Notes under the pieces: generated by a model
Seen by the model: only the letters and a program-made list of their open reading frames with translations
The model's database searches: none
What the model was told of the DNA's origin: nothing
Program-made: the position numbers and the translations under genes
Part shown: positions 1-62,221 of the stretch, one piece after another
Layout: every line of letters begins with the position of its first letter
Position numbering within the stretch: position 1 is the stretch's first letter
Source: Clostridia bacterium
GTDB lineage: Bacteria > Bacillota > Clostridia > UMGS1883 > UMGS1540
Length of the DNA stretch: 62,221 nt
Reading direction: 5' to 3'
NCBI GenBank assembly: GCA_045590155.1
Contig: JAZNQL010000019.1
Coordinates: forward strand, 1-62,221

Positions 1-160
1 TCAATAAAAAATATTATTGAGCTTTTGTTGGCTCATAATTTACGTTTTGTACTGGTTTGTACATGTTAAAACTTTTAAAAAGTCTTTGTTTACTCAAGTT
101 TTCTTGAGCCCTTTTACGCTATTTAATTTTCAAGGTCCGATATGCCCCTCTCTTGCGAGG
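1..160 (-). other. Probable 5' leader of an rRNA operon (16S would begin beyond the left edge)
   Basis: Minus strand reads GGACCTTGAAAATTAAATAG (119-138), resembling the boxA/processing-stem motif of Firmicute rrn leaders. It lies downstream of two consensus tandem promoters and has no credible ORF. The mature rRNA is not in the window. Confidence 0.7.
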
Positions 161-167
161 GAACTTC

Positions 168-196
168 ATTATAGCACTTTTAAAAAGACTTGTCAA
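168..196 (-). promoter_or_regulatory. SigA promoter (rrn P2-like)
   Basis: TTGACA-17nt-TATAAT with extended -10 TG. Confidence 0.85.
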
Positions 197-264
197 CAGG
201 TTTTTTAAAATTTTTAAAACTTTTTGTCGAACCAGTTGTTCCTTTTATCGGCGCAACGTGTGTT

Positions 265-293
265 ATTATAGCACCGCAAAAATCAATTGTCAA
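265..293 (-). promoter_or_regulatory. SigA promoter (rrn P1-like)
   Basis: TTGACA-17nt-TATAAT with extended -10 TG, in tandem with 168-196. Confidence 0.85.
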
Positions 294-388
294 GACTTTT
301 TTTGAAAAATTTTTAAAATTATTTTTCCTTCCTTATTATAATGTTTTTTAAAAAAACTTCATTCTTGTAATTTTGTTTGTTTACTTTA

Positions 389-418
389 TTGACAAAATAT
401 TAGTTAATATATTATAAT
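389..418 (+). promoter_or_regulatory. SigA promoter of the aldolase-SDR gene
   Basis: TTGACA-18nt-TATAAT; the spacer contains the palindrome ATATTA-GT-TAATAT. Confidence 0.6.
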
Positions 419-466
419 ATATTTTCTAGAGAAGATAAATTTTACATAAGTGAAGGAGAGATTATT

Positions 467-2251
467 ATGAGTCTTGAAAAGCTTTCTGCAATGTCAAATA
501 AATATGTTTTGGGCAGAGGAAACATATCCTTTAAAGACGATGATCATTTATGGATAAAGGATTTAGGCACAATATCCACCGAAGAAATCGTTAAAATGGA
601 CAGAAAAAGTGTTGAAAATGACTGTCCTGATGCCGTTTTGCACAACATTTTCGCTTTTTCGTATGTATGCCATACACATTGTGCTGTTATAAACGGTCTT
701 ACCTGCTCTAAAGGCGGACGCGATCTTGCCTTTAAACTTTTGGGTGACGAAATAATCTGGATTGATAACGAGGAAACAGGTCGTTCACTTTCAGAAAAAG
801 TTGAAGATGCAATGACCGAATTCAAGGCGAAAAATGGCAAGGATGCTCAGGTTATTCTTTTGCAAAACCATGGTATATTTGTAGCAGGAAATTCAACCGA
901 AGAAATTGACGCTCTTTACGATAAAATAGTTTTGGCATTAAAAAAGGATGCTCCCGATTTTTCGGCAGTTGAATTTGATACAGATAAAGCAGTTATGCTT
1001 GCTCCTGCTATAAGAATGCTTGCTTTACCCGTTGTTACATTTGCGTGCAATAAAACAATAGCTTGCTTTGTTGAAAGTAAAGAAGCTTTTGAGGCGGTAA
1101 GCTCTGCCTTCACTTTTGAACAAATTGTTTACTGCAATGCTGAGCCTTTATTTATTGAAAAGAGTGACGATATTGAAAAGCAGTACGAAATTCTTGTTTC
1201 GGCAATAAATACTTACAAAGATACATACGGCTGTAACCCGAAAATTATAGCTGTTGAAGGTCTTGGTGTGTTTGCGGCAGGTGTTTCCAAAGAAGATGCA
1301 GACACCGCAATGCGCCTGTTTACAGATGCTATGAAAATAGCTTTGTATGCAAAATCTTTTGGCGGTCATTCCTTTATAAAGAGTAATGAATCTTGTATCT
1401 GTCGCGAAAATGCATGTTCTGCAAAAAAACGTGCCCAAGAAAAAATTGTAATTGTTACAGGCAGTGCACAAGGCTTTGGGCAGGGCGTTGCTGAAGAGCT
1501 TTTAAAAGAAGGTGCAAACGTAGTTGTTGCAGATATGAACGGCGAGCTTGCAGCTAAAAACGCAGAAGAATACTGCAAAATTTACGGAGCAGGAAAAGCT
1601 TTTGCTGCAACTGTAAATGTATCTGACGAAGAGTCGGTTAAAGCAATGGTAGATGCAACTGTACTGACCTACGGCGGTATTGACACTCTTGTAAACAATG
1701 CAGGTATTGTACGTGCCGGAAGTCTTGAAGAAATGACACTCCAAAACTTTGACCTTGTAACAAAGGTAAACTACCATGCTTACTTCCTTTGCGTTAAATA
1801 TGTAACAAATATAATGAAAATTCAAAATCGTTTTAATCCCGAATACTTTATGGACGTTATTCAGATTAACTCAAAATCGGGACTTTCGGGCAGTAATAAA
1901 AACTTTGCTTATGCAGGCTCAAAATTCGGCGGAATAGGTCTTACACAGAGCTTTGCTTTAGAGCTTTGCCCATTCAATATAAAAGTAAATTCGGTTTGCC
2001 CTGGCAACTTCCTTGACGGTCCCTTATGGTGCGACCCCGAAAAAGGTCTTTTCCGCCAGTATCTTGAAGCAGGCAAAGTTCCAGGTGCAAAAACCATAGA
2101 AGACGTTAAAAGATTTTACGAATCAAAGGTTCCTATGAACAGAGGATGCCATATAATCGACGTTGCTCGTGCTATCTTCTACTGCATGGAACAAAATTAC
2201 GAAACTGGTCAGGCAATCCCCGTAACAGGCGGACAGGAAATGCTTAAATAA
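467..2251 (+). CDS. Class II aldolase-like / SDR (sorbitol-6-phosphate dehydrogenase-like) fusion
   Basis: N-terminal HTH and LQNHG aldolase-II motifs; C-terminal TGSAQGFG, NNAG, YAGSK and INSKSG as in SrlD-type SDRs; RBS AAGGAG. Confidence 0.8.
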   Translation: MSLEKLSAMSNKYVLGRGNISFKDDDHLWIKDLGTISTEEIVKMDRKSVENDCPDAVLHNIFAFSYVCHTHCAVINGLTCSKGGRDLAFKLLGDEIIWIDNEETGRSLSEKVEDAMTEFKAKNGKDAQVILLQNHGIFVAGNSTEEIDALYDKIVLALKKDAPDFSAVEFDTDKAVMLAPAIRMLALPVVTFACNKTIACFVESKEAFEAVSSAFTFEQIVYCNAEPLFIEKSDDIEKQYEILVSAINTYKDTYGCNPKIIAVEGLGVFAAGVSKEDADTAMRLFTDAMKIALYAKSFGGHSFIKSNESCICRENACSAKKRAQEKIVIVTGSAQGFGQGVAEELLKEGANVVVADMNGELAAKNAEEYCKIYGAGKAFAATVNVSDEESVKAMVDATVLTYGGIDTLVNNAGIVRAGSLEEMTLQNFDLVTKVNYHAYFLCVKYVTNIMKIQNRFNPEYFMDVIQINSKSGLSGSNKNFAYAGSKFGGIGLTQSFALELCPFNIKVNSVCPGNFLDGPLWCDPEKGLFRQYLEAGKVPGAKTIEDVKRFYESKVPMNRGCHIIDVARAIFYCMEQNYETGQAIPVTGGQEMLK

Positions 2252-2269
2252 CGAAAGGATTGTGCTATT

Positions 2270-3394
2270 ATGGATAAGTTGAATCATGAGGACAGAGAGG
2301 TTCGTCTTGCCGAGCTTCAAAGACTTATAAACGAAGAACCCGAAGTGCAAAGCACGGGCAATGTAAATAACCATATACATACATTTTATTCTTTCTCCCC
2401 GTACTCCCCTACAAAGGCAGTTTATATGGCAAGAAAGTACGGGCTTGAAACTGCAGGTATTATGGATCACGATTCGGTTGCGGGCTGTCGTGAATTTATA
2501 AAAGCAGGCGAAATTGCAAATATTGCTACAACAGTAGGTGTTGAATGCAGAGTAAGCTTTGCAGGCACTCCTTTGGAAGGGCGCAGAATAAATAACCCGG
2601 ACCAAAGCACAGTAGCTTATGTTGCAATGCACTCTATTCCTCATAAAAATATTGAAAGAGTTGCTGAATTTTTTGTTCCTTACACAAAAAAACGTAATGA
2701 AAGAAACAAAAAAATGATTGCAAACCTAAATGAAATTACAGGTATTCCGCTTAATTTTGAACATGATGTTGTTCCGCTTTCGAAGTTTAATGAAGGTGGA
2801 AGTATTACAGAACGCCATATTCTTTACGCACTTGCTGGTAAGATTATGGAAAAAACCGATAACCTGCCTGACTTTTTAGAAAAAATGGGTGTTCCCGTTT
2901 CCGAAAAGGTGTGCGGCTATTTAACAGATAAAGATAACCCTCATAAGCGTTATGACCTGCTTGGTGTTTTAAAGGGATATTTTGTTAAGCAGTTTTATGT
3001 AGATGCAACAGACGAATGTCCCCACGTTACAGAATATATAAAGCTTGCCAAAGAAGTAGGCGGTATATCGGCATATGCATATTTAGGAGATGTCGGTGTA
3101 AGCGTTACTGGCGACAAGGCGGCACAGAAATTTGAGGACGATTATTTACCCTTGCTTTTTGAACAGCTTCACACTCTCGGATTTGATGCTGTAACATACA
3201 TGCCTACAAGAAATACTTTAGAGCAGCTTTTAAGAGTAAAAGATTTCTGCAAGCAGTATAATCTTATGGAAATTTCGGGCGAGGACATAAACTCCCCCCG
3301 ACAGACATTTATTTGTGAAGCTCTTAAAAACCCCGTATTTGCTAATTTGATTGACTCTACATGGGAGCTTATACGCCACGAAAGAGAAGAATAA
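2270..3394 (+). CDS. PHP-domain metallohydrolase
   Basis: HIHT, MDHD, GVE and GED PHP-like motifs. Confidence 0.75.
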   Translation: MDKLNHEDREVRLAELQRLINEEPEVQSTGNVNNHIHTFYSFSPYSPTKAVYMARKYGLETAGIMDHDSVAGCREFIKAGEIANIATTVGVECRVSFAGTPLEGRRINNPDQSTVAYVAMHSIPHKNIERVAEFFVPYTKKRNERNKKMIANLNEITGIPLNFEHDVVPLSKFNEGGSITERHILYALAGKIMEKTDNLPDFLEKMGVPVSEKVCGYLTDKDNPHKRYDLLGVLKGYFVKQFYVDATDECPHVTEYIKLAKEVGGISAYAYLGDVGVSVTGDKAAQKFEDDYLPLLFEQLHTLGFDAVTYMPTRNTLEQLLRVKDFCKQYNLMEISGEDINSPRQTFICEALKNPVFANLIDSTWELIRHEREE

Positions 3395-3429
3395 ACTTTT
3401 CTTTGTATATATTAACAGGAGGTATTTTT

Positions 3430-4380
3430 ATGAACGAAACTGTTTTTACCGTACCCCTTTTAGAACTTATAGAAGAATTCAAGCTTGAATCGTTGTTTTC
3501 TCCCGAAGACATAAAAAAGAGGAAAATATCTTCTTCTGACGTTCTTCGTCCGGGATTGCAGCTTGCTGCTGAATTTTATGATTATTTTGACAATGAACGC
3601 ATACTTATTTTTGGGAATATGGAAATGTCATTTTTAGGAATGCAACTTCCAAAAAGAAGAGAAGTAATTATTGATTCTCTTTTCTCCCATAATGTTCCGG
3701 CACTTGTAATTACGCATAATAATGAGCCTTTTCCTGAAATTTTAGCTCTTGCAAAAAAGTATGGTGTTCCCGTTTTAAGAACAGAAAGAAACACTTCTCC
3801 TTTTATGGCTGCTTTAATTGCGTCCTTAAACGTTCATCTTGCACCAAGAATTACCCAGCACGGTGTTCTGGTTGAAGTTTACGGCGAAGGTATTTTAATG
3901 CTTGCCGAAAGCGGTGTTGGTAAAAGCGAAACGGCTATTGAGCTTGTTAAGCGCGGTCACCGTCTTGTAGCCGACGATGCAGTTGAAATAAAGCGTGTTT
4001 CGTCAAAAGCTTTAGTTGGCAGTGCACCTAAAACTATAAAGCATTTTATTGAACTTCGCGGCATAGGTATAGTTGATGTTCAACGTATTTTTGGTATGGG
4101 TGCTATAAAGGAAACCGAAAAAATAGACTTAATTCTTAATCTTGAACTGTGGAGAGAAGGAAAAACCTACGACCGTTTGGGTCTTGATACAGAGTATACA
4201 AATCTTTTGGGAATAGACGTTCCTTCTATAACTTTGCCTGTTCGTCCTGGCAGAAACCTTGCTGTTATTGTAGAGGTTGCCGCAATGAATAACAGACAGA
4301 AAAAACTTGGCTACAACGCAGCTCTTGCTTTGGAGGAACGCCTTCAGGAGCAGTTTAAGCAAATGCAGTTTGAAGATTGA
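3430..4380 (+). CDS. hprK: HPr kinase/phosphorylase
   Basis: ESGVGKSETAIEL, LVADD, ELRGIGI and PGRN motifs; start placed at the ATG after RBS AGGAGG. Confidence 0.95.
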   Translation: MNETVFTVPLLELIEEFKLESLFSPEDIKKRKISSSDVLRPGLQLAAEFYDYFDNERILIFGNMEMSFLGMQLPKRREVIIDSLFSHNVPALVITHNNEPFPEILALAKKYGVPVLRTERNTSPFMAALIASLNVHLAPRITQHGVLVEVYGEGILMLAESGVGKSETAIELVKRGHRLVADDAVEIKRVSSKALVGSAPKTIKHFIELRGIGIVDVQRIFGMGAIKETEKIDLILNLELWREGKTYDRLGLDTEYTNLLGIDVPSITLPVRPGRNLAVIVEVAAMNNRQKKLGYNAALALEERLQEQFKQMQFED

Positions 4381-4401
4381 TTTTTCGAAAGGATAATCTG
4401 T

Positions 4402-5355
4402 ATGAAATATTACGCAGGTATCGATTTAGGCGGTACCAACATAAAAAGCGGAATAGTACGTGAAACAGGCGAAATAATCTCAAAAGCATCTGTTCCGACA
4501 GGGGCAGACAGAGAGCCTTCTTTGATAGTAAAAGATATGGCAAAGTCGCTTGAGATGGCTGCCGAAAAAGCGGGCATATCTTTAGATGATGTTGAAAGCA
4601 TTGGTATAGGCTGCCCCGGAATCTGCGACAACGAAAACGGCATACTGATTTTTACAGAGAATATTCCTTTTTTCAATATTGATTTAAGAACCGATATAAA
4701 TCGTTACCTCAATAAATCAATACCTATTTATCTGGAAAATGACGCAAACTGTGCCGCATGGGGCGAATATATTATGAATCACTCCGACAAAAAAAGTCTT
4801 GTTCTTGTAACTTTAGGCACAGGCGTTGGCGGTGGACTTGTTTTAAACGGCAAGCTTTATTCTGGCTTTAACGGCTCGGCATTTGAGGTAGGTCACACCC
4901 GCATTGTTGATAACGGATTAAAATGTGCATGCGGACGCACAGGTTGTCTGGAGCAGTATGCATCGGTTACAGCTTTAATCCGCCAGACAGCCGAAATGGC
5001 AAAATCACGTCCCGATACAGTTTTGGCAAAGAAAATCAAAGAAGAAGGAACTGTTACAGGCAAAACGGCCTTTGAACTTGCAAGAGAAAGCAATCCCGAA
5101 GGTATTGAAATTGTAACGAAATGGATAAACTATGTTGCGGAAGGGATTATAAATGTTATTAACATTATTCAACCCGAAGTAATTTTAATAGGCGGTGCCA
5201 TAAGCCGCGAAGGCGATTTTCTTTTAGACCCCATCAGAAAGAAAATGAAAAACGAAGTATATACTGCTAAAGGCGTTGAAAAAACTGTGCTTTATACGGC
5301 AGCTTTGGGCAATGATGCAGGTCTTATAGGTGCAGCGTTTCTTGGAAGAAAGTAG
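4402..5355 (+). CDS. ROK family sugar kinase (glucokinase-like)
   Basis: GIDLGGT, ENDAN, GTGVGGG, EVGH and CACGRTGCLE motifs. Confidence 0.9.
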   Translation: MKYYAGIDLGGTNIKSGIVRETGEIISKASVPTGADREPSLIVKDMAKSLEMAAEKAGISLDDVESIGIGCPGICDNENGILIFTENIPFFNIDLRTDINRYLNKSIPIYLENDANCAAWGEYIMNHSDKKSLVLVTLGTGVGGGLVLNGKLYSGFNGSAFEVGHTRIVDNGLKCACGRTGCLEQYASVTALIRQTAEMAKSRPDTVLAKKIKEEGTVTGKTAFELARESNPEGIEIVTKWINYVAEGIINVINIIQPEVILIGGAISREGDFLLDPIRKKMKNEVYTAKGVEKTVLYTAALGNDAGLIGAAFLGRK

Positions 5356-5389
5356 TCTTTAAACAATAAAAAATCTGAAAGGAAATAAT

Positions 5390-6277
5390 ATGGATTATTT
5401 AAAGCTTTTCTCTGCTTTATCGAAAAATGTTTTTATTGATGAACCAATGAAAAACCATACAAGCTTTAAAATAGGCGGCAATGCCGACTGTCTTATTGCC
5501 CCTGCTTCACAGGAGGAACTTGTGGCTGTTATTTCTTTATGCAAAAAAAATGATTTACCATTATTCATTATGGGTAACGGGTCTAATCTTCTGGTAAGCG
5601 ATAAAGGTATAAGAGGGGTTACGGTAAAGCTATCTAAAGCTTTTTCAGATTATTCTTTGGAAGATAATACTATTTGTGCAAGCTCTGGCGCACTTTTGTC
5701 TACTCTTGCAAGTGCTGCAGCAAAAAACTCTCTTTCGGGTATGGAATTTGCCTCGGGCATTCCAGGCAGTGTAGGCGGCGCAGTTTATATGAACGCCGGT
5801 GCTTACGGCGGAGAAATGGCACAGATAGTAACAAAAGTTCAGTACCTTGACGGCACCGAACTTAAAGAAACTACTGATTTTGATTTTTCATACCGTCATT
5901 CAGTATTTTCTCAAAATAGCGGTATAATAACAAAGGTATTTATCACTCTTCAAAAAGCTGATAAAGAAGGTATTTTAAAACGTATGGAAGAGCTTAATGC
6001 AAAAAGGCGGGATAAGCAACCTTTAACCCTTCCAAGTGCCGGCAGTGCTTTCAAGCGCCCCGAAGGCGATTATGCTGCACGCCTTATTGAATGTGCAGGC
6101 TTAAAGGGAAAAGCAATAGGAGGTGCCTGCGTTTCAGAAAAGCATGCAGGTTTTATTGTAAATACAGGTTCTGCAACTGCAAGCGATGTTCTTTCTCTTA
6201 TTGAATTTATACAAAAAACCGTATTGCAGAAGTTTGGAACAGAGCTTTCTCCCGAAATAAAATATGTAGGTGAATAA
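5390..6277 (+). CDS. murB: UDP-N-acetylenolpyruvoylglucosamine reductase
   Basis: GNGSNLL, IPGSVGGAVYMNAGAYG, SAGSAFKRP and KHAGFIVN motifs. Confidence 0.95.
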   Translation: MDYLKLFSALSKNVFIDEPMKNHTSFKIGGNADCLIAPASQEELVAVISLCKKNDLPLFIMGNGSNLLVSDKGIRGVTVKLSKAFSDYSLEDNTICASSGALLSTLASAAAKNSLSGMEFASGIPGSVGGAVYMNAGAYGGEMAQIVTKVQYLDGTELKETTDFDFSYRHSVFSQNSGIITKVFITLQKADKEGILKRMEELNAKRRDKQPLTLPSAGSAFKRPEGDYAARLIECAGLKGKAIGGACVSEKHAGFIVNTGSATASDVLSLIEFIQKTVLQKFGTELSPEIKYVGE

Positions 6278-6280
6278 TTT

Positions 6281-7138
6281 ATGCAAATTGTAATTATAAC
6301 AGGTATGTCAGGGGCAGGACGTACAAAAGCTATCCGCAGTCTTGAAGACATTGGCTTTTATTGCGTTGACAATTTGCCTCCCGTACTATTGGGAAAATTT
6401 ATAGAAATGTGTTCACAATCGCAGGGCAAGCTTTCAAAGCTTGCAATGGTAGTTGACGTGCGTAGCGGTTATATGTTCGCAGAGCTTGACAGTCAGCTTG
6501 TTTCGTTAAGCAAGCAGGGCTATAAATACGAAATAGCCTTTTTGGATTGCGATGATGCCGTTCTTATAAAAAGATACAAAGAAAGCCGCCGCAATCATCC
6601 TCTTTCGGAAGGCGGAAAAATTACTCACGGGATTGAAGAAGAACGTAAGATGCTTCAAAAAATAAAACAGGCGGCAAATTACGTTATTGATACATCAAAT
6701 ATGACCACAGCACAGCTGAACAAACGTATCGGAGATATTTTCCGTGATAAAAATGCTCCTTCTGTTATGAACATAAACGTTGTATCCTTTGGATTTAAAC
6801 ACGGAATTCCCGTTGACAGCGACCTTATGTTTGATGTTCGTTTTATGCCTAATCCTTTCTATGTTGACTCTTTAAAAAGCAAAACAGGAATGGACAAAGA
6901 AGTAAGAGATTATGTTATGGACTCGCCCATTAGCCACGAGTTTTATAAAAAGCTTTCGGATATGTTAAATTTTCTTATCCCAAATTATATCGAAGAAGGC
7001 AAAAGCTCTCTGGTTATCGCAATCGGGTGCACAGGCGGGCATCACAGAAGTGTTACAATCGCAAATATGCTATATGAAGAATTAAGCAAGAAAGCACAAA
7101 ATTGCACACTTTTGCATCGTGATATAGATAAAAAATAA
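6281..7138 (+). CDS. rapZ: RNase adapter RapZ/YvcJ P-loop protein
   Basis: TGMSGAG, VDNLP, SFGFKHG, DVRF and GCTGGHHRSV motifs. Confidence 0.93.
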   Translation: MQIVIITGMSGAGRTKAIRSLEDIGFYCVDNLPPVLLGKFIEMCSQSQGKLSKLAMVVDVRSGYMFAELDSQLVSLSKQGYKYEIAFLDCDDAVLIKRYKESRRNHPLSEGGKITHGIEEERKMLQKIKQAANYVIDTSNMTTAQLNKRIGDIFRDKNAPSVMNINVVSFGFKHGIPVDSDLMFDVRFMPNPFYVDSLKSKTGMDKEVRDYVMDSPISHEFYKKLSDMLNFLIPNYIEEGKSSLVIAIGCTGGHHRSVTIANMLYEELSKKAQNCTLLHRDIDKK

Positions 7139-7163
7139 AACGTCACTTTGTGACGTTTTTTAT
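7137..7163. terminator. Bidirectional intrinsic terminator
   Basis: AAAACGTCAC-TTT-GTGACGTTTT between convergent genes. Confidence 0.85.
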
Positions 7164-7165
7164 TT

Positions 7166-7423
7166 TTATAAATTCTTTGATTCTTCTACTATTTTATACA
7201 TTTCGCTTGCAGTGTCTTTGGTTGCATGTTCTGCTACCGACAAAACCTCTACCTTAATTTTCTTTTCGCCAAAGCCTATTTCTATTTTATCGCCGACCTT
7301 AACATCTGCTCCGGCTTTTACAGGCTTGCCGTTTATGCTTACTCTGCCTGCTGTGCACGCATCATTAGCAACTGTTCTTCTTTTTATTAAACGTGAAACT
7401 TTTAAATATTTATCTATTCTCAT
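7166..7423 (-). CDS. S4-domain RNA-binding protein (YabO/RqcP, Hsp15-like)
   Basis: MRIDKYLKVSRLIKRRTVA; start at 7423 with RBS AGGAG; the ORF-track extension is not credible. Confidence 0.9.
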   Translation of the reverse strand: MRIDKYLKVSRLIKRRTVANDACTAGRVSINGKPVKAGADVKVGDKIEIGFGEKKIKVEVLSVAEHATKDTASEMYKIVEESKNL

Positions 7424-7484
7424 AGCACATCTCCTTATTATAATTTTATCATTCAAAAAATCATATGTCAATACAATAAAGTTT

Positions 7485-7513
7485 GTATTCATATATTTTT
7501 TTTGTGCATAATA
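7485..7513 (+). promoter_or_regulatory. Possible SigG-type promoter of the VanW-domain gene
   Basis: GTATT-17nt-CATAATA; weak evidence in an AT-rich context. Confidence 0.3.
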
Positions 7514-7529
7514 ACTGCGAGGTGATTTT

Positions 7530-8090
7530 TTGAAATTTTTTATTTTCCTTATTATTATAGGCTTGTTTTCGGGATGCTCTTTAAAGGATACCTCAACAAA
7601 AGAAAAAATATCCCAAAAAGCAGAAGAAAAAAAAGAACCCGAACAAATATCAAGCTTTATTACCGAAATTTTAGATACAACTCCTGAAAGAGTAAACAAT
7701 TTAATTATTTGTGCAAAAACTGTTGACGGTACAGTCATTTTGCCCGATGAGGAATTTTCTTTTAACACAGTTGTCGGCGAAAGAACCTATGAAAAGGGAT
7801 ACAGAGAAGCAAAAATTCTTATTGACGGTATGCCTGAATATGGAATTGGTGGCGGGATATGCCAAATAAGTTCTACCATATACAATTCTGCCCTTTTTGC
7901 AGGAATGGAAATTACAGAGCGTCACGACCACGAGGGCGATGTTTTATATATCGAAAAAGGTCACGATGCTGCGGTATGCTATCAAACTCAGGATTTAAAA
8001 TTTATAAATTCTTTATCTTTCCCTGTAAAGCTGTCGGTAAAGGTATCTGATGGTCAGGTGTATGCCGTTTTTTATAAGTGGGATGTTTAG
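7530..8090 (+). CDS. VanW-domain lipoprotein
   Basis: Lipobox LFSGC; FSFNTVVG, GGGICQISSTIYN, ERHDH and DLKF motifs; TTG start with RBS GAGGTG. Confidence 0.85.
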   Translation: MKFFIFLIIIGLFSGCSLKDTSTKEKISQKAEEKKEPEQISSFITEILDTTPERVNNLIICAKTVDGTVILPDEEFSFNTVVGERTYEKGYREAKILIDGMPEYGIGGGICQISSTIYNSALFAGMEITERHDHEGDVLYIEKGHDAAVCYQTQDLKFINSLSFPVKLSVKVSDGQVYAVFYKWDV

Positions 8091-8188
8091 TTTTCAAATA
8101 ATTCCGAATCTACTTTTAAAAGCTAGTGCAACGCTCTCTTAAAGAGTTTCATTTTTTTATTTTTCTTGTTATTTATATACAAAAAGTA

Positions 8189-8218
8189 TTGACAAACGCT
8201 AAAGCGTTTTAGTATAAT
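8189..8218 (+). promoter_or_regulatory. SigA promoter with a LacI-family-like operator in the spacer
   Basis: TTGACA-18nt-TATAAT; CTAAAGCGTTTTAG (8199-8212) is a CG-centred near-palindrome. Confidence 0.6.
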
Positions 8219-8247
8219 ATTTATATACTAGCAAAGGAGCGATGAAA

Positions 8248-10893
8248 ATGAAAAAAATTTTGTCATTTGCACTGGTTTTAGTTCTTATGCTTACCACACT
8301 GGTAACCCCCGCAAGTGCTTTAACTTTTGCAGAAAAACTCATCAACGGTTGGACAGGCGACCTCGATAACATAAACTTTATCGAAGCCTGGTTCAAAGAA
8401 TACAAAGGTCTTGAAGGCGATGCTTTATGGGCATATCTTGAAGAAGAATCAGATTATGTTATTCCTTTAAAGGACGTTGCTTTTGATGATATTGCAGGTT
8501 TAGATTCCGAAGAAGCAGTTAAGGCTTTAGGTAAACTTGGTATTGTAACAGGAAGAGAAGAAGGAAAATATTTCCCCAATGCTTCTTTAACACGTGCCGA
8601 AATGGTTACAATTCTTTTAAGAGTTTTCGGTCAGAACGAATACAAGGGCGATTTTAAGTTTGACGACGTTTTAGAATCCCACTGGGCATATAAAAACGTA
8701 TTAACAGCTTACGGAATGGGTATTGTAAACGGTACTTCGGCTACAACCTTCTCCCCTGACCTTGCTCTTACATACGAACAGGCAGTTAAAATGCTTGTTT
8801 CTGCCCTTGGGTATGATGCAAAAGCGGTTGCTCTTGGCGGATGGCCCACAGGCTACATAGCACAGGCAGAAGCAATGAATATTTTGGGTTCAACAAAGCC
8901 CGCAAATACCTCTTCAGAAATTAACCGCGGTACAATGGCTCAGCTTTTAAATAACTCAATTAAAGCTACCGAGCTTGCTATTGACTATGTTGACCCTTAT
9001 AAAGAAAAAATCCGTTTAAAGAAAGCTCCCAAAGAGCTTGAATTTATTGCTTTGGACACACCCATGATGAATGTTGACCGTACTTTGGCAACATACGAAT
9101 CCTGCAACGAATGGGATACACTTGCCGTTCTTCAGTCGAAATTTGACAACAAGGTTATCGGCGGTGTTAAATTTGACTATGTTGGCGGTTCATACGATTA
9201 CAGAAATATGGACGCTTGGCAGTGGATTCGCGATGAAAAGCTCCGTATGACATTCGATAACAAGCTTACCATAGAATCTTTCAGAGATATGGTTACAGAT
9301 CCAATGTACGAAACAGGTCTTAACGTTGCAATGTACGAATTATACAGTGACGATCCCCGCCACGACAACTGGGCTGCTCTTAATACCCTTTTTGACGAAT
9401 GTGACGAAGTTTTGGCAGAACGCCCCGGCTTACGTTCAAGCATAGTAGTTCAGTGCGGTACAGGCAGACGTAACAAACAGTATGGCCTTTACAACACAGG
9501 TTCGGAAACTGTTTTCACAAAAACTCCTTGTCCTCTTTCTGAAGAATACTGGAGAGTTCAGTGTTTTGAAAGATTTGCACTTGCTGCTTTAAGAGATAAT
9601 ATTAAAATAGTTTGTTACGACTGGGAAATGTACAGTGCTGACTCATCTCAGTACCCCGGCCCCTGCTTCTGTGACGACTGTTACAGCACCTTCGTAAATG
9701 ACAGAGGATATGCTAATAACGATACTATTGCAAAAGCTGAATCAACTGTAAGAAAAAATACTATTTTTGATTCAGGTCTTTTCCAAGAATACAGATGGTA
9801 TCAGGCCGAATGCATGATAGATATGTGCCAGAAGTACGTTAAGGCTATTCACGAAATTAACCCCAATCAGATTCAGGCATATATGCCTTTCTATGAAACT
9901 ATCAATGGTATCTCGCGTGCACTTGGCAGTCCATGGATGCCTTCGCTTTGTTTAGAAGAAGGTACATATTCAGGTTCACTTTTAGACGTTGCAACACGTC
10001 AGGAACAGGTTGAACGCGATGGTTTACCCCTTGCAACCTGCGTAGGTCTTTGGAACGACCCCATTAACCCTGAAGACTTCCCTGCAAAAATGAACTATGC
10101 TTCGTACGATTCCGACGGATTCTGGGTATACACAGCACGTAACTTCGAAGACGGCAAAACTTATACACATCTTACCGACGGTGTTGAAAGAAATGGTGAA
10201 CTTTACAGACAGGCTTGGGCAAAAGGTACCGCAATGCTTGATGAATACTTGAAGACAGGTCAAAGACTTCCCGATGAAGTATATGATATTTGGGAATACA
10301 CGGTTAAAAAGATAGATGGCGAACCCACAGATGCTGACTGGGAAAAAGCTGAATGGACACAGCTTTTCGGTAAGAATGACGGTACACAGGATACAGGTAA
10401 AGTAACAAGCACAAAAGCTAAAATGCTTTGGGACGGCAAAAACATTTACGCCCAGATTCATAATTACGAACCATATATGGACGAACTTGGCGAACCTACT
10501 GTAGGTGCCCGTGACGTGTGGAGCTGGACAAAGCAGGAATGTAACGAACTTTTCTGGAAGTTCTATGATACTGCACAGGGTATACATTTAGCATCAAATC
10601 GTGAAGCTTGTAACATTTACGACTCGTGCATAACATCTGTTGGTGTTCAATCAACAATTTACGATTTCGATATTTCCGTTAAATCACAGGATTATGCGGA
10701 TAAATGGGTTATGACCTTCCGTGTTCCCCTTACAGTTGACAATATAAGATATGCACAAAGCGGCGAAAAGATTAAGGTTTTACTTGGCAGATACCGTCAG
10801 CATCCTTCCCAAACAGGTAACTGGTGCTGGGCTACTGTAAACGGCCCTTATATTACATCAATGAGCCTTTGGGGCACAGCTTATTTAGAATAG
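8248..10893 (+). CDS. Secreted SLH-domain protein with putative glycoside-hydrolase-like barrel and CBM9/DOMON-like C-terminal domain (paralogue 1)
   Basis: Signal peptide; SLH motifs (GIVTG, LTRAE, HWA, INRG); PCP..YW, DWEMY, CFCDDC; KIDG..DW..A / KMLWD. Alternative start at 8242. Confidence 0.75.
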   Translation: MKKILSFALVLVLMLTTLVTPASALTFAEKLINGWTGDLDNINFIEAWFKEYKGLEGDALWAYLEEESDYVIPLKDVAFDDIAGLDSEEAVKALGKLGIVTGREEGKYFPNASLTRAEMVTILLRVFGQNEYKGDFKFDDVLESHWAYKNVLTAYGMGIVNGTSATTFSPDLALTYEQAVKMLVSALGYDAKAVALGGWPTGYIAQAEAMNILGSTKPANTSSEINRGTMAQLLNNSIKATELAIDYVDPYKEKIRLKKAPKELEFIALDTPMMNVDRTLATYESCNEWDTLAVLQSKFDNKVIGGVKFDYVGGSYDYRNMDAWQWIRDEKLRMTFDNKLTIESFRDMVTDPMYETGLNVAMYELYSDDPRHDNWAALNTLFDECDEVLAERPGLRSSIVVQCGTGRRNKQYGLYNTGSETVFTKTPCPLSEEYWRVQCFERFALAALRDNIKIVCYDWEMYSADSSQYPGPCFCDDCYSTFVNDRGYANNDTIAKAESTVRKNTIFDSGLFQEYRWYQAECMIDMCQKYVKAIHEINPNQIQAYMPFYETINGISRALGSPWMPSLCLEEGTYSGSLLDVATRQEQVERDGLPLATCVGLWNDPINPEDFPAKMNYASYDSDGFWVYTARNFEDGKTYTHLTDGVERNGELYRQAWAKGTAMLDEYLKTGQRLPDEVYDIWEYTVKKIDGEPTDADWEKAEWTQLFGKNDGTQDTGKVTSTKAKMLWDGKNIYAQIHNYEPYMDELGEPTVGARDVWSWTKQECNELFWKFYDTAQGIHLASNREACNIYDSCITSVGVQSTIYDFDISVKSQDYADKWVMTFRVPLTVDNIRYAQSGEKIKVLLGRYRQHPSQTGNWCWATVNGPYITSMSLWGTAYLE

Positions 10894-10915
10894 TTTGAAA
10901 TTTAAATTTAATCTT

Positions 10916-10945
10916 ACATTAGCAGGCTAAAAAGCCTGCTAATGT
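10916..10945 (+). terminator. Stem-loop between the SLH paralogues
   Basis: ACATTAGCAGGCT-AAAA-AGCCTGCTAATGT; short U-tract, so possibly a leaky terminator or stabiliser. Confidence 0.65.
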
Positions 10946-10973
10946 TCCCTTTAAAAAGCAAGGAGATGAAAAA

Positions 10974-13640
10974 ATGAAAAAATTTACGGTGTTTTTACTT
11001 ACTCTTATTCTGGTTTTTTCCACTATGCAGGGATTAGTTTTAGCGGCTAAAACAACTGCCGAAAGAATTGTTGACTCATGGAACGGTGACGGCGAGTTGG
11101 TTCCTTTTATTGAACAATGGTATGAGATAGAAAAAGGTCTTACAGGCGATGCCTTAACAGAACATCTTGAAAAAGACTATGAATATATTATTCCCTTTAC
11201 AGATGTAACTTTTTACGATATTGCAGGCAAAGACTCCAAAGATGCTGTTTCTTTGCTTGGTAAACTTGGCATTGTAACAGGAAGAGAAGAAGGAAAATAT
11301 TTCCCCGACGCATCTTTAACCCGTGCCGAAATGGTTACAATCCTTTTAAGAGTTTTCGGGCAGGATGAGTACACGGGCACCTTTAAATTTGACGACGTTG
11401 CAGATTCCCATTGGGCATACAAAAACGTAATGATGGCTTACGGAATGAAGATTGTAAACGGAACCTCGGCTACAACCTTCTCCCCCGATCTTGCTCTTAC
11501 ATACGAACAGGCAGTTAAAATGCTTGTTTCGGCATTCGGATATGATGCACAGGCAGTAGAGCTTGGCGGTTGGCCTATCGGTTATATTGCACAGGCAGAA
11601 AAAATGGGCTTTTTAGGCTCAACAAAGCCTGAAAATACTGCTACCGAAATTAACAGAGGAACAATGGCCCAGCTTCTTTATAACGCACTCGATGTAAAGG
11701 AATATGCTATCGACTATGTTGACCCTTACAGAGAAGAAATTGCATTAAAAAACAATGCCGAGTTAATTCCTTTTGATGTTCCTATGATTAAAAAGGACCG
11801 TACAGTCGTAAATCCTTCGGCAGATTGCAACGAATGGGATACAATGGCCCTTCTTTCGTGCAAGGCTGACAAAAAAGTGGTGGGTGCGGTTATTCAGGAC
11901 TACATGGGTGGCGACAAGAGTTTACGAAATCCCGTTGCGTGGGAGCTTGCCGATACCAAAAAGCTCCGTATGGTTTACGGAATGCGACCTTACCTTGACA
12001 TATTTAATCACGAAATAGGCGATGCTATCGTCAGCACAGGAATAAACCTTTTATGTGTAGACTTTACAGGCGGTGTTGGGCAATATGACAGATTCTCAAA
12101 CGTTGAAGAAATTTTGGATACGCTTGACGAATACTGTAAGCAGAATCCCGACTTAAAGATTGTTATTTCACAGCAATGCGGTACAGGTAAAAACAACACT
12201 TTATACGGCACTTTCCATTCGGGAACAACAAAAGAATATACAAAAACTCCATGTCCTTTATCTGAAGAGTACTGGAAGGTTCAGTGTTTTGAAAAAATGG
12301 CTCTTATTGCAACACATCCTTCAGTTTACGCTATAAATTTTGACTGGGAAATGTACGGTGCAGATGCTACACACTATTCTGACTACTGCCATTGCGACAA
12401 CTGCTTTAACCGTTTTGTTACAGGCAGAGGCTACGAAAACCTTGCCGATACAGCTGCTACCGAGCGTAAAGCTGCATTACAGAGTGCAGGTCTTGTAAAC
12501 GAATATAACTGGTACCAGAAAGAATGCATGATAAGCATGGTTCAAAAATGGGTTAAGGCTTTACACGAAATTAACCCCAACCTTATCCTTGGTTATATGC
12601 CTTTCTATGAACAGGGTATAAATGGTATAACCCGTGCACTCGGCACTCCCCAAATGCCCTGCATAAATTTTGAAGAAGGTACTTACTGGGGCAACGTTTA
12701 CGATGTATTGGATAAAATAGAAACATATAAAAACCAAGGCGTGCCTGTTGTCTCTTTGACAGGGCTTTGGAACGACCCTCTTCCTGCCGAAGAATTTACA
12801 GAGCATATTGAAGAAGTATCCTACCATACCGACGGATACTGGGTATATGCGGCTAATTATTTCAGAGATAACACCAATTATACATTTCAGGCTTTAGACG
12901 GCATTGAGCGTAGCGGCAAGCTTTATCTTGAAGCTTTAGCTAAAGGTAACGATCTTATTGACGAGTATCTTAAGACTGGGAAGGCTGTTCCAAAGCCTTA
13001 TCTTGAAAATCCTGAATACGAGTGTGCTCGTATAGACGGTGAACCAACAAAAGAAGACTGGGCAAATACTCCTGACACAGAAAGCTTCAGACAACCCATA
13101 CGTCATTATCTTGCAAATAATGTAAGATCTTCTGCAAAGATGCTTTGGGACGGTCAAAATATGTATGTACGTATAACAAATTATACAAAAAACTTTGCTT
13201 CTATTCCTGAACAACTCAAGCTTGAACGTGATGCTCTTACAAGAAGAGGACAGGAAGTAAACGACGTTTTATGGGCGTTCCCCGGTTCACGAGAAGGGGT
13301 TCATATTATGGCAAACAAGGATGCCGGAAGTATTTATGATGCTTATATAAATAACGGAATCGAAGATTCTTCACGTAACTGGGATGGTATTGAGGTTTCG
13401 AGTTTTGACAGTGAATCTGCTTTGAACGAATGGGTTATGACCTTTAAAATCCCCCTTACCATTGACGGTAAAAATTATGCAAAGCAGGGCGATGTAATTA
13501 AAGTATTGCTTTATACTTCAACAAGCCATCCTTCAGACCCGCGTCCTATGCTTTGGTCAGCGACAACAAACTCTTATATGGGTGCAGGCCTTTTAACTCA
13601 AGCTAACATGGAAAAATGGAGTAATGTTACTTTAAAATAA
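10974..13640 (+). CDS. Secreted SLH-domain protein, paralogue 2 with the same architecture
   Basis: Colinear with 8248-10893: SLH block, TKTPCPLSEEYW, DWEMY, CHCDNC, EEGTY, RIDG..DW, KMLWDG. Confidence 0.75.
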   Translation: MKKFTVFLLTLILVFSTMQGLVLAAKTTAERIVDSWNGDGELVPFIEQWYEIEKGLTGDALTEHLEKDYEYIIPFTDVTFYDIAGKDSKDAVSLLGKLGIVTGREEGKYFPDASLTRAEMVTILLRVFGQDEYTGTFKFDDVADSHWAYKNVMMAYGMKIVNGTSATTFSPDLALTYEQAVKMLVSAFGYDAQAVELGGWPIGYIAQAEKMGFLGSTKPENTATEINRGTMAQLLYNALDVKEYAIDYVDPYREEIALKNNAELIPFDVPMIKKDRTVVNPSADCNEWDTMALLSCKADKKVVGAVIQDYMGGDKSLRNPVAWELADTKKLRMVYGMRPYLDIFNHEIGDAIVSTGINLLCVDFTGGVGQYDRFSNVEEILDTLDEYCKQNPDLKIVISQQCGTGKNNTLYGTFHSGTTKEYTKTPCPLSEEYWKVQCFEKMALIATHPSVYAINFDWEMYGADATHYSDYCHCDNCFNRFVTGRGYENLADTAATERKAALQSAGLVNEYNWYQKECMISMVQKWVKALHEINPNLILGYMPFYEQGINGITRALGTPQMPCINFEEGTYWGNVYDVLDKIETYKNQGVPVVSLTGLWNDPLPAEEFTEHIEEVSYHTDGYWVYAANYFRDNTNYTFQALDGIERSGKLYLEALAKGNDLIDEYLKTGKAVPKPYLENPEYECARIDGEPTKEDWANTPDTESFRQPIRHYLANNVRSSAKMLWDGQNMYVRITNYTKNFASIPEQLKLERDALTRRGQEVNDVLWAFPGSREGVHIMANKDAGSIYDAYINNGIEDSSRNWDGIEVSSFDSESALNEWVMTFKIPLTIDGKNYAKQGDVIKVLLYTSTSHPSDPRPMLWSATTNSYMGAGLLTQANMEKWSNVTLK

Positions 13641-13649
13641 TCTTTTATA

Positions 13650-13686
13650 CAAATAACCGACAGGCAAAAAGCCTGTCGGTTATTTG
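13650..13686. terminator. Bidirectional terminator
   Basis: CAAATAACCGACAGGC-AAAAA-GCCTGTCGGTTATTTG between convergent genes. Confidence 0.85.
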
Positions 13687-14492
13687 TTTTTTAAATGTTT
13701 TTTATGTTCCGACGGAGAAACCCCGAAGTTTTTTTTATACAATTTATAAAAGGTTGAATAGTTTGAAAAGCCGTATTTAAGACTTATATTCTGTGCCTTT
13801 TCGCCTTTGTGTATTTCGGCATACGCCGACATAAGCCTTTTTTGTAATATATAATTTTTTATGCTTATGCCAAAGTTTGTTTTAAAGGCGTGCGAAATAT
13901 GCGAAACCGAATAATTAAACCTGCTTGCAAGGCTTTTGAGATTTAAATCTTTTTCAAAGTTATTATCGATATATATCATAAGCTCTTCCAGAAAAGAAAG
14001 CTCTTTGCTTTTTGTTTCTTTTGTTGTATTTTGGCTATATTTTATTGCATAAACAATATCTGTTGCAACACAGGATAAAATTTTATCAAAATCTTCTTTA
14101 GTTACTTTTGAATAACATTCAATAAGATATTTCATATTTTTTACTATTCTGTCCGAAGACAAAAGTGTAAGTATATTCTTCCCTTCAACTGCCTGTTCTA
14201 AAATTCTTTCGTCAATAAAATCGGGATGAATGTTTATTATACACCTTTCGTAATTTTCAACCTCGTCCAAAACGTGAAATTTGTGATATATTCCCGGCAA
14301 AATGATTACAAGCTGATTGGGTAAAAGTGTTTGCTTTATATTTTTGTTTATAAATTCCACTTTTCCGCTTAAAAACAAATATATTTCGCAATGGGAATGA
14401 AATTGCATTTCGTTATAAATACCGGTATCGCCCTTTTGATAAATAAAATCTACAAAATCACTTTCGTACACTTGTCTTTTTGCACCTGTCAT
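13680..14492 (-). CDS. AraC family transcriptional regulator
   Basis: N-terminal cupin-like FHSHCEI; C-terminal double HTH with GFSNYSTFYKLYKKNFGVSP. Confidence 0.9.
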   Translation of the reverse strand: MTGAKRQVYESDFVDFIYQKGDTGIYNEMQFHSHCEIYLFLSGKVEFINKNIKQTLLPNQLVIILPGIYHKFHVLDEVENYERCIINIHPDFIDERILEQAVEGKNILTLLSSDRIVKNMKYLIECYSKVTKEDFDKILSCVATDIVYAIKYSQNTTKETKSKELSFLEELMIYIDNNFEKDLNLKSLASRFNYSVSHISHAFKTNFGISIKNYILQKRLMSAYAEIHKGEKAQNISLKYGFSNYSTFYKLYKKNFGVSPSEHKKHLKNK

Positions 14493-14623
14493 TTTGCCAC
14501 CTCCCGTTATTTTTACTCATTTTAACATAAGACAAAAATTTTTGCAATGTTTTTAATTTTTATTGATTTCCCCCTTTTTTTGGTGTATAATTTTACATAT
14601 TTATTATACGGAGGATAAAATTT

Positions 14624-15589
14624 ATGACTTGGTTTTTATTTGCACTTATTTGTACTCTTGGCTGGGGCTTTGCTGACCTTTTCTATAAAAAAGGTTCTGA
14701 CGAGCAGGATTCTCAATCTCATCTTAAAATAGCAGTTTGGGTTGGTCTTGTTATGGGCGTGTGCGCTATTTGCTTACTGCCCTTTTCAGAAACAAGCTTT
14801 TCGTTTGCTTCGCTTTTAGACAATTCTGTTAAATATTTACCCGCTTCGCTTTGCTACATTATTTCCATGGTTATAGGCTATGCGGGTCTTCGATACTTAG
14901 AGCTTTCTATTGTATCGCCTGTTCAGAATGCTTCGGGCGCTCTCTCGGCAGCGTGTATGCTTATATACTTTTTAGTAATAGGCAAAATTGCAAACATAGG
15001 CGAAGAGCTTGCACCTCTTGACATTATAGGAACTCTTTTTATAATTATAGGCGTTATTGCTCTTGCTTTTGTTGAACAGCATTTATCACGCAAAGAAAGC
15101 GACTTGCCAAAAAGCGAAAAGAAGTACCGTTTTGGTGCTCTGGCACTTTTATTCCCCATTCTTTACTGTGTTTTTGACACAATAGGAACTGCTGCTGACG
15201 GAATAATCCTTGACGAAGAGGTTGGTCTTGGCCTTGGCGAAATTGACGTTATTATTTTATACGGTCTTACCTTCCTTTTAGCAGGTATTGCAGCATGGAT
15301 ATATATGCTTATTAAAAACAAAAAAGCTTACAATCCTTTTGCAAAGGGCGAAGGCAACAAAGGTATTGCAGCTTGCTGTGAAGAATTCGGTCAGATTTTT
15401 TATGTATATGCAATGGCAACAAAGCCCGTGCTTGCAGCTCCCATGATAGCATCTTACTGTATAGTATCGGTTATTCTTTCGAGAATATTTATAAAAGAAA
15501 AGCTTAAAGCTTCGCAGTATGCTTGTGTTATTTCAGTAATACTGGGTATTGTTCTTTTAGGCATATCGGAAGGTCTTGCAGAGGCTTAA
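14624..15589 (+). CDS. EamA/DMT family transporter
   Basis: About 10 hydrophobic segments; WGFADLFYK, LSIVSP and IFIKEKL motifs. Confidence 0.8.
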   Translation: MTWFLFALICTLGWGFADLFYKKGSDEQDSQSHLKIAVWVGLVMGVCAICLLPFSETSFSFASLLDNSVKYLPASLCYIISMVIGYAGLRYLELSIVSPVQNASGALSAACMLIYFLVIGKIANIGEELAPLDIIGTLFIIIGVIALAFVEQHLSRKESDLPKSEKKYRFGALALLFPILYCVFDTIGTAADGIILDEEVGLGLGEIDVIILYGLTFLLAGIAAWIYMLIKNKKAYNPFAKGEGNKGIAACCEEFGQIFYVYAMATKPVLAAPMIASYCIVSVILSRIFIKEKLKASQYACVISVILGIVLLGISEGLAEA

Positions 15590-15603
15590 TTTTAAATTAT
15601 TTT

Positions 15604-15635
15604 AAGGCGGTGTAATTTTTACACCGCCTTTTTTT
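15604..15635. terminator. Intrinsic terminator
   Basis: AAGGCGGTGTAA-TTT-TTACACCGCCTT followed by a T-run. Confidence 0.85.
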
Positions 15636-16335
15636 ATAACAAAACTTCTTTATTAGTTCCGTAAAAGATATCGTCATGTCCCGAAATAAGTTTGAAAAAT
15701 TCTTCTGTCTCTCTCCAGCAGTCACGGTCGTTATGAATATCACATTCGTAAGAATGTACCCAAACATAACAAAGCTGAGGAGTTTCGGGTTTTAAGTTTA
15801 TAAACTTTTCTGCAACCTCAAATGCCTTTTCCCCTTCTTCTATAACATGTACCGAAGGATTAAAAAGAAGTAAGTCGTCCTGCTTATCAAATCCGAAGGT
15901 TGACTGAACGGTTCTTGCATACTTCATTCCCGTATTATTTCGTATAACGTCTGCAACATGCTGTGTTACTCCGCCCGAAGGGTATGCCATACCAACAACT
16001 TCATATCCGCAAAGTTCTGAAAGACGAAGCCTGTCCTCTTCAACCTCGCGTATTATCTCACGTTCTGAAAGCTTTGGAAGATAAGGATGCGAAAGGGTAT
16101 GCCCTGCTACCTCGTGTCCTTCATAAACACTTCTTACCTCTTCGTGCTTTATTTTTTTGCGGATCATTTTCCCTCCCCAGAATGTAGAGCCTAAAAAATC
16201 CACACCCAAAAGCTCGTAGTTTAAATTAAATGTGCCTTTCATTCCATATTTATTTAAAAGCTCTATCATTCTTATGTCCTGAACAACTCCGTCATCAAAA
16301 CTGAAGGTTACCGCTTTCATTTTATTTCCAAACAT
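15634..16335 (-). CDS. Polysaccharide deacetylase (NodB/CE4-like)
   Basis: TFSFDDG, HEVAGHTLSHP and MAYPSG motifs; RBS GGGAGG before the ATG at 16335. Confidence 0.85.
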   Translation of the reverse strand: MFGNKMKAVTFSFDDGVVQDIRMIELLNKYGMKGTFNLNYELLGVDFLGSTFWGGKMIRKKIKHEEVRSVYEGHEVAGHTLSHPYLPKLSEREIIREVEEDRLRLSELCGYEVVGMAYPSGGVTQHVADVIRNNTGMKYARTVQSTFGFDKQDDLLLFNPSVHVIEEGEKAFEVAEKFINLKPETPQLCYVWVHSYECDIHNDRDCWRETEEFFKLISGHDDIFYGTNKEVLL

Positions 16336-16351
16336 GATTTCTCCTCCCAAA

Positions 16352-16389
16352 AAATAAAGGAAAAGCAATACTTGCTTTTCCTTTATTTT
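16352..16389 (-). terminator. Terminator after the CofE-like gene, overlapped by a SigA promoter (16385-16413) for the deacetylase
   Basis: AAAATAAAGGAAAAGCAA / TTGCTTTTCCTTTATTTT inverted repeat; minus strand TTGAAA-17nt-TAAAAT. Confidence 0.65.
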
Positions 16390-16424
16390 ATCATTTTAAT
16401 TAAATCTTTTCAAGTAAATATTTT

Positions 16425-17624
16425 TTAATTTGTGTAATTATCAAAGTATCCTTGAACCAATACAACGGGTGTTCCTTTATCGCCCGATCCGCTTGTTAAG
16501 TCGCAAAGCGAGCCTATAAGGTCGGTAAGTTGGCGGGGTGTTGTTCCCTGCGATGCCATACTTCCCTTTAAGTCGGCATCCTTTTTACGGATACTTTCGC
16601 TTATTGCATCCTTTAAAGCCTGTCCCGATAAATCTTTAAAATCGTTATCAGCAAGATATTTTAACTTGATTTCGTTTGGTGTTCCTATAAGACCATCGGT
16701 AAATGCGGGAGATACAACGGGGTCTGCAAGTTGCCATATTTTACCCTGGGGATCTTTGAAAGCTCCGTCGCCGTATACCATTACTTCAACGTGTTTTCCT
16801 GTTTCGTCAAAAATTCTCTTCTGAATGTCTAAAACAAGGTCTTTACATTCGCGAGGGAAGAGCTTAATCTTATCTTCGGTTGATTTGTTTGAACCTAAAA
16901 GTCCGTACTTTTCGTTAAATCCACTGCCGTTTATGGGAGCGTTTATAATATCGTCAAGTCCGCAAACAATTTTTGCACCTGCTTCTTTTAATATACGTTT
17001 TGTTCTTTTTCTTGTATGTATATCGCAGGTAAGAATGCAATCTGCATAATCCAAAATTGCTTTTGGCTGGTTTGCAAAAATAATTTCAGCCTCTGCACCG
17101 CTTTCGCGTATAATATCTCCATAGTATTCAACATAGTCAATCCCTGTGAATTCGTGACGGTTTACGCCAAAAAGTTCACGGTAACGTGCTTCTGTCAAAA
17201 CATCGGAATAAGGATTTACTCCCGCTTCGTCAATTTTATCAAGACTTACAAGTGCATTTCCTACTTCGTCTGAAGGATACGAAAGCATAAGAACAACTTT
17301 TTTCGCACCTTTTGCAATAGCTCTTAAGCATATTGCGAAACGATTTCTTGAAAGTATGGGGAATATAACTCCCACTGTTCCTCCGCCGAGTTTTGCTTTT
17401 ACATCGGCAGCTATATCGTCAACTGACGCATAGTTGCCCTGTGCACGTGCTACTATGGATTCTGTTATGGAAATAACGTCTTTGTCGTAAATATCAAAGC
17501 CTTCGCATTCAGCAGCTTCCAAAACACTGTCTGCCACTATTGCCGCAAGATTGTCGCCTTCTCTTATAATAGGGCAACGTATTCCGCGCGATACGGTTCC
17601 AACTCGTCTTTCGTTTTCTTTCAT
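16425..17624 (-). CDS. Coenzyme F420-0:L-glutamate ligase (CofE)-like protein
   Basis: PIIREGDNL, ITESIVARAQG, VMVYGDG and GSGDKGTPVVLVQGY motifs; RBS AAGGAG. Confidence 0.75.
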   Translation of the reverse strand: MKENERRVGTVSRGIRCPIIREGDNLAAIVADSVLEAAECEGFDIYDKDVISITESIVARAQGNYASVDDIAADVKAKLGGGTVGVIFPILSRNRFAICLRAIAKGAKKVVLMLSYPSDEVGNALVSLDKIDEAGVNPYSDVLTEARYRELFGVNRHEFTGIDYVEYYGDIIRESGAEAEIIFANQPKAILDYADCILTCDIHTRKRTKRILKEAGAKIVCGLDDIINAPINGSGFNEKYGLLGSNKSTEDKIKLFPRECKDLVLDIQKRIFDETGKHVEVMVYGDGAFKDPQGKIWQLADPVVSPAFTDGLIGTPNEIKLKYLADNDFKDLSGQALKDAISESIRKKDADLKGSMASQGTTPRQLTDLIGSLCDLTSGSGDKGTPVVLVQGYFDNYTN

Positions 17625-17785
17625 ACATATATCTCCTTTATTCCAATATAAACACACTAATTTTACCCAAAAAAGGGAAAATAAAAGAGGGTATGATAAC
17701 TCAACAAAAGAGGCATAAACAATGCATTCTTTTATCTATTTACGTTATCAATTACCTCTCGTAGTTTGGTATAAAATATACCGTT

Positions 17786-17872
17786 TGGTGCAGGTAACAG
17801 GACTTGAACCTGCATGAAATTGCTTTCACATGGACCTGAACCATGCGCGTCTGCCAATTCCGCCATACCTGC
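17786..17872 (-). tRNA. tRNA-Leu(CAG)
   Basis: GCAGGTATGGCGGAATTGGCAGACGCG-CATGG-TTCAGGT-CCATG, long variable arm, GGTTCAAGTCC T-loop, encoded CCA. Confidence 0.97.
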
Positions 17873-17906
17873 GTAATTCAATTTTAGGTACTAAAAGTAC
17901 TGAAAT

Positions 17907-17935
17907 ATTATACTTCATTTTCGCTTTTATTGCAA
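17907..17935 (-). promoter_or_regulatory. SigA promoter of tRNA-Leu
   Basis: TTGCAA-17nt-TATAAT. Confidence 0.75.
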
Positions 17936-18023
17936 GAGTTTTTTTATAAAAATCCTATTTTTTTGAAAAAATTTTACACTCTCGGGAAAGAATATAAATA
18001 ATACCGCAGAAGGGAGCTTGTTT

Positions 18024-19055
18024 ATGAAAAAAATTGCTATGTTTGATTCAAAGCCCTATGACATTGACGGCTTTGAAAAATATAAAGGTCAGGATTTTGA
18101 TATTAAATTTTTTGACGTGCGTCTTACTCCTGACACAGTTATGCTTGCAAAAGATTTTGACGGGGTTATTGCTTTTGTTAATGACGATATAAACGATGTT
18201 GTTCTTAACACTCTTTACGAGTATGGCATAAACATTATTGCAATGCGTTGTGCTGGATACAATAATATTGATATAGAATCCGCCTATAACAAGGTTCATA
18301 TTGTAAGGGTCCCCTCTTACTCCCCTAATTCTGTTGCCGAGCATGCTATGGCTTTGCTTTTATGCTCTGTACGGCGTATTCACAAAGCATATATTCGCAC
18401 AAGAGATTTTAATTTCAGTCTTTCAGGTCTTCGTGGTGTAAATCTTTTCGGCAAAACTATGGGTATTGTGGGTATGGGCAAAATAGGCAGAGTTTTTGCC
18501 GAAATCTGCCAAGGGTTTGGGATGAAAATTCTTGCCTACGATTTAAAACCCCAAAAAAGTCTTCCGTTTGAATTTGTTTCTTTGGATGAGCTTTTTGAAA
18601 AAAGCCATTTTATATCATTGCACTGTCCTCTTACCGAAGAAAACCGATATCTTATAAATCGCCAGAGTATTTCCAAAATGCGTGACGGTGTAATTATTAT
18701 AAACACATCAAGAGGGGCTCTTATTGATACAGACCATCTGATTGCGGGTATAAAAGAACGAAAAATAGGTGCCGCCTGTCTTGACGTTTACGAAGAGGAG
18801 CACGATATATTTTTTGAAGATAAATCGGGACATATTTTAGATGATGATACTTTGGCACGGCTTCTTTCGATGCCTAATGTTATTTTAAGCTCGCATCAGG
18901 GATTTATGACAGAAGAAGCTCTTGACAGTATTGCAAAAACAACTATCCAAAATATGCGGGATTATTTTTTCGGGCAAAGCCTTGAAAATGAAATATGCTA
19001 TCGGTGTGGCAAGGAAGGCAGATGCTACAAAAAAAGAGCAGGTAAATGCTTTTAA
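18024..19055 (+). CDS. ldhA: D-lactate / D-2-hydroxyacid dehydrogenase
   Basis: MRCAGYNN, YSPNSVAEH, GMGKIG, SLHCP, NTSRG and DVYEEE motifs; alternative TTG start at 18018. Confidence 0.85.
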   Translation: MKKIAMFDSKPYDIDGFEKYKGQDFDIKFFDVRLTPDTVMLAKDFDGVIAFVNDDINDVVLNTLYEYGINIIAMRCAGYNNIDIESAYNKVHIVRVPSYSPNSVAEHAMALLLCSVRRIHKAYIRTRDFNFSLSGLRGVNLFGKTMGIVGMGKIGRVFAEICQGFGMKILAYDLKPQKSLPFEFVSLDELFEKSHFISLHCPLTEENRYLINRQSISKMRDGVIIINTSRGALIDTDHLIAGIKERKIGAACLDVYEEEHDIFFEDKSGHILDDDTLARLLSMPNVILSSHQGFMTEEALDSIAKTTIQNMRDYFFGQSLENEICYRCGKEGRCYKKRAGKCF

Positions 19056-19747
19056 CAAAATTTTTCTCTCATCCGAAGAATGAACTTTTTTTCAATTCTT
19101 GAAACCTTTACCTGATTTACACCTAATATTTTTGCTATTTCACTCTGGGTTTTTTCCTGAAAATATCTCATATAGATAACCTCTTTTTCCAAAGGCTCTG
19201 CACTTTTTAAAATTTCCTGTGCTAAAATTCTGTTTTCACAGGCCTGTTCAGGACTTTCTTCTGCATAAAGTCTGTCTATTAAAATTGTGTCGCCTTCCTC
19301 TTTATATAAGGATTCTGTGCCGCTTGCGGCAGAAAGTGCCATACTTATTTCTTCGGGAGGCTTTCCTATCATGCAGGCAATTTCGGTTATTTTTGCTTCT
19401 CTTCCCTCTCTTTTTTGAATATCCTGCATGAGTGCAGCCGCCTTTTGCGCAGTTTCTTTTATTGAACGGCTTACCTTTACCGCTCCATCATCACGAAGAA
19501 ACCGGCGTATTTCTCCCATAATAAGAGGAACTGCATAAGTAGAAAACTGTGTGCCAAACTGCTCGGAGAAGCGGTACACAGCTTTTATAAGTCCTATATT
19601 GCCTATCTGGAACAAATCTTCGTCATCCACTCCTCTTCCCGAAAAGCGACGCACTATACTCCATACCAAAGGCGCATTTGTTTGTGTGATTTTTTGCAGT
19701 GCTTCTTTGTTTCCCTTTTGTGCCAAATTTAATGTAGAGTCTTTCAT
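19052..19747 (-). CDS. sigF: Sporulation sigma factor SigF
   Basis: DLFQIGNIGLIKA, FSTYAVPLIMGEIRRFLRDDG and QVKVSRIEK motifs; third gene of the spoIIA operon. Confidence 0.9.
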   Translation of the reverse strand: MKDSTLNLAQKGNKEALQKITQTNAPLVWSIVRRFSGRGVDDEDLFQIGNIGLIKAVYRFSEQFGTQFSTYAVPLIMGEIRRFLRDDGAVKVSRSIKETAQKAAALMQDIQKREGREAKITEIACMIGKPPEEISMALSAASGTESLYKEEGDTILIDRLYAEESPEQACENRILAQEILKSAEPLEKEVIYMRYFQEKTQSEIAKILGVNQVKVSRIEKKFILRMREKFC

Positions 19748-20160
19748 AAAATATTTTTTGTCATTGTTACAATGGTGCCGCTTTGGGGCTTTGACGCTAC
19801 AAAAAGAGAATCCATAAAGCTTTCCATAACTGTAAAACCCATACCGCTGCGCTCAAAATCGGGTTTTGAGGTATAAAGAGGTGTCATAGCTTGTTCTATA
19901 TTCTCTATTCCGCAGCCTTTATCCGATACTATATATGTAAGCGTTCTTCCCTCTCTTTTCATACTAAGAGTTACTTTGCCTTCTCCTCCTTCATAGCCAT
20001 GAATTATTGCATTTGTTACTGCCTCGCTTACAGCTGTTTTTATATCGGATATTTCTTCTAGCGTAGGGTCAAGCTGTGCGGCAAAGGCGGAAGCGCACAC
20101 TCTGGCAAAAGCCTGATTTTCGCCTTTTGAAAAAAATTCTATTTTCACAAAATTATCCAT
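19744..20160 (-). CDS. spoIIAB: Anti-sigma F factor
   Basis: DIKTAVSEAVTNAIIHGY and ERSGMGFTVME motifs. Confidence 0.96.
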   Translation of the reverse strand: MDNFVKIEFFSKGENQAFARVCASAFAAQLDPTLEEISDIKTAVSEAVTNAIIHGYEGGEGKVTLSMKREGRTLTYIVSDKGCGIENIEQAMTPLYTSKPDFERSGMGFTVMESFMDSLFVASKPQSGTIVTMTKNIL

Positions 20161-20162
20161 AT

Positions 20163-20498
20163 TTACATTCCTTTCATTGCAGTTTCAACGCTGCCGCACA
20201 CAGATATTATTTTATTAAGCCCCGAAAGCTTTATAAGACGTTTTATCTCTGCCGAAGGTGCCGCTATTTTTGTTTTTCCGCCAAGTGCCGATGCAGTTTT
20301 GTATCTTCCTATTATTACCCCAAGACCCGAGCTATCCATAAATTTAAGCTTTGACATATTGAATATTATGTTTTGTGTTCCTGATGTCCGTATCTTTCTG
20401 TCGAGTTCTCCGCGTATGCTTGCGGCAACGTGCTGGTCAAGCTCGCCCGACATGGTTATGACCAATGTATTTTTAATTTTTTTAAACGAGAGCTGCAT
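20163..20498 (-). CDS. spoIIAA: Anti-anti-sigma F factor
   Basis: GELDQH and FMDSSGLGVIIGRYK (STAS domain). Confidence 0.96.
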   Translation of the reverse strand: MQLSFKKIKNTLVITMSGELDQHVAASIRGELDRKIRTSGTQNIIFNMSKLKFMDSSGLGVIIGRYKTASALGGKTKIAAPSAEIKRLIKLSGLNKIISVCGSVETAMKGM

Positions 20499-20533
20499 AG
20501 CTTTTCCCTCCCATATTTTTCCAGTTATTCTTT

Positions 20534-20562
20534 TAATTCTGCTTTAAATCTTTTACTCCTTC
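20534..20562 (-). promoter_or_regulatory. SigH-type promoter of the spoIIA operon
   Basis: GAAGGAGTA-11nt-GCAGAATTA matches the SigH consensus; 0A-like TGTCGTA at 20582-20588. Confidence 0.7.
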
Positions 20563-20672
20563 GATGAAAATTGTCTGTTTTTGTCGTATTCCATTTTATG
20601 GCATTTATTCTAAATAATTATGTAAACCAAACTTGAATTTTCTTCCAAACGAGCTGAGGTGTCTTTTTGATT

Positions 20673-20890
20673 TTTTCCATACTTTCACCCTTGAAAAATA
20701 GGGTTATTCACAACTTTATCCATATTTTCCACAGCTTTTTTGCCTAAAATGGGGCAAGGGTGTGGAAAACTTTTCTTAACACATTTATGCCAAAAATCAG
20801 GTTTACATAATTCGTTTATTTTTTGAATTGTTTTTTGATAAATCCTTGTTTTTTCTTGTCTTTCGACACTTTGTTCCAAAATTTTCCATA
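20673..20890. promoter_or_regulatory. DnaA-box cluster plus a Spo0A box
   Basis: TTATTCACA 20704, TTTTCCACA 20725 and TGTGGAAAA 20761 match TTWTNCACA. One-mismatch boxes at 20673, 20716 and 20882. TTCGACA (0A box, reverse) at 20862. Confidence 0.7.
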
Positions 20891-20938
20891 AGGTTTTCAG
20901 GACCCTTTTCCGTCATAAAATATAAAATTTTTCTGCTA

Positions 20939-20967
20939 TTGCAAAAAAAGCTTTTTTATAGTACAAT
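20939..20967 (+). promoter_or_regulatory. SigA promoter
   Basis: TTGCAA-17nt-TACAAT. Confidence 0.6.
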
Positions 20968-21028
20968 ATATCTTGAAATTTCTTAAAAATTTTTTCTGTT
21001 TTTAATTTTTTATACGAAAGGATTCGCC

Positions 21029-21622
21029 GTGAAAGAAAAAATTTATACAATTCTTATAAACGAAGTAATGGAAGAAGATGCTTGTCCCTTCTGTCTTGCC
21101 GAAAAAATATTCGAAGAAAATGCTCTTGAATATTTTTTAGGACCTGCTATGATGGAACCTGACGTAAGAATTATGACAAACGAAAAGGGATTTTGTAAAA
21201 ACCATGCCGAGAAAATGCTTTCGGCAAAAAATAAGTTAAGTCTTGCCTTAATGCTTCATACACGAACTGCCCAAGTTCTTTGCAAGCTTTCATCTTCCCG
21301 CCCTCGCGTGAATATCGGTTGTTGTGTATGCGACAGAATAGAAGATAACTTTTTAAAATTTGCATCAAACTTTGCCGATATGTTAAAAGAGCCTGAATTT
21401 ATGCAAAAGTATAAAAACAAAGACGGCGTTTGCCTTAAGCATTTTATGTTGCTTTCGAAATATACTTCAAAGAAAGAATTTAAAATTATAAGAGAAGTTT
21501 TGATTAAGTCGCTTACAGAATCAGAAAAAGAGCTTGACGGTTTTTGCCGCAGCTTTGACTACCGTTCAAACGACGAGATTTGCCCTGATGCGCCCGAAAG
21601 GGCTTTAAATAAACTTGTTTAG
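21029..21622 (+). CDS. Conserved hypothetical protein with Cys/His motifs (DUF6062-like)
   Basis: CPFC, GFCKNH, CCVC, CLKH and SFDYR motifs. Confidence 0.65.
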   Translation: MKEKIYTILINEVMEEDACPFCLAEKIFEENALEYFLGPAMMEPDVRIMTNEKGFCKNHAEKMLSAKNKLSLALMLHTRTAQVLCKLSSSRPRVNIGCCVCDRIEDNFLKFASNFADMLKEPEFMQKYKNKDGVCLKHFMLLSKYTSKKEFKIIREVLIKSLTESEKELDGFCRSFDYRSNDEICPDAPERALNKLV

Positions 21623-21633
21623 GAGATTTAATT

Positions 21634-22497
21634 ATGGGACTTTTTAATCATTCAAATTTTTCAAAACCAGGCAAAGGCGTTTCAAGGAACGCTCCAAAAA
21701 AACGTGGATTTTTTATGTTTTTTGAACTTCTTGGCAGAAAATTCTGGTCGCTTTGCACCTTAAGCCTTACCTACACTTTAGCTTCTATCCCGTTTTTTGC
21801 GATTTATTTGTTTTTGTCTACCCTTTTGGTTTCGGCTTTTGCAAAAGCCGAAGGCTCTACCACAATTATGGCATACACTGCAATAAGTATTTCCCTTTTA
21901 TTTGTAATGTATCTGGGTGCTGGTCCTGCATCGGCGGGTCATTCAAAAATTCTTACCGATTTTTCCAGAGAATACCCCGTTTTTCTGTGGTCAGATTTTT
22001 GGGAAGCATTTAAAAAGAAGTTTTTACCATCAATACTTGTATTTGCTTTAGATATCGTTGTAATCTTTTTGTTTATATTTGCAGCACTTTTCTACTTTGG
22101 GGATTTTGATATCGGTCTTCCGATGTTTTTCAGGTTGCTTTTAGGTATTTTAATGCTGGTATTTTGTTTAATATATGTACTTATGCATCCGTTTATATAC
22201 TGCCTTATTGCCGATAAAGGTCTGCGCTTTTCAGAGGTTATGAGCCTTGCTTTTACAATGACTATGGCAAAACTTTTAGGCATGATTTTTGTATTCTTGT
22301 CATCTTTAGCAGTTTTGGCAGTAATTGCCGGCTTAGTACTCTTTGTTGCAGGATTTTTTATTTTCTTACTCCCTGTGGCAGTTTTTTCTATAAATCAGTT
22401 TATGCTTACTTTTTACGCAGTTCAGATTATTGATTTATATCTTCCAAAGGAAAATAAAAACTCAGATGATTCTTCTGAAGCTATATTTGAAGACTGA
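21634..22497 (+). CDS. DUF624/YesL-like membrane protein
   Basis: PGKGV, FFELLGRKFW, GPASAG and SDFWEAFK motifs; multiple TM segments. Confidence 0.7.
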   Translation: MGLFNHSNFSKPGKGVSRNAPKKRGFFMFFELLGRKFWSLCTLSLTYTLASIPFFAIYLFLSTLLVSAFAKAEGSTTIMAYTAISISLLFVMYLGAGPASAGHSKILTDFSREYPVFLWSDFWEAFKKKFLPSILVFALDIVVIFLFIFAALFYFGDFDIGLPMFFRLLLGILMLVFCLIYVLMHPFIYCLIADKGLRFSEVMSLAFTMTMAKLLGMIFVFLSSLAVLAVIAGLVLFVAGFFIFLLPVAVFSINQFMLTFYAVQIIDLYLPKENKNSDDSSEAIFED

Positions 22498-22558
22498 TTT
22501 TTGTGCATTTTGCACAAAAAAATCTTTCTAAAAATATATATTTCGTACAGTTTAAGTC

Positions 22559-22587
22559 TTGAAATGCGGGAAAATAGATGCTATAAT
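22559..22587 (+). promoter_or_regulatory. SigA promoter with no downstream ORF
   Basis: TTGAAA-17nt-TATAAT with extended -10 TG. Confidence 0.75.
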
Positions 22588-22593
22588 ATGTAC

Positions 22594-22730
22594 ATAATCT
22601 AAATGATACATAAATTTTTCATTTTCCCTCCTTTTTAGACCGTTTCACCAGCGGTCTTTAATAACTCAATTAAAGCTAATGAGCTTTATACTAAAAATAT
22701 GACTTGCTGAAAAGCAAGTCATATTTTTTT
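22594..22730 (+). ncRNA. Candidate small regulatory RNA
   Basis: Own promoter, UUUUCCCUCCUUUU anti-SD stretch, two internal hairpins and a terminal terminator; no ORF with an RBS. Confidence 0.6.
22694..22730. terminator. Bidirectional terminator (sRNA candidate / spoIIID)
   Basis: AAAATATGACTTGCT-GAAA-AGCAAGTCATATTTT. Confidence 0.85.
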
Positions 22731-22738
22731 GCATAAAA

Positions 22739-23005
22739 TCAGAGTTGTGCCTGTTTTTTCTTTTTTAAGTATTTTTCTTTCGTTGCACGGCCGCCTCTTA
22801 TATGCCGTTCGCTTTTATTCTCTTCAAGTATTGCCCTTACGTCCTTTGCCATACTTAAATTTATCCGCGGCAGTCTTTCAACAATATCTTTGTGTACAGT
22901 TGACTTTGAAACGCAAAACTTTTTTGCGGCATCCCTTACAGTGGTTTTATTTTCTATTATGTATTCTGCCAAAATAATAACTCTATCCGAAATGTAATCC
23001 TTCAA
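22739..23005 (-). CDS. spoIIID: Stage III sporulation transcription regulator
   Basis: TVRDAAKKFCVSKSTVHKD and NKSERHIRGGRATK motifs; TTG start. Confidence 0.96.
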   Translation of the reverse strand: MKDYISDRVIILAEYIIENKTTVRDAAKKFCVSKSTVHKDIVERLPRINLSMAKDVRAILEENKSERHIRGGRATKEKYLKKKKQAQL

Positions 23006-23039
23006 AATACCCTCACCTCAAACTTTATCATTTATTAAA

Positions 23040-23068
23040 ATGATATGAGGAAAAAGATAAAAGTATGA
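23040..23068 (-). promoter_or_regulatory. SigE-type promoter of spoIIID
   Basis: TCATACTT-13nt-CATATCAT on the minus strand; spoIIID is a known SigE target. Confidence 0.65.
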
Positions 23069-23084
23069 ATTTTAATGAAGATAT

Positions 23085-23116
23085 AAAAAAGGGTGCGAAT
23101 TTTCGCACCCTTTTTA
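23085..23116 (-). terminator. Intrinsic terminator
   Basis: AAAAAGGGTGCGAA-TT-TTCGCACCCTTTTT. Confidence 0.85.
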
Positions 23117-23124
23117 TTTTTTTA

Positions 23125-23796
23125 CTACCATATAAAAGGAATAAGCCTGTACTTTACCTTCTGTGTGTATTCTTTATATCCGCAAAGCTCTTTTTTTAGA
23201 AATTCTTCTTCATATTTAATTCTTTTTGCAATAATAAACGGATAGGCAAGAAAAATTAAAAATGCGAAAAAAGAACCTAAAATCAAGGGCATTGCCAAAA
23301 ACAAAAATATTGTTGCAGTATACATAGGATGCCTCACAATCCTGTAAAGCCCCGTATCTATAACCTTTTGATTTTCCTGCACCTTTATTGTGCGTGAAAG
23401 ATATGTATTTTCCCTTATAACCTCTGCATACATAATATATGCAAAACAAAACAAAATTAAAGCAGTAAATATTATAGCTTTCGGCAGATTGCTAAAGCCA
23501 AATCTAAAATCAAATCCCGCAATAATAAAGCCGAATATAAACATAATTCCGCTTAAAATTACTACTTCTTTTTGTTCCTTTTGCTCTTCCTTTGCATCAA
23601 GCCTGTTCTTTAAAAGGCTTGGATTATAAATCATCATAAAAATCCCTGCAAAAAACATTGGCACAAACAAAAACGCAATTAAAAGCCATCCGTTTTTAAA
23701 ATAAAGGGTGCCCGCCGGAAAAAAGATTAAAATTCCAAGCAATATAATTCCCAAAAACATTTTGAATATTGCCTGAATAAATAATTTAAAAGTCAT
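23125..23796 (-). CDS. Isoprenylcysteine carboxyl methyltransferase (ICMT/PEMT) family membrane protein
   Basis: VIDTGLYRIVRHPMY, RIKYEE and YRLIPFIW motifs. Confidence 0.85.
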   Translation of the reverse strand: MTFKLFIQAIFKMFLGIILLGILIFFPAGTLYFKNGWLLIAFLFVPMFFAGIFMMIYNPSLLKNRLDAKEEQKEQKEVVILSGIMFIFGFIIAGFDFRFGFSNLPKAIIFTALILFCFAYIMYAEVIRENTYLSRTIKVQENQKVIDTGLYRIVRHPMYTATIFLFLAMPLILGSFFAFLIFLAYPFIIAKRIKYEEEFLKKELCGYKEYTQKVKYRLIPFIW

Positions 23797-23947
23797 AAAT
23801 CCACCACTTATTCATAAATTTATATTTATTATACATATAAAGAACTATTATTTCAAGAAAAAACTCTATTTGCTTTTTGTATATTTTACCATTATTTTTA
23901 CAAATTTTTTTCATAAACTAATATATAATTGATTTGAGGTGATTTAT

Positions 23948-25858
23948 TTGACAAAAAATAATGTTTCTTCACAAAAGAAGGAATTGCCGATTTCTTTATT
24001 CACAAAAGGAGAAAATTTTAATTCTTACAAATTTTTAGGTTGCCACGCGTCAAAAAAGGGGTTTGTTTTCAGAGTATGGGCACCTCACGCAAAAAGCGTA
24101 AGCCTTGTGGGGGATTTTAACTTGTGGGATAAATCTGCAAATAAAATGGCACTCACAGAAGGAGGGGTATGGGAATGTTTTTGCGAAAATGCAAAGGTGT
24201 ATGATGCTTATAAATTTGCAATTCAAAAGCAGGACGGCTCGTATGTATTAAAAAGCGACCCTTATGCTTTTCACTTTGAAACACGCCCGCAAAATGCAAG
24301 TAAAGTATATGATATTTCAGGCTATTTATGGCAAGATGGTTCGTACCGCCGGGCCGTAGCTCATAAAAATCATTTTGCAAACCCCATGAATATTTACGAG
24401 CTCCATTTTTCTTCTTGGAAAAAACACCCAGACGGCAACACTTACAGTTATCTTGATATGGCAGACGAACTCATCCCCTATGTTAAAGAAATGGGTTATA
24501 CTCATATTGAACTAATGCCGATTTTTGAGTATCCGTTTGACCCATCGTGGGGATATCAGGTAACGGGTTTTTTTGCTCCGACATCACGCTATGGGACTCC
24601 GCATCATTTTATGGAATTTGTAGACCGCTGCCACCGTGCAGGAATAGGCGTTATTTTAGACTGGACTGCAGCTCATTTTCCAAAAGACGAGCACGGACTT
24701 TACGAGTTTGACGGAGCCTGCCTTTATGAATATGAAGACCCTTTAAAAAGAGAACATCCCGACTGGAACACAAGAATTTTTGATTATTCAAAAAACGCGG
24801 TTTTAAGCTTTCTTATATCAAACGCGGTATTCTGGATAAAAGAATATCATATAGACGGCTTGAGGGTTGATGCCGTAGCCTCGATGCTTTATCTTGATTA
24901 CGGAAAACGAAATTCCGAGTGGCGAGCGAACAAATACGGTTCAAACGAAAATCTTGAAGCAATAGAATTTTTAAAAAAGCTTAACAGTGCGGTTTTTAGC
25001 GTAAACAAATCGGTTTTAATGATTGCCGAAGAGTCAACCGCTTTCCCCTTGGTTACAAAGCCGGGATACGATGGCGGATTAGGTTTTAACTTTAAATGGA
25101 ATATGGGTTGGATGAACGATATGCTTGAATATATGTCGCAAAATCCGCTTTTCAGAAAAGGATGTCATAAAAATATTACCTTTTCTCTTACCTATGCTTT
25201 TTCCGAAAATTATATCCTTCCCCTATCTCACGACGAAGTTGTGCACGGGAAATGCTCGCTTATAAACAAAATGCCGGGAGATTATGACCAAAAGTTTTCC
25301 GAACTTCGTGCTTTTTATGGGTATATGATGGCATACCCAGGGAAAAAACTGAACTTTATGGGAAACGAGTTTGCACAATTTATAGAATGGGACTTCTCAA
25401 AAGAGCTTGACTGGTTTTTACTTTCCTACGAAAGGCACAGGCAAATGCACGAGTATGTAAAGGCTTTAAACCTTTTTTATCTTGAAAATTCACCTTTTTG
25501 GCAAAACGATTCCGACTGGGAAGGCTTTAAATGGATATCTAACGATGACCACACCCAGAGCGTTATAGCCTTTAGGCGTATTGATAAGTCAAAAAACGAA
25601 ATTATAGCTATATGCAACTTCTGCCCTGTGTGCAGGGAAGGGTACAGAATAGGTGTACCAGAAAAAGGCGATTATACTCCTGTTTTTTCAAGTGATGATT
25701 CAATTTTCGGAGGAACAGGGGTAAATTTAAGTACAATTTCGGCAAATCAAACACCTTGTCACGGATATGAATACAGTATTACCCTCACACTTCCTCCTAC
25801 CTCTTGCATATATTACAAAAGACTTAAAAAGCATAATTCCGTTACTTTTAATGCATAA
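23948..25858 (+). CDS. glgB: 1,4-alpha-glucan branching enzyme
   Basis: FRVWAP, SWGYQ, DGLRVDAVASM, AEES and SHDEVVHGK motifs; TTG start after RBS GAGGTG (alternative GTG at 23939). Confidence 0.95.
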   Translation: MTKNNVSSQKKELPISLFTKGENFNSYKFLGCHASKKGFVFRVWAPHAKSVSLVGDFNLWDKSANKMALTEGGVWECFCENAKVYDAYKFAIQKQDGSYVLKSDPYAFHFETRPQNASKVYDISGYLWQDGSYRRAVAHKNHFANPMNIYELHFSSWKKHPDGNTYSYLDMADELIPYVKEMGYTHIELMPIFEYPFDPSWGYQVTGFFAPTSRYGTPHHFMEFVDRCHRAGIGVILDWTAAHFPKDEHGLYEFDGACLYEYEDPLKREHPDWNTRIFDYSKNAVLSFLISNAVFWIKEYHIDGLRVDAVASMLYLDYGKRNSEWRANKYGSNENLEAIEFLKKLNSAVFSVNKSVLMIAEESTAFPLVTKPGYDGGLGFNFKWNMGWMNDMLEYMSQNPLFRKGCHKNITFSLTYAFSENYILPLSHDEVVHGKCSLINKMPGDYDQKFSELRAFYGYMMAYPGKKLNFMGNEFAQFIEWDFSKELDWFLLSYERHRQMHEYVKALNLFYLENSPFWQNDSDWEGFKWISNDDHTQSVIAFRRIDKSKNEIIAICNFCPVCREGYRIGVPEKGDYTPVFSSDDSIFGGTGVNLSTISANQTPCHGYEYSITLTLPPTSCIYYKRLKKHNSVTFNA

Positions 25859-25898
25859 TAAGAAGGTATAATTTTTTTGCTAAAAAGGAGCTGCTATT

Positions 25899-28307
25899 TT
25901 GGATTTAAACAAAAAAACTCTTACTCAAAACCTTAACGATGAATGTGTTAAACTTTTCGGCTGCTACATAGACGAAGCCTCCGAAAAGCAAATTTACAAA
26001 AGCCTGTCTTCTTTAATCCGCGATTCTTTGCAAAAGAAGCGAAGGCTTTTTGAGCAACAAATAAACCGCGAACAAAAAAAGCAGGTTTATTATATGTCAA
26101 TGGAATTTTTAGTTGGCACATCTTTAAGAAATAACCTTTTCAATTTAAAGCTTGAAGATACTTTTTCGGATATTTTATCTGATATAAATATTGATATTGA
26201 AAATATATATGCTCTTGAACCTGACGCAGGACTTGGCAACGGAGGGCTTGGCAGACTTGCATCTTGCTATATGGATGCGGCAAGCACGCAAGGTATTTGC
26301 ACAACAGGTTTTTCGATAAGATATGAATTCGGGATTTTCAGGCAGAAAATTGTTGATGGGTGGCAAGTGGAATTCCCCGACAACTGGCTTGAAATGGGAG
26401 ATGTATGGTTAAAATCACGTCCCGATGATGCTGTGTCTGTAAAATTCGGGGGCAACGTTTCTGAATGGTTTGAAGATAATAAGCACTTTTTAGAGCATAC
26501 CGATTACGAAGAGGTTATTGCTCTTCCTTACGATATGCTGATTTCAGGATATGATTCACAAACCCCAAACAAGCTTGTTTTATGGAGTGCAAAATCAGCA
26601 AAAGCATTTGATATGTCTGCCTTCTCTCGCGGGGAATACGTTAAAAGCCTTGAGCAAAACACTCTTGCCGAAACAATTTCAAAGGTTTTATACCCTGCAG
26701 ATGACCATTTAAAGGGTAAAATTTTAAGAATACGCCAGCAATACTTTTTTGTAAGTGCGTCTTTACAAAGTATCATAAAAAGCCATCTTTCAAAATATCC
26801 TTCGCTTGACAACCTGCCCGACAAAGCCGCTATCCATATAAACGATACCCATCCCGCCCTTTGTGTGCCCGAGCTTATGCGTCTTTTAATGGACGAACAC
26901 TCATACTCATGGGAAGATGCATGGGATATTACCTGCCGTACCTTATCATATACAAATCACACTGTTATGAGTGAGGCTTTGGAACGTTGGAGAGAGGATA
27001 TGTTCTCAAAAGAGCTTCCCAGAATTTATCAGATTGTCCAGGAAATTCACAGAAGACTTTCGATTCATCTTCACAACATCTACGGGGACGATTTTGCAAA
27101 AATAGAATATATGTCGGTAATTTCAAAGGGCGAAATACACATGGCAAATCTGTGTCTTTGTGCCTGTCATAAAATAAACGGCGTTTCAAAGCTTCACAGC
27201 AACATTTTAATAAACAGTATATTCAATGATTATTACAGAATAAACCCTGAAAAGTTTTTAAATGTCACAAATGGAATTGCTTACAGAAGATGGCTTTGTC
27301 AGGCAAACCCCGCACTTACAAGTCTTATTTCTTCGCTTATAGGAACAGGCTTTATGTATGATGCATCTGAACTTTCAAAGCTTATGGCTTTTTATGATGA
27401 CCCCGTTGTTTTGGAGGATTTAAGAAAAATAAAACTCAAAAACAAAGAACGTCTTGCAAATTATATTTCCGAATCTATGGGCATAGTTTGCGACCCGCAG
27501 AGCCTATTCGATGTGCAGATAAAACGTCTGCACGAATACAAGCGCCAACTTTTGAATGCATTGCACATTCTTTATCTTTATAAAAAAATTAAAGAAAATC
27601 CGTTTATTGATATGCATCCCCGCACTTTTATTTTTGCGGCAAAAGCTTCTTCGGGCTATTATATGGCAAAGCAGATTATACACCTTATAATGTCGATAGC
27701 AAAGCTTGTAAATTCAGACCCCTTAGTTCGTGACAAAATAAAGGTAGTCTTTTTAGAGGATTATAAGGTATCGCTTGCTGAAATAATTATCCCTGCCTCT
27801 GAAATTTCGGAACAGATTTCGGTTGCCGGAAAAGAGGCTTCGGGCACAGGCAATATGAAGCTTATGATAAACGGTGCAGTTACTTTAGGTACTCTTGACG
27901 GCGCAAATGTAGAAATTTTTGAACAGGTAGGACAGGATAACATTTTTCTTTTCGGGCTTACTTCAGAAGAGGTTTTAAGTCTTTGGCAAAAGGGGTATAA
28001 TCCTATGGATTATGTGCGCACGGACGCGGCTCTTTCTTCTGTGCTTGATATGTTAAAATCAAACTTTTTAGGCGCAAACTTTACAGATATTTTTGATTCT
28101 CTTACCTCAAAGCGTTTCGGGGTTGCTGATTCTTATATGACTTTAGCCGATTTTGATTCCTATAGAACAGCCCACGAAAGAGTCTTGCAAACTTATCTTG
28201 ATAAACGTACCTTTACCAATATGTCTTTAACAAATATTGCACACGCAGGTGTTTTTTCGGCAGACCGTGCAATAAAAGAATATTGTGACCGAATATGGAA
28301 AATATGA
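25899..28307 (+). CDS. glgP: Glycogen/maltodextrin phosphorylase
   Basis: GLGNGGLGRLA, KRLHEYKRQ and EASGTGNMK motifs. Confidence 0.95.
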   Translation: MDLNKKTLTQNLNDECVKLFGCYIDEASEKQIYKSLSSLIRDSLQKKRRLFEQQINREQKKQVYYMSMEFLVGTSLRNNLFNLKLEDTFSDILSDINIDIENIYALEPDAGLGNGGLGRLASCYMDAASTQGICTTGFSIRYEFGIFRQKIVDGWQVEFPDNWLEMGDVWLKSRPDDAVSVKFGGNVSEWFEDNKHFLEHTDYEEVIALPYDMLISGYDSQTPNKLVLWSAKSAKAFDMSAFSRGEYVKSLEQNTLAETISKVLYPADDHLKGKILRIRQQYFFVSASLQSIIKSHLSKYPSLDNLPDKAAIHINDTHPALCVPELMRLLMDEHSYSWEDAWDITCRTLSYTNHTVMSEALERWREDMFSKELPRIYQIVQEIHRRLSIHLHNIYGDDFAKIEYMSVISKGEIHMANLCLCACHKINGVSKLHSNILINSIFNDYYRINPEKFLNVTNGIAYRRWLCQANPALTSLISSLIGTGFMYDASELSKLMAFYDDPVVLEDLRKIKLKNKERLANYISESMGIVCDPQSLFDVQIKRLHEYKRQLLNALHILYLYKKIKENPFIDMHPRTFIFAAKASSGYYMAKQIIHLIMSIAKLVNSDPLVRDKIKVVFLEDYKVSLAEIIIPASEISEQISVAGKEASGTGNMKLMINGAVTLGTLDGANVEIFEQVGQDNIFLFGLTSEEVLSLWQKGYNPMDYVRTDAALSSVLDMLKSNFLGANFTDIFDSLTSKRFGVADSYMTLADFDSYRTAHERVLQTYLDKRTFTNMSLTNIAHAGVFSADRAIKEYCDRIWKI

Positions 28308-30133
28308 ACATTTTATATGATAGCAAAAATGGGGCGTTTAAAACGCCCTTTGGTGCTCTGCATCAAGACGAAAAATGCAGTATATCAATTAAAATACCCA
28401 GGACCTTTGCCGTTCTAAATGTTTTTATTGTAATCGAATGTGACGGAGTCTTTTTTAAAAAAATACCCCTGTTGTGGGAAAATCTTGATTTTGGGTATGA
28501 CGTTTATTCGGCAACTTTTTATTTGGAAAAAACAGGGCTTTATTTTTATTATTTTGAAATTGAGGATAAGAATTCTACCTATAATATTTCAAAAAAGGAC
28601 GGGCAAATAATTAAAGGTCTTTTTGAAAAATGGCAAATTACCTGTTTTGACAAAAACTATTCCCCTCCAAAAGGTTTTGAAGGAGGGGTAATGTATCAGA
28701 TTTTTCCGGACAGATTTTATTTTGAAAAGCTTTGCAACACGGAAGGTAAGCTGAAACCTTTTTTCATTCATAAAAGCACCGATGAATGTCCTGTTTTTTT
28801 ACCTGACCCAAACGGAATAATAAAAAACAATGATTTTTTTGGCGGAAATCTTGCAGGGATTACAAAAAAACTCCCTTATCTCAAATCTTTGGGAGTTAAT
28901 ATTTTATATTTGAATCCGATTTTTATGGCATTTTCAAACCACCGCTACGATACGGCAGATTATTTATGCCCTGACCCGCTTTTGGGAACAAGCGAAGACT
29001 TTAAATTCCTTTGCGACACTGCACATAAAGAAGGCTTTAAAATTATTCTTGACGGAGTTTTTTCGCACACAGGCAGTAACAGCCGTTATTTTGACAAAGA
29101 AAATATTTTTTCGGGCGGTGCATACAAAAATCCCTCATCCCCTTATTATGAGTGGTACGATTTTTCTTCTCCCGAAAAATATACTTCGTGGTGGGGCATT
29201 GATACATTGCCTTGCGTTAACGAAGAAAATCCCTCCTACAAAAACTTTATAATCGAAAATCCCGACAGTGTTATTGCCTATTGGCTGAATATGGGGGCCG
29301 ACGGTTTTAGATTAGATGTTGCAGACGAACTGCCCGATTCATTTATAATGGCTCTTTCAAAGAAAGTGCGTTCTTTAAAGCCCGACGGCATTGTAATAGG
29401 CGAAGTATGGGAGGATGCCTCAAACAAAATAAGCTATGGAAAAAGAAGGACTTATTTTTCGTCTGCAGAGGGCGTTGAGCTTGATTCTGTTATGAACTAT
29501 CCTTTCAGAAATGCCATCTTGGATGTTTTACTTGGTAAAATAACCCCTTCGATATTTGCTGATATTATTATGGGTATAGCAGAAAATTATCCTTCTCCTG
29601 TTTTTTTTAACCTTATGAACTCTCTTTCCACTCACGATACCGAGAGAATTTTAAATCTTCTTTCGGATATCTATCCGCCATCAAAAGAGGAAAGAGCGAA
29701 CTTTTATTTAAATGGCGACCAGCTTTCGTTAGCCCTAAAAAAAGAAGAGACCGCCGTATTTTTACAATTTTTGTTGCCTGGAATCCCTTGTATTTACTAT
29801 GGGGATGAGGCAGGTCTTCAAGGCTTTGAAGACCCTTTTAACCGCAGATTTTTCCCTTGGGGAAAGGAAAATCATAATCTTATAAATTTTTATAAGGATA
29901 TGGCTTGTTTGCGAAAGCTTATTCCTTACGACTCGAAAATCTTTTTTGCAAAGCACGATTTTTGCATAATTTTTAAGCGGGGTAATTTTATCTCGGTATG
30001 TAACACTAAAAATATGCCCTGCAACATAGATTTCGAAGATGTTGTGCCTTGCTACTTCAAAAACGCAAAACTTTCTCAAAACACACTGTTTTTAAAGCCG
30101 TACGGCATAGCATTATTGGAACAAAAAATTTAA
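28295..30133 (+). CDS. GH13 neopullulanase/amylopullulanase-type glycosidase
   Basis: YQIFPDRF, NHRYDT, DGFRLDVADE, GEVWED, HDTER and YYGDE motifs. Confidence 0.9.
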   Translation: MENMNILYDSKNGAFKTPFGALHQDEKCSISIKIPRTFAVLNVFIVIECDGVFFKKIPLLWENLDFGYDVYSATFYLEKTGLYFYYFEIEDKNSTYNISKKDGQIIKGLFEKWQITCFDKNYSPPKGFEGGVMYQIFPDRFYFEKLCNTEGKLKPFFIHKSTDECPVFLPDPNGIIKNNDFFGGNLAGITKKLPYLKSLGVNILYLNPIFMAFSNHRYDTADYLCPDPLLGTSEDFKFLCDTAHKEGFKIILDGVFSHTGSNSRYFDKENIFSGGAYKNPSSPYYEWYDFSSPEKYTSWWGIDTLPCVNEENPSYKNFIIENPDSVIAYWLNMGADGFRLDVADELPDSFIMALSKKVRSLKPDGIVIGEVWEDASNKISYGKRRTYFSSAEGVELDSVMNYPFRNAILDVLLGKITPSIFADIIMGIAENYPSPVFFNLMNSLSTHDTERILNLLSDIYPPSKEERANFYLNGDQLSLALKKEETAVFLQFLLPGIPCIYYGDEAGLQGFEDPFNRRFFPWGKENHNLINFYKDMACLRKLIPYDSKIFFAKHDFCIIFKRGNFISVCNTKNMPCNIDFEDVVPCYFKNAKLSQNTLFLKPYGIALLEQKI

Positions 30134-30158
30134 CCCCGTCCTTTTGGACGGGGTTTTC
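30132..30158 (+). terminator. Intrinsic terminator
   Basis: AACCCCGTCC-TTTT-GGACGGGGTTTT. Confidence 0.85.
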
Positions 30159-30231
30159 TCTTTAGTGCATCTTATTTCTTTTGTGTGTTAAAAATCTTTT
30201 GTAATTAAAATTCGAGCTTAATGCTTAAATT

Positions 30232-32178
30232 TTACTCTACCTGCTCGTTTATTACCGCGGGACTTTTAAATGTAGGCACTGCTTTTTTCAACGCTTCTTT
30301 AACCGTTTTGTTGCAATTTGTTGCAAGAGCGTCTCTTAAAAGAGTGATTTTTACATCAATTTCTTCTTTTGAAAGAGGTTTATCCCTCTCTATAAATATC
30401 ATTTCGCTTTCCGTTTTGGAAAGCTCTTCATTTTTTATCAAAAGTTCTTCGTACAGTTTTTCTCCTGGACGAAGACCTGTTTCAACAATATCAATGTCCT
30501 TATAAGGTTCGTACCCTGTGAGAGCTATCATATTTTCGGCAAGCTCTAAAATTTTTACGGGTTTGCCCATATCAAGAACATAAAGTTCCCCATTCTTTGC
30601 CATTGCGCCCGATTGCAGTACAAGCTGAGAAGCTTCAGGAATTGTCATAAAGTAACGTATTATTCTTTTATCTGTTATTGTAATAGGTCCGCCGTTCGCT
30701 ATCTGACGTTTAAATAGAGGAATAACACTTCCGTTTGAACCAAGCACGTTCCCAAATCTTGTTGCGCTGAAGTTTGTTTTTGTGTTACCTCTTGCTAAAA
30801 CTATCATTTCGCACATACGTTTTGTCGCGCCCATTACGTTTGTAGGATTTACGGCTTTATCTGTTGAAATCATTATGAATTTTGAAACTTCATATTTTTC
30901 GGAAACTTCAACAATATTAAGTGTGCCGAAAACATTGTTGTATACAGCTTCGCAACAGTTGCGTTCCATAAGAGGAACGTGCTTATGTGCCGCAGCATGC
31001 AAAACAATGTCAGGTCTATGTTCTCCAAATATTTTTTCAAGCTGAACACGGTCGCATACTGATGCAATTTCAACCTGCATATCCAAATCATTGCCGTAAG
31101 CAATTTTAAGTTCCTGCTGAATGTCATAAGCACCATTTTCGTATATATCAAGAACAACGAGCTTTTTAGCGCCCATTTTTACAACCTGTCTGCAAAGTTC
31201 CGAGCCTATTGAACCGCCTCCGCCCGAAACTAAAACTATTTTGTTTCTGTAATATGAAGCTGTTTTTTCGTCTACAAATTTCTTTTGTTCGCGGAAAAGC
31301 AAATCTTCCATATCAAACTCACGCAGAGTTCTTTTTGTGGCTGATGCAGACTGTATGAGCGGATAATCGTAAGTTTTTATTTTACATTTTGTTTTTTTGT
31401 AATGCTGATACAAAAATTTTTTTCTTTCACTGCTTACATCAGGAAGAGCAAATACTATTTCCTGCACAGCATAAGCCGCCAGATTTTCGGGCGTTGCCTG
31501 TCTGTCTGACAAAACACGGATGCCCGAAATATGTCTGCCGATTTTTTCAGAATCAATATCAACAAAGCAAACAGGTATATAAGGCGAGGAAGGATTTGAA
31601 AGAAGCTCTTCTGCAAGAGCCGAACCTACTCTTCCCGCACCCACTATTGCTATTTTTATTTTATTTTTATACTCGTCATTTATTTCTTCTGGTTTTATAT
31701 TAAGACCCGTTAAAAATCGGACTACCGGACGAGCAATTTTAGCCACGCGAGACTTTTTACTTGTATTCTGATATAAAAACTGATAAATAAGGCGCATTGT
31801 GATAGTTATTAAAAGATTAACTGCGAAAATCGCTATCTTGTTTAAAACAGGTATATGATACATTTGCAAAATTTTGTCCAAAACATAATAAAGCACACCT
31901 GCCATAAAGTCTGCCTTAATTAAATTTATATATGTGTTTATTGTGGCAAAACGCCAGATATTGAGATATATACCCAAAATCATACGCATGGTAAACAAGC
32001 ATACAGCGCCTAACAGAATCTGATATATTATTTCTGCTATGTCAAGCGGTACAGGCTTGTTTGGCCATAAATAAAAAACAAACAGAGTTGACAAAAGTAA
32101 AGTCAAAAAGTCGTATACAACTAGTGCTGCTCTTCTTGTATCTGACCTTTTTTTCTGTTTTTTTCCTGATTTATTCAT
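30232..32178 (-). CDS. CapD/PglF-like membrane-bound nucleotide-sugar dehydratase
   Basis: N-terminal TM segments; GGGGSIGSELCRQ, AAAHKHVP, STDKAVNPTNVMGATK, RFGNVLGS and GLRPGEKLYEEL motifs. Confidence 0.92.
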   Translation of the reverse strand: MNKSGKKQKKRSDTRRAALVVYDFLTLLLSTLFVFYLWPNKPVPLDIAEIIYQILLGAVCLFTMRMILGIYLNIWRFATINTYINLIKADFMAGVLYYVLDKILQMYHIPVLNKIAIFAVNLLITITMRLIYQFLYQNTSKKSRVAKIARPVVRFLTGLNIKPEEINDEYKNKIKIAIVGAGRVGSALAEELLSNPSSPYIPVCFVDIDSEKIGRHISGIRVLSDRQATPENLAAYAVQEIVFALPDVSSERKKFLYQHYKKTKCKIKTYDYPLIQSASATKRTLREFDMEDLLFREQKKFVDEKTASYYRNKIVLVSGGGGSIGSELCRQVVKMGAKKLVVLDIYENGAYDIQQELKIAYGNDLDMQVEIASVCDRVQLEKIFGEHRPDIVLHAAAHKHVPLMERNCCEAVYNNVFGTLNIVEVSEKYEVSKFIMISTDKAVNPTNVMGATKRMCEMIVLARGNTKTNFSATRFGNVLGSNGSVIPLFKRQIANGGPITITDKRIIRYFMTIPEASQLVLQSGAMAKNGELYVLDMGKPVKILELAENMIALTGYEPYKDIDIVETGLRPGEKLYEELLIKNEELSKTESEMIFIERDKPLSKEEIDVKITLLRDALATNCNKTVKEALKKAVPTFKSPAVINEQVE

Positions 32179-32247
32179 CAGTATTCATTCTCCTATCTTA
32201 TCCAAAACAAATTAAATGTTCGAATATGCATAGATATGCTTTTTATA

Positions 32248-32277
32248 ATTATATCAAACAAGTTCTCGCATTGTCAA
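32248..32277 (-). promoter_or_regulatory. SigA promoter of the CapD-like gene
   Basis: TTGACA-18nt-TATAAT with extended -10 TG. Confidence 0.7.
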
Positions 32278-32398
32278 CCTTTTATTTAAATTTACTATTT
32301 TTTTCGTTATATTCTTATTTTTTTTTGTAAAAAATAGTCAAAAAATGTATTTATAACAAATCTCAACGCTACACTATCGCGTAGTTTTTGTTATGCAA

Positions 32399-32430
32399 CA
32401 AAAAAAGAGAAGGCTTTTGCCCTCTCTTTT
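32399..32430 (-). terminator. Terminator after rplL
   Basis: Minus strand AAAAGAGAGGGC-AAAA-GCCTTCTCTTTTTTT. Confidence 0.8.
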
Positions 32431-32446
32431 AAAGTTTAAACTAAAA

Positions 32447-32818
32447 TTATTTAAGTTCAACCTTTGCGCCAACTTCTTCAAGTTTAGCTTTGTAGCTTTC
32501 AGCGTCTTCCTTGGAGATGCCTTCCTTAACTTTGCCAGGAGCTGCATCAACGAGGTCTTTTGCTTCTTTGAGGCCGAGGCCTGTGATGTCTTTAACAACC
32601 TTAACAACCTTGATCTTTTCGGGACCAACGTCTGCTAAGATAACATCAAATTCTGTTTTTTCTTCAGCTGCTGCGCCGCCGTCAACAGGGCCAGCTGCTA
32701 CAGCTACTGTTGCAGCTGCGCTTACACCAAATTCTTCTTCCATTGCTTTTACGAGTTCAGCAACTTCTAATAATTTTAATTCTTTAATTTCAGCAATAAT
32801 TGCTTCGATTTTGCTCAT
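32447..32818 (-). CDS. rplL: 50S ribosomal protein L7/L12
   Basis: [18 protein letters not shown] and [11 protein letters not shown] motifs. Confidence 0.98.
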
Positions 32819-32841
32819 TATAATTTCCTCCTATCAATTTC

Positions 32842-33501
32842 TTATTCTGCAGCGGGAGCTTCCTCTGCGGGAGCTTCTTCTGCGGGTGCTTCTGCAGTTT
32901 CTTCTGCAGGTGCTTCTGTAACTTCTTCTGCGGGTGCTTCTGCAGCTTCTTCTGCAGGTGCATCTGCAACTTCTTCCTTCACAACGCCTGCTGCGAGGTC
33001 AGCGGGATCCATTCCCTTATCAACAATTGCCTGTAACAGTCTAGCAAGACTTGATACAGGTGCGTTCAAGCTACCCATAATCTTAGCTATTAAGGTATCT
33101 CTTGAAGGTGTGGATGCAAGTGTTGCGATTTCTGCAAGACTTATAACCTTACCATCTAAGAAACCACCCTTAATTTCAAGATTTTCGTTTGTTTTTGCAA
33201 CTTCTGCAAGAATTTTTGCGGGAGCTACGGGGTCTTCTTTACTGAGTGCTATGGATGTAGGTCCTGCAAGCACGCTTTCGAGTTCCTCAAGACCTGCTTC
33301 TTTTGCAGCAAATGTTGTTAAGCTGTTTTTAACAACCTTATAAGTAACACCTGCTTCTCTCAGTTTATTACGCATCTGTGTATCTTCTTCAACGGTTAAT
33401 CCGCGGTAGTCAACAATGATACCTGATGCAGATTCTTTTAATTCTTCCGTTAAAGCAGCTACGATAGCTTTTTTCTGTTCTAAAATTTTAGCACTGGGCA
33501 T
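32842..33501 (-). CDS. rplJ: 50S ribosomal protein L10 with acidic C-terminal extension
   Basis: DYRGLTV, VVKNSL and IKGGFLDG motifs; RBS AAGGAGG before the ATG at 33501. Confidence 0.96.
   Translation of the reverse strand: MPSAKILEQKKAIVAALTEELKESASGIIVDYRGLTVEEDTQMRNKLREAGVTYKVVKNSLTTFAAKEAGLEELESVLAGPTSIALSKEDPVAPAKILAEVAKTNENLEIKGGFLDGKVISLAEIATLASTPSRDTLIAKIMGSLNAPVSSLARLLQAIVDKGMDPADLAAGVVKEEVADAPAEEAAEAPAEEVTEAPAEETAEAPAEEAPAEEAPAAE
32845..32976 (-). repeat. Coding tandem repeat (EExx(E/D)APA x4 plus EEAPA x2) in the L10 tail
   Basis: Imperfect 24-nt and 15-nt units visible in both DNA and protein. Confidence 0.9.
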
Positions 33502-33532
33502 ATCGGTATACACCTCCTTCAATAATGTGATA

Positions 33533-33630
33533 AAAAAGGTTCTCCGCATAAAAGACGCGGAGAACCATAAATTACTTTAAAACTCTCCTCGGCAGGATTT
33601 ACACATTAAGCGACCTGCTGTCTGCGGAAT
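33533..33630 (-). promoter_or_regulatory. L10 leader autoregulatory element with attenuator hairpin
   Basis: CCGCAGACAGCAGG...CCTGCCGAGG followed by GGTTCTCCGCG..TGCGGAGAACC-TTTTTT; promoter TTGACA-17nt-TATTAT at 33639-33667. Confidence 0.88.
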
Positions 33631-33670
33631 ACTTTTGTATAATATCACAAAAAAATCTTGTTGTCAATAC

Positions 33671-34366
33671 TTATTCTGAAATTTTTGCTGTGTTAAGTTT
33701 GATGCCAGGGCCCATTGTTGTTGTAACAGCTACGCTCTTTAAGTACTGGCCTTTTGCAGCTGCGGGCTTTGCCTTAATAATTGTTGTCATAAGTGTGCGG
33801 AAGTTTTCTTCAAGCTTTTCTTTGCCGAAGGAAACCTTTCCAACAGGACAGTGAATAATATTTGTCTTATCAAGACGGTATTCAATTTTACCTGCTTTAA
33901 TTTCTTCTATTGCGCGAGCAACATCAGGAGTAACGGTCCCTGCTTTGGGGTTAGGCATTAAGCCTTTAGGACCTAAAATTCTACCGATACGTCCAACAAC
34001 ACCCATCATATCGGGAGTTGCAACAACTATATCAAACTCAAACCAGTTCTCGTTCTGAATCTTTGCTGCAAGATCGTCATCTCCAACGTAATCTGCACCT
34101 GCAGCCTGTGCTTCAGCAGCTTTATCGCCTTTTGCAAATACGAGAACACGTACCTTTTTACCGGTACCATGGGGCAGAACAACTGCACCTCTAACCTGCT
34201 GGTCAGCATGTCTTGAGTCAACGCCGAGCTTGATGTGCGCTTCAACTGTTTCGTCGAACTTAGCCTTGCCTATTTTTGTAACAAGTTCCATAGCTTCAGA
34301 AACTTCGTACAGTTTTCCGCGTTCAAGCAACTGTGCGCTTTCTCTGTAATTTTTACCTCTTTTCAC
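33671..34366 (-). CDS. rplA: 50S ribosomal protein L1
   Basis: KFDETVE, LPHGTGK and [16 protein letters not shown] motifs. Confidence 0.98.
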
Positions 34367-34381
34367 TGATAAAACCTCCTC

Positions 34382-34416
34382 GTGGTAATTTCGAATCGTC
34401 TTTCAGATTCTCCCAC
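34382..34416 (-). promoter_or_regulatory. L1-binding mRNA site upstream of rplA
   Basis: GTGGGAG-hairpin-TTACCAC immediately before the SD. Confidence 0.75.
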
Positions 34417-34420
34417 TTCA

Positions 34421-34846
34421 TTATTCTTCTACTGTTATACCCATGCTTCTGGCTGTGCCTGCTATCATACTCATAGCAGCTTCAATGCTTGCAGCATTAA
34501 GATCAGCCATCTTTGTTTCGGCAATTTCCTTAAGCTGTGCCTTGGTTACCTGAGCAACCTTGGTTTTGTTAGGTACGCCGGAACCACTTTCAATCTTACA
34601 AGCTTTTTTAAGCAAAACTGCCGCAGGGGGAGTTTTTGTTATAAAGCTGAAAGATCTGTCAGCATATACAGTGATAACAACAGGAATAATGAGACCTGCA
34701 TCTTTAGCGGTTCTTTCATTGAATTCCTTTGTGAACTGTACGATGTTAACGCCGTACTGACCGAGTGCAGGACCAACAGGGGGAGCTGGTGTAGCTTTAC
34801 CTGCGGGAATCTGCAGTTTGATGTAACCTGTAATTTTCTGTGCCAT
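34421..34846 (-). CDS. rplK: 50S ribosomal protein L11
   Basis: [21 protein letters not shown] and GTARSMG motifs. Confidence 0.98.
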
Positions 34847-34872
34847 TGTAAAGCACCTCCTTGATTAAAAAT

Positions 34873-34904
34873 GTGGTAATGGCGGATTCAAGATATCCTC
34901 CCAC
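34873..34904 (-). promoter_or_regulatory. L1-binding mRNA site upstream of rplK
   Basis: GTGGGAGGAT..ATCC-GCCATTACCAC, the same architecture as 34382-34416. Confidence 0.75.
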
Positions 34905-34926
34905 TCTATCAAAAGCCAAAGGCTTA

Positions 34927-35448
34927 TCAAGACAGTGTTTCAACCTGATAAAATTCAAGTTCTACCGGTGTTTCTCTTCCGAACATAGATACACATACAC
35001 GTACCTTCTGCTTTTCGTTGTCGATTTCTTCAACCTCGCCGATAAAGCTTTCAAGCGGTCCGTCGCATATCCTTACGCTGTCGCCTACTTCAAAGTCTAC
35101 CTTTATTGTTCTTACTTCTACACCGAGCGAATCTATTTCCGCTTCTGTTAAAGGAACGGGTTTTGAGCCCGGACCTACAAAGCCGGTAACTCCACGTGTG
35201 TTTCGTACTATATACCAGCTTTCGTCTGTCATAACCATCTTAACAAAAACATAACCGGGGTATATTTTGCGGGTAGTTACTTTCTTTTCCTCACCCTTTT
35301 GCTCAACAACCTCTTCGGTGGGAACCTTTACATCTAATATAAGATCTTGAAGGCTTCGGTTTTCGATGGTTTTTTCTATATTTGCTTTAACGTTATTTTC
35401 ATAACCGGAGTATGTATGCGCTACATACCATTTTGCAACAGCTGCCAT
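34927..35448 (-). CDS. nusG: Transcription termination/antitermination factor
   Basis: WYVAHTYSGYE, PGYVFVKM, VRNTRGVTGFVG, KOW domain and MFGRETPVEL. Confidence 0.97.
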   Translation of the reverse strand: MAAVAKWYVAHTYSGYENNVKANIEKTIENRSLQDLILDVKVPTEEVVEQKGEEKKVTTRKIYPGYVFVKMVMTDESWYIVRNTRGVTGFVGPGSKPVPLTEAEIDSLGVEVRTIKVDFEVGDSVRICDGPLESFIGEVEEIDNEKQKVRVCVSMFGRETPVELEFYQVETLS

Positions 35449-35496
35449 ACTAAACCAAGAGACCAAAAATATGAGGTCCCTTCCTCCTTTCAGATG

Positions 35497-35691
35497 TTAT
35501 CCGAGCAAGCTCTGTGCTCCAAAGCCAAACAGCAAGTCCAAAAGCCATATAATCAATCCTATAATAAGTACGAAGATTAAAACTATGGCTGTGTTGTTAA
35601 TAAGCTGTTTACGGGAAGGCCAGATTACCTTCTTCATTTCTGTTTTTTCATCTTTGAAAAATTTGCCTATTCTTGCAAAAAACTTTTTCAT
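35497..35691 (-). CDS. secE: Preprotein translocase SecE
   Basis: EMKKVIWPSRKQ plus one TM segment; conserved position. Confidence 0.95.
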   Translation of the reverse strand: MKKFFARIGKFFKDEKTEMKKVIWPSRKQLINNTAIVLIFVLIIGLIIWLLDLLFGFGAQSLLG

Positions 35692-35741
35692 AACCTCTTA
35701 AACATTCCTTTCTCACGCTTTTAGCGCAGAATTGTTCGGAA

Positions 35742-35891
35742 TTACTTGCTTTCCTTATGCAGAGTATGCTTTTTACAGAATCTGCAGTATTTGCTTAATT
35801 CCAGACGGTCAGGGGTGTTCTTCTTATTCTTTATTGTGTCGTAATTACGCTGTTTACATTCTGAACACGCCAATGTGATTTTTACTCTCAT
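35742..35891 (-). CDS. rpmG: 50S ribosomal protein L33 (Zn-ribbon type), missing from the ORF track
   Basis: Hand translation [49 protein letters not shown]; RBS GAGGTG. Confidence 0.97.
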
Positions 35892-36001
35892 GTGTGACAC
35901 CTCACTTACTATTTGTGAAAATCTTAAGTTTCTTTGGTAAAGTCCCGTTACAAGCCGAATTTTTGCATCATAAAAAAAGACTTCACCAGGGAAGTATACG
36001 A

Positions 36002-36031
36002 ATTATATCATATAAAAGTCCTGTCTGTCAA
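36002..36031 (-). promoter_or_regulatory. SigA promoter of rpmG-secE-nusG
   Basis: TTGACA-18nt-TATAAT with extended -10 TG. Confidence 0.8.
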
Positions 36032-36070
36032 TATTTTTTTTAATTTTTAAAGAAATTTTTTACAAACTGT

Positions 36071-36100
36071 AAAAAGCCTCTGCTTTGCAAAGGCTTTTTT
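36071..36100 (-). terminator. Intrinsic terminator
   Basis: AAAAAGCCTCTGC-TTT-GCAAAGGCTTTTT. Confidence 0.75.
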
Positions 36101-36102
36101 GG

Positions 36103-37272
36103 TTATTGTTTTGCTTCCTTAAACACTGCATAAATACCTATTTTATTTGATTCTTCGCCCGATAAAAGGTCTCCATCTTCTGTTATATGAAATTTCATTG
36201 AAGCTTCGCCCTTCCAGTCGCCGTAGGTATTTGAAGTAAATACTATTTTGCCGTTTTGTATAAAATAAGCATCGGAGTTATATGCCTCCTTCATTGAGGG
36301 GCTTAACGACAGAGTGCAGGTTTCGGCTTTATTGAATTTTATTTGTCTTACTGTATCAATTTTTTCTTCCAGATATAATTTATATTCTTCTATTGTCGAA
36401 AAATCCATAAGTCCCAGATACTCTTTAACGTCAGGGTCTGTTTCGTCGCCTGTCAGCAAAAGTCCCGAATACAGGTATGTTTTTCCTCCAACAGATTCTG
36501 CAACTGTTTCTTTGAAATTATACTCAATTTCAAATCCTGCATAATTGTATTTAAAGGAAAGTTTGTCTTCCGAAACAAAAAGTGCGCACGAATTGTCTGC
36601 CGGTGCTTTTTGAACATTCGCTAAAAACACATACTCGCCTTCCTGCATCCAATATCCGTCTTCAGGGAAAACGGTGTATATAACATCATTTTCAAAATAT
36701 GCGTAGCTTGTGCCGTTTTTATAAAATGTTATCTGTCCGTTTTTTATGGTACTTTGTAAATAGTTTTTGTATTCTTCTTCTGTTTTGACTCCTGCTTCTA
36801 AATAAGCCTTGGGTGCTTTTTCGTCAGCATTCCCTTCAAAGGTTACGCCGGTACATTCAAAGGTTTTGCCGTAAACTGAATGAGACGACTTAAGCGCAAA
36901 CGTTACTTCTGCGGTTATATCTTCATAAGAAAGGTTGCAAATAACACAATCTTCAGAAACGGTAAGCAAAAGCTTTTCTCCCTTCATTTCAGAATTGTCT
37001 GAAATTTCAACCTTATTGCCTTTTTGTTCCCAATAGCTGTATTCTTTATATTCAAAATATTCCAAAGGCATTATAAGATGTGCCGAACCGTCAGAGTAAA
37101 AAGATATTTGCATTTCGGCGCAAATTATTTGCATTGTTTTTTCGTCTCCATCAGTCTTAAGACTTTCAAATGCATAGGTTCTGCCCGATACAGAAATGCT
37201 TTTGGCAGAACAACCCGCAAAAAGTGAAGCCAAAACCGATATTATTAAAATAAGTACAATACTTTTTTTCAT
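36103..37272 (-). CDS. Hypothetical lipoprotein with three internal repeat domains
   Basis: Lipobox LFAGC; three copies of SVxG(K/R)T(Y/F)...QIxF...Y(W/F)xQxG. Confidence 0.75.
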   Translation of the reverse strand: MKKSIVLILIISVLASLFAGCSAKSISVSGRTYAFESLKTDGDEKTMQIICAEMQISFYSDGSAHLIMPLEYFEYKEYSYWEQKGNKVEISDNSEMKGEKLLLTVSEDCVICNLSYEDITAEVTFALKSSHSVYGKTFECTGVTFEGNADEKAPKAYLEAGVKTEEEYKNYLQSTIKNGQITFYKNGTSYAYFENDVIYTVFPEDGYWMQEGEYVFLANVQKAPADNSCALFVSEDKLSFKYNYAGFEIEYNFKETVAESVGGKTYLYSGLLLTGDETDPDVKEYLGLMDFSTIEEYKLYLEEKIDTVRQIKFNKAETCTLSLSPSMKEAYNSDAYFIQNGKIVFTSNTYGDWKGEASMKFHITEDGDLLSGEESNKIGIYAVFKEAKQ

Positions 37273-37329
37273 AAGTAACCTTCTTTTTGTTTTTTAATAT
37301 TCTAACACAGTTTTCGTGAGTTTACAACA

Positions 37330-38079
37330 TCAAAGCTTTATAAATGCGCCTTGTCTTCCCTTATCAGTGCTTCTGTGCGAAAAGAACAAATCGTTTGAAC
37401 AATAGGTACATAAATCACTTCTGTCTATTTGTGTTACGCCTGCTTCTTTCAGGTCTTCCTCTATAAACCCCGCCACATGACTTTTGAATTTGTTGCCGTA
37501 CTCTTTTGTTAAATATGCAAGGTGAGGATGGGTAACGTCAAAAACCTGTTTTGTATCTTCCCCTATTTCAAAGCAGCATTTACCGATAGAAGGGCCTATT
37601 GCTGCCTTTATATTTTTGCAGTTAAATTCTTCTTTCATTATCTTAACTGCTTTTACTGATATTTTTTTAGTTGTTCCTCTCCAGCCCGAATGTACTGCCG
37701 CTATTACTTTTTTATCGTCGTCATACAAAAGTACAGGAACGCAATCAGCAGTAAATACGCCTATGGTTATCCCCTTTTGTGCTGTTACAAAGCCATCTGC
37801 TATATAAAGAGCATTTAAATCTGAATTTTTATCAAGAACTACTACATTATCTGTATGTTCCTGCTTTGGCGTAATGATTTTTGAAAGGTTAAAGGTTTTG
37901 CTTAAACGGGTGTAGTTTTCCGCCACGTTTTCTGCATCATCCTGCGTTCGTACTCCAAGATTTAAGGATGCATACTCTTTTTCTGTGCTTACCCCGCCAA
38001 TCCTTGTAGTAAAAATATGAGTTGTATTTATTATTTCACTTTCCAAAAACTTAATTCCGTTTTTTTCTTTTAACTGCAC
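37330..38079 (-). CDS. pgeF: Peptidoglycan editing factor / laccase-domain purine nucleoside enzyme (YfiH/YlmD)
   Basis: FTTRIGGVS, QEH, TADCVPVL, HSGWRG, IGPSI and FFSHR motifs. Confidence 0.92.
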   Translation of the reverse strand: MQLKEKNGIKFLESEIINTTHIFTTRIGGVSTEKEYASLNLGVRTQDDAENVAENYTRLSKTFNLSKIITPKQEHTDNVVVLDKNSDLNALYIADGFVTAQKGITIGVFTADCVPVLLYDDDKKVIAAVHSGWRGTTKKISVKAVKIMKEEFNCKNIKAAIGPSIGKCCFEIGEDTKQVFDVTHPHLAYLTKEYGNKFKSHVAGFIEEDLKEAGVTQIDRSDLCTYCSNDLFFSHRSTDKGRQGAFIKL

Positions 38080-38148
38080 AAAATCACTCTCCTGTTAGAG
38101 TATAGCAGATTTTATTTATTACGTCAACTTTAGCCTTGGTTGTTAAAT

Positions 38149-39429
38149 CTATACAAGCTTTATTATGTTATAGCTTGTTGCAAGCAACGCCCAGTTTTGT
38201 GCAAACGGGAACATAATGCTCCAGTATCCTATTCCGGTAAGATTATATCTGTCAGCAAGACGAAGCTTTGCATCAATACTTCTTACATCTTCAAACCATA
38301 CAACGTGGCTCCTTCCGTTTTCGGTGTAATAGAAATACGGCGTTTGCGATTCCCTGTCAAAAATTATTTCGGCATTTTGCTGTGCTGCCCTTTCAACTGC
38401 CGTTTGATTTCCGAGTGCCTGTGCCCTTGAGGTGCCTTGCTCGTAAGGAAGTGTCCAGTCATATCCGTAGTTTGGTATGCCCATATAAATTTTATTTCGT
38501 GGGATTTCTGATACGGCATATCTTATCACATCCTCTACCTGCGGCAATGGCGCTACTGCAAGAGGAGGACCGTATGTATATCCCCATTCGTATGTCATAA
38601 GCAAAACTCTGTTGGCTATTGCGCCTATTGCGGGATAATTATGTGCCTCGTACAAAAGTCCCGGCTGATTTGCATAGGTTTTAGGCGCTAAAGCAACACT
38701 TAAGGTAAAACCGTTTTGCGAAAGTTTTTCTCTTGCGTTCTCCAAAAAATCAAGGTATGCCTCGCCATAATCATAGGGAACATATTCAAAGTCAACATCC
38801 AGTGCTTGATATCCTTTTTCTCTCATAACTTCAATAATGTTATTTAAAACTATTTCCTGATAAGCTCTATCTCCTAAAAGTCTTTTTGCCTTTTCGCCCG
38901 AGAAGTTTCCGCTTTCGTCTATTGTTGTAAGTACCATTACGGGAACTACCCTGAATTCATATGCAAGGCGGATAAGCTCTGTATCGTTTACACCTATAAG
39001 CCCGCCTTCATCATCAAAGCCGTAGGAAAAAATTGCAAGATAGGTAAGATAAGGCAATGCTCTTAAAAGAACATTCCTTCTTATATAGGGATAAGCATAC
39101 CCCATTACAGAAAGCGAGCGCCGTTTTTCTCCTTCAAAAGATATTGTAAGCTCCTGCCCTGGGAAAATGTTGCCCGAAATAGCAATAGTGGGATTATTCT
39201 GAATAAGCTCGATTTCGCTTATCCCAAATCTTCGGGATATAGAAAAAAGGCTGTCCCCAGGTTGTACCCTGTAAATTTGCAAAGGAAACGTAACAATAAG
39301 CGCCTGACCAACAGCAAGACGAGAATTAAGAGCAAGACCGTTATCGCTTAAAAGCCTTGCAACCGAAACTCCATACTGCCTTGCAATGGAAGTTAAAGTG
39401 TCTCCTCTTTGAACAACATGTATAAGCAT
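38149..39429 (-). CDS. 2xLysM + GH18 spore cortex hydrolase (YaaH/SleL/YdhD-like)
   Basis: HVVQRGDTL, YRVQPGDSL, DVDFEY, LMTYEWG and YGYDW motifs; RBS AAGGAG. Confidence 0.9.
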   Translation of the reverse strand: MLIHVVQRGDTLTSIARQYGVSVARLLSDNGLALNSRLAVGQALIVTFPLQIYRVQPGDSLFSISRRFGISEIELIQNNPTIAISGNIFPGQELTISFEGEKRRSLSVMGYAYPYIRRNVLLRALPYLTYLAIFSYGFDDEGGLIGVNDTELIRLAYEFRVVPVMVLTTIDESGNFSGEKAKRLLGDRAYQEIVLNNIIEVMREKGYQALDVDFEYVPYDYGEAYLDFLENAREKLSQNGFTLSVALAPKTYANQPGLLYEAHNYPAIGAIANRVLLMTYEWGYTYGPPLAVAPLPQVEDVIRYAVSEIPRNKIYMGIPNYGYDWTLPYEQGTSRAQALGNQTAVERAAQQNAEIIFDRESQTPYFYYTENGRSHVVWFEDVRSIDAKLRLADRYNLTGIGYWSIMFPFAQNWALLATSYNIIKLV

Positions 39430-39543
39430 TATATCAACTCCTTTTTCTTTGCTTAACATATTATTCAGATTATTGATTTTAGTGAATAACATCTTTTGTT
39501 CAAAGCTGACCTCTTAACGGGCAAAAGTATAACTTAAAAACGC

Positions 39544-39575
39544 AAAAACAGATTACGCAATGCGTAACCTGTTTT
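39544..39575 (-). terminator. Intrinsic terminator
   Basis: AAAACAGATTACGCA-A-TGCGTAACCTGTTTT. Confidence 0.7.
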
Positions 39576-39582
39576 GATTTTA

Positions 39583-40845
39583 TCAAACGTTTTCGAGTGC
39601 CTGTTTTAAGTCTTCGATTATATCGTCTACATTTTCAAGCCCTACCGAAAGTCTTACCATGGAAGGGTTAATGCCTGCAGCTACAAGCTGCTGGTCGGTA
39701 AGCTGACGGTGTGTTTCGCTTGCAGGGTGTAATACACAAGTTCTTATGTCTGCAACGTGTACTTCGTTTGAAGCAAGCTTTAATGAGTCCATAAATCTTA
39801 CTGCCGCATCTCTGCCGCCCTTTATGTTTACTGAGATAACTCCGCTTGCGCCCTTTAAGTATTTTTGTGCAAGCTCGTACTGACTGTCACCTTCAAGGAA
39901 GGGATAATCAACATGCTCTATTTTGTCGGATTCCTTTAAAAATTTTGCTACTGTAAGGGCATTTTCGCAGTACTGCTTCATTCTTATATGAAGTGTTTCA
40001 AGTCCTAAATTAAGAAGGAAAGCCGAATGTGCCGCAGGATATGCACCAAAATCTCTCATCAGCTGCATTCTTGCTTTTATTATATATGCCGCTTCCTTAT
40101 ATGTATCAACATATGTTATGCCGTGATAGGATTCATCAGGCTCTGTAAATTCAGGGAACTTGCCGTTTGACCAGTTGAATTTACCACTGTCAACAATAAC
40201 GCCACCGCCCTGAACTGCATGACCGTCCATATATTTGGTTGTTGAATGAATAACTATATCTGCTCCAAATTCAAAGGGTTTGCACAAAATGGGAGTTGCA
40301 AAGGTGTTGTCTATTATAAGAGGAACGTCCATACTGTGGGCTATGTTTGCAAATCTTTCGATATCAAAAACTTTAAGTGCGGGATTTGCTATTGTTTCGC
40401 CAAAAACAGCTTTTGTGTTTTCTTTGAAGGCTGCCTTTATTTCTTCGTCGCTCCACGATGCATCAACATAAATGCATTCTATTCCAAGCTTTTTTAATGT
40501 ATATGAGAAAAGATTTATTGTTCCGCCGTAAATCTGGGGCACGCTTATAAAGCTATCGCCAGCATGACAGATATTTAAAATAGAAAGAAGGCTTGCCGCT
40601 TGTCCTGATGATGTGCACATTGCACCTACGCCGCCCTCTAAAGCTGCAATCTTTTCTTCAACCGCCATTACAGTCGGGTTTGCAAAACGTGAGTATATAA
40701 GGCTTTTTGTGGGTTCGTCAAACACAGCCGCAACATCGTCTGTCGAATCATAAACATAGGTTGTGCTTTGCACTATCGGTACTACTCTCGGTTCTGTATT
40801 TTTCGGGGTGTAACCCGCATGTAGGCATTTTGTTTCGTCTCTCAT
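39583..40845 (-). CDS. metY: O-acetylhomoserine aminocarboxypropyltransferase / cysteine synthase (MetY-like)
   Basis: YSRFANPT, SSGQAA, DNTFATP, HSTTKYMDGH, HPASETHRQL and RLSVGLE motifs. Confidence 0.88.
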   Translation of the reverse strand: MRDETKCLHAGYTPKNTEPRVVPIVQSTTYVYDSTDDVAAVFDEPTKSLIYSRFANPTVMAVEEKIAALEGGVGAMCTSSGQAASLLSILNICHAGDSFISVPQIYGGTINLFSYTLKKLGIECIYVDASWSDEEIKAAFKENTKAVFGETIANPALKVFDIERFANIAHSMDVPLIIDNTFATPILCKPFEFGADIVIHSTTKYMDGHAVQGGGVIVDSGKFNWSNGKFPEFTEPDESYHGITYVDTYKEAAYIIKARMQLMRDFGAYPAAHSAFLLNLGLETLHIRMKQYCENALTVAKFLKESDKIEHVDYPFLEGDSQYELAQKYLKGASGVISVNIKGGRDAAVRFMDSLKLASNEVHVADIRTCVLHPASETHRQLTDQQLVAAGINPSMVRLSVGLENVDDIIEDLKQALENV

Positions 40846-40870
40846 AATTTTACCTCCAAAAATAATCTCT

Positions 40871-42244
40871 TTATTCTATTATATCAGCTTTTTTTATTTT
40901 GTTCAACCTTTTCCTTGCAAATATATAACACACAAAATGTGCCGCTCCTGTCAAAAACCAAGATATGGGATAAACTATAAATATGTTATTTATAGTTGGC
41001 ATTAATGGGAATACAAAGGCAAGCCAGGTAATTCTGAATATACAGGTGCCGAAAATTGCTACAAAAAGGGGCAATAGCGAATACCCAAGGCCACGCACAC
41101 CATTGCCAAGCGATTCCATTATACCGCATAAACAATATGGTGCCATTACAAACCAAAGTCTGTTTATACCATACCTGATAACCTCTGCATCATTAGAGTA
41201 TATTGAAAGCACCTTCGCTGCAAAGGGCATTATTGTTACAGTAAACAAAATGCCTGTAACTGCCGCACAAAGCGCGCAAGCTTTTAAGCCGGCATCAACT
41301 CTTTTAAGCTTTCCTGCTCCGAGGTTTTGTCCCGAGAGTGTGAGCATTGTCTGGGCAAAGGAATTAATTGCTACATAGGCAAAACCTTCAACATTGCCAG
41401 CCGCAGCACTCCCTGCTACTATGGCGGTTTGGTCAAATGAATTTACCGATGCCTGTACCATCATATTTGATATCGAAAACATAGAGCTTTGCAGCCCTGC
41501 AGGCAAACCTATGGCGACAATCTCACTCATTTCGTTTTTATCAAATGCAATTTTTGATATATCAAGGTGTACCTCGCTTTGCTCGGTTATAAGACACAAA
41601 ATAACTAAAGTCATCGAAACAAACTGTGATATAGCCGTTGCAAGTCCTACACCGAGTGCTCCCATATGAAACACTATAACAAATATAAGATTTAATATAA
41701 CATTCACGATGCCTGCAACTGTTAAAAATCTAAGCGGTCTTTCAGTATCCCCTTTAGAACGTAGAATTGATGCGCCAAAGTTATACACTATGGTAGCGGG
41801 CACTCCTACAAAATAGGCACGCATATATTTAAGGGCACTGTTAAAAATATCGCTCGGGGTGTCAAGCAAACGAAGGAGAGGTCCCGAAATCAAAAAGCCT
41901 ACAACGCCGGTTATAATTCCGAACAAAATACTTGTCGCAATTGCGGTATGTACTGCCTTTTCTACTCTATATGTGTCCTTTGCACCTATATGCCTTGCAA
42001 TAAGCACATTTGAGCCTATCGAAAGACCTATACAAAAGTTTACTATAAGATTTACACTCGAGCTTGTTGCCCCAACAGCTGCAAGCTCACCACTGCCCGC
42101 AAACTTTCCTACCACTATAATATCGGCAGCGTTAAAGAGAAGCTGCAAAATTCCGTTAAGCATAAGCGGTATTGTAAAAAGCAAAATGTTTTTTAATAAA
42201 GGCCCTTCGGTAAAATTTGTTTCACTGCGTGCCAAACTTTTCAT
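40871..42244 (-). CDS. MATE family efflux transporter
   Basis: LQLLFNAADIIVVG, ILRSKGDT and NVILNLIFV motifs; about 12 TM segments. Confidence 0.9.
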   Translation of the reverse strand: MKSLARSETNFTEGPLLKNILLFTIPLMLNGILQLLFNAADIIVVGKFAGSGELAAVGATSSSVNLIVNFCIGLSIGSNVLIARHIGAKDTYRVEKAVHTAIATSILFGIITGVVGFLISGPLLRLLDTPSDIFNSALKYMRAYFVGVPATIVYNFGASILRSKGDTERPLRFLTVAGIVNVILNLIFVIVFHMGALGVGLATAISQFVSMTLVILCLITEQSEVHLDISKIAFDKNEMSEIVAIGLPAGLQSSMFSISNMMVQASVNSFDQTAIVAGSAAAGNVEGFAYVAINSFAQTMLTLSGQNLGAGKLKRVDAGLKACALCAAVTGILFTVTIMPFAAKVLSIYSNDAEVIRYGINRLWFVMAPYCLCGIMESLGNGVRGLGYSLLPLFVAIFGTCIFRITWLAFVFPLMPTINNIFIVYPISWFLTGAAHFVCYIFARKRLNKIKKADIIE

Positions 42245-42389
42245 TTTCTTACCCCTTCTGCTGGCTCTGATTTTTTTTATACTCCTTATTATATGCCCTT
42301 TAATTCCCTTTGTAAAGATGTTTTTTGCAAAATTTCTCTTCTCAAACAAAGTTTTTTATGCTATACTTGTTTTAAAGGGAGGTTTTTAT

Positions 42390-43145
42390 ATGTCACTTGT
42401 TTTTATTACCGCTCTGGGGGTTGGCGGTGCTACCCTTTTTGGAGCTATAATAGGTTTTTTATTTAAAAATGTTTCTCATAAATTTAATGATATTATTCTT
42501 TCGTTTGCAGCGGGGGTTATGCTCTCGGCGGCTGTGCTCGGACTTATTGTTCCTTCTTTGGAATACGGTGGGAAATATCCTCTTTTAGTGTGTATTGCAG
42601 GTATCTTTTCGGGTGCTGTTGCTTTGAATTTTATGGACAAGCTTGTTCCACATTTGCATAATATTATGGGAAGCGCAAATGAAGAAAAGCATAAAGACAC
42701 AAACATAAACAAGCTTATACTTTTTGTTATGGCAATAGCCATACATAATCTGCCCGAAGGTATTGCCGCAGGTGTAGGCTTTGGAAGCGAAAATACTGCC
42801 GAGGCAGTTATGATAGCAGGGGCTATTGCTTTGCAGAATATTCCTGAAGGTATGGTTATAATTGCTCCAATGCTTGCGGCAGGCATTTCGCCTAAAAAAA
42901 CCTTTATATGTGCCGCGCTGACAGGGGTTATAGAGGTTATAGGTACTTTGATAGGATATTTTGCAACATCGCTTTCGAGTGCGATTTTGCCTTTTGCTCT
43001 TGCTTTTGCGGGCGGTACTATGCTTTATGTTGTAAGCGATGAAATGATTCCCGAAACTCACGCTCACGGAAGCGAGCGCGCTGCTACATACTCGCTTCTT
43101 ATAGGTTTTTGTGTTATGTTGGTTCTTGATGTGGTTTTAGGATAA
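42390..43145 (+). CDS. ZIP (ZupT/GufA) metal transporter
   Basis: FAAGVML, HNLPEG, QNIPEG and EMIPE motifs; RBS GGGAGG before the ATG at 42390. Confidence 0.92.
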   Translation: MSLVFITALGVGGATLFGAIIGFLFKNVSHKFNDIILSFAAGVMLSAAVLGLIVPSLEYGGKYPLLVCIAGIFSGAVALNFMDKLVPHLHNIMGSANEEKHKDTNINKLILFVMAIAIHNLPEGIAAGVGFGSENTAEAVMIAGAIALQNIPEGMVIIAPMLAAGISPKKTFICAALTGVIEVIGTLIGYFATSLSSAILPFALAFAGGTMLYVVSDEMIPETHAHGSERAATYSLLIGFCVMLVLDVVLG

Positions 43146-43150
43146 ATAAA

Positions 43151-43188
43151 TAAAAAAGGCGGTGTAAAAATTTACACCGCCTTTTTTA
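43151..43188. terminator. Bidirectional terminator
   Basis: TAAAAAAGGCGGTGTAAA-AA-TTTACACCGCCTTTTTTA. Confidence 0.88.
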
Positions 43189-43203
43189 TGGGGATTGGAA
43201 AAA

Positions 43204-43313
43204 ATGTTTCAGAACGGACAAACTGAGCTACACCAAGGCTTTGCCTTGGTGTAGGATACCCGAAGGCGTACAAATACGCCCTAGAGGCGAAGTTTGTTCA
43301 TAGCAAAAAACAT
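43204..43313. repeat. GC-rich multi-hairpin element (REP/MITE-like or ncRNA)
   Basis: CTACACCAAGGC/GCCTTGGTGTAG and GGCGTA/TACGCC hairpins closed by GGACAAACT/AGTTTGTTC. Confidence 0.5.
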
Positions 43314-43443
43314 AAAATTATAAGAAAAAATCAAAAAATTGATTTTTTCGACCTAATTTATCTCTCTATAAATTAGATTTGCAAAGTATATTTCTTATAT
43401 TTCTTCGTTTTTTGCGGTCTGGACTTTTTTTACATTCCCTTTT

Positions 43444-43869
43444 TTATTTGTTTAAAAGAAAGTCTAATGCTTCTATATACCCGTCAAAGCCTTTGCCGCA
43501 AATGGTTTTTTCGGCTATAAGCGACACATAAGAAATTTTGCGGAAATCTTCTCTTTCGGTAACATCCGAAATATGAACTTCAACCGTAGGGATTGCAACC
43601 GCCTTTAAGGCATCAAGTATTGCAATGCTTGTATGTGTATAGGCGGCAGGGTTTATGATTATGCCGTCAAACACACAAAATGCCTCCTGAATTTTATCCA
43701 CAATAGCGCCCTCGTGGTTTGACTGAAAAATTTCTATGCTGCAGCCTCTTTGTGTTGCAGCTTTTTCAATTTTATCGGTTAAATCCTGATAAGTTGATTT
43801 TCCGTAAATATCGGGTTCGCGTATTCCCAGCATATTTAAATTGGGACCGTTGATTACAAGTATTTTCAT
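43444..43869 (-). CDS. aroQ: Type II 3-dehydroquinate dehydratase
   Basis: NGPNLNMLGIREPDIYG, QSNHEG, NPAAYTHTS and EVHIS motifs. Confidence 0.96.
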   Translation of the reverse strand: MKILVINGPNLNMLGIREPDIYGKSTYQDLTDKIEKAATQRGCSIEIFQSNHEGAIVDKIQEAFCVFDGIIINPAAYTHTSIAILDALKAVAIPTVEVHISDVTEREDFRKISYVSLIAEKTICGKGFDGYIEALDFLLNK

Positions 43870-45098
43870 ATTTTTTCATCTCCGAATATTTTTTCTTTTA
43901 TAAGAAGTGCCGTTTTTTCGGGGTTCCCTGTTGACACAACCGAAAAGTGCGAAAATTTTTTATACATAGGCAGGCGTTTTACATACATGTTTTTAAGGTT
44001 TTCTTCCCCGCCTTCAGATAACGGTCTTCCTTTGGTTGCAAGACGCGAAAGCTCTCTTTCCAAAAATACGACTATGGCATTTTGATGCATAATATCAAAA
44101 TTTATATCCTGCGTTACACATCCTCCCCCAGTTGCAATAACAAGCGAGCTTTTTTTACAAAGCTCTGCAAGAACAAGGGTTTCTGTTTTACGGAAGGCTT
44201 GCTCTCCGTCCTTCTGTATAATTTCGGCAGGGGTTTTGTAAAGCTTTGTAATTTCCTCGTCACTATCTGCAAATTCTCTTTCCAAAAGCTTTGCAAGACA
44301 TTTTGAAACTGTTGTTTTGCCAGAGCCTGGCATCCCTACAAGAATTATATTTTTTGTCTGTCTTTCTATCTTCTTACGTATTTCGTTTATTTTTTCATCG
44401 CAAATTTTTTTACCCGTAAAGATTTCGCAAGCCTTTTTTGCCTGTGAAACAAGCATGGGAAGTCCGTTTGCCGTTTTTATTCCCATTTTTTGTGCATCGG
44501 CAATTATTTTTGTGCGCGCAGGGTTATATATTACATCAATTACTGCTTCGCAGTTTTTAAACAGTGTTATGTTAATAGGTGCTTTATCAGTATCAGGATA
44601 CATACCTACGGGGGTTGCGTTCACTATAATCTGTGCATTTAAAAATGGCGCGATATTTTGGGGATTGTTTTCTTTGCGGGTTAAATATCTTACACTTTTT
44701 GCGTCATTATCAACGAAAACACAAAATGCCGTTTTTGCCGCACCGCCATTTCCTATAATAACAACGTCTTTACCCTTTATATCAATATCAGCTGTTTTTA
44801 AGGTATATTCAAATCCATAGTAATCAGTATTATATCCGTAAAGCTTTCCTTCGCGCTTTACTATTGTATTTACTGCTCCTATTTTTTCGGCTTCGGGCGA
44901 AATAATGTCAAGATACTGCATTACCGTCTGTTTATACGGGATTGTAACATTCAATCCGTCAAAATCTTTATTCTCAAAAAACTTTGCCAGTTCATTTTCT
45001 TCAAGCTCGCGATATTCATAAGAATAATCGGCAAGCTCTTTATGTATCAGCTTTGAAAATGAATGTGAAAGTTTTTTTGCTATAAGATAACATTTCAT
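43866..45098 (-). CDS. aroE: Shikimate dehydrogenase-shikimate kinase fusion (AroE-AroK)
   Basis: NVTIPYK, GAVNT, NTDYYG and GNGGAA, then GMPGSGKT, DSD, ATGGG and RPL. Confidence 0.92.
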   Translation of the reverse strand: MKCYLIAKKLSHSFSKLIHKELADYSYEYRELEENELAKFFENKDFDGLNVTIPYKQTVMQYLDIISPEAEKIGAVNTIVKREGKLYGYNTDYYGFEYTLKTADIDIKGKDVVIIGNGGAAKTAFCVFVDNDAKSVRYLTRKENNPQNIAPFLNAQIIVNATPVGMYPDTDKAPINITLFKNCEAVIDVIYNPARTKIIADAQKMGIKTANGLPMLVSQAKKACEIFTGKKICDEKINEIRKKIERQTKNIILVGMPGSGKTTVSKCLAKLLEREFADSDEEITKLYKTPAEIIQKDGEQAFRKTETLVLAELCKKSSLVIATGGGCVTQDINFDIMHQNAIVVFLERELSRLATKGRPLSEGGEENLKNMYVKRLPMYKKFSHFSVVSTGNPEKTALLIKEKIFGDEKI

Positions 45099-45114
45099 TA
45101 TTATCAAATCCTTA

Positions 45115-46263
45115 TTATGCTTCTCTGTAACTTCCGAGATATTTTATATTTTTTTCTCCCAAAGAGAGTTCAAGCTGGTCTATAATAACAGGAAGTTTTT
45201 CGGAATAAACCGAAATATCCAAATCAAAATAAAACATAAACTCAAAATCGCTTTCGGGGATGGGTCGGCTTTCGAGTTTTATAATATTTATCCCAAACGC
45301 ATAAAACTGGGATATTACACTGTAAAGTGCTCCTGCCCTATGGGGTGTGCGTATTAAAAGACTGGTTCTGTCGGCACCGGGATAAATTTCAAGCTCTTTT
45401 GAAAAACAAATAAATCTTGTATAGTTATTTGAAGTGTTTTGTACTCCCTGTTTTATAATTTCAAGTCCGTATTGCAAAGAACATTCTTCCGACGATAATG
45501 CCGCAATATCTCCTCTTTCGGAATCGGCAACTTTTTTTGCCGCAATAGCCGTATTTTCGCATTCTGTTATCTTTACGTTTTTGCCTAAAGATTCCAAAAA
45601 TTTACTGCACTGGCTTATTGCCTGGGGATGCGAAAAAATTTCTTTTATGTCTTCTGCTTTGGTGCCTTTTTTTGCGAGCAGACTATGTGAAATCTGCATT
45701 TTTGTGCTGCGAACAATGTTGAATTTATACTCGCTCATTAAGTTATATATCTGTGTTACACTGCCTGCGCTGCTGTTTTCGAGCGGAACTATACCGTAAC
45801 GGCAAAGACCGCTATCTACTGCCGCAAATACTGCTTCAAAGGTCTGGCAGTACATTATTGATGGCTTTGCAAACATTTTTCTGCAGGCGTGCGAGGAATG
45901 TGCCCCTTCTATTCCCTGGCAGGCTACTATTGCCTTTTCAGGGAATAGCTTTTCTGTTTTTTCTGTCGCTTCCTTTATTGCAGAGGAAAGTCCCGAAGGC
46001 GGTGCTATATGCTTGCTTTGATAAGCTTTGCTTATTTCAAGCACCGAGTTATAAAGATTTCTTGTATAATCGCCGTATGTTTCTCCTGCAAGTTCTTCTA
46101 CTTTTTCAAGAAGCTTGCGTTCTCTTTCGGCATCATACACAGAAATTCCGTTTTCTTTTTTGTATTGTGCAACCTCTTTTGCAGTTTCCATTCTTTTAAC
46201 AAACAAATCTACAATCTGTTTGTCTATACTGTCAATTTGTTCTCTGCATTTATTTAAATCCAT
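45115..46263 (-). CDS. pheA: Chorismate mutase / prephenate dehydratase with ACT domain
   Basis: REQIDSID..KRM, PLENSSAGSV, SHPQA, NYTRF and KLESRP motifs. Confidence 0.94.
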   Translation of the reverse strand: MDLNKCREQIDSIDKQIVDLFVKRMETAKEVAQYKKENGISVYDAERERKLLEKVEELAGETYGDYTRNLYNSVLEISKAYQSKHIAPPSGLSSAIKEATEKTEKLFPEKAIVACQGIEGAHSSHACRKMFAKPSIMYCQTFEAVFAAVDSGLCRYGIVPLENSSAGSVTQIYNLMSEYKFNIVRSTKMQISHSLLAKKGTKAEDIKEIFSHPQAISQCSKFLESLGKNVKITECENTAIAAKKVADSERGDIAALSSEECSLQYGLEIIKQGVQNTSNNYTRFICFSKELEIYPGADRTSLLIRTPHRAGALYSVISQFYAFGINIIKLESRPIPESDFEFMFYFDLDISVYSEKLPVIIDQLELSLGEKNIKYLGSYREA

Positions 46264-46264
46264 T

Positions 46265-47347
46265 TTATTTTCCTTCTTTCAATAATATATCTGCTATTAC
46301 TATTGCTGCTGCCGCTTCAACACATACTGCGGCACGCTTTACTATACAGGGATCGTGTCTGCCCGAAATTACAAGCTCGCATTCTTCTTTTTTGGAAAGT
46401 GAAATGCTTTTTTGTTTTTTCCCTATTGACGGGGTAGGCTTAAATGCAACATTGAATATTATGGGCATCCCCGAAGAAATACCTCCTAAAATTCCACCGT
46501 GGTTATTGGTTGAAGTACGTATTTTTCCGTCTTCCCCTATTTCAAACGGATCGTTATTCTGGCTTCCCAAAAGTTTTGTGCACAAAAAACCATTGCCGAA
46601 TTCTATTCCCTTTACTGCAGGAATTGCAAATACAGCAGATGAAATTTTGCCTTCAAGTCCGCCAAAAAGTGCGTCCCCAATGCCTTCCGGCATATTGCAT
46701 ATTGCACACTCAACGCTTCCGCCCACACTATCAGCACAAAGCTTTGCTTTTCGTATTTCTTCCTTCATAAGTTCTCCCTTTTCGTCGTTTAATACAGGGA
46801 AATCTTTTGCTTTTGGGAAGTCCTTTTCTGTTACACGGCAAGGGTCAAACATATCGTCGCTGACATTGCCTATTGAACTAATGTGAGTTCCTATATATAT
46901 TCCTTTTTCTTCTAAAAGTTGTTTACAGATGCCACCTGCTATACATATATTTGCAGTTAATCTGCCCGAAAACTGACCGCCGCCCGAAATATCTCTTGCA
47001 TCGCCAAACTTTGCCCATGCAGCATAATCTGCGTGCGAAGGTCTTGGTACGTCTTTTAAATTATCATAATCCTTTGAGCGTGTGTTTGTGTTTTCGATTA
47101 TTGCCGTCAAGGGTGCACCGCATACTATTCCGTCTACAAGCCCCGACACAATGTTTACTTTATCGGCTTCTTTACGGGTTGTAGAAAACTCGTCGCATCC
47201 GGGGGCACGTCTTGACATAAAAGAAGCAAGCTTTTCTTCATCAATTTTAAATCCCGTGGGCAAATTTTCTATAACAACGCCCATCTTTTCGGAATGTGAT
47301 TGCCCGAAAACTGTTATTTTTATATTTTCTCCAAACGAAAAACTCAT
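46265..47347 (-). CDS. aroC: Chorismate synthase
   Basis: FGQSHS, PRPSHAD, GGQFSGR, GGILGGIS, KPTPSI and GRHDPCI motifs. Confidence 0.96.
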   Translation of the reverse strand: MSFSFGENIKITVFGQSHSEKMGVVIENLPTGFKIDEEKLASFMSRRAPGCDEFSTTRKEADKVNIVSGLVDGIVCGAPLTAIIENTNTRSKDYDNLKDVPRPSHADYAAWAKFGDARDISGGGQFSGRLTANICIAGGICKQLLEEKGIYIGTHISSIGNVSDDMFDPCRVTEKDFPKAKDFPVLNDEKGELMKEEIRKAKLCADSVGGSVECAICNMPEGIGDALFGGLEGKISSAVFAIPAVKGIEFGNGFLCTKLLGSQNNDPFEIGEDGKIRTSTNNHGGILGGISSGMPIIFNVAFKPTPSIGKKQKSISLSKKEECELVISGRHDPCIVKRAAVCVEAAAAIVIADILLKEGK

Positions 47348-48606
47348 TTTACTTCACCTCCCAAATCTTTGAATTTCTGATAAAAATCAGGGTATGATTT
47401 TTCTACCGCCTCTGCCTTTTCTATTATTACATCTCCCTTTGTTACCAATGCCGCTATTGCCGCACTCATTGCAATTCTGTGGTCATTTGCGCTGTGTACT
47501 TTACCGCCAGAAAGGGGATGTCCTTCTACTGTTATTGTGTTTTCGTCTGCCCATATTTTCCCGCCCAGGGCAGTTATTAAATTTACTGTGCTTTCTACTC
47601 TGTCGCTTTCTTTTGCACGAAGTCTTTCAATATTATAAAATACCGTTTTGCCTTTTGCCGAGCTTGCCGCTACACAGAGTATGGGAACAATATCAGGGAT
47701 ATCTTTGGCATCAATTTCTGTTCCCGAAAGATTTGATTTATATACAAAAACAGAATTTTGATTTCTTACTATTTTTGCTCCCATACAAGAAAGTATATCT
47801 ATAATTTTGCTGTCGCCCTGAAGACTTTCTTTTAAAAGGTTTGTGCATTCAATTTTATCTCGGCTCCCTATTGCCCCTGCTACAAGCCAGAACGCCGCAT
47901 TTGAATAATCGCCCTCTATTACAATATCTCCGTTTGATTTATAGCCCCCTTCATTTATTATATAACCGTTTTCTGTTTTTTGGACATTTATTCCAAACTT
48001 TTGTTGCATATTGGTTGTTATATCTATATAGGGTGCGCTTTGTAGGTTGCCTTTTATTTTTATGCTTCCGCCCGAAAACCCAAGTGCAAACAAAAGACCT
48101 GTTATAAACTGGGAGCTTATATCCCCTTCGATTTCAAAATCATAAGTTTTAATCTTGCCCTCCATAAACAAGGGTAAAAACGAATCGTCAGGATGAGTAA
48201 TTTTTACTCCGTGTGCTCTTAGCTGATTTATCAAAGCCGCAAGCGGGCGTTTGCCAAGTCTTTGTGCTCCAATAAATTTGCACTTTTTGCCTAAAGCTGC
48301 TGCAAAAGGAAGCATAAAGCGCAAGGTAGAACCGCTCTCGCCGCAATCGAGCACACATTCTTTACCATCGTTTTTTGCAGTGTCTATGGGAGTTACCAAA
48401 ACATAATCCTCATAAAACTCGAACTCTGCGCCGAGTGCTTTTAAACAGTTTATTGTTGCCTCTATATCCTTGGAAAAGGATTTACAAAATATTTTTACAG
48501 GCTTATCTGATGCTGCGGCACAAATAAGCGCACGGTGCATATATGATTTTGACGGCGGTGCAACTATTTTTCCGCCTAAACTTGAAGGTAAAATTTTAAC
48601 TTTCAT
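47344..48606 (-). CDS. aroA: EPSP synthase
   Basis: PPSKSYMHR, ESGSTLRF, SSQFITGLL, LRAKESDR, DHRIAM and KSYPDF motifs. Confidence 0.96.
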   Translation of the reverse strand: MKVKILPSSLGGKIVAPPSKSYMHRALICAAASDKPVKIFCKSFSKDIEATINCLKALGAEFEFYEDYVLVTPIDTAKNDGKECVLDCGESGSTLRFMLPFAAALGKKCKFIGAQRLGKRPLAALINQLRAHGVKITHPDDSFLPLFMEGKIKTYDFEIEGDISSQFITGLLFALGFSGGSIKIKGNLQSAPYIDITTNMQQKFGINVQKTENGYIINEGGYKSNGDIVIEGDYSNAAFWLVAGAIGSRDKIECTNLLKESLQGDSKIIDILSCMGAKIVRNQNSVFVYKSNLSGTEIDAKDIPDIVPILCVAASSAKGKTVFYNIERLRAKESDRVESTVNLITALGGKIWADENTITVEGHPLSGGKVHSANDHRIAMSAAIAALVTKGDVIIEKAEAVEKSYPDFYQKFKDLGGEVK

Positions 48607-49661
48607 TTTTGCTCAAGTCCTTCTTTAAATATATCAAAAAGTTCTTCTTCGCTTACCTTTATGACGTCGCATTCTCCCACAGCTTTTGGAACAACAATGT
48701 TTATTCCGTCATTTTGGGCTTTTTTATCGTTTTTTGCAATTTTCAAAAGCTTCTCTGCCCCAAAGTTACACTCTGTTTCTAACGAAAAAATGTCGAGCAT
48801 CTTTTTTAAACTGTCGAGGGTTCCCTTTTTACAAAGTCCTCTTTTTTCAAATGCGTTTGTTATAATATACATTCCCATTGCAACCGCTCTGCCGTGAGAT
48901 ATTTTATATTCTGACAATGTTTCAATTGCGTGTCCTATTGTATGTCCGAAATTTAAAATACGTCTTATTCCGCCTTCAAACTCGTCCTCTGTTACAACGT
49001 CTGTTTTTATCTGTATGCATCTTGAAATAATTTCTTCAAGATTTTTTTGTGCATCTTCTAAAATAAGTTTTTCGATATCAAATCCGCGTATCATTGCATA
49101 TTTTATTACCTCTGCCATACCATCGGAAAAATATTCTGAAGGCAGGGTTTTAAGTGTGTCAATATCAAAAAATACTGCTTTTGGCTGATAAAATGCTCCT
49201 GCCAGATTTTTACCACAGTCTAAATCTATCCCTGTTTTTCCTCCAACCGAGGAATCAACTGCCGACAAAAGAGACGTTGGTATGCCGATAAAATTTATAC
49301 CTCTCATATAAGCCGATGCCGAAAAGCCCGTTATATCTCCCACAACTCCGCCACCGAGGGCAAAAAGTGTGTCGTCTCTTGTAAATCGGTTTTTAGCAAG
49401 GAAGTTTAATATGCCGGCAAAGGTGGTCATATTTTTTGAGGCTTCTCCTGCCGAAAACACATATTCAAAAACACTGAAACCGCATTTTTCAAGCGAAGCT
49501 TTTACCCTTTCCATATAAAGAGGGGCAACATTTGTATCGCTTACAACACAGGCTTTGCCCGCTTTCACAAGACCTTTTGAAAGCGGGCCTATATTATCTA
49601 TAATCCCTCTTTCAATTATAACATCATATTCTGTTGAAACTTTTACACTTATCTTTTTCAT
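48603..49661 (-). CDS. aroB: 3-dehydroquinate synthase
   Basis: GGGVVGD, DSSVGGKTG, AEVIKY, LNFGHTIGHAIE and DKK motifs. Confidence 0.96.
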   Translation of the reverse strand: MKKISVKVSTEYDVIIERGIIDNIGPLSKGLVKAGKACVVSDTNVAPLYMERVKASLEKCGFSVFEYVFSAGEASKNMTTFAGILNFLAKNRFTRDDTLFALGGGVVGDITGFSASAYMRGINFIGIPTSLLSAVDSSVGGKTGIDLDCGKNLAGAFYQPKAVFFDIDTLKTLPSEYFSDGMAEVIKYAMIRGFDIEKLILEDAQKNLEEIISRCIQIKTDVVTEDEFEGGIRRILNFGHTIGHAIETLSEYKISHGRAVAMGMYIITNAFEKRGLCKKGTLDSLKKMLDIFSLETECNFGAEKLLKIAKNDKKAQNDGINIVVPKAVGECDVIKVSEEELFDIFKEGLEQK

Positions 49662-49662
49662 A

Positions 49663-50493
49663 TTAACCTATGCTTTCTTTAATTTGCGAACCTTCAAGCA
49701 AAAGCTTTTCAAGCTTTTCTGTATCGTTATTTTCTATGGCATTTTTATAGCTTTGAAGATTTGTTATAATATTTTCTATTTCAAACATAATATTTTCTTT
49801 ATTGTCCATAAAAAGCTCTGCCCACATTTTGGGGTTAAGCTTTGCAACTCGGGTTAAATCCTTATAGCTTCCTGCTGAAAAGCCTTTGTGCACCTGTGCG
49901 TTAGGACTTTTTACATAAGCATTTGAAACTATATGCGCAAGCTGTGATGTGAAGGCTATAATTTTATCGTGCTCCTCGGCACTTGTTATCGTAACATTTT
50001 TAAAGCCTATTTTTAAAAGGATTTCTTTAAGATTTTGCAAAGTTTCGATTTTAATGTCCTTTGGCGGAACTAGAATCATTCCCGCACCCGAAAACATTGA
50101 AGCTTTGGAATGGGAAAAACCCGAATGCTGTGTGCCGGCCATAGGGTGCCCGCCGATAAAGCAAAAACCTTTTTCTTCTGCTATTTTAAAACATTCCCTG
50201 CAAACTGAGCTTTTTGTTCCTGCAAGGTCAATTACTACTGCGTCCTTTTTTATTTTGTCGGCATATTTTTTTAAAAATTCCACAGTCGCTTTAGGATACA
50301 GGGCTATGAAGATATAATCGCAGTCTTTTATATTTTCGTCTGTTAAAGATTCATCAATAGCCTTTTCAAGTTTTGCCATTATAACCGTGTTACTGTCTTT
50401 ATCATAACCTAAAACCTTTGTTTCGTCAAGCAGGGAAAAACCCTTTGCAATTGAACCGCCGATAAGTCCAAGTCCTGCTACCGCTATTTTCAT
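49663..50493 (-). CDS. tyrA: Prephenate dehydrogenase
   Basis: GLGLIGGS, GGHPMAG, EEHD and DLTRVA motifs. Confidence 0.94.
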   Translation of the reverse strand: MKIAVAGLGLIGGSIAKGFSLLDETKVLGYDKDSNTVIMAKLEKAIDESLTDENIKDCDYIFIALYPKATVEFLKKYADKIKKDAVVIDLAGTKSSVCRECFKIAEEKGFCFIGGHPMAGTQHSGFSHSKASMFSGAGMILVPPKDIKIETLQNLKEILLKIGFKNVTITSAEEHDKIIAFTSQLAHIVSNAYVKSPNAQVHKGFSAGSYKDLTRVAKLNPKMWAELFMDNKENIMFEIENIITNLQSYKNAIENNDTEKLEKLLLEGSQIKESIG

Positions 50494-50507
50494 ACTCTTG
50501 CCTCCCT

Positions 50508-51515
50508 TTATTTTATAGCCGTACGCACACGCTCTACCGCTTTTGCAACATCTTCAAACTGCTCGGGGGTTAAAGATTGTGCTCCGTCGCAAAGTGCACG
50601 CTGGGGGTCGTTATGAACTTCTATCATAAGTCCGTCTGCCCCTGCTGCTGCGGCTGAAAGCGAAAGCGGTTTTACAAGCCTTGAAAGTCCGCACGCGTGG
50701 CTCGGGTCAACAATTATGGGAAGGTGCGATAATTCCTGAAGCATTGGCACTGCCGAAATATCCAGAGTATTTCTTGTGTAGGTTTCAAAGGTTCTTACTC
50801 CTCTTTCGCACAAAATAACATTTTCGTTGCCTTCTGACATTATATATTCAGCACTCATCAAAAATTCTTTCATAGTATTGGCAAGACCTCTTTTTAACAA
50901 GATAGGTTTTTTGGTTTTGCCCAGTTCCTTTAACATTTCGAAGTTTTGCATATTTCTTGCCCCTACCTGAATTACGTCTACATCTTCAAAAAGCGGAAGG
51001 TGGTCTGCATTCATAATCTCTGTTACAATGGGAAGACCTGTTTCTTTTTTTGCTTCGAGCAAAAGCTTTAATCCTTCATCTCTTAATCCTTGGAAATCGT
51101 ATGGGGAAGTTCTTGGCTTGAATGCCCCTCCTCGTAAAAGGGTTGCTCCTGCTTCTTTTACTCTTTTTGCTACGTCTATAATCTGTTCCTCACTTTCAAT
51201 GGAACAGGGGCCTGCTATTATTGCAAAATGTCCGTCCCCTATTTTTACTTTTCCGTCGGCTATTGAAACGCAAGTGTTTTCAGGATGGAATTTTCTGTTT
51301 GCATTTTTAAAAGGTTCGCTTACCCGTGTTACCTGGGAAACTATATCAAGCCCTTCCAAAAGTTCTGTATCGATACGGCTTGTGTCCCCTACAAGTCCGA
51401 GTACTGTCTGATACTCGCCTGCTGAAATATGCACACTTACATTCTGACCTTCTATCCAGGATATAAGATTATCAAACTGTTCTTTTTGAGCATTGTTTTT
51501 TACTACTACAATCAT
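50508..51515 (-). CDS. aroF: DAHP synthase (type I-beta with N-terminal regulatory domain)
   Basis: IAGPCSIE, GGAFKPRTSPY, GARNMQNF, CERG and DPSH motifs. Confidence 0.95.
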   Translation of the reverse strand: MIVVVKNNAQKEQFDNLISWIEGQNVSVHISAGEYQTVLGLVGDTSRIDTELLEGLDIVSQVTRVSEPFKNANRKFHPENTCVSIADGKVKIGDGHFAIIAGPCSIESEEQIIDVAKRVKEAGATLLRGGAFKPRTSPYDFQGLRDEGLKLLLEAKKETGLPIVTEIMNADHLPLFEDVDVIQVGARNMQNFEMLKELGKTKKPILLKRGLANTMKEFLMSAEYIMSEGNENVILCERGVRTFETYTRNTLDISAVPMLQELSHLPIIVDPSHACGLSRLVKPLSLSAAAAGADGLMIEVHNDPQRALCDGAQSLTPEQFEDVAKAVERVRTAIK

Positions 51516-51535
51516 TTTTTACACACTCCTTCTAA

Positions 51536-51577
51536 AATAAAAAAATAAGCCTTGCAGTGATTTAAACTGCAAAGCTT
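51536..51577 (-). terminator. Attenuator terminator upstream of aroF
   Basis: Minus strand AAGCTTTGCAGT-TTAAATC-ACTGCAAGGCTT-ATTTTTTT, about 25 nt before the aroF start. Confidence 0.85.
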
Positions 51578-51606
51578 AAAATTTTTTTCTAAAACATAGC
51601 CTTTAT

Positions 51607-51690
51607 TTATCTGCAGCACAAATCACTTTTACTTTGAACGTAGCTAAAGTAAAAGTAAAAATATATAGCTGCAAAAACTGCTAAAGTCAT
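51607..51690 (-). CDS. Phe/Tyr-rich leader peptide MTLAVFAAIYFYFYFSYVQSKSDLCCR
   Basis: RBS AAGGAG (51699-51704), ATG at 51690, TAA at 51607; 4 Phe and 4 Tyr codons, seven of them within eight consecutive codons. Confidence 0.85.
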   Translation of the reverse strand: MTLAVFAAIYFYFYFSYVQSKSDLCCR

Positions 51691-51724
51691 GCTTTTTTCT
51701 CCTTAAAAATACTTTATGATAGTT

Positions 51725-51753
51725 ATACTAGCACAATGATTTTTATTTGTCAA
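51725..51753 (-). promoter_or_regulatory. SigA promoter of the aro operon leader
   Basis: TTGACA-17nt-TAGTAT with extended -10 TG. Confidence 0.75.
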
Positions 51754-51771
51754 GAACTTTTTTAAATTTTT

Positions 51772-52866
51772 TTATCCCAGTGCAAGACTGTTGTTTATAA
51801 GTGTTGTGCTATACATAAATAACACATCTGAATTTTCAAAATCCACAAAGTGACCTACAAAATCACTCTTTATATATCTTATGTCAACAAGTGTTATTTG
51901 TTCGTACCCTTCTAAAAGTAAGGGGGCAAGGCTTGAGGCATACGAATCTCGGAAAATTATAAGCTTTTTGCCGTTTTGAACCTTTTGGTTTTGCATTGTT
52001 ATAATGGGGGAAGCGCCTGACAAAAACATTTCGTATGCATCTTTGCCGAAAGCCTTTTCCATATTATACATTTCTCCCTCTTTTGGTGTGCCTGTATCAT
52101 AGTAGGTAACAACTGCCGAAGAAAGTGTTTCGTTTGTAAGATAATATATTTCTTCGCTCGGCACGGGCAATGCGCTCTGCCCTGCATATACGCCCCAGAA
52201 AGGTGTATTAAGCTTTTTAACTTCATATTCTGCCGATACGTCTGTACCCATTTTTTCGCCGAGTCTTTCTGCTATATCTGTAATTTTTTCCTGGCGCCAG
52301 TGGGAATCTGTTTTATAATAATCGTCTGCCGACAAAAGGTCGTTTATATCTATATACTCCATATAAGAAAGCTTTTCTCTTACACTTTTTATAAAGGCAG
52401 AATAATCTAAAGAGGGGTATCCGTTTTTCTCTGCCAGCACAAAGTTTTTATCGGGGATTAAAGAAAGATAAATTTTTGTGTTTTTATCCTTCAAATATTT
52501 TTCGCGAAGATTGTTAAACCTTTGTACTGCATGATTTATCATATCGTCATTCTGTTTTGGGTCAAGCTTTGAAAGATGCCCTTGTGCAACAAAAAGACCA
52601 TTGTTATCTTTTTTCCCTAAAAAGGTGTAAGAAAAAATTGCTTTTATTCTCCTTAAAGTGTCTCTTAAAACTATTCTGTCGGTTGCATATTCTTCAAACC
52701 CTTGCGAAAATTCGCCGTTTAATACTGACTCTTCCGAAATTTCGGGGAAGGCGGCAAGGGCTCTTCTTTCGCTTTGGGAAAAATCATCGGAAGGCAAGAT
52801 CAAAGATGCAAAAAACACAGAAAATATAATTACTGCAAAAACTGTTACTGTTAATATTTTTTTCAT
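51772..52866 (-). CDS. DHHW-family (AlgJ/AlgX-like) extracytoplasmic acyltransferase
   Basis: N-terminal anchor; SERRALA, YYKTDSHW, RDSYA and VDIRY motifs. Confidence 0.82.
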   Translation of the reverse strand: MKKILTVTVFAVIIFSVFFASLILPSDDFSQSERRALAAFPEISEESVLNGEFSQGFEEYATDRIVLRDTLRRIKAIFSYTFLGKKDNNGLFVAQGHLSKLDPKQNDDMINHAVQRFNNLREKYLKDKNTKIYLSLIPDKNFVLAEKNGYPSLDYSAFIKSVREKLSYMEYIDINDLLSADDYYKTDSHWRQEKITDIAERLGEKMGTDVSAEYEVKKLNTPFWGVYAGQSALPVPSEEIYYLTNETLSSAVVTYYDTGTPKEGEMYNMEKAFGKDAYEMFLSGASPIITMQNQKVQNGKKLIIFRDSYASSLAPLLLEGYEQITLVDIRYIKSDFVGHFVDFENSDVLFMYSTTLINNSLALG

Positions 52867-52878
52867 TTTTACCCTCCT

Positions 52879-54276
52879 TTAAAATCTGAAATATAAAAAC
52901 GGATTGAACGAACCGTCTGCCAAAAATGCCGTTGCAAGCAAAAGAAGGCCTACAAGCACAGGTATTTCAAGAGCCGATATTATTTTGCCGATAGTTTTTG
53001 TTTCTTTAATTTTTTTAACTGTATTGCGGGGCAGTGGGGTTGCACCTATAACCGCAATCAAAATTACGGTGCCGTAATTTTTTAAAGTGTATAAAAACTC
53101 TGCCGAATAAAAGGGAACATCTTTGCCGAACATTCCGAAAACTGAGGAAATTGCCTCTCCCATATTATTTGCGCTGAAAATAACAAAGCTTATAAGTACA
53201 AAAAACAAAAGATATATATGGCTTAATATTTTGTGTTTTTCTAAGTATGCTTTGATGAAAAATTTTTCAATAAGAAGTAAAACTGCAAAATAAATGCCCC
53301 ATACTATAAAGTTCCATTCTGCACCGTGCCAGAAGCCTGTTAAAAACCAGACTGTAAAAATGTTTAAAAAAAGTCTTCCCCTTCCTACTCTGTTGCCGCC
53401 CATGGGGATATAAACGTAGTCGCGAAACCAGGTGCCGAGCGACATGTGCCATCTTCTCCAGAACTCGGTTATGCTTTTTGATATAAAGGGATAATTAAAG
53501 TTCTCAAGAAAATCAAAGCCGAATATTTTACCAAGACCTATTGCCATATCACTGTATCCCGAAAAGTCAAAGTATATCTGCAGAGAATAGGCTACCGAAA
53601 AAAGCCAGTAAAAAAGTACCGATTTTTCGTTTGATGCCCAAAAGGATGAACAAAGTTCACCTAAAGTATTTGCTATTATTATTTTTTTTGAAAGACCTAT
53701 TATAAATCTCTGTATTCCGTCAGCAGTTTTTTCTATGCTGTGAGTCCTTTTTACGAGCTTAGTTTCTACGTCTGCATAACGTACTATGGGTCCCGCTATA
53801 AGCTGGGGAAAAAGAGTGATATAGGTTGCAAGCGTTATGGGGTTTTTCTGTGCGGGAACATGTCCTCTGTAAACGTCAACAGTATAGCTTAAAACCTGGA
53901 ATGTATAAAAGCTTATACCTATTGGAAGAGCTATGTTTAAAAGCCGTATTGAAAGACCTGTTACTCGGTTTATGTTATTGATGAAAAAGTCTGCATACTT
54001 AAAATAGCCCAAACAACCAAGACAAAAGGCAACCGCAATCAAAAGAAAGGCTTTTGATATTGCTTTGTCCCTATACTTTTCGATTAAAATTCCTGCTATA
54101 TAATTTACTGCTATTGTTGCAAGCATTAAAAATACATACACAGGTTCTCCCCAAGCGTAAAAGAAAAGACTGAAAATTAAAAGAACGCTGTTTTTAAGAC
54201 TTTTTGGTGCTAAAAAATAAAGCAATATAACAAGCGGTAAAAAATAATATAAAAACGAAATACTTGAAAAAAGCAT
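52879..54276 (-). CDS. MBOAT O-acyltransferase (AlgI/PatA/DltB-like)
   Basis: LPIGISFYTFQ, FPQLIAGPI, DFSGYSDMAIG, FWRRWH and GFWHG motifs; C-terminal PFLYFRF. Confidence 0.94.
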   Translation of the reverse strand: MLFSSISFLYYFLPLVILLYFLAPKSLKNSVLLIFSLFFYAWGEPVYVFLMLATIAVNYIAGILIEKYRDKAISKAFLLIAVAFCLGCLGYFKYADFFINNINRVTGLSIRLLNIALPIGISFYTFQVLSYTVDVYRGHVPAQKNPITLATYITLFPQLIAGPIVRYADVETKLVKRTHSIEKTADGIQRFIIGLSKKIIIANTLGELCSSFWASNEKSVLFYWLFSVAYSLQIYFDFSGYSDMAIGLGKIFGFDFLENFNYPFISKSITEFWRRWHMSLGTWFRDYVYIPMGGNRVGRGRLFLNIFTVWFLTGFWHGAEWNFIVWGIYFAVLLLIEKFFIKAYLEKHKILSHIYLLFFVLISFVIFSANNMGEAISSVFGMFGKDVPFYSAEFLYTLKNYGTVILIAVIGATPLPRNTVKKIKETKTIGKIISALEIPVLVGLLLLATAFLADGSFNPFLYFRF

Positions 54277-54291
54277 ACTTTATCTCTCCGT

Positions 54292-54331
54292 AAAAGCAGG
54301 GGGCGATTATTTTCGTCCCCTGTTTTTTTAT
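54292..54331 (-). terminator. Stem-loop between the lipoprotein and MBOAT genes
   Basis: AAAAGCAGGGGGCGA / TCGTCCCCTGTTTT inverted repeat. Confidence 0.7.
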
Positions 54332-55063
54332 TTATTCTTCATCAAAGCTTTTAGGACTCATTACAAAAAATACTTTGTTGCCAACGCTTCCTGTTACCAT
54401 TTCTTCTGCTTCAACACAGATGTTCCAACGAAGATCTGCATTTTTCTTTAAGTTCGAAATAAAGCTCTGAACATTTTTGGAATCTTCAAGCTCGAATATA
54501 TAGCCTACAAAAGGTATGGAGCCTATCATAGGACCAAACATTGCACCTGATTTAAAGTCGTGTATTTCTTCTTTAAACCCGGCAAGGTATCCCGGTTCTA
54601 TGGGCGATGCTCCTGCCATAAAGGGAAGCAGTGAGCTTTGTGCCATTGAATCAGCTATACTTTGTGCGCTTGCAGATGCAGTTGCTTTTGTTTTAAATTC
54701 TTCCAAAAGAGCTGTTCCTGCGGTTTTTGGTTCTGCGGGTTTATCCGCTGGTTTGTCTGCGGGTTTTTCTTCGCTGGGCTTATCTGCAGGCTTGTCTGCG
54801 GGTTTATCCGCAGGTTTGTCTGCAGGCTTGTCTGCGGGTTTATCTGCGGGTTTGTCTGCAGGCTTGTCTGCAGGTTTGTCTACGGGGTTATCTGCAGGTT
54901 TGTCTGCAGGTTTGTCTTCCGGATCTGTATTTTCCTGATTTTCTGGTACGTTTGTTTGTTGGTTTGCAGGGACGTCGTTTGTTACGTCTTCTGCGTTATT
55001 TCCGCAAGCGGTAAATGCAAAAAGCAAGCTTACTGCCAAAAGAATTGCTAATATCTTTTTCAT
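54332..55063 (-). CDS. Lipoprotein with PADK-repeat linker and small C-terminal domain
   Basis: Lipobox FTAC; (PADK)n; C-terminal domain with RWNICVEAE. Confidence 0.85.
   Translation of the reverse strand: MKKILAILLAVSLLFAFTACGNNAEDVTNDVPANQQTNVPENQENTDPEDKPADKPADNPVDKPADKPADKPADKPADKPADKPADKPADKPADKPSEEKPADKPADKPAEPKTAGTALLEEFKTKATASASAQSIADSMAQSSLLPFMAGASPIEPGYLAGFKEEIHDFKSGAMFGPMIGSIPFVGYIFELEDSKNVQSFISNLKKNADLRWNICVEAEEMVTGSVGNKVFFVMSPKSFDEE
54752..54922 (-). repeat. 12-nt coding tandem repeat (about 13 PxD(K/N) units)
   Basis: CC(T/C)GC(A/G)GA(C/T)AA(A/G) units with synonymous variation. Confidence 0.95.
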
Positions 55064-55082
55064 ATTTTTTCTCCTTTTTATG

Positions 55083-56267
55083 TTAAAATTTTCTCCATAC
55101 CATTTTATTTACAACACCTGTATAGGATTGTATTATTTTACAAACCTTTGTAGAAACATTTTCTTCCACATAGTCGGGTACGGGGATTCCGTCATCTTTA
55201 TTTTCTGTCATAGCGATAGCTGTTTCTACCGATTGAAGAAGTGACACTTCATCAATTCCCGCCAAAATAAAGCAAGCTTTGTCAAGTGCTTCGGGGCGTT
55301 CGGTTGATGTTCTTATACAAATTGCGGGGAAGGGTGCCCCTATGCTTGTAAAAAAGCTTGACTCTTCGGGCAGAGTTCCGCTGTCGGAAACTACACAAAA
55401 TGCGTTCATCTGCAGGTTGTTATAATCGTGGAAACCCAAAGGCTCGTGCTGAATTACTCTTTTATCTAACTTGAATCCGCTTTCTTCAAGACGTTTTTTA
55501 GAGCGGGGATGGCAGGAATAAAGAATGGGCATATCATATTTTTCTGCCATTTTGTTTATCGCCGTAAAAAGACTTATAAAGTTTTTCTCGGTATCGATAT
55601 TTTCTTCTCTGTGAGCAGATAAAAGAATGTATTTTTTCTTTTCAAGTCCAAGTTTTTTGAGTATATCGCTTGCCTTTATGTCTTCAAGATTCTGGTGCAA
55701 AACCTCTGCCATAGGCGAACCTGTAACGTAGGTGCGCTCTTTGGGGAGTCCACACTCGTGCAGATATTTGCGCGCGTGCTCGGAATAAGCAAGGTTTACA
55801 TCCGAAATAATGTCAACTATTCTGCGGTTGGTTTCCTCGGGCAGGCATTCATCCTTGCAACGGTTGCCCGCTTCCATATGGAATATGGGAATATGAAGGC
55901 GCTTTGCTGATATTGCCGAAAGACACGAGTTTGTGTCGCCCAGGATAAGCAGAGCGTCTGGCTTTATCTGATTCATAAGCTTATATGAACAGTTTATAAT
56001 ATTGCCCACAGTTTCGCCCAAATCGTCGCCCACTGCGTCCATATAAACATCGGGCGCGTCAAGCTTTAAATCGGAAAAGAAAACTCCGTTTAATGTGTAG
56101 TCATAATTTTGGCCTGTGTGTGCTAAAACGCAATCAAAATACTGACGGCACTTTTTTATCACTGCCGCAAGACGGATTATTTCAGGTCTTGTACCTACAA
56201 TAATTAGAAGCTTAAGCTTTCCGTTTTCTTTAAAACTTACATCGGAATAATCTGTTTTGATATTCAT
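55083..56267 (-). CDS. Non-hydrolysing UDP-N-acetylhexosamine 2-epimerase (WecB family, FnlC/Cap5G-like)
   Basis: GTRPEIIRL, HTGQNYD, LGDTNS, HMEAGNR, PEETNR, DSGTLPEE and TERPE motifs. Confidence 0.88.
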   Translation of the reverse strand: MNIKTDYSDVSFKENGKLKLLIIVGTRPEIIRLAAVIKKCRQYFDCVLAHTGQNYDYTLNGVFFSDLKLDAPDVYMDAVGDDLGETVGNIINCSYKLMNQIKPDALLILGDTNSCLSAISAKRLHIPIFHMEAGNRCKDECLPEETNRRIVDIISDVNLAYSEHARKYLHECGLPKERTYVTGSPMAEVLHQNLEDIKASDILKKLGLEKKKYILLSAHREENIDTEKNFISLFTAINKMAEKYDMPILYSCHPRSKKRLEESGFKLDKRVIQHEPLGFHDYNNLQMNAFCVVSDSGTLPEESSFFTSIGAPFPAICIRTSTERPEALDKACFILAGIDEVSLLQSVETAIAMTENKDDGIPVPDYVEENVSTKVCKIIQSYTGVVNKMVWRKF

Positions 56268-56285
56268 AAAAAACTCCTTTAAAGT

Positions 56286-57449
56286 TTATTTTAATCCTAT
56301 ATCTTTTAAAAGTTCTTCTACCTTATTGGTTTTTTCGCTGGTAATGTTTTTGTTTGCCCTCACTTCTGAAACTGAATGGGCAAGCCTTCCTTTAAAAACT
56401 GTTTCAACCCATCTTACTGCCCAGTAAACAGGTGTAAGATATTTTCGGTTTTCAAGTTTTTTATATCTTAAAATCAACATTTCGTAGGGCATAAATATTC
56501 TGTTTATAATATTTTTGAGTTTGCCTCCCGCATTTATATTATTTACGGTTACCCTTTGCTCCGTAGTGCCGTACACACCTCCCGCCAAAATATATTCTTC
56601 CATTTTAGCGGTGTTTTCGGTGTGGTCTTTTCCTTCAAACCATACTTCCTCAAGTAAAAATGCGTTTTGTGCAAAACGTTCTATGTTGCACTCTTGACAA
56701 TGCTGCATAACAATTTCTTTATCAAAGCCCATTTTGTTTTTAAGAATATACAGGTCTAAAAAAGGTTTTATACCGCAACCGCCTCTTAAAAAGTGGTAGG
56801 ATATATGAGCCAGAATATGAAATACTAAAAATTCATTTGTCTGCCTGTACTCAAATGAAGATTCATTTAAAGGGAAACTGTATTCCCATACTTTATCGAG
56901 CAGAGAATCTATATTTTCTTTACTTTCTTTAATGTTAAAGTGCAGTTCTAAATGCACTTCGTTTTGCATGAAAAGCGAAATATCGTGAAAATTCTTTTTG
57001 CCTCTCACTTCCCAGCCTGCATTCTTTAATGACTGCACGGCACGGTCAATCTCTTCTTCGTGCACTAAAATATCAATGTCACAGCTTGTTCTCATAAAGG
57101 GTTGCGGATAAAAAGACCTGATTTTTGCCCCTTTAAGCGGAATAAAGGCAATTTTTTCGTTTTCGAATATCTTGCATATTTTTAAAAGCTCACCGTTTTG
57201 TTTTCCATAACGGTAAAGCGCTGCAAGCTGTTGTTTTTTAAAGTTTTGCAAAAGCTCGCCGTCTTTTAATAAGCCCAGTTTAGAAAGTGCAAAGCAAACT
57301 ATATTTTCAACATCGTGCTTTTTTGACAGTTCAAATAAATACGAAAGTTCTTCTGCTGTATATTCTTTTTGAAAGTTTTTTGTATCAAAATTCTCCGAAA
57401 GAGCGGATTTTAGCAAATCAAACATAAACGATATTATATTTTTATTCAC
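56286..57449 (-). CDS. Uncharacterised nucleotidyltransferase (NTP_transf_5-like)
   Basis: PLKGA, YP..MRTSCDIDILV, LELH and HF..GGCGIK..LD motifs; GTG start with RBS GGGGAG. Confidence 0.8.
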   Translation of the reverse strand: MNKNIISFMFDLLKSALSENFDTKNFQKEYTAEELSYLFELSKKHDVENIVCFALSKLGLLKDGELLQNFKKQQLAALYRYGKQNGELLKICKIFENEKIAFIPLKGAKIRSFYPQPFMRTSCDIDILVHEEEIDRAVQSLKNAGWEVRGKKNFHDISLFMQNEVHLELHFNIKESKENIDSLLDKVWEYSFPLNESSFEYRQTNEFLVFHILAHISYHFLRGGCGIKPFLDLYILKNKMGFDKEIVMQHCQECNIERFAQNAFLLEEVWFEGKDHTENTAKMEEYILAGGVYGTTEQRVTVNNINAGGKLKNIINRIFMPYEMLILRYKKLENRKYLTPVYWAVRWVETVFKGRLAHSVSEVRANKNITSEKTNKVEELLKDIGLK

Positions 57450-57536
57450 AAAACTCCCCCTTCGCCCTTCCATATTCTTTTTTATTTTATCATTAAATGC
57501 TCGTTTAGTCAAGCGTTGCTATAAATTGAGCAAAAT

Positions 57537-57564
57537 AAAAGTTTCCCCATCAGGGGAAACTTTT
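57537..57564 (-). terminator. Intrinsic terminator
   Basis: AAAAGTTTCCCC-ATCA-GGGGAAACTTTT. Confidence 0.8.
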
Positions 57565-58993
57565 AACTGTTTTGTTTTGCGATATATTCTGCGAGTGCTT
57601 TTTTGCCTGTTTCGGTTACAGGTTTTATCCATTTTTTAGACTTAAAGTGTTTTAGACACAAAAAGGCTTTTATATAATCTTCAAACAAATAACTGCATAT
57701 AAAAACTATAATAAACGGGGGTTTTAATACTATTGCCACTAAAAGGGTAAGAGGAATTGAAATGCACCACAGGCAGAAAATATCGTACTTCATTCCGTTT
57801 TTTGTGTCCCCGCCCGAACGGAAAATGCCTACAATTGAAGCATACGGAATATTTCTTACCACAAGTTCAAGTGCATAAACAACCATTATACCTCTTGCAG
57901 CAGAAAGAGTTTTTTCGGAAATTGCTCCGCCCATATTAAATATTCCTACAAGCTGATTCCTTAAAAGAATAACCGTGACGCAAATTATAACCCCAAGTGC
58001 CGTAACTACAACAAGATAACGCTTTGCGTTTTTGTAGCCTTCTTCTATTCTGCCGCTGCCTATATCCTGACCTACGGTCACACTTAAGGCACTTATAAGT
58101 CCTACAAAAAAGGCAAGTGCAATATTTTCAAAGGTACGCAAAATTGAAACTGCTGCTGAATATTCGTAACCGATATTTGAAAAAATTGCATTGTATACAA
58201 CGGTTCCAAGTCCCCATAAGGTTTCGTTCATAATAACTGGGACTGCACGTTTAAAAAACAGCTTTGCAAAAAATCTGTCAAAGCCCATAAGCTCTTTTAT
58301 GGGAGCATAAAAAATTTCGTCCTTTAAAAAGGCTGTTATTAAAAATATAATTACGGGACCTGACCATGCAGAAATTACTGTTGCAATGGCTGCACCTTGT
58401 ACTCCGAGCTTTGGAAGCCCGAAGGCTCCGAAAATAAGAGCATAGTCTAAAATTGCGTTAAGTACTGTTGTAAATATTGAAACATACATCGGGAGCTTAA
58501 CTCTCTTTGTTGTTCGCAATACCATATTTACAAGCATATTAAGCATTATTGCAGGATAAGAGAATACTGCTATTTTTAAATAGCTTACCCCTTCTGCTAA
58601 AACCATGGAATTTCTGTTAAAAACACTTATTATGGCTTTTGGGGCAAAAAATCCTGCCAGCATAAAAACAAAGCTAAACAAAAGCCCTGATACAATGGCT
58701 ATGCCGTAAGTGTTTTTGAATGAAATTTTATTCCCTTCGCCGTAAAACTGTGCAAAAAATATTGCCGCCCCAGAACATATACCAAAGGTAAGCATATTTA
58801 AAAGCCAGCTCCACTGTCCTGCCATTCCAACTGCTGCAAGACTTATATCCCCAAGCTGACCTACCATTAACGTGTCAACCAAAGTAAACGAGCTTGTTAA
58901 AAGATTCTGTACCGCTATGGGTAATGCCAGGGTAATCATTGAACTCCAGAATTTTTTATCTGAAAATAATGTTGTTACCAAGTTTTCCTCCAA
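57563..58993 (-). CDS. MATE family efflux transporter
   Basis: LALPIAVQNLL, VDTLMVGQLG, NAILDYALIFG, GAAIATVIS and GIFRSGGD motifs. Confidence 0.9.
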   Translation of the reverse strand: MEENLVTTLFSDKKFWSSMITLALPIAVQNLLTSSFTLVDTLMVGQLGDISLAAVGMAGQWSWLLNMLTFGICSGAAIFFAQFYGEGNKISFKNTYGIAIVSGLLFSFVFMLAGFFAPKAIISVFNRNSMVLAEGVSYLKIAVFSYPAIMLNMLVNMVLRTTKRVKLPMYVSIFTTVLNAILDYALIFGAFGLPKLGVQGAAIATVISAWSGPVIIFLITAFLKDEIFYAPIKELMGFDRFFAKLFFKRAVPVIMNETLWGLGTVVYNAIFSNIGYEYSAAVSILRTFENIALAFFVGLISALSVTVGQDIGSGRIEEGYKNAKRYLVVVTALGVIICVTVILLRNQLVGIFNMGGAISEKTLSAARGIMVVYALELVVRNIPYASIVGIFRSGGDTKNGMKYDIFCLWCISIPLTLLVAIVLKPPFIIVFICSYLFEDYIKAFLCLKHFKSKKWIKPVTETGKKALAEYIAKQNS

Positions 58994-59002
58994 AAAGTCA
59001 TT

Positions 59003-59437
59003 TTATTTTTTCGAAAAAATTATCCTTGTCATAGTTGTTGCAATAATTATTCCAAGTGCCAACGCCGAGGCAAGTTGCAATGTATATACCGCTTTTTCAA
59101 AGAACTTCTCTGTATTGCTTCCAAGGGCATACGCCATTGTATAGTAAAGCGAACTTCCAGGAATAAGAGGTACCAAAGACGTAACTGTAAATGCTGACGT
59201 GGGTGTTTTTAACACTCTTGCCATTATTTCTGCGTAAATAGAAACAACAAACGAAACGATAAAATAATTTATTGCATCGTTTATTCCGAATTTACAAAAC
59301 ACGCAAAATAAAAACCACGCAAGCAATCCGCCGAGGGCTACCGCCCAAAGTCTTATTCCTTTTATGTTAAATAAAATTCCAAAGCCGAGCGTTCCTATAA
59401 ATGCGGCTATAATTTGTACTACTTCATTCCATGTCAT
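59003..59437 (-). CDS. ThrE family exporter, small subunit (YjjB-like)
   Basis: GFGILFN, AEIMARVLKTP and PLIPGS motifs. Confidence 0.85.
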   Translation of the reverse strand: MTWNEVVQIIAAFIGTLGFGILFNIKGIRLWAVALGGLLAWFLFCVFCKFGINDAINYFIVSFVVSIYAEIMARVLKTPTSAFTVTSLVPLIPGSSLYYTMAYALGSNTEKFFEKAVYTLQLASALALGIIIATTMTRIIFSKK

Positions 59438-60186
59438 AACGCAAACCCTCCCAACGCAACAACAAGAAAGTATCCTGCCGCAATAGCAAGAGCGGTAATT
59501 ATAGCTTCAACCGACCTTAAAATTCCTGCTATACTGTCGCCCACAAATAAATCACGCAGGGCGTTTGTAAGACCTATTCCGGGAATAAGTGTCATAATAT
59601 TGCCTATAATAATTTTATCAACACTTGCGGCTAAACCTGATTCTACTGCTAAAAAAGCAAGCAGTGTTGCCATTGCCGAAGATATAAATTTTGAAAAAAC
59701 TTTGTTAAACGATGCTTTTCCCGAAAAATATATAACAAAGCTTACAATCACGCCCGCAAGAAATGATACAATTGTATCCTTTACAGATCCACCAAAAAAG
59801 AGGGTAAATGCAGCCGCTATTACTCCATAGCACAGTACAAGCACATAAAACGGGTACATTTTACAGTCTATTGCCTGTTGAAATTCTTTTCTTATTTCGT
59901 CCTCAGAAAGATGCTGCTCGCATATTTTTCTTGAAAGAGCATTAAGTCTGTGCAGCTTTTCGAAATCGTTATCAATAGAATTGATTCTTCTTGTCTGGGT
60001 ATATATATCTCCGTCTTTTGTATAAACAGTTGCCATCATAGAACTTGTTATTATAAAAACGTCTGTTCTTTCGGCACCGAAAGCTTTGCACATACGTTCT
60101 ACACTTTCTTCTGCTCTGTGAACTTCCGCTCCGCTCCTTAACATCTGCTCTGCTATTTCCATTGCAAGATTCAGTAACTTTTTCAT
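59434..60186 (-). CDS. ThrE family exporter, large subunit (YjjP-like)
   Basis: SGAEVHRAEES, LNALSR and LIPGIGLTNALRDL motifs. Confidence 0.88.
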   Translation of the reverse strand: MKKLLNLAMEIAEQMLRSGAEVHRAEESVERMCKAFGAERTDVFIITSSMMATVYTKDGDIYTQTRRINSIDNDFEKLHRLNALSRKICEQHLSEDEIRKEFQQAIDCKMYPFYVLVLCYGVIAAAFTLFFGGSVKDTIVSFLAGVIVSFVIYFSGKASFNKVFSKFISSAMATLLAFLAVESGLAASVDKIIIGNIMTLIPGIGLTNALRDLFVGDSIAGILRSVEAIITALAIAAGYFLVVALGGFAL

Positions 60187-60211
60187 AAATTCTCCTTTTA
60201 ATGCGCATTTG

Positions 60212-61129
60212 TCAGAAAATACTTAAATCAAGCTTTTTACTTAAAATTTCAAGTGCTTTAATCCCTGCAATGCTATTCCCTTTATTGTCGAGTGCCGGGG
60301 AATAAATTCCTATTCCCATTCTGCCCGGTACTACTGCCATAATGCCTCCGCCTACACCGCTTTTTGCCGGAATTCCTACATTTAAGGCAAACTCGCCCGA
60401 GCCATCATACATACCGCAAGTCATAAGAACAGCATTTACATATTTAGCATATTTTTTTGGAAATATCTCTTCTCCTGACTCGATATTTTTTCCTCCGTTT
60501 GCAAAAACAAATGCCATTTTTGCCAAATCAACACTTGTTGCCTTTATTGAGCAGGCTTTAAAATAACAATCTAAAACTTCCTCTGCATCTGCATCTATCA
60601 TTTTGTAAGCTTTAAGCATATAGGCAAGTGCTCTGTTTTTGTTCCCTGTTGCTTTTTCGGAAAGATATACATCCTCTGCCACCTCTAAAGAGGGATTAGA
60701 TGCTATTTTTCGTGCAAGACTTAAAAGACGGTTAAATTTTTCTTTATATGTTTTTCCTTCTATTAAGGTACAAAGAGCTATGGCTCCTGTGTTTATCATA
60801 GGATTTATGTGTTCCCTTTTTAACGCCTGGTCGCTGTAATTGAAGGCATCAAAGGGTTTCCCTGTTGACTCAACTCCCACCAAAGAACGCACGCTTTGTT
60901 CCCCGCCGTCCATTAAGGCTGCCAAAAGAATAATGGGTTTTATAACACTTTGCATTGTAAAAGTGCTTTCGTAATCGCCTGCAACGCTTATCTTATTTTT
61001 GTCAGACATAACTGCTATGCCAAATTTTTTTACATCTGCCTTTGCAAGCTCGGGAATATAATTTGCAACCTTTCCTTCTTTTGTGTAATGATAGCAATTT
61101 TCCAGAATTTCTTTCAGCATAGAGTTCAT
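60212..61129 (-). CDS. glsA: Glutaminase A
   Basis: GKVANYIPELA, QSVIK, NPMINTGAI, CGMYDGSGEF and PAKSGVGGG motifs. Confidence 0.94.
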   Translation of the reverse strand: MNSMLKEILENCYHYTKEGKVANYIPELAKADVKKFGIAVMSDKNKISVAGDYESTFTMQSVIKPIILLAALMDGGEQSVRSLVGVESTGKPFDAFNYSDQALKREHINPMINTGAIALCTLIEGKTYKEKFNRLLSLARKIASNPSLEVAEDVYLSEKATGNKNRALAYMLKAYKMIDADAEEVLDCYFKACSIKATSVDLAKMAFVFANGGKNIESGEEIFPKKYAKYVNAVLMTCGMYDGSGEFALNVGIPAKSGVGGGIMAVVPGRMGIGIYSPALDNKGNSIAGIKALEILSKKLDLSIF

Positions 61130-61156
61130 TTTTATGCCTCCTTTGCGGGTTATAGT

Positions 61157-62221
61157 TTAGCCATTATTGGTTTTGATTTTTTTGATTAAGATTATTGAAA
61201 TAAGGGATATACACACCCACGAAACAAACATGGGAGTATATCCAAAGTTTTTAATGAGGGCACCATAAATTACGCCCGAAACGCCTGCACCAAGGTATGT
61301 TGCAAAATCCATAATACCGCTTACTGATGCTACATTCCCCGTCTGTAAAAAATGTAACGGATAGATTGATAAAATTGATGTATTTATCATTGATACTGCT
61401 GCATAAATAATGCTCATAAGAAGCACTGCAGTTATTATTCCTATTCCTGAAAAACAGAGTATAAGTGCACTTACGGCACTTACAAAAAAGCCGATAAGCG
61501 ATACTGTGTTTTCTCTGTTTTTACACATTTTATATACCATAGGGTAAATAGTTCTGCCTATAAATCCGATCGCAGGTATCAAAAGTATGTAATAGGAGGA
61601 GGTGGTAAGGTCTACACAGAATTTATCGACCACATATACTGCCATCCAAAGGCTTATATTATCCTTCATAACACCGTGAAGTGTTGCCGGAATAATCATG
61701 GTAAAGACTTCTTTTTTCTTTATAAGCTCCCACATTGAAATATGTTTCTTCTCGTTTTTTTCGGTTGAAGGTTTTATGTTTTTTGTTGAAACGAACACCA
61801 AAATGCCCAAAACTACAGTTAAAATACCTGGTACAATAAATGCAAATCTTGTTCCAAACTTTGTAATAAGATATGTATTTATAATTATACTTAAAATGTT
61901 ACCCATTGCAACCGAGGTAACCATTACAGCCGTTTTTTTCTTGGCATTTTCTTCATCGTACAGGCTTGAAACTACACACAGAACCGAGCTCCAGAGCATT
62001 GACTGGGCGTACGCGTTTGTAAGCCACAGAATAAAAATCCCGATAAAAGGAGGAAAAAAACTGACAAAAATATTGCTGATACCTGCAAGGCAAAGCCCTG
62101 CTGTCAGCATTACCCATGGGGGAGTTTTGTCGCTTATGCCACCATTTATAAGTCTGCCTGCTGCATAAACCGTGGAAAATATACTGCCCAAAAGTCCTAT
62201 TTGCACAGTGTCCATAACCCC
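61157..62221 (-). CDS. MFS transporter (GlpT/UhpC-like), 5' end outside the window
   Basis: YAAGRLINGGISDK, NAYAQSMLW and SGIMDFATYLG motifs; the frame is open to the window edge. Confidence 0.82.
   Translation of the reverse strand, partial: GVMDTVQIGLLGSIFSTVYAAGRLINGGISDKTPPWVMLTAGLCLAGISNIFVSFFPPFIGIFILWLTNAYAQSMLWSSVLCVVSSLYDEENAKKKTAVMVTSVAMGNILSIIINTYLITKFGTRFAFIVPGILTVVLGILVFVSTKNIKPSTEKNEKKHISMWELIKKKEVFTMIIPATLHGVMKDNISLWMAVYVVDKFCVDLTTSSYYILLIPAIGFIGRTIYPMVYKMCKNRENTVSLIGFFVSAVSALILCFSGIGIITAVLLMSIIYAAVSMINTSILSIYPLHFLQTGNVASVSGIMDFATYLGAGVSGVIYGALIKNFGYTPMFVSWVCISLISIILIKKIKTNNG

Follow-up and report, generated by a model that had tools for sequence, protein, structure and literature searches.

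A predicted leader-peptide attenuator with tyrosine and phenylalanine codons before the aromatic amino acid operon of a Clostridia bacterium, and its relatives in gut Clostridia

The DNA analysed here, called the window throughout, is a stretch of 62,221 nt from contig JAZNQL010000019.1 of a Clostridia bacterium (assembly GCA_045590155.1; GTDB lineage Bacteria; Bacillota; Clostridia; UMGS1883; UMGS1540). The minus strand of the window carries, at 43444..51515, the eight-gene operon aroF-tyrA-aroB-aroA-aroC-pheA-aroE/K-aroQ, as defined by open reading frames and named with Pfam and NCBIfam. The first gene, aroF, has its ATG at 51515 and encodes DAHP synthase. It is followed by genes for prephenate dehydrogenase (tyrA), dehydroquinate synthase (aroB), EPSP synthase (aroA), chorismate synthase (aroC), a chorismate mutase/prephenate dehydratase of CM-PDT-ACT type (pheA), a shikimate dehydrogenase/kinase (aroE/aroK) fusion and type II dehydroquinase (aroQ). 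The intergenic gaps range from a 4-nt overlap to 14 nt, and Pfam identified no trp genes within the eight-gene operon.

The region upstream of aroF (51536..51753) contains a compact leader, every feature of which lies on the minus strand. A sigma-70-type promoter is located at 51725..51753, with TTGACA at 51753-51748, a 17-nt spacer and TAGTAT at 51730-51725; it matches the consensus at 10 of 12 positions and a TG precedes the -10 element. A scan of the leader region returned two promoter-like sites where 2.2 were expected from shuffled sequences, and hence was not above shuffles. A Shine-Dalgarno (SD) sequence, AAGGAG (51699..51704), stands 8 nt upstream of the ATG (51690) of an upstream open reading frame (uORF) of 27 codons plus TAA (51607..51690; stop at 51609-51607), which encodes the peptide MTLAVFAAIYFYFYFSYVQSKSDLCCR. 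Codons 10-15 of this uORF (51646..51663) read Tyr-Phe-Tyr-Phe-Tyr-Phe and are placed inside the 5' arm of a hairpin. Thus, the promoter, ribosome-binding site and 27-codon Tyr/Phe uORF given in a preliminary description of this DNA were all located, and its statement that neither a Trp codon nor trp genes are involved was borne out by the translation, with no Trp codon in the leader peptide, and by the Pfam naming of the operon.

The minimum free energy (MFE) fold of the leader consists of two hairpins, has an energy of -54.4 kcal/mol (z = -3.66) and was not equalled in stability by any of 200 shuffled sequences. The first, hairpin 1:2, is formed by segment 1 (51646..51675, minus strand), which is its 5' arm, and segment 2 (51610..51635, minus strand), which is its 3' arm; both were taken from the MFE pairs. 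The F-Y-F codons TTT TAC TTT are enclosed in this hairpin by an outer stem of TTTGCAGC with GCTGCA. The second is an intrinsic terminator (51539..51578, minus strand), recognized both by folding and by a terminator scan, in which positions 51578-51566 pair with 51558-51546 to give a 13-bp stem with a 7-nt loop, followed by a U tract at 51545-51539. The scan found one terminator-like site, compared with 0.4 in shuffles.

The 3' part of segment 2 doubles as the 5' strand of an antiterminator. This structure was obtained from a constrained fold, in which a ribosome was taken to be stalled on codons 11-15, all RNA as far as its 3' edge was masked, and the transcript was ended before the terminator 3' arm. 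Its 5' strand (51598..51627, minus strand) comprises AGUGAUUUG, GCUGCAG and GGCU with an internal loop, and its 3' strand (51556..51576, minus strand) extends over the 5' arm and the loop of the terminator and takes in 3 nt at the start of its 3' arm. AGUGAUUUG (51627-51619) pairs with UAAAUCACU (51564-51556), and GCUGCAG and GGCU pair with AGCUUUGCAGU (51576-51566). The preliminary description had proposed mutually exclusive 1:2, 2:3 and 3:4 pairings; these were found in the folds of the window, and the family duplexes and covariation described below agree with them. The 2:3 pairing that it had drawn, CTGCAG..AAAGGCT with AGCTTTGCAG, is real, but is only the inner part of the antiterminator, since it misses the pairing of AGTGATTTG (51627-51619) with TAAATCACT (51564-51556), by which the helix takes in the loop of the terminator and the start of its 3' arm.

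In a transcript that stops short of the terminator 3' arm and has segment 1 masked, the antiterminator has an energy of -21.2 kcal/mol, near that of the terminator state (hairpin plus A/U extension) at about -22.6 kcal/mol. Folding of the leader with and without the Y/F segment masked, a check suggested at the outset, thus gave the antiterminator when the segment was masked and the 3' arm was absent. At equilibrium in the full-length transcript, masking of segment 1 does not keep the terminator from prevailing, and the choice of structure must therefore be kinetic, as in other attenuators; antitermination in the modelled leader would accordingly depend on kinetics. The motif TTNTTT, which we take to be the NusG-type pause motif, had no clear instance when looked for by eye.

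The leader was also compared with known RNA families by an Rfam scan of 51300-52000 at E up to 10. Among the 12 matches, no family reached its threshold; the best was the trpB motif, with 27 bits against a gathering score of 59, and this match lay mostly on the terminator. The T-box (RF00230) gave no match in this region at E up to 10, in line with the earlier remark that no T-box was visible, and five T-box matches of 92-153 bits, one of them before pheS, were found elsewhere in the same genome. The Leu/phe leader (RF01743) was absent from the 12 matches at E up to 10. The other amino acid leader families of Rfam, such as the Phe, Trp, His, Thr and Leu leaders of proteobacteria, were likewise missing from these 12 matches at E up to 10.

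Relatives of the leader were sought in several ways. A BLAST-type search with the leader DNA listed 19 of 41 related genomes, a figure that includes short chance matches; the related loci had the same uORF, promoter, terminator and aroF. Seven of these loci (L014 and L017-L022, E 7.7e-5 to 8.1e-4) were short chance matches and were dropped, and the 14 motif loci (among L002-L016) were duplicates of loci found by pattern. An exact-core pattern, which forces TTT-TAC-TTT and the inner 1:2 helix, was searched in 185,579 species genomes and yielded 118 further loci. All are from metagenome-assembled genomes (MAGs), mostly from human and animal guts, labelled as Clostridia, Oscillospiraceae, Acutalibacteraceae, Christensenellaceae, Lachnospiraceae, Eubacteriales or uncultured bacterium, with one Bacillota and one Collinsella. 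Together with the window they form the working set of 119 loci, in which two MAGs are represented by two loci each. A promoter-like site 19-85 nt 5' of the uORF ATG was present in 107 of the 117 related loci with enough upstream sequence, and in 93 of these 107 the -35 element was exactly TTGACA.

A covariance model built from 42 diverse leaders was used to estimate how widespread the element is. In the window's order, 53 of 87 genomes were matched, with a very uneven spread: 37 of 39 genomes in one genus and nine of nine in another, compared with none of 11 and none of 10 in two others. Across the class, 22 of 150 evenly sampled genomes were matched, from at least 12 families. A phylum-wide sample gave four matches in 151 genomes, including the window's own genome; one of the four (L194, E 4.8e-4) was a gene end plus terminator and was rejected as a false positive, and another (L193) was a genuine match outside the class. 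Both the conserved Y/F-rich uORFs and the covarying stems that the preliminary description had asked to be looked for in relatives were found in the family. By these comparisons, the predicted attenuator element is real and widely conserved in gut Clostridia.

Since the F-Y-F triplets and the inner 1:2 helix are built into the pattern, they carry no weight in the pattern set, and the reading frame and the remaining codons were examined instead. When an ATG with an SD-like word and no intervening stop was sought within 120 nt of F-Y-F, the F-Y-F frame was opened in this way in 114 of 119 loci; four loci had the ATG alone and one (L042) had neither. For the remaining two frames, whose translations would be F-T-F-T or L-L-L-L, an opening by ATG and SD was present in one and two of the 119 loci respectively. 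The uORFs of the family have a median length of 27 amino acids (range 18-47), and their peptides are composed of 16.6% Phe, 14.9% Tyr (31.5% together) and 0.2% Trp, the last being present in five peptides. The mean peptide contains 4.1 Tyr and 4.6 Phe, compared with the one Tyr and two Phe forced by the pattern, and for 108 of 118 related peptides the longest stretch of F and Y measures 5-8 residues. Model matches that lack the pattern keep Y/F-rich uORFs and show compensating changes in hairpin 1:2, for example a YYYYLY run with ATCTTTATTC / GAATAAGGAT. The selection of the F-Y-F frame and the aromatic codons in excess of the pattern are signs of putative sensing by the ribosome, as are the conservation of segment 2 at the RNA level and the favourable native antiterminator duplexes described below.

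The peptides themselves vary, with 110 distinct sequences among 118. At least three readings of segment 2 occur (...SKSDLCC*, ...KVRAICDA.. and ...NKK), and in 25 of 119 loci a stop (AAGTAA, at the start of the segment) falls inside it. Because segment 2 is conserved though the frames differ or a stop interrupts, it is conserved as RNA and not as peptide.

Structural conservation was measured on alignment A3 of 84 leaders, which replaced alignment A2 because the 23 weak extra matches in the latter were mostly reverse-strand matches to the near-palindromic 1:2 hairpin. In A3, 97.8% of cells were paired, compared with 83.2% in shuffled alignments and 42-54% in slid controls; A3 was fitted to the structure of the model, which favours such pairing counts. 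Thirteen of 18 pairs change on both sides, and the covariation score was 0.49 compared with 0.19 in shuffles (0 of 500 as high). In the terminator, each of the eight modelled pairs varies on both sides, with 96.1% of cells in the paired state. For the inner helix of hairpin 1:2, the corresponding figures are five of 10 pairs and 99.3% of cells.

The antiterminator was tested through native and permuted duplex energies, because the terminator loop was unstable in the MAFFT alignment A1. In 100 unique leaders, segment 2 and the leader's own terminator 5' half gave a mean of -16.3 kcal/mol, compared with -12.6 kcal/mol for permuted partners and -8.2 kcal/mol when the leader's own partner was shuffled; none of 2000 permutations was as low as native. 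Segment 2 has a variable core, which changes along with the terminator loop, as in GTGATT/AATCAC, GAGCGA/TCGCTC, GGGATT/AATCCC and AGGATTT/AAATCCT. When these 100 leaders were folded without a ribosome, hairpin 1:2 formed in all 100 and the terminator in 95; with a stalled ribosome, an antiterminator of at least eight pairs formed in 99. A crude terminator scan (hairpin of -12 kcal/mol or lower plus U tract) detected the terminator in 103 of 119 loci. Of the 16 that it missed, nine align full-length to the model and the terminator is visible where the sequence was inspected; these misses are due to the limits of the scan.

The first gene downstream of the leader was identified at each of the 119 loci. 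It is aroF in 83, a PF04392 lipoprotein resembling the TrpX-type ABC binding protein in 17, chorismate mutase/prephenate dehydratase (CM-PDT) in four, tyrA in three, a sodium:solute symporter in two, and aroQ and a phenylacetate-CoA-ligase-like (PaaK-like) gene in one each. For the remaining eight, with a flank of only 300 nt, the downstream gene was not resolved. In NCBIfam, the PF04392 lipoproteins match best to TrpX, a tryptophan ABC binding protein, with scores of 217-242 bits that fall below the cut-off of 390, and the PaaK-like gene, which is cut by the end of the locus, scores 491 bits on TIGR02155. As predicted from their families, the downstream genes all fit a response to shortage of Tyr or Phe.

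The preliminary description had read the leader as a ribosome-mediated Tyr/Phe attenuator over the whole operon, and all comparative tests agree with it: the frame and its SD, the extra Y/F codons, the covarying alternative structures and the aromatic regulon. The element is thus very probably a leader-peptide transcription attenuator, in which the translating ribosome would report how far tRNA-Tyr and tRNA-Phe are charged. The model presumes that the uORF is translated, that the ribosome stalls and that ribosome and polymerase are suitably timed. Transcription would begin at the promoter and the 27-codon uORF would be translated at once. When Tyr-tRNA or Phe-tRNA is scarce, the lead ribosome would stall on the Y-F-Y-F-Y-F codons, which form part of the 5' arm of hairpin 1:2. 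Segment 2, thus freed, could pair with the emerging 5' arm and loop of the terminator to form the antiterminator, which would block the terminator and allow RNA polymerase to read into aroF-tyrA-aroB-aroA-aroC-pheA-aroE/K-aroQ. When both amino acids are plentiful, the ribosome would reach the stop at the end of segment 2 and cover this segment, or hairpin 1:2 would re-form behind it; the terminator would then form and transcription would end at about 51540. Without translation, hairpin 1:2 and the terminator would form and termination would follow as well. Stalling at either kind of codon would presumably suffice, which would make the leader an either/or (OR-gate) sensor of Tyr and Phe.

Two features of the family bear on this scheme. 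At 34 of the 119 loci, the stop codon is more than 12 nt past the end of segment 2; therefore, coverage of segment 2 by the ribosome is not general, and re-formation of hairpin 1:2 must restore termination at these loci. The other is the timing of ribosome and polymerase. Bacillota have been classed, at phylum level, as showing 'runaway transcription', in which polymerases outrun ribosomes (PMC13323073; PMC7858274). If this label holds here, a pause after hairpin 1:2 would probably be needed.

Of the other explanations, the nearest to the attenuator just described is the same attenuator sensing one amino acid only, with the other codons as passengers, since UAC/UUU pairs with AAGUAAAAG in hairpin 1:2. 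Both kinds of codon do sit in the 5' arm of a conserved helix, so that structure constrains the choice of codons, and the balance of the two residues varies among leaders: the single PaaK leader has seven Phe and one Tyr, the leaders of binding-protein genes average 5.6 Tyr and 3.9 Phe, and two divergent leaders have YYYYLY runs. Against this, all 118 of 118 peptides contain at least one Tyr and at least two Phe, with a mean of about four each, the window operon makes both Tyr (tyrA) and Phe (pheA), and divergent members alter the nucleotides yet keep both types of residue. Sensing of a single amino acid is therefore considered unlikely.

A second explanation is that the leader is switched by a factor acting in trans, such as a metabolite, an uncharged tRNA or a TRAP-type protein bound to the UAC/UUU repeats, with no sensing role for the uORF. 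The repeated UACUUU words do look like a repeat-binding site, and such systems are common in Firmicutes, the window genome with its five T-boxes, one of them before pheS, included. However, no Rfam family, the T-box included, was found at threshold, and ATG and SD open exactly the F-Y-F frame (114 of 119 loci, compared with one and two for the other frames). Moreover, the divergent members change the nucleotides of the repeat and keep the aromatic codons, and alignments A1 and A3 have no aptamer-like conserved unpaired core. Control by a trans factor is thus highly improbable. There is even less reason to expect that the product of the uORF acts as a peptide, either as an arrest peptide that senses free Tyr or Phe in the ribosome tunnel or as a small hydrophobic protein. 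Its hydrophobicity and conserved aromatic core speak for such a peptide, but its N-terminus varies outside the Y/F run, its C-terminus is read in different frames or is cut by the early stop in 25 of 119 loci, and 110 of the 118 peptides are distinct. A sensor of excess amino acid would also induce, which is the wrong sign for genes of synthesis and uptake. Finally, that there is no regulation at all, the uORF being a chance reading frame and the hairpin merely the terminator of the upstream gene, can practically be dismissed: short ORFs and U tracts are common in such an AT-rich region and the promoter-like sites (two found, 2.2 expected) are not above shuffles, but the promoter stands between the upstream gene and the hairpin, the whole unit recurs with covariation before seven kinds of downstream gene at 119 loci, and it is present in at least 12 families of the class.

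Amino acid attenuators of this logic are well known from E. coli, in which the trpL, pheL, thrL and ilvL leaders use four segments in the alternative pairings 1:2, 2:3 and 3:4, the regulatory codons lying in segment 1 and the stop codon at segment 2. There are also precedents, thrL and ilvL, for a leader that senses more than one amino acid. The leader described here is similar to the E. coli leaders in its four-segment logic, its regulatory codons in segment 1 and its stop at segment 2. It is unlike them in belonging to another phylum, in its mixture of Tyr and Phe codons, in an antiterminator that engages the terminator loop and in matching no Rfam leader family.

The closest likeness is to two classes of 'aromatic amino acid attenuators' described by Stav and colleagues from Firmicutes and metagenomes, uORF-13 with 336 examples and uORF-12 with 1258 (Stav et al., 2019, BMC Microbiol 19:66; PMC6429828). 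As described there, uORF-13 consists of a short ORF, whose conserved F-Y-F core lies inside a stem, P1, and of a terminator further downstream. Roughly half of the examples precede aroF, followed by tyrA, amino acid transporters and shikimate genes, and the authors propose that it acts like the trp attenuator (PMC6429828). The window family similarly has a short ORF with a ribosome-binding site, an F-Y-F core in an enclosing stem, a terminator and mostly aroF downstream, and the genomic context of uORF-13 recurs here in 83 aroF, three tyrA, 19 transporter, four CM-PDT and one aroQ loci of 119. Thus, the window element fits uORF-13 by every feature described, the comparison being one with the description, as uORF-13 is not in Rfam 15. 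Unlike uORF-13 as described, with P1 and the terminator only, the window family has a covarying antiterminator and an inner 1:2 helix formed by the Y/F codons.

The uORF-12 class, as described in the same source, is an F/Y-rich uORF found mostly before aromatic amino acid transporters and before some shikimate genes (PMC6429828). The window family is unlike uORF-12, in which the structure is more complex and a peptide rich in F and Y lies just before P1, in that its F-Y-F codons are inside hairpin 1:2; also, aroF dominates downstream (83 of 119), whereas uORF-12 mostly precedes transporters. This kind of attenuator was, according to that account, already predicted computationally in Firmicutes in 2019 (PMC6429828), and with 336 and 1258 published examples of uORF-13 and uORF-12, the earlier remark that few Firmicute operons have reported leader peptides no longer holds. 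The literature searched contained no experimental test of this F-Y-F attenuator class.

Other reported leaders are more distant. The uORFC-13-1 motif, with 24 examples before aroF, is described from Acholeplasma and environmental DNA only (Brewer et al., 2021, RNA Biol; PMC8632094). It is similar in having a promoter, an RBS, a uORF with Phe codons, an adjacent terminator and aroF downstream, and, unlike the window family, has by that account a U run that codes for at least one Phe (PMC8632094). The aroR attenuator of Corynebacterium glutamicum (Neshat et al., 2014, J Biotechnol 190:55, as cited in PMC6429828) also has a leader peptide with an F-Y-F core that controls aromatic amino acid synthesis. 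In contrast to the window leader, aroR is actinobacterial, and the rest of its peptide and its RNA structure are distinct according to Stav and colleagues (PMC6429828). The Leu/phe leader RF01743 of Lactococcus lactis (Weinberg et al., 2010; PMC2864571) is likewise an amino acid leader in a Firmicute; unlike the window leader it has, as described, a narrow taxon and other operons, and its model gave no match at E up to 10.

The attenuator reveals no new principle. What is added to the 2019 description is an explicit antiterminator with covariation, a frame test that points to the F-Y-F frame as the one probably translated, a regulon of synthesis, TrpX-like ABC uptake, symporter and PaaK genes, and figures for prevalence in uncultured gut Clostridia. 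If read correctly from these sequences, the leader would be a well-conserved case in which the translating ribosome senses amino acids, and this in a phylum known rather for its T-boxes, riboswitches and RNA-binding proteins. The element can also be used in annotating aromatic amino acid transporters in gut MAGs, and offers a natural test bed for the synchrony of ribosome and polymerase in Clostridia.

A broader proposal, put forward tentatively and with doubt, is that one Tyr/Phe leader may be the master switch of the whole aromatic regulon in uncultured gut Clostridia, that its prevalence may imply either transcription-translation coupling or pause-synchronization at leaders, and that hairpin 1:2 together with the conserved U-rich GAUUUGUG may constitute the pause. 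Were this so, a single type of leader would govern synthesis, TrpX-like ABC uptake, the sodium symporter and salvage by phenylacetate-CoA ligase. Since codon-by-codon sensing needs the lead ribosome to follow the polymerase at a distance of no more than a few tens of nucleotides, the prevalence of the leader would mean coupling or pause-synchronization at such leaders, at odds with the label of 'runaway transcription' given to Bacillota as a phylum. The prevalence behind this proposal is 53 of the 87 genomes in the window's order and about 15% of the evenly sampled Clostridia.

The genome from which the window derives (G000) contains five T-box matches, scoring 92–153 bits (loci L141, L142, L143, L144 and L145), among them a T-box at C2:33842-34063 (L143). 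One of the T-boxes in this genome lies upstream of a PheS-like gene, which was named by eye from the N-terminus of its product. In this organism, Phe-tRNA ligase thus seems to be governed by a T-box, and Tyr and Phe synthesis by a leader peptide. Tryptophan synthase alpha (PF00290) was not found in G000, which is 84.6% complete. This is consistent with the absence of tryptophan synthesis without proving it, and it also fits a leader that carries no Trp codons.

The mix of Tyr and Phe codons varies among the related leaders. The leader at L080:1171-1311 (peptide MFAALAVFMFFFAFYF...) is strongly biased towards Phe, with seven Phe codons versus one Tyr codon, and is the single leader located before a phenylacetate-CoA-ligase-like gene (L080:1330-2439). 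In contrast, leaders upstream of genes for TrpX-like binding proteins are richer in Tyr, with means of 5.6 Tyr and 3.9 Phe codons. The codon mix of a leader may thus be tuned to the function of the downstream gene, the number of leaders compared being small.

One leader preceding a TrpX-like binding-protein gene (L109, contig CAJJZM010000003.1) occurs in a metagenome-assembled genome labelled Collinsella (Actinomycetota), whereas the other hosts of the leader are of the Clostridia type; this contig may have been mis-binned or may reflect transfer. A genuine, though distant, relative from outside the class of the window, at L193:1381-1790, comprises an upstream open reading frame (uORF; MLESISLGTQYFIYFTFTGFNNSKGY...) and a terminator, followed by an aroF-like gene.

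Two additional pairings are predicted in the leader RNA of the window (minus strand). In the ribosome-free fold, the segment 51695-51682, which includes the uORF start codon and the nucleotides directly 5' of it, base-pairs with the spacer that follows the uORF stop codon (51605-51591); this pairing could shut off uORF initiation on leaders that are already complete and terminated. An A7 tract directly upstream of the terminator stem (51582-51588) can also pair in the fold with the U7 tract (51539-51545), lengthening the hairpin. Hairpins extended in this way by A- and U-tracts have the shape typical of bidirectional terminators.

Two genes lie upstream of the leader on the same strand: the product of one (51772-52866) is a DHHW-family protein, assigned from a weak match to Pfam, and the other (52879-54276) encodes an MBOAT membrane O-acyltransferase according to Pfam. 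Both are unrelated to the attenuator. Within the operon, a single 413-aa open reading frame (43866-45107, minus strand) encodes a shikimate dehydrogenase (N-terminal domain) fused to shikimate kinase, as assigned by Pfam.
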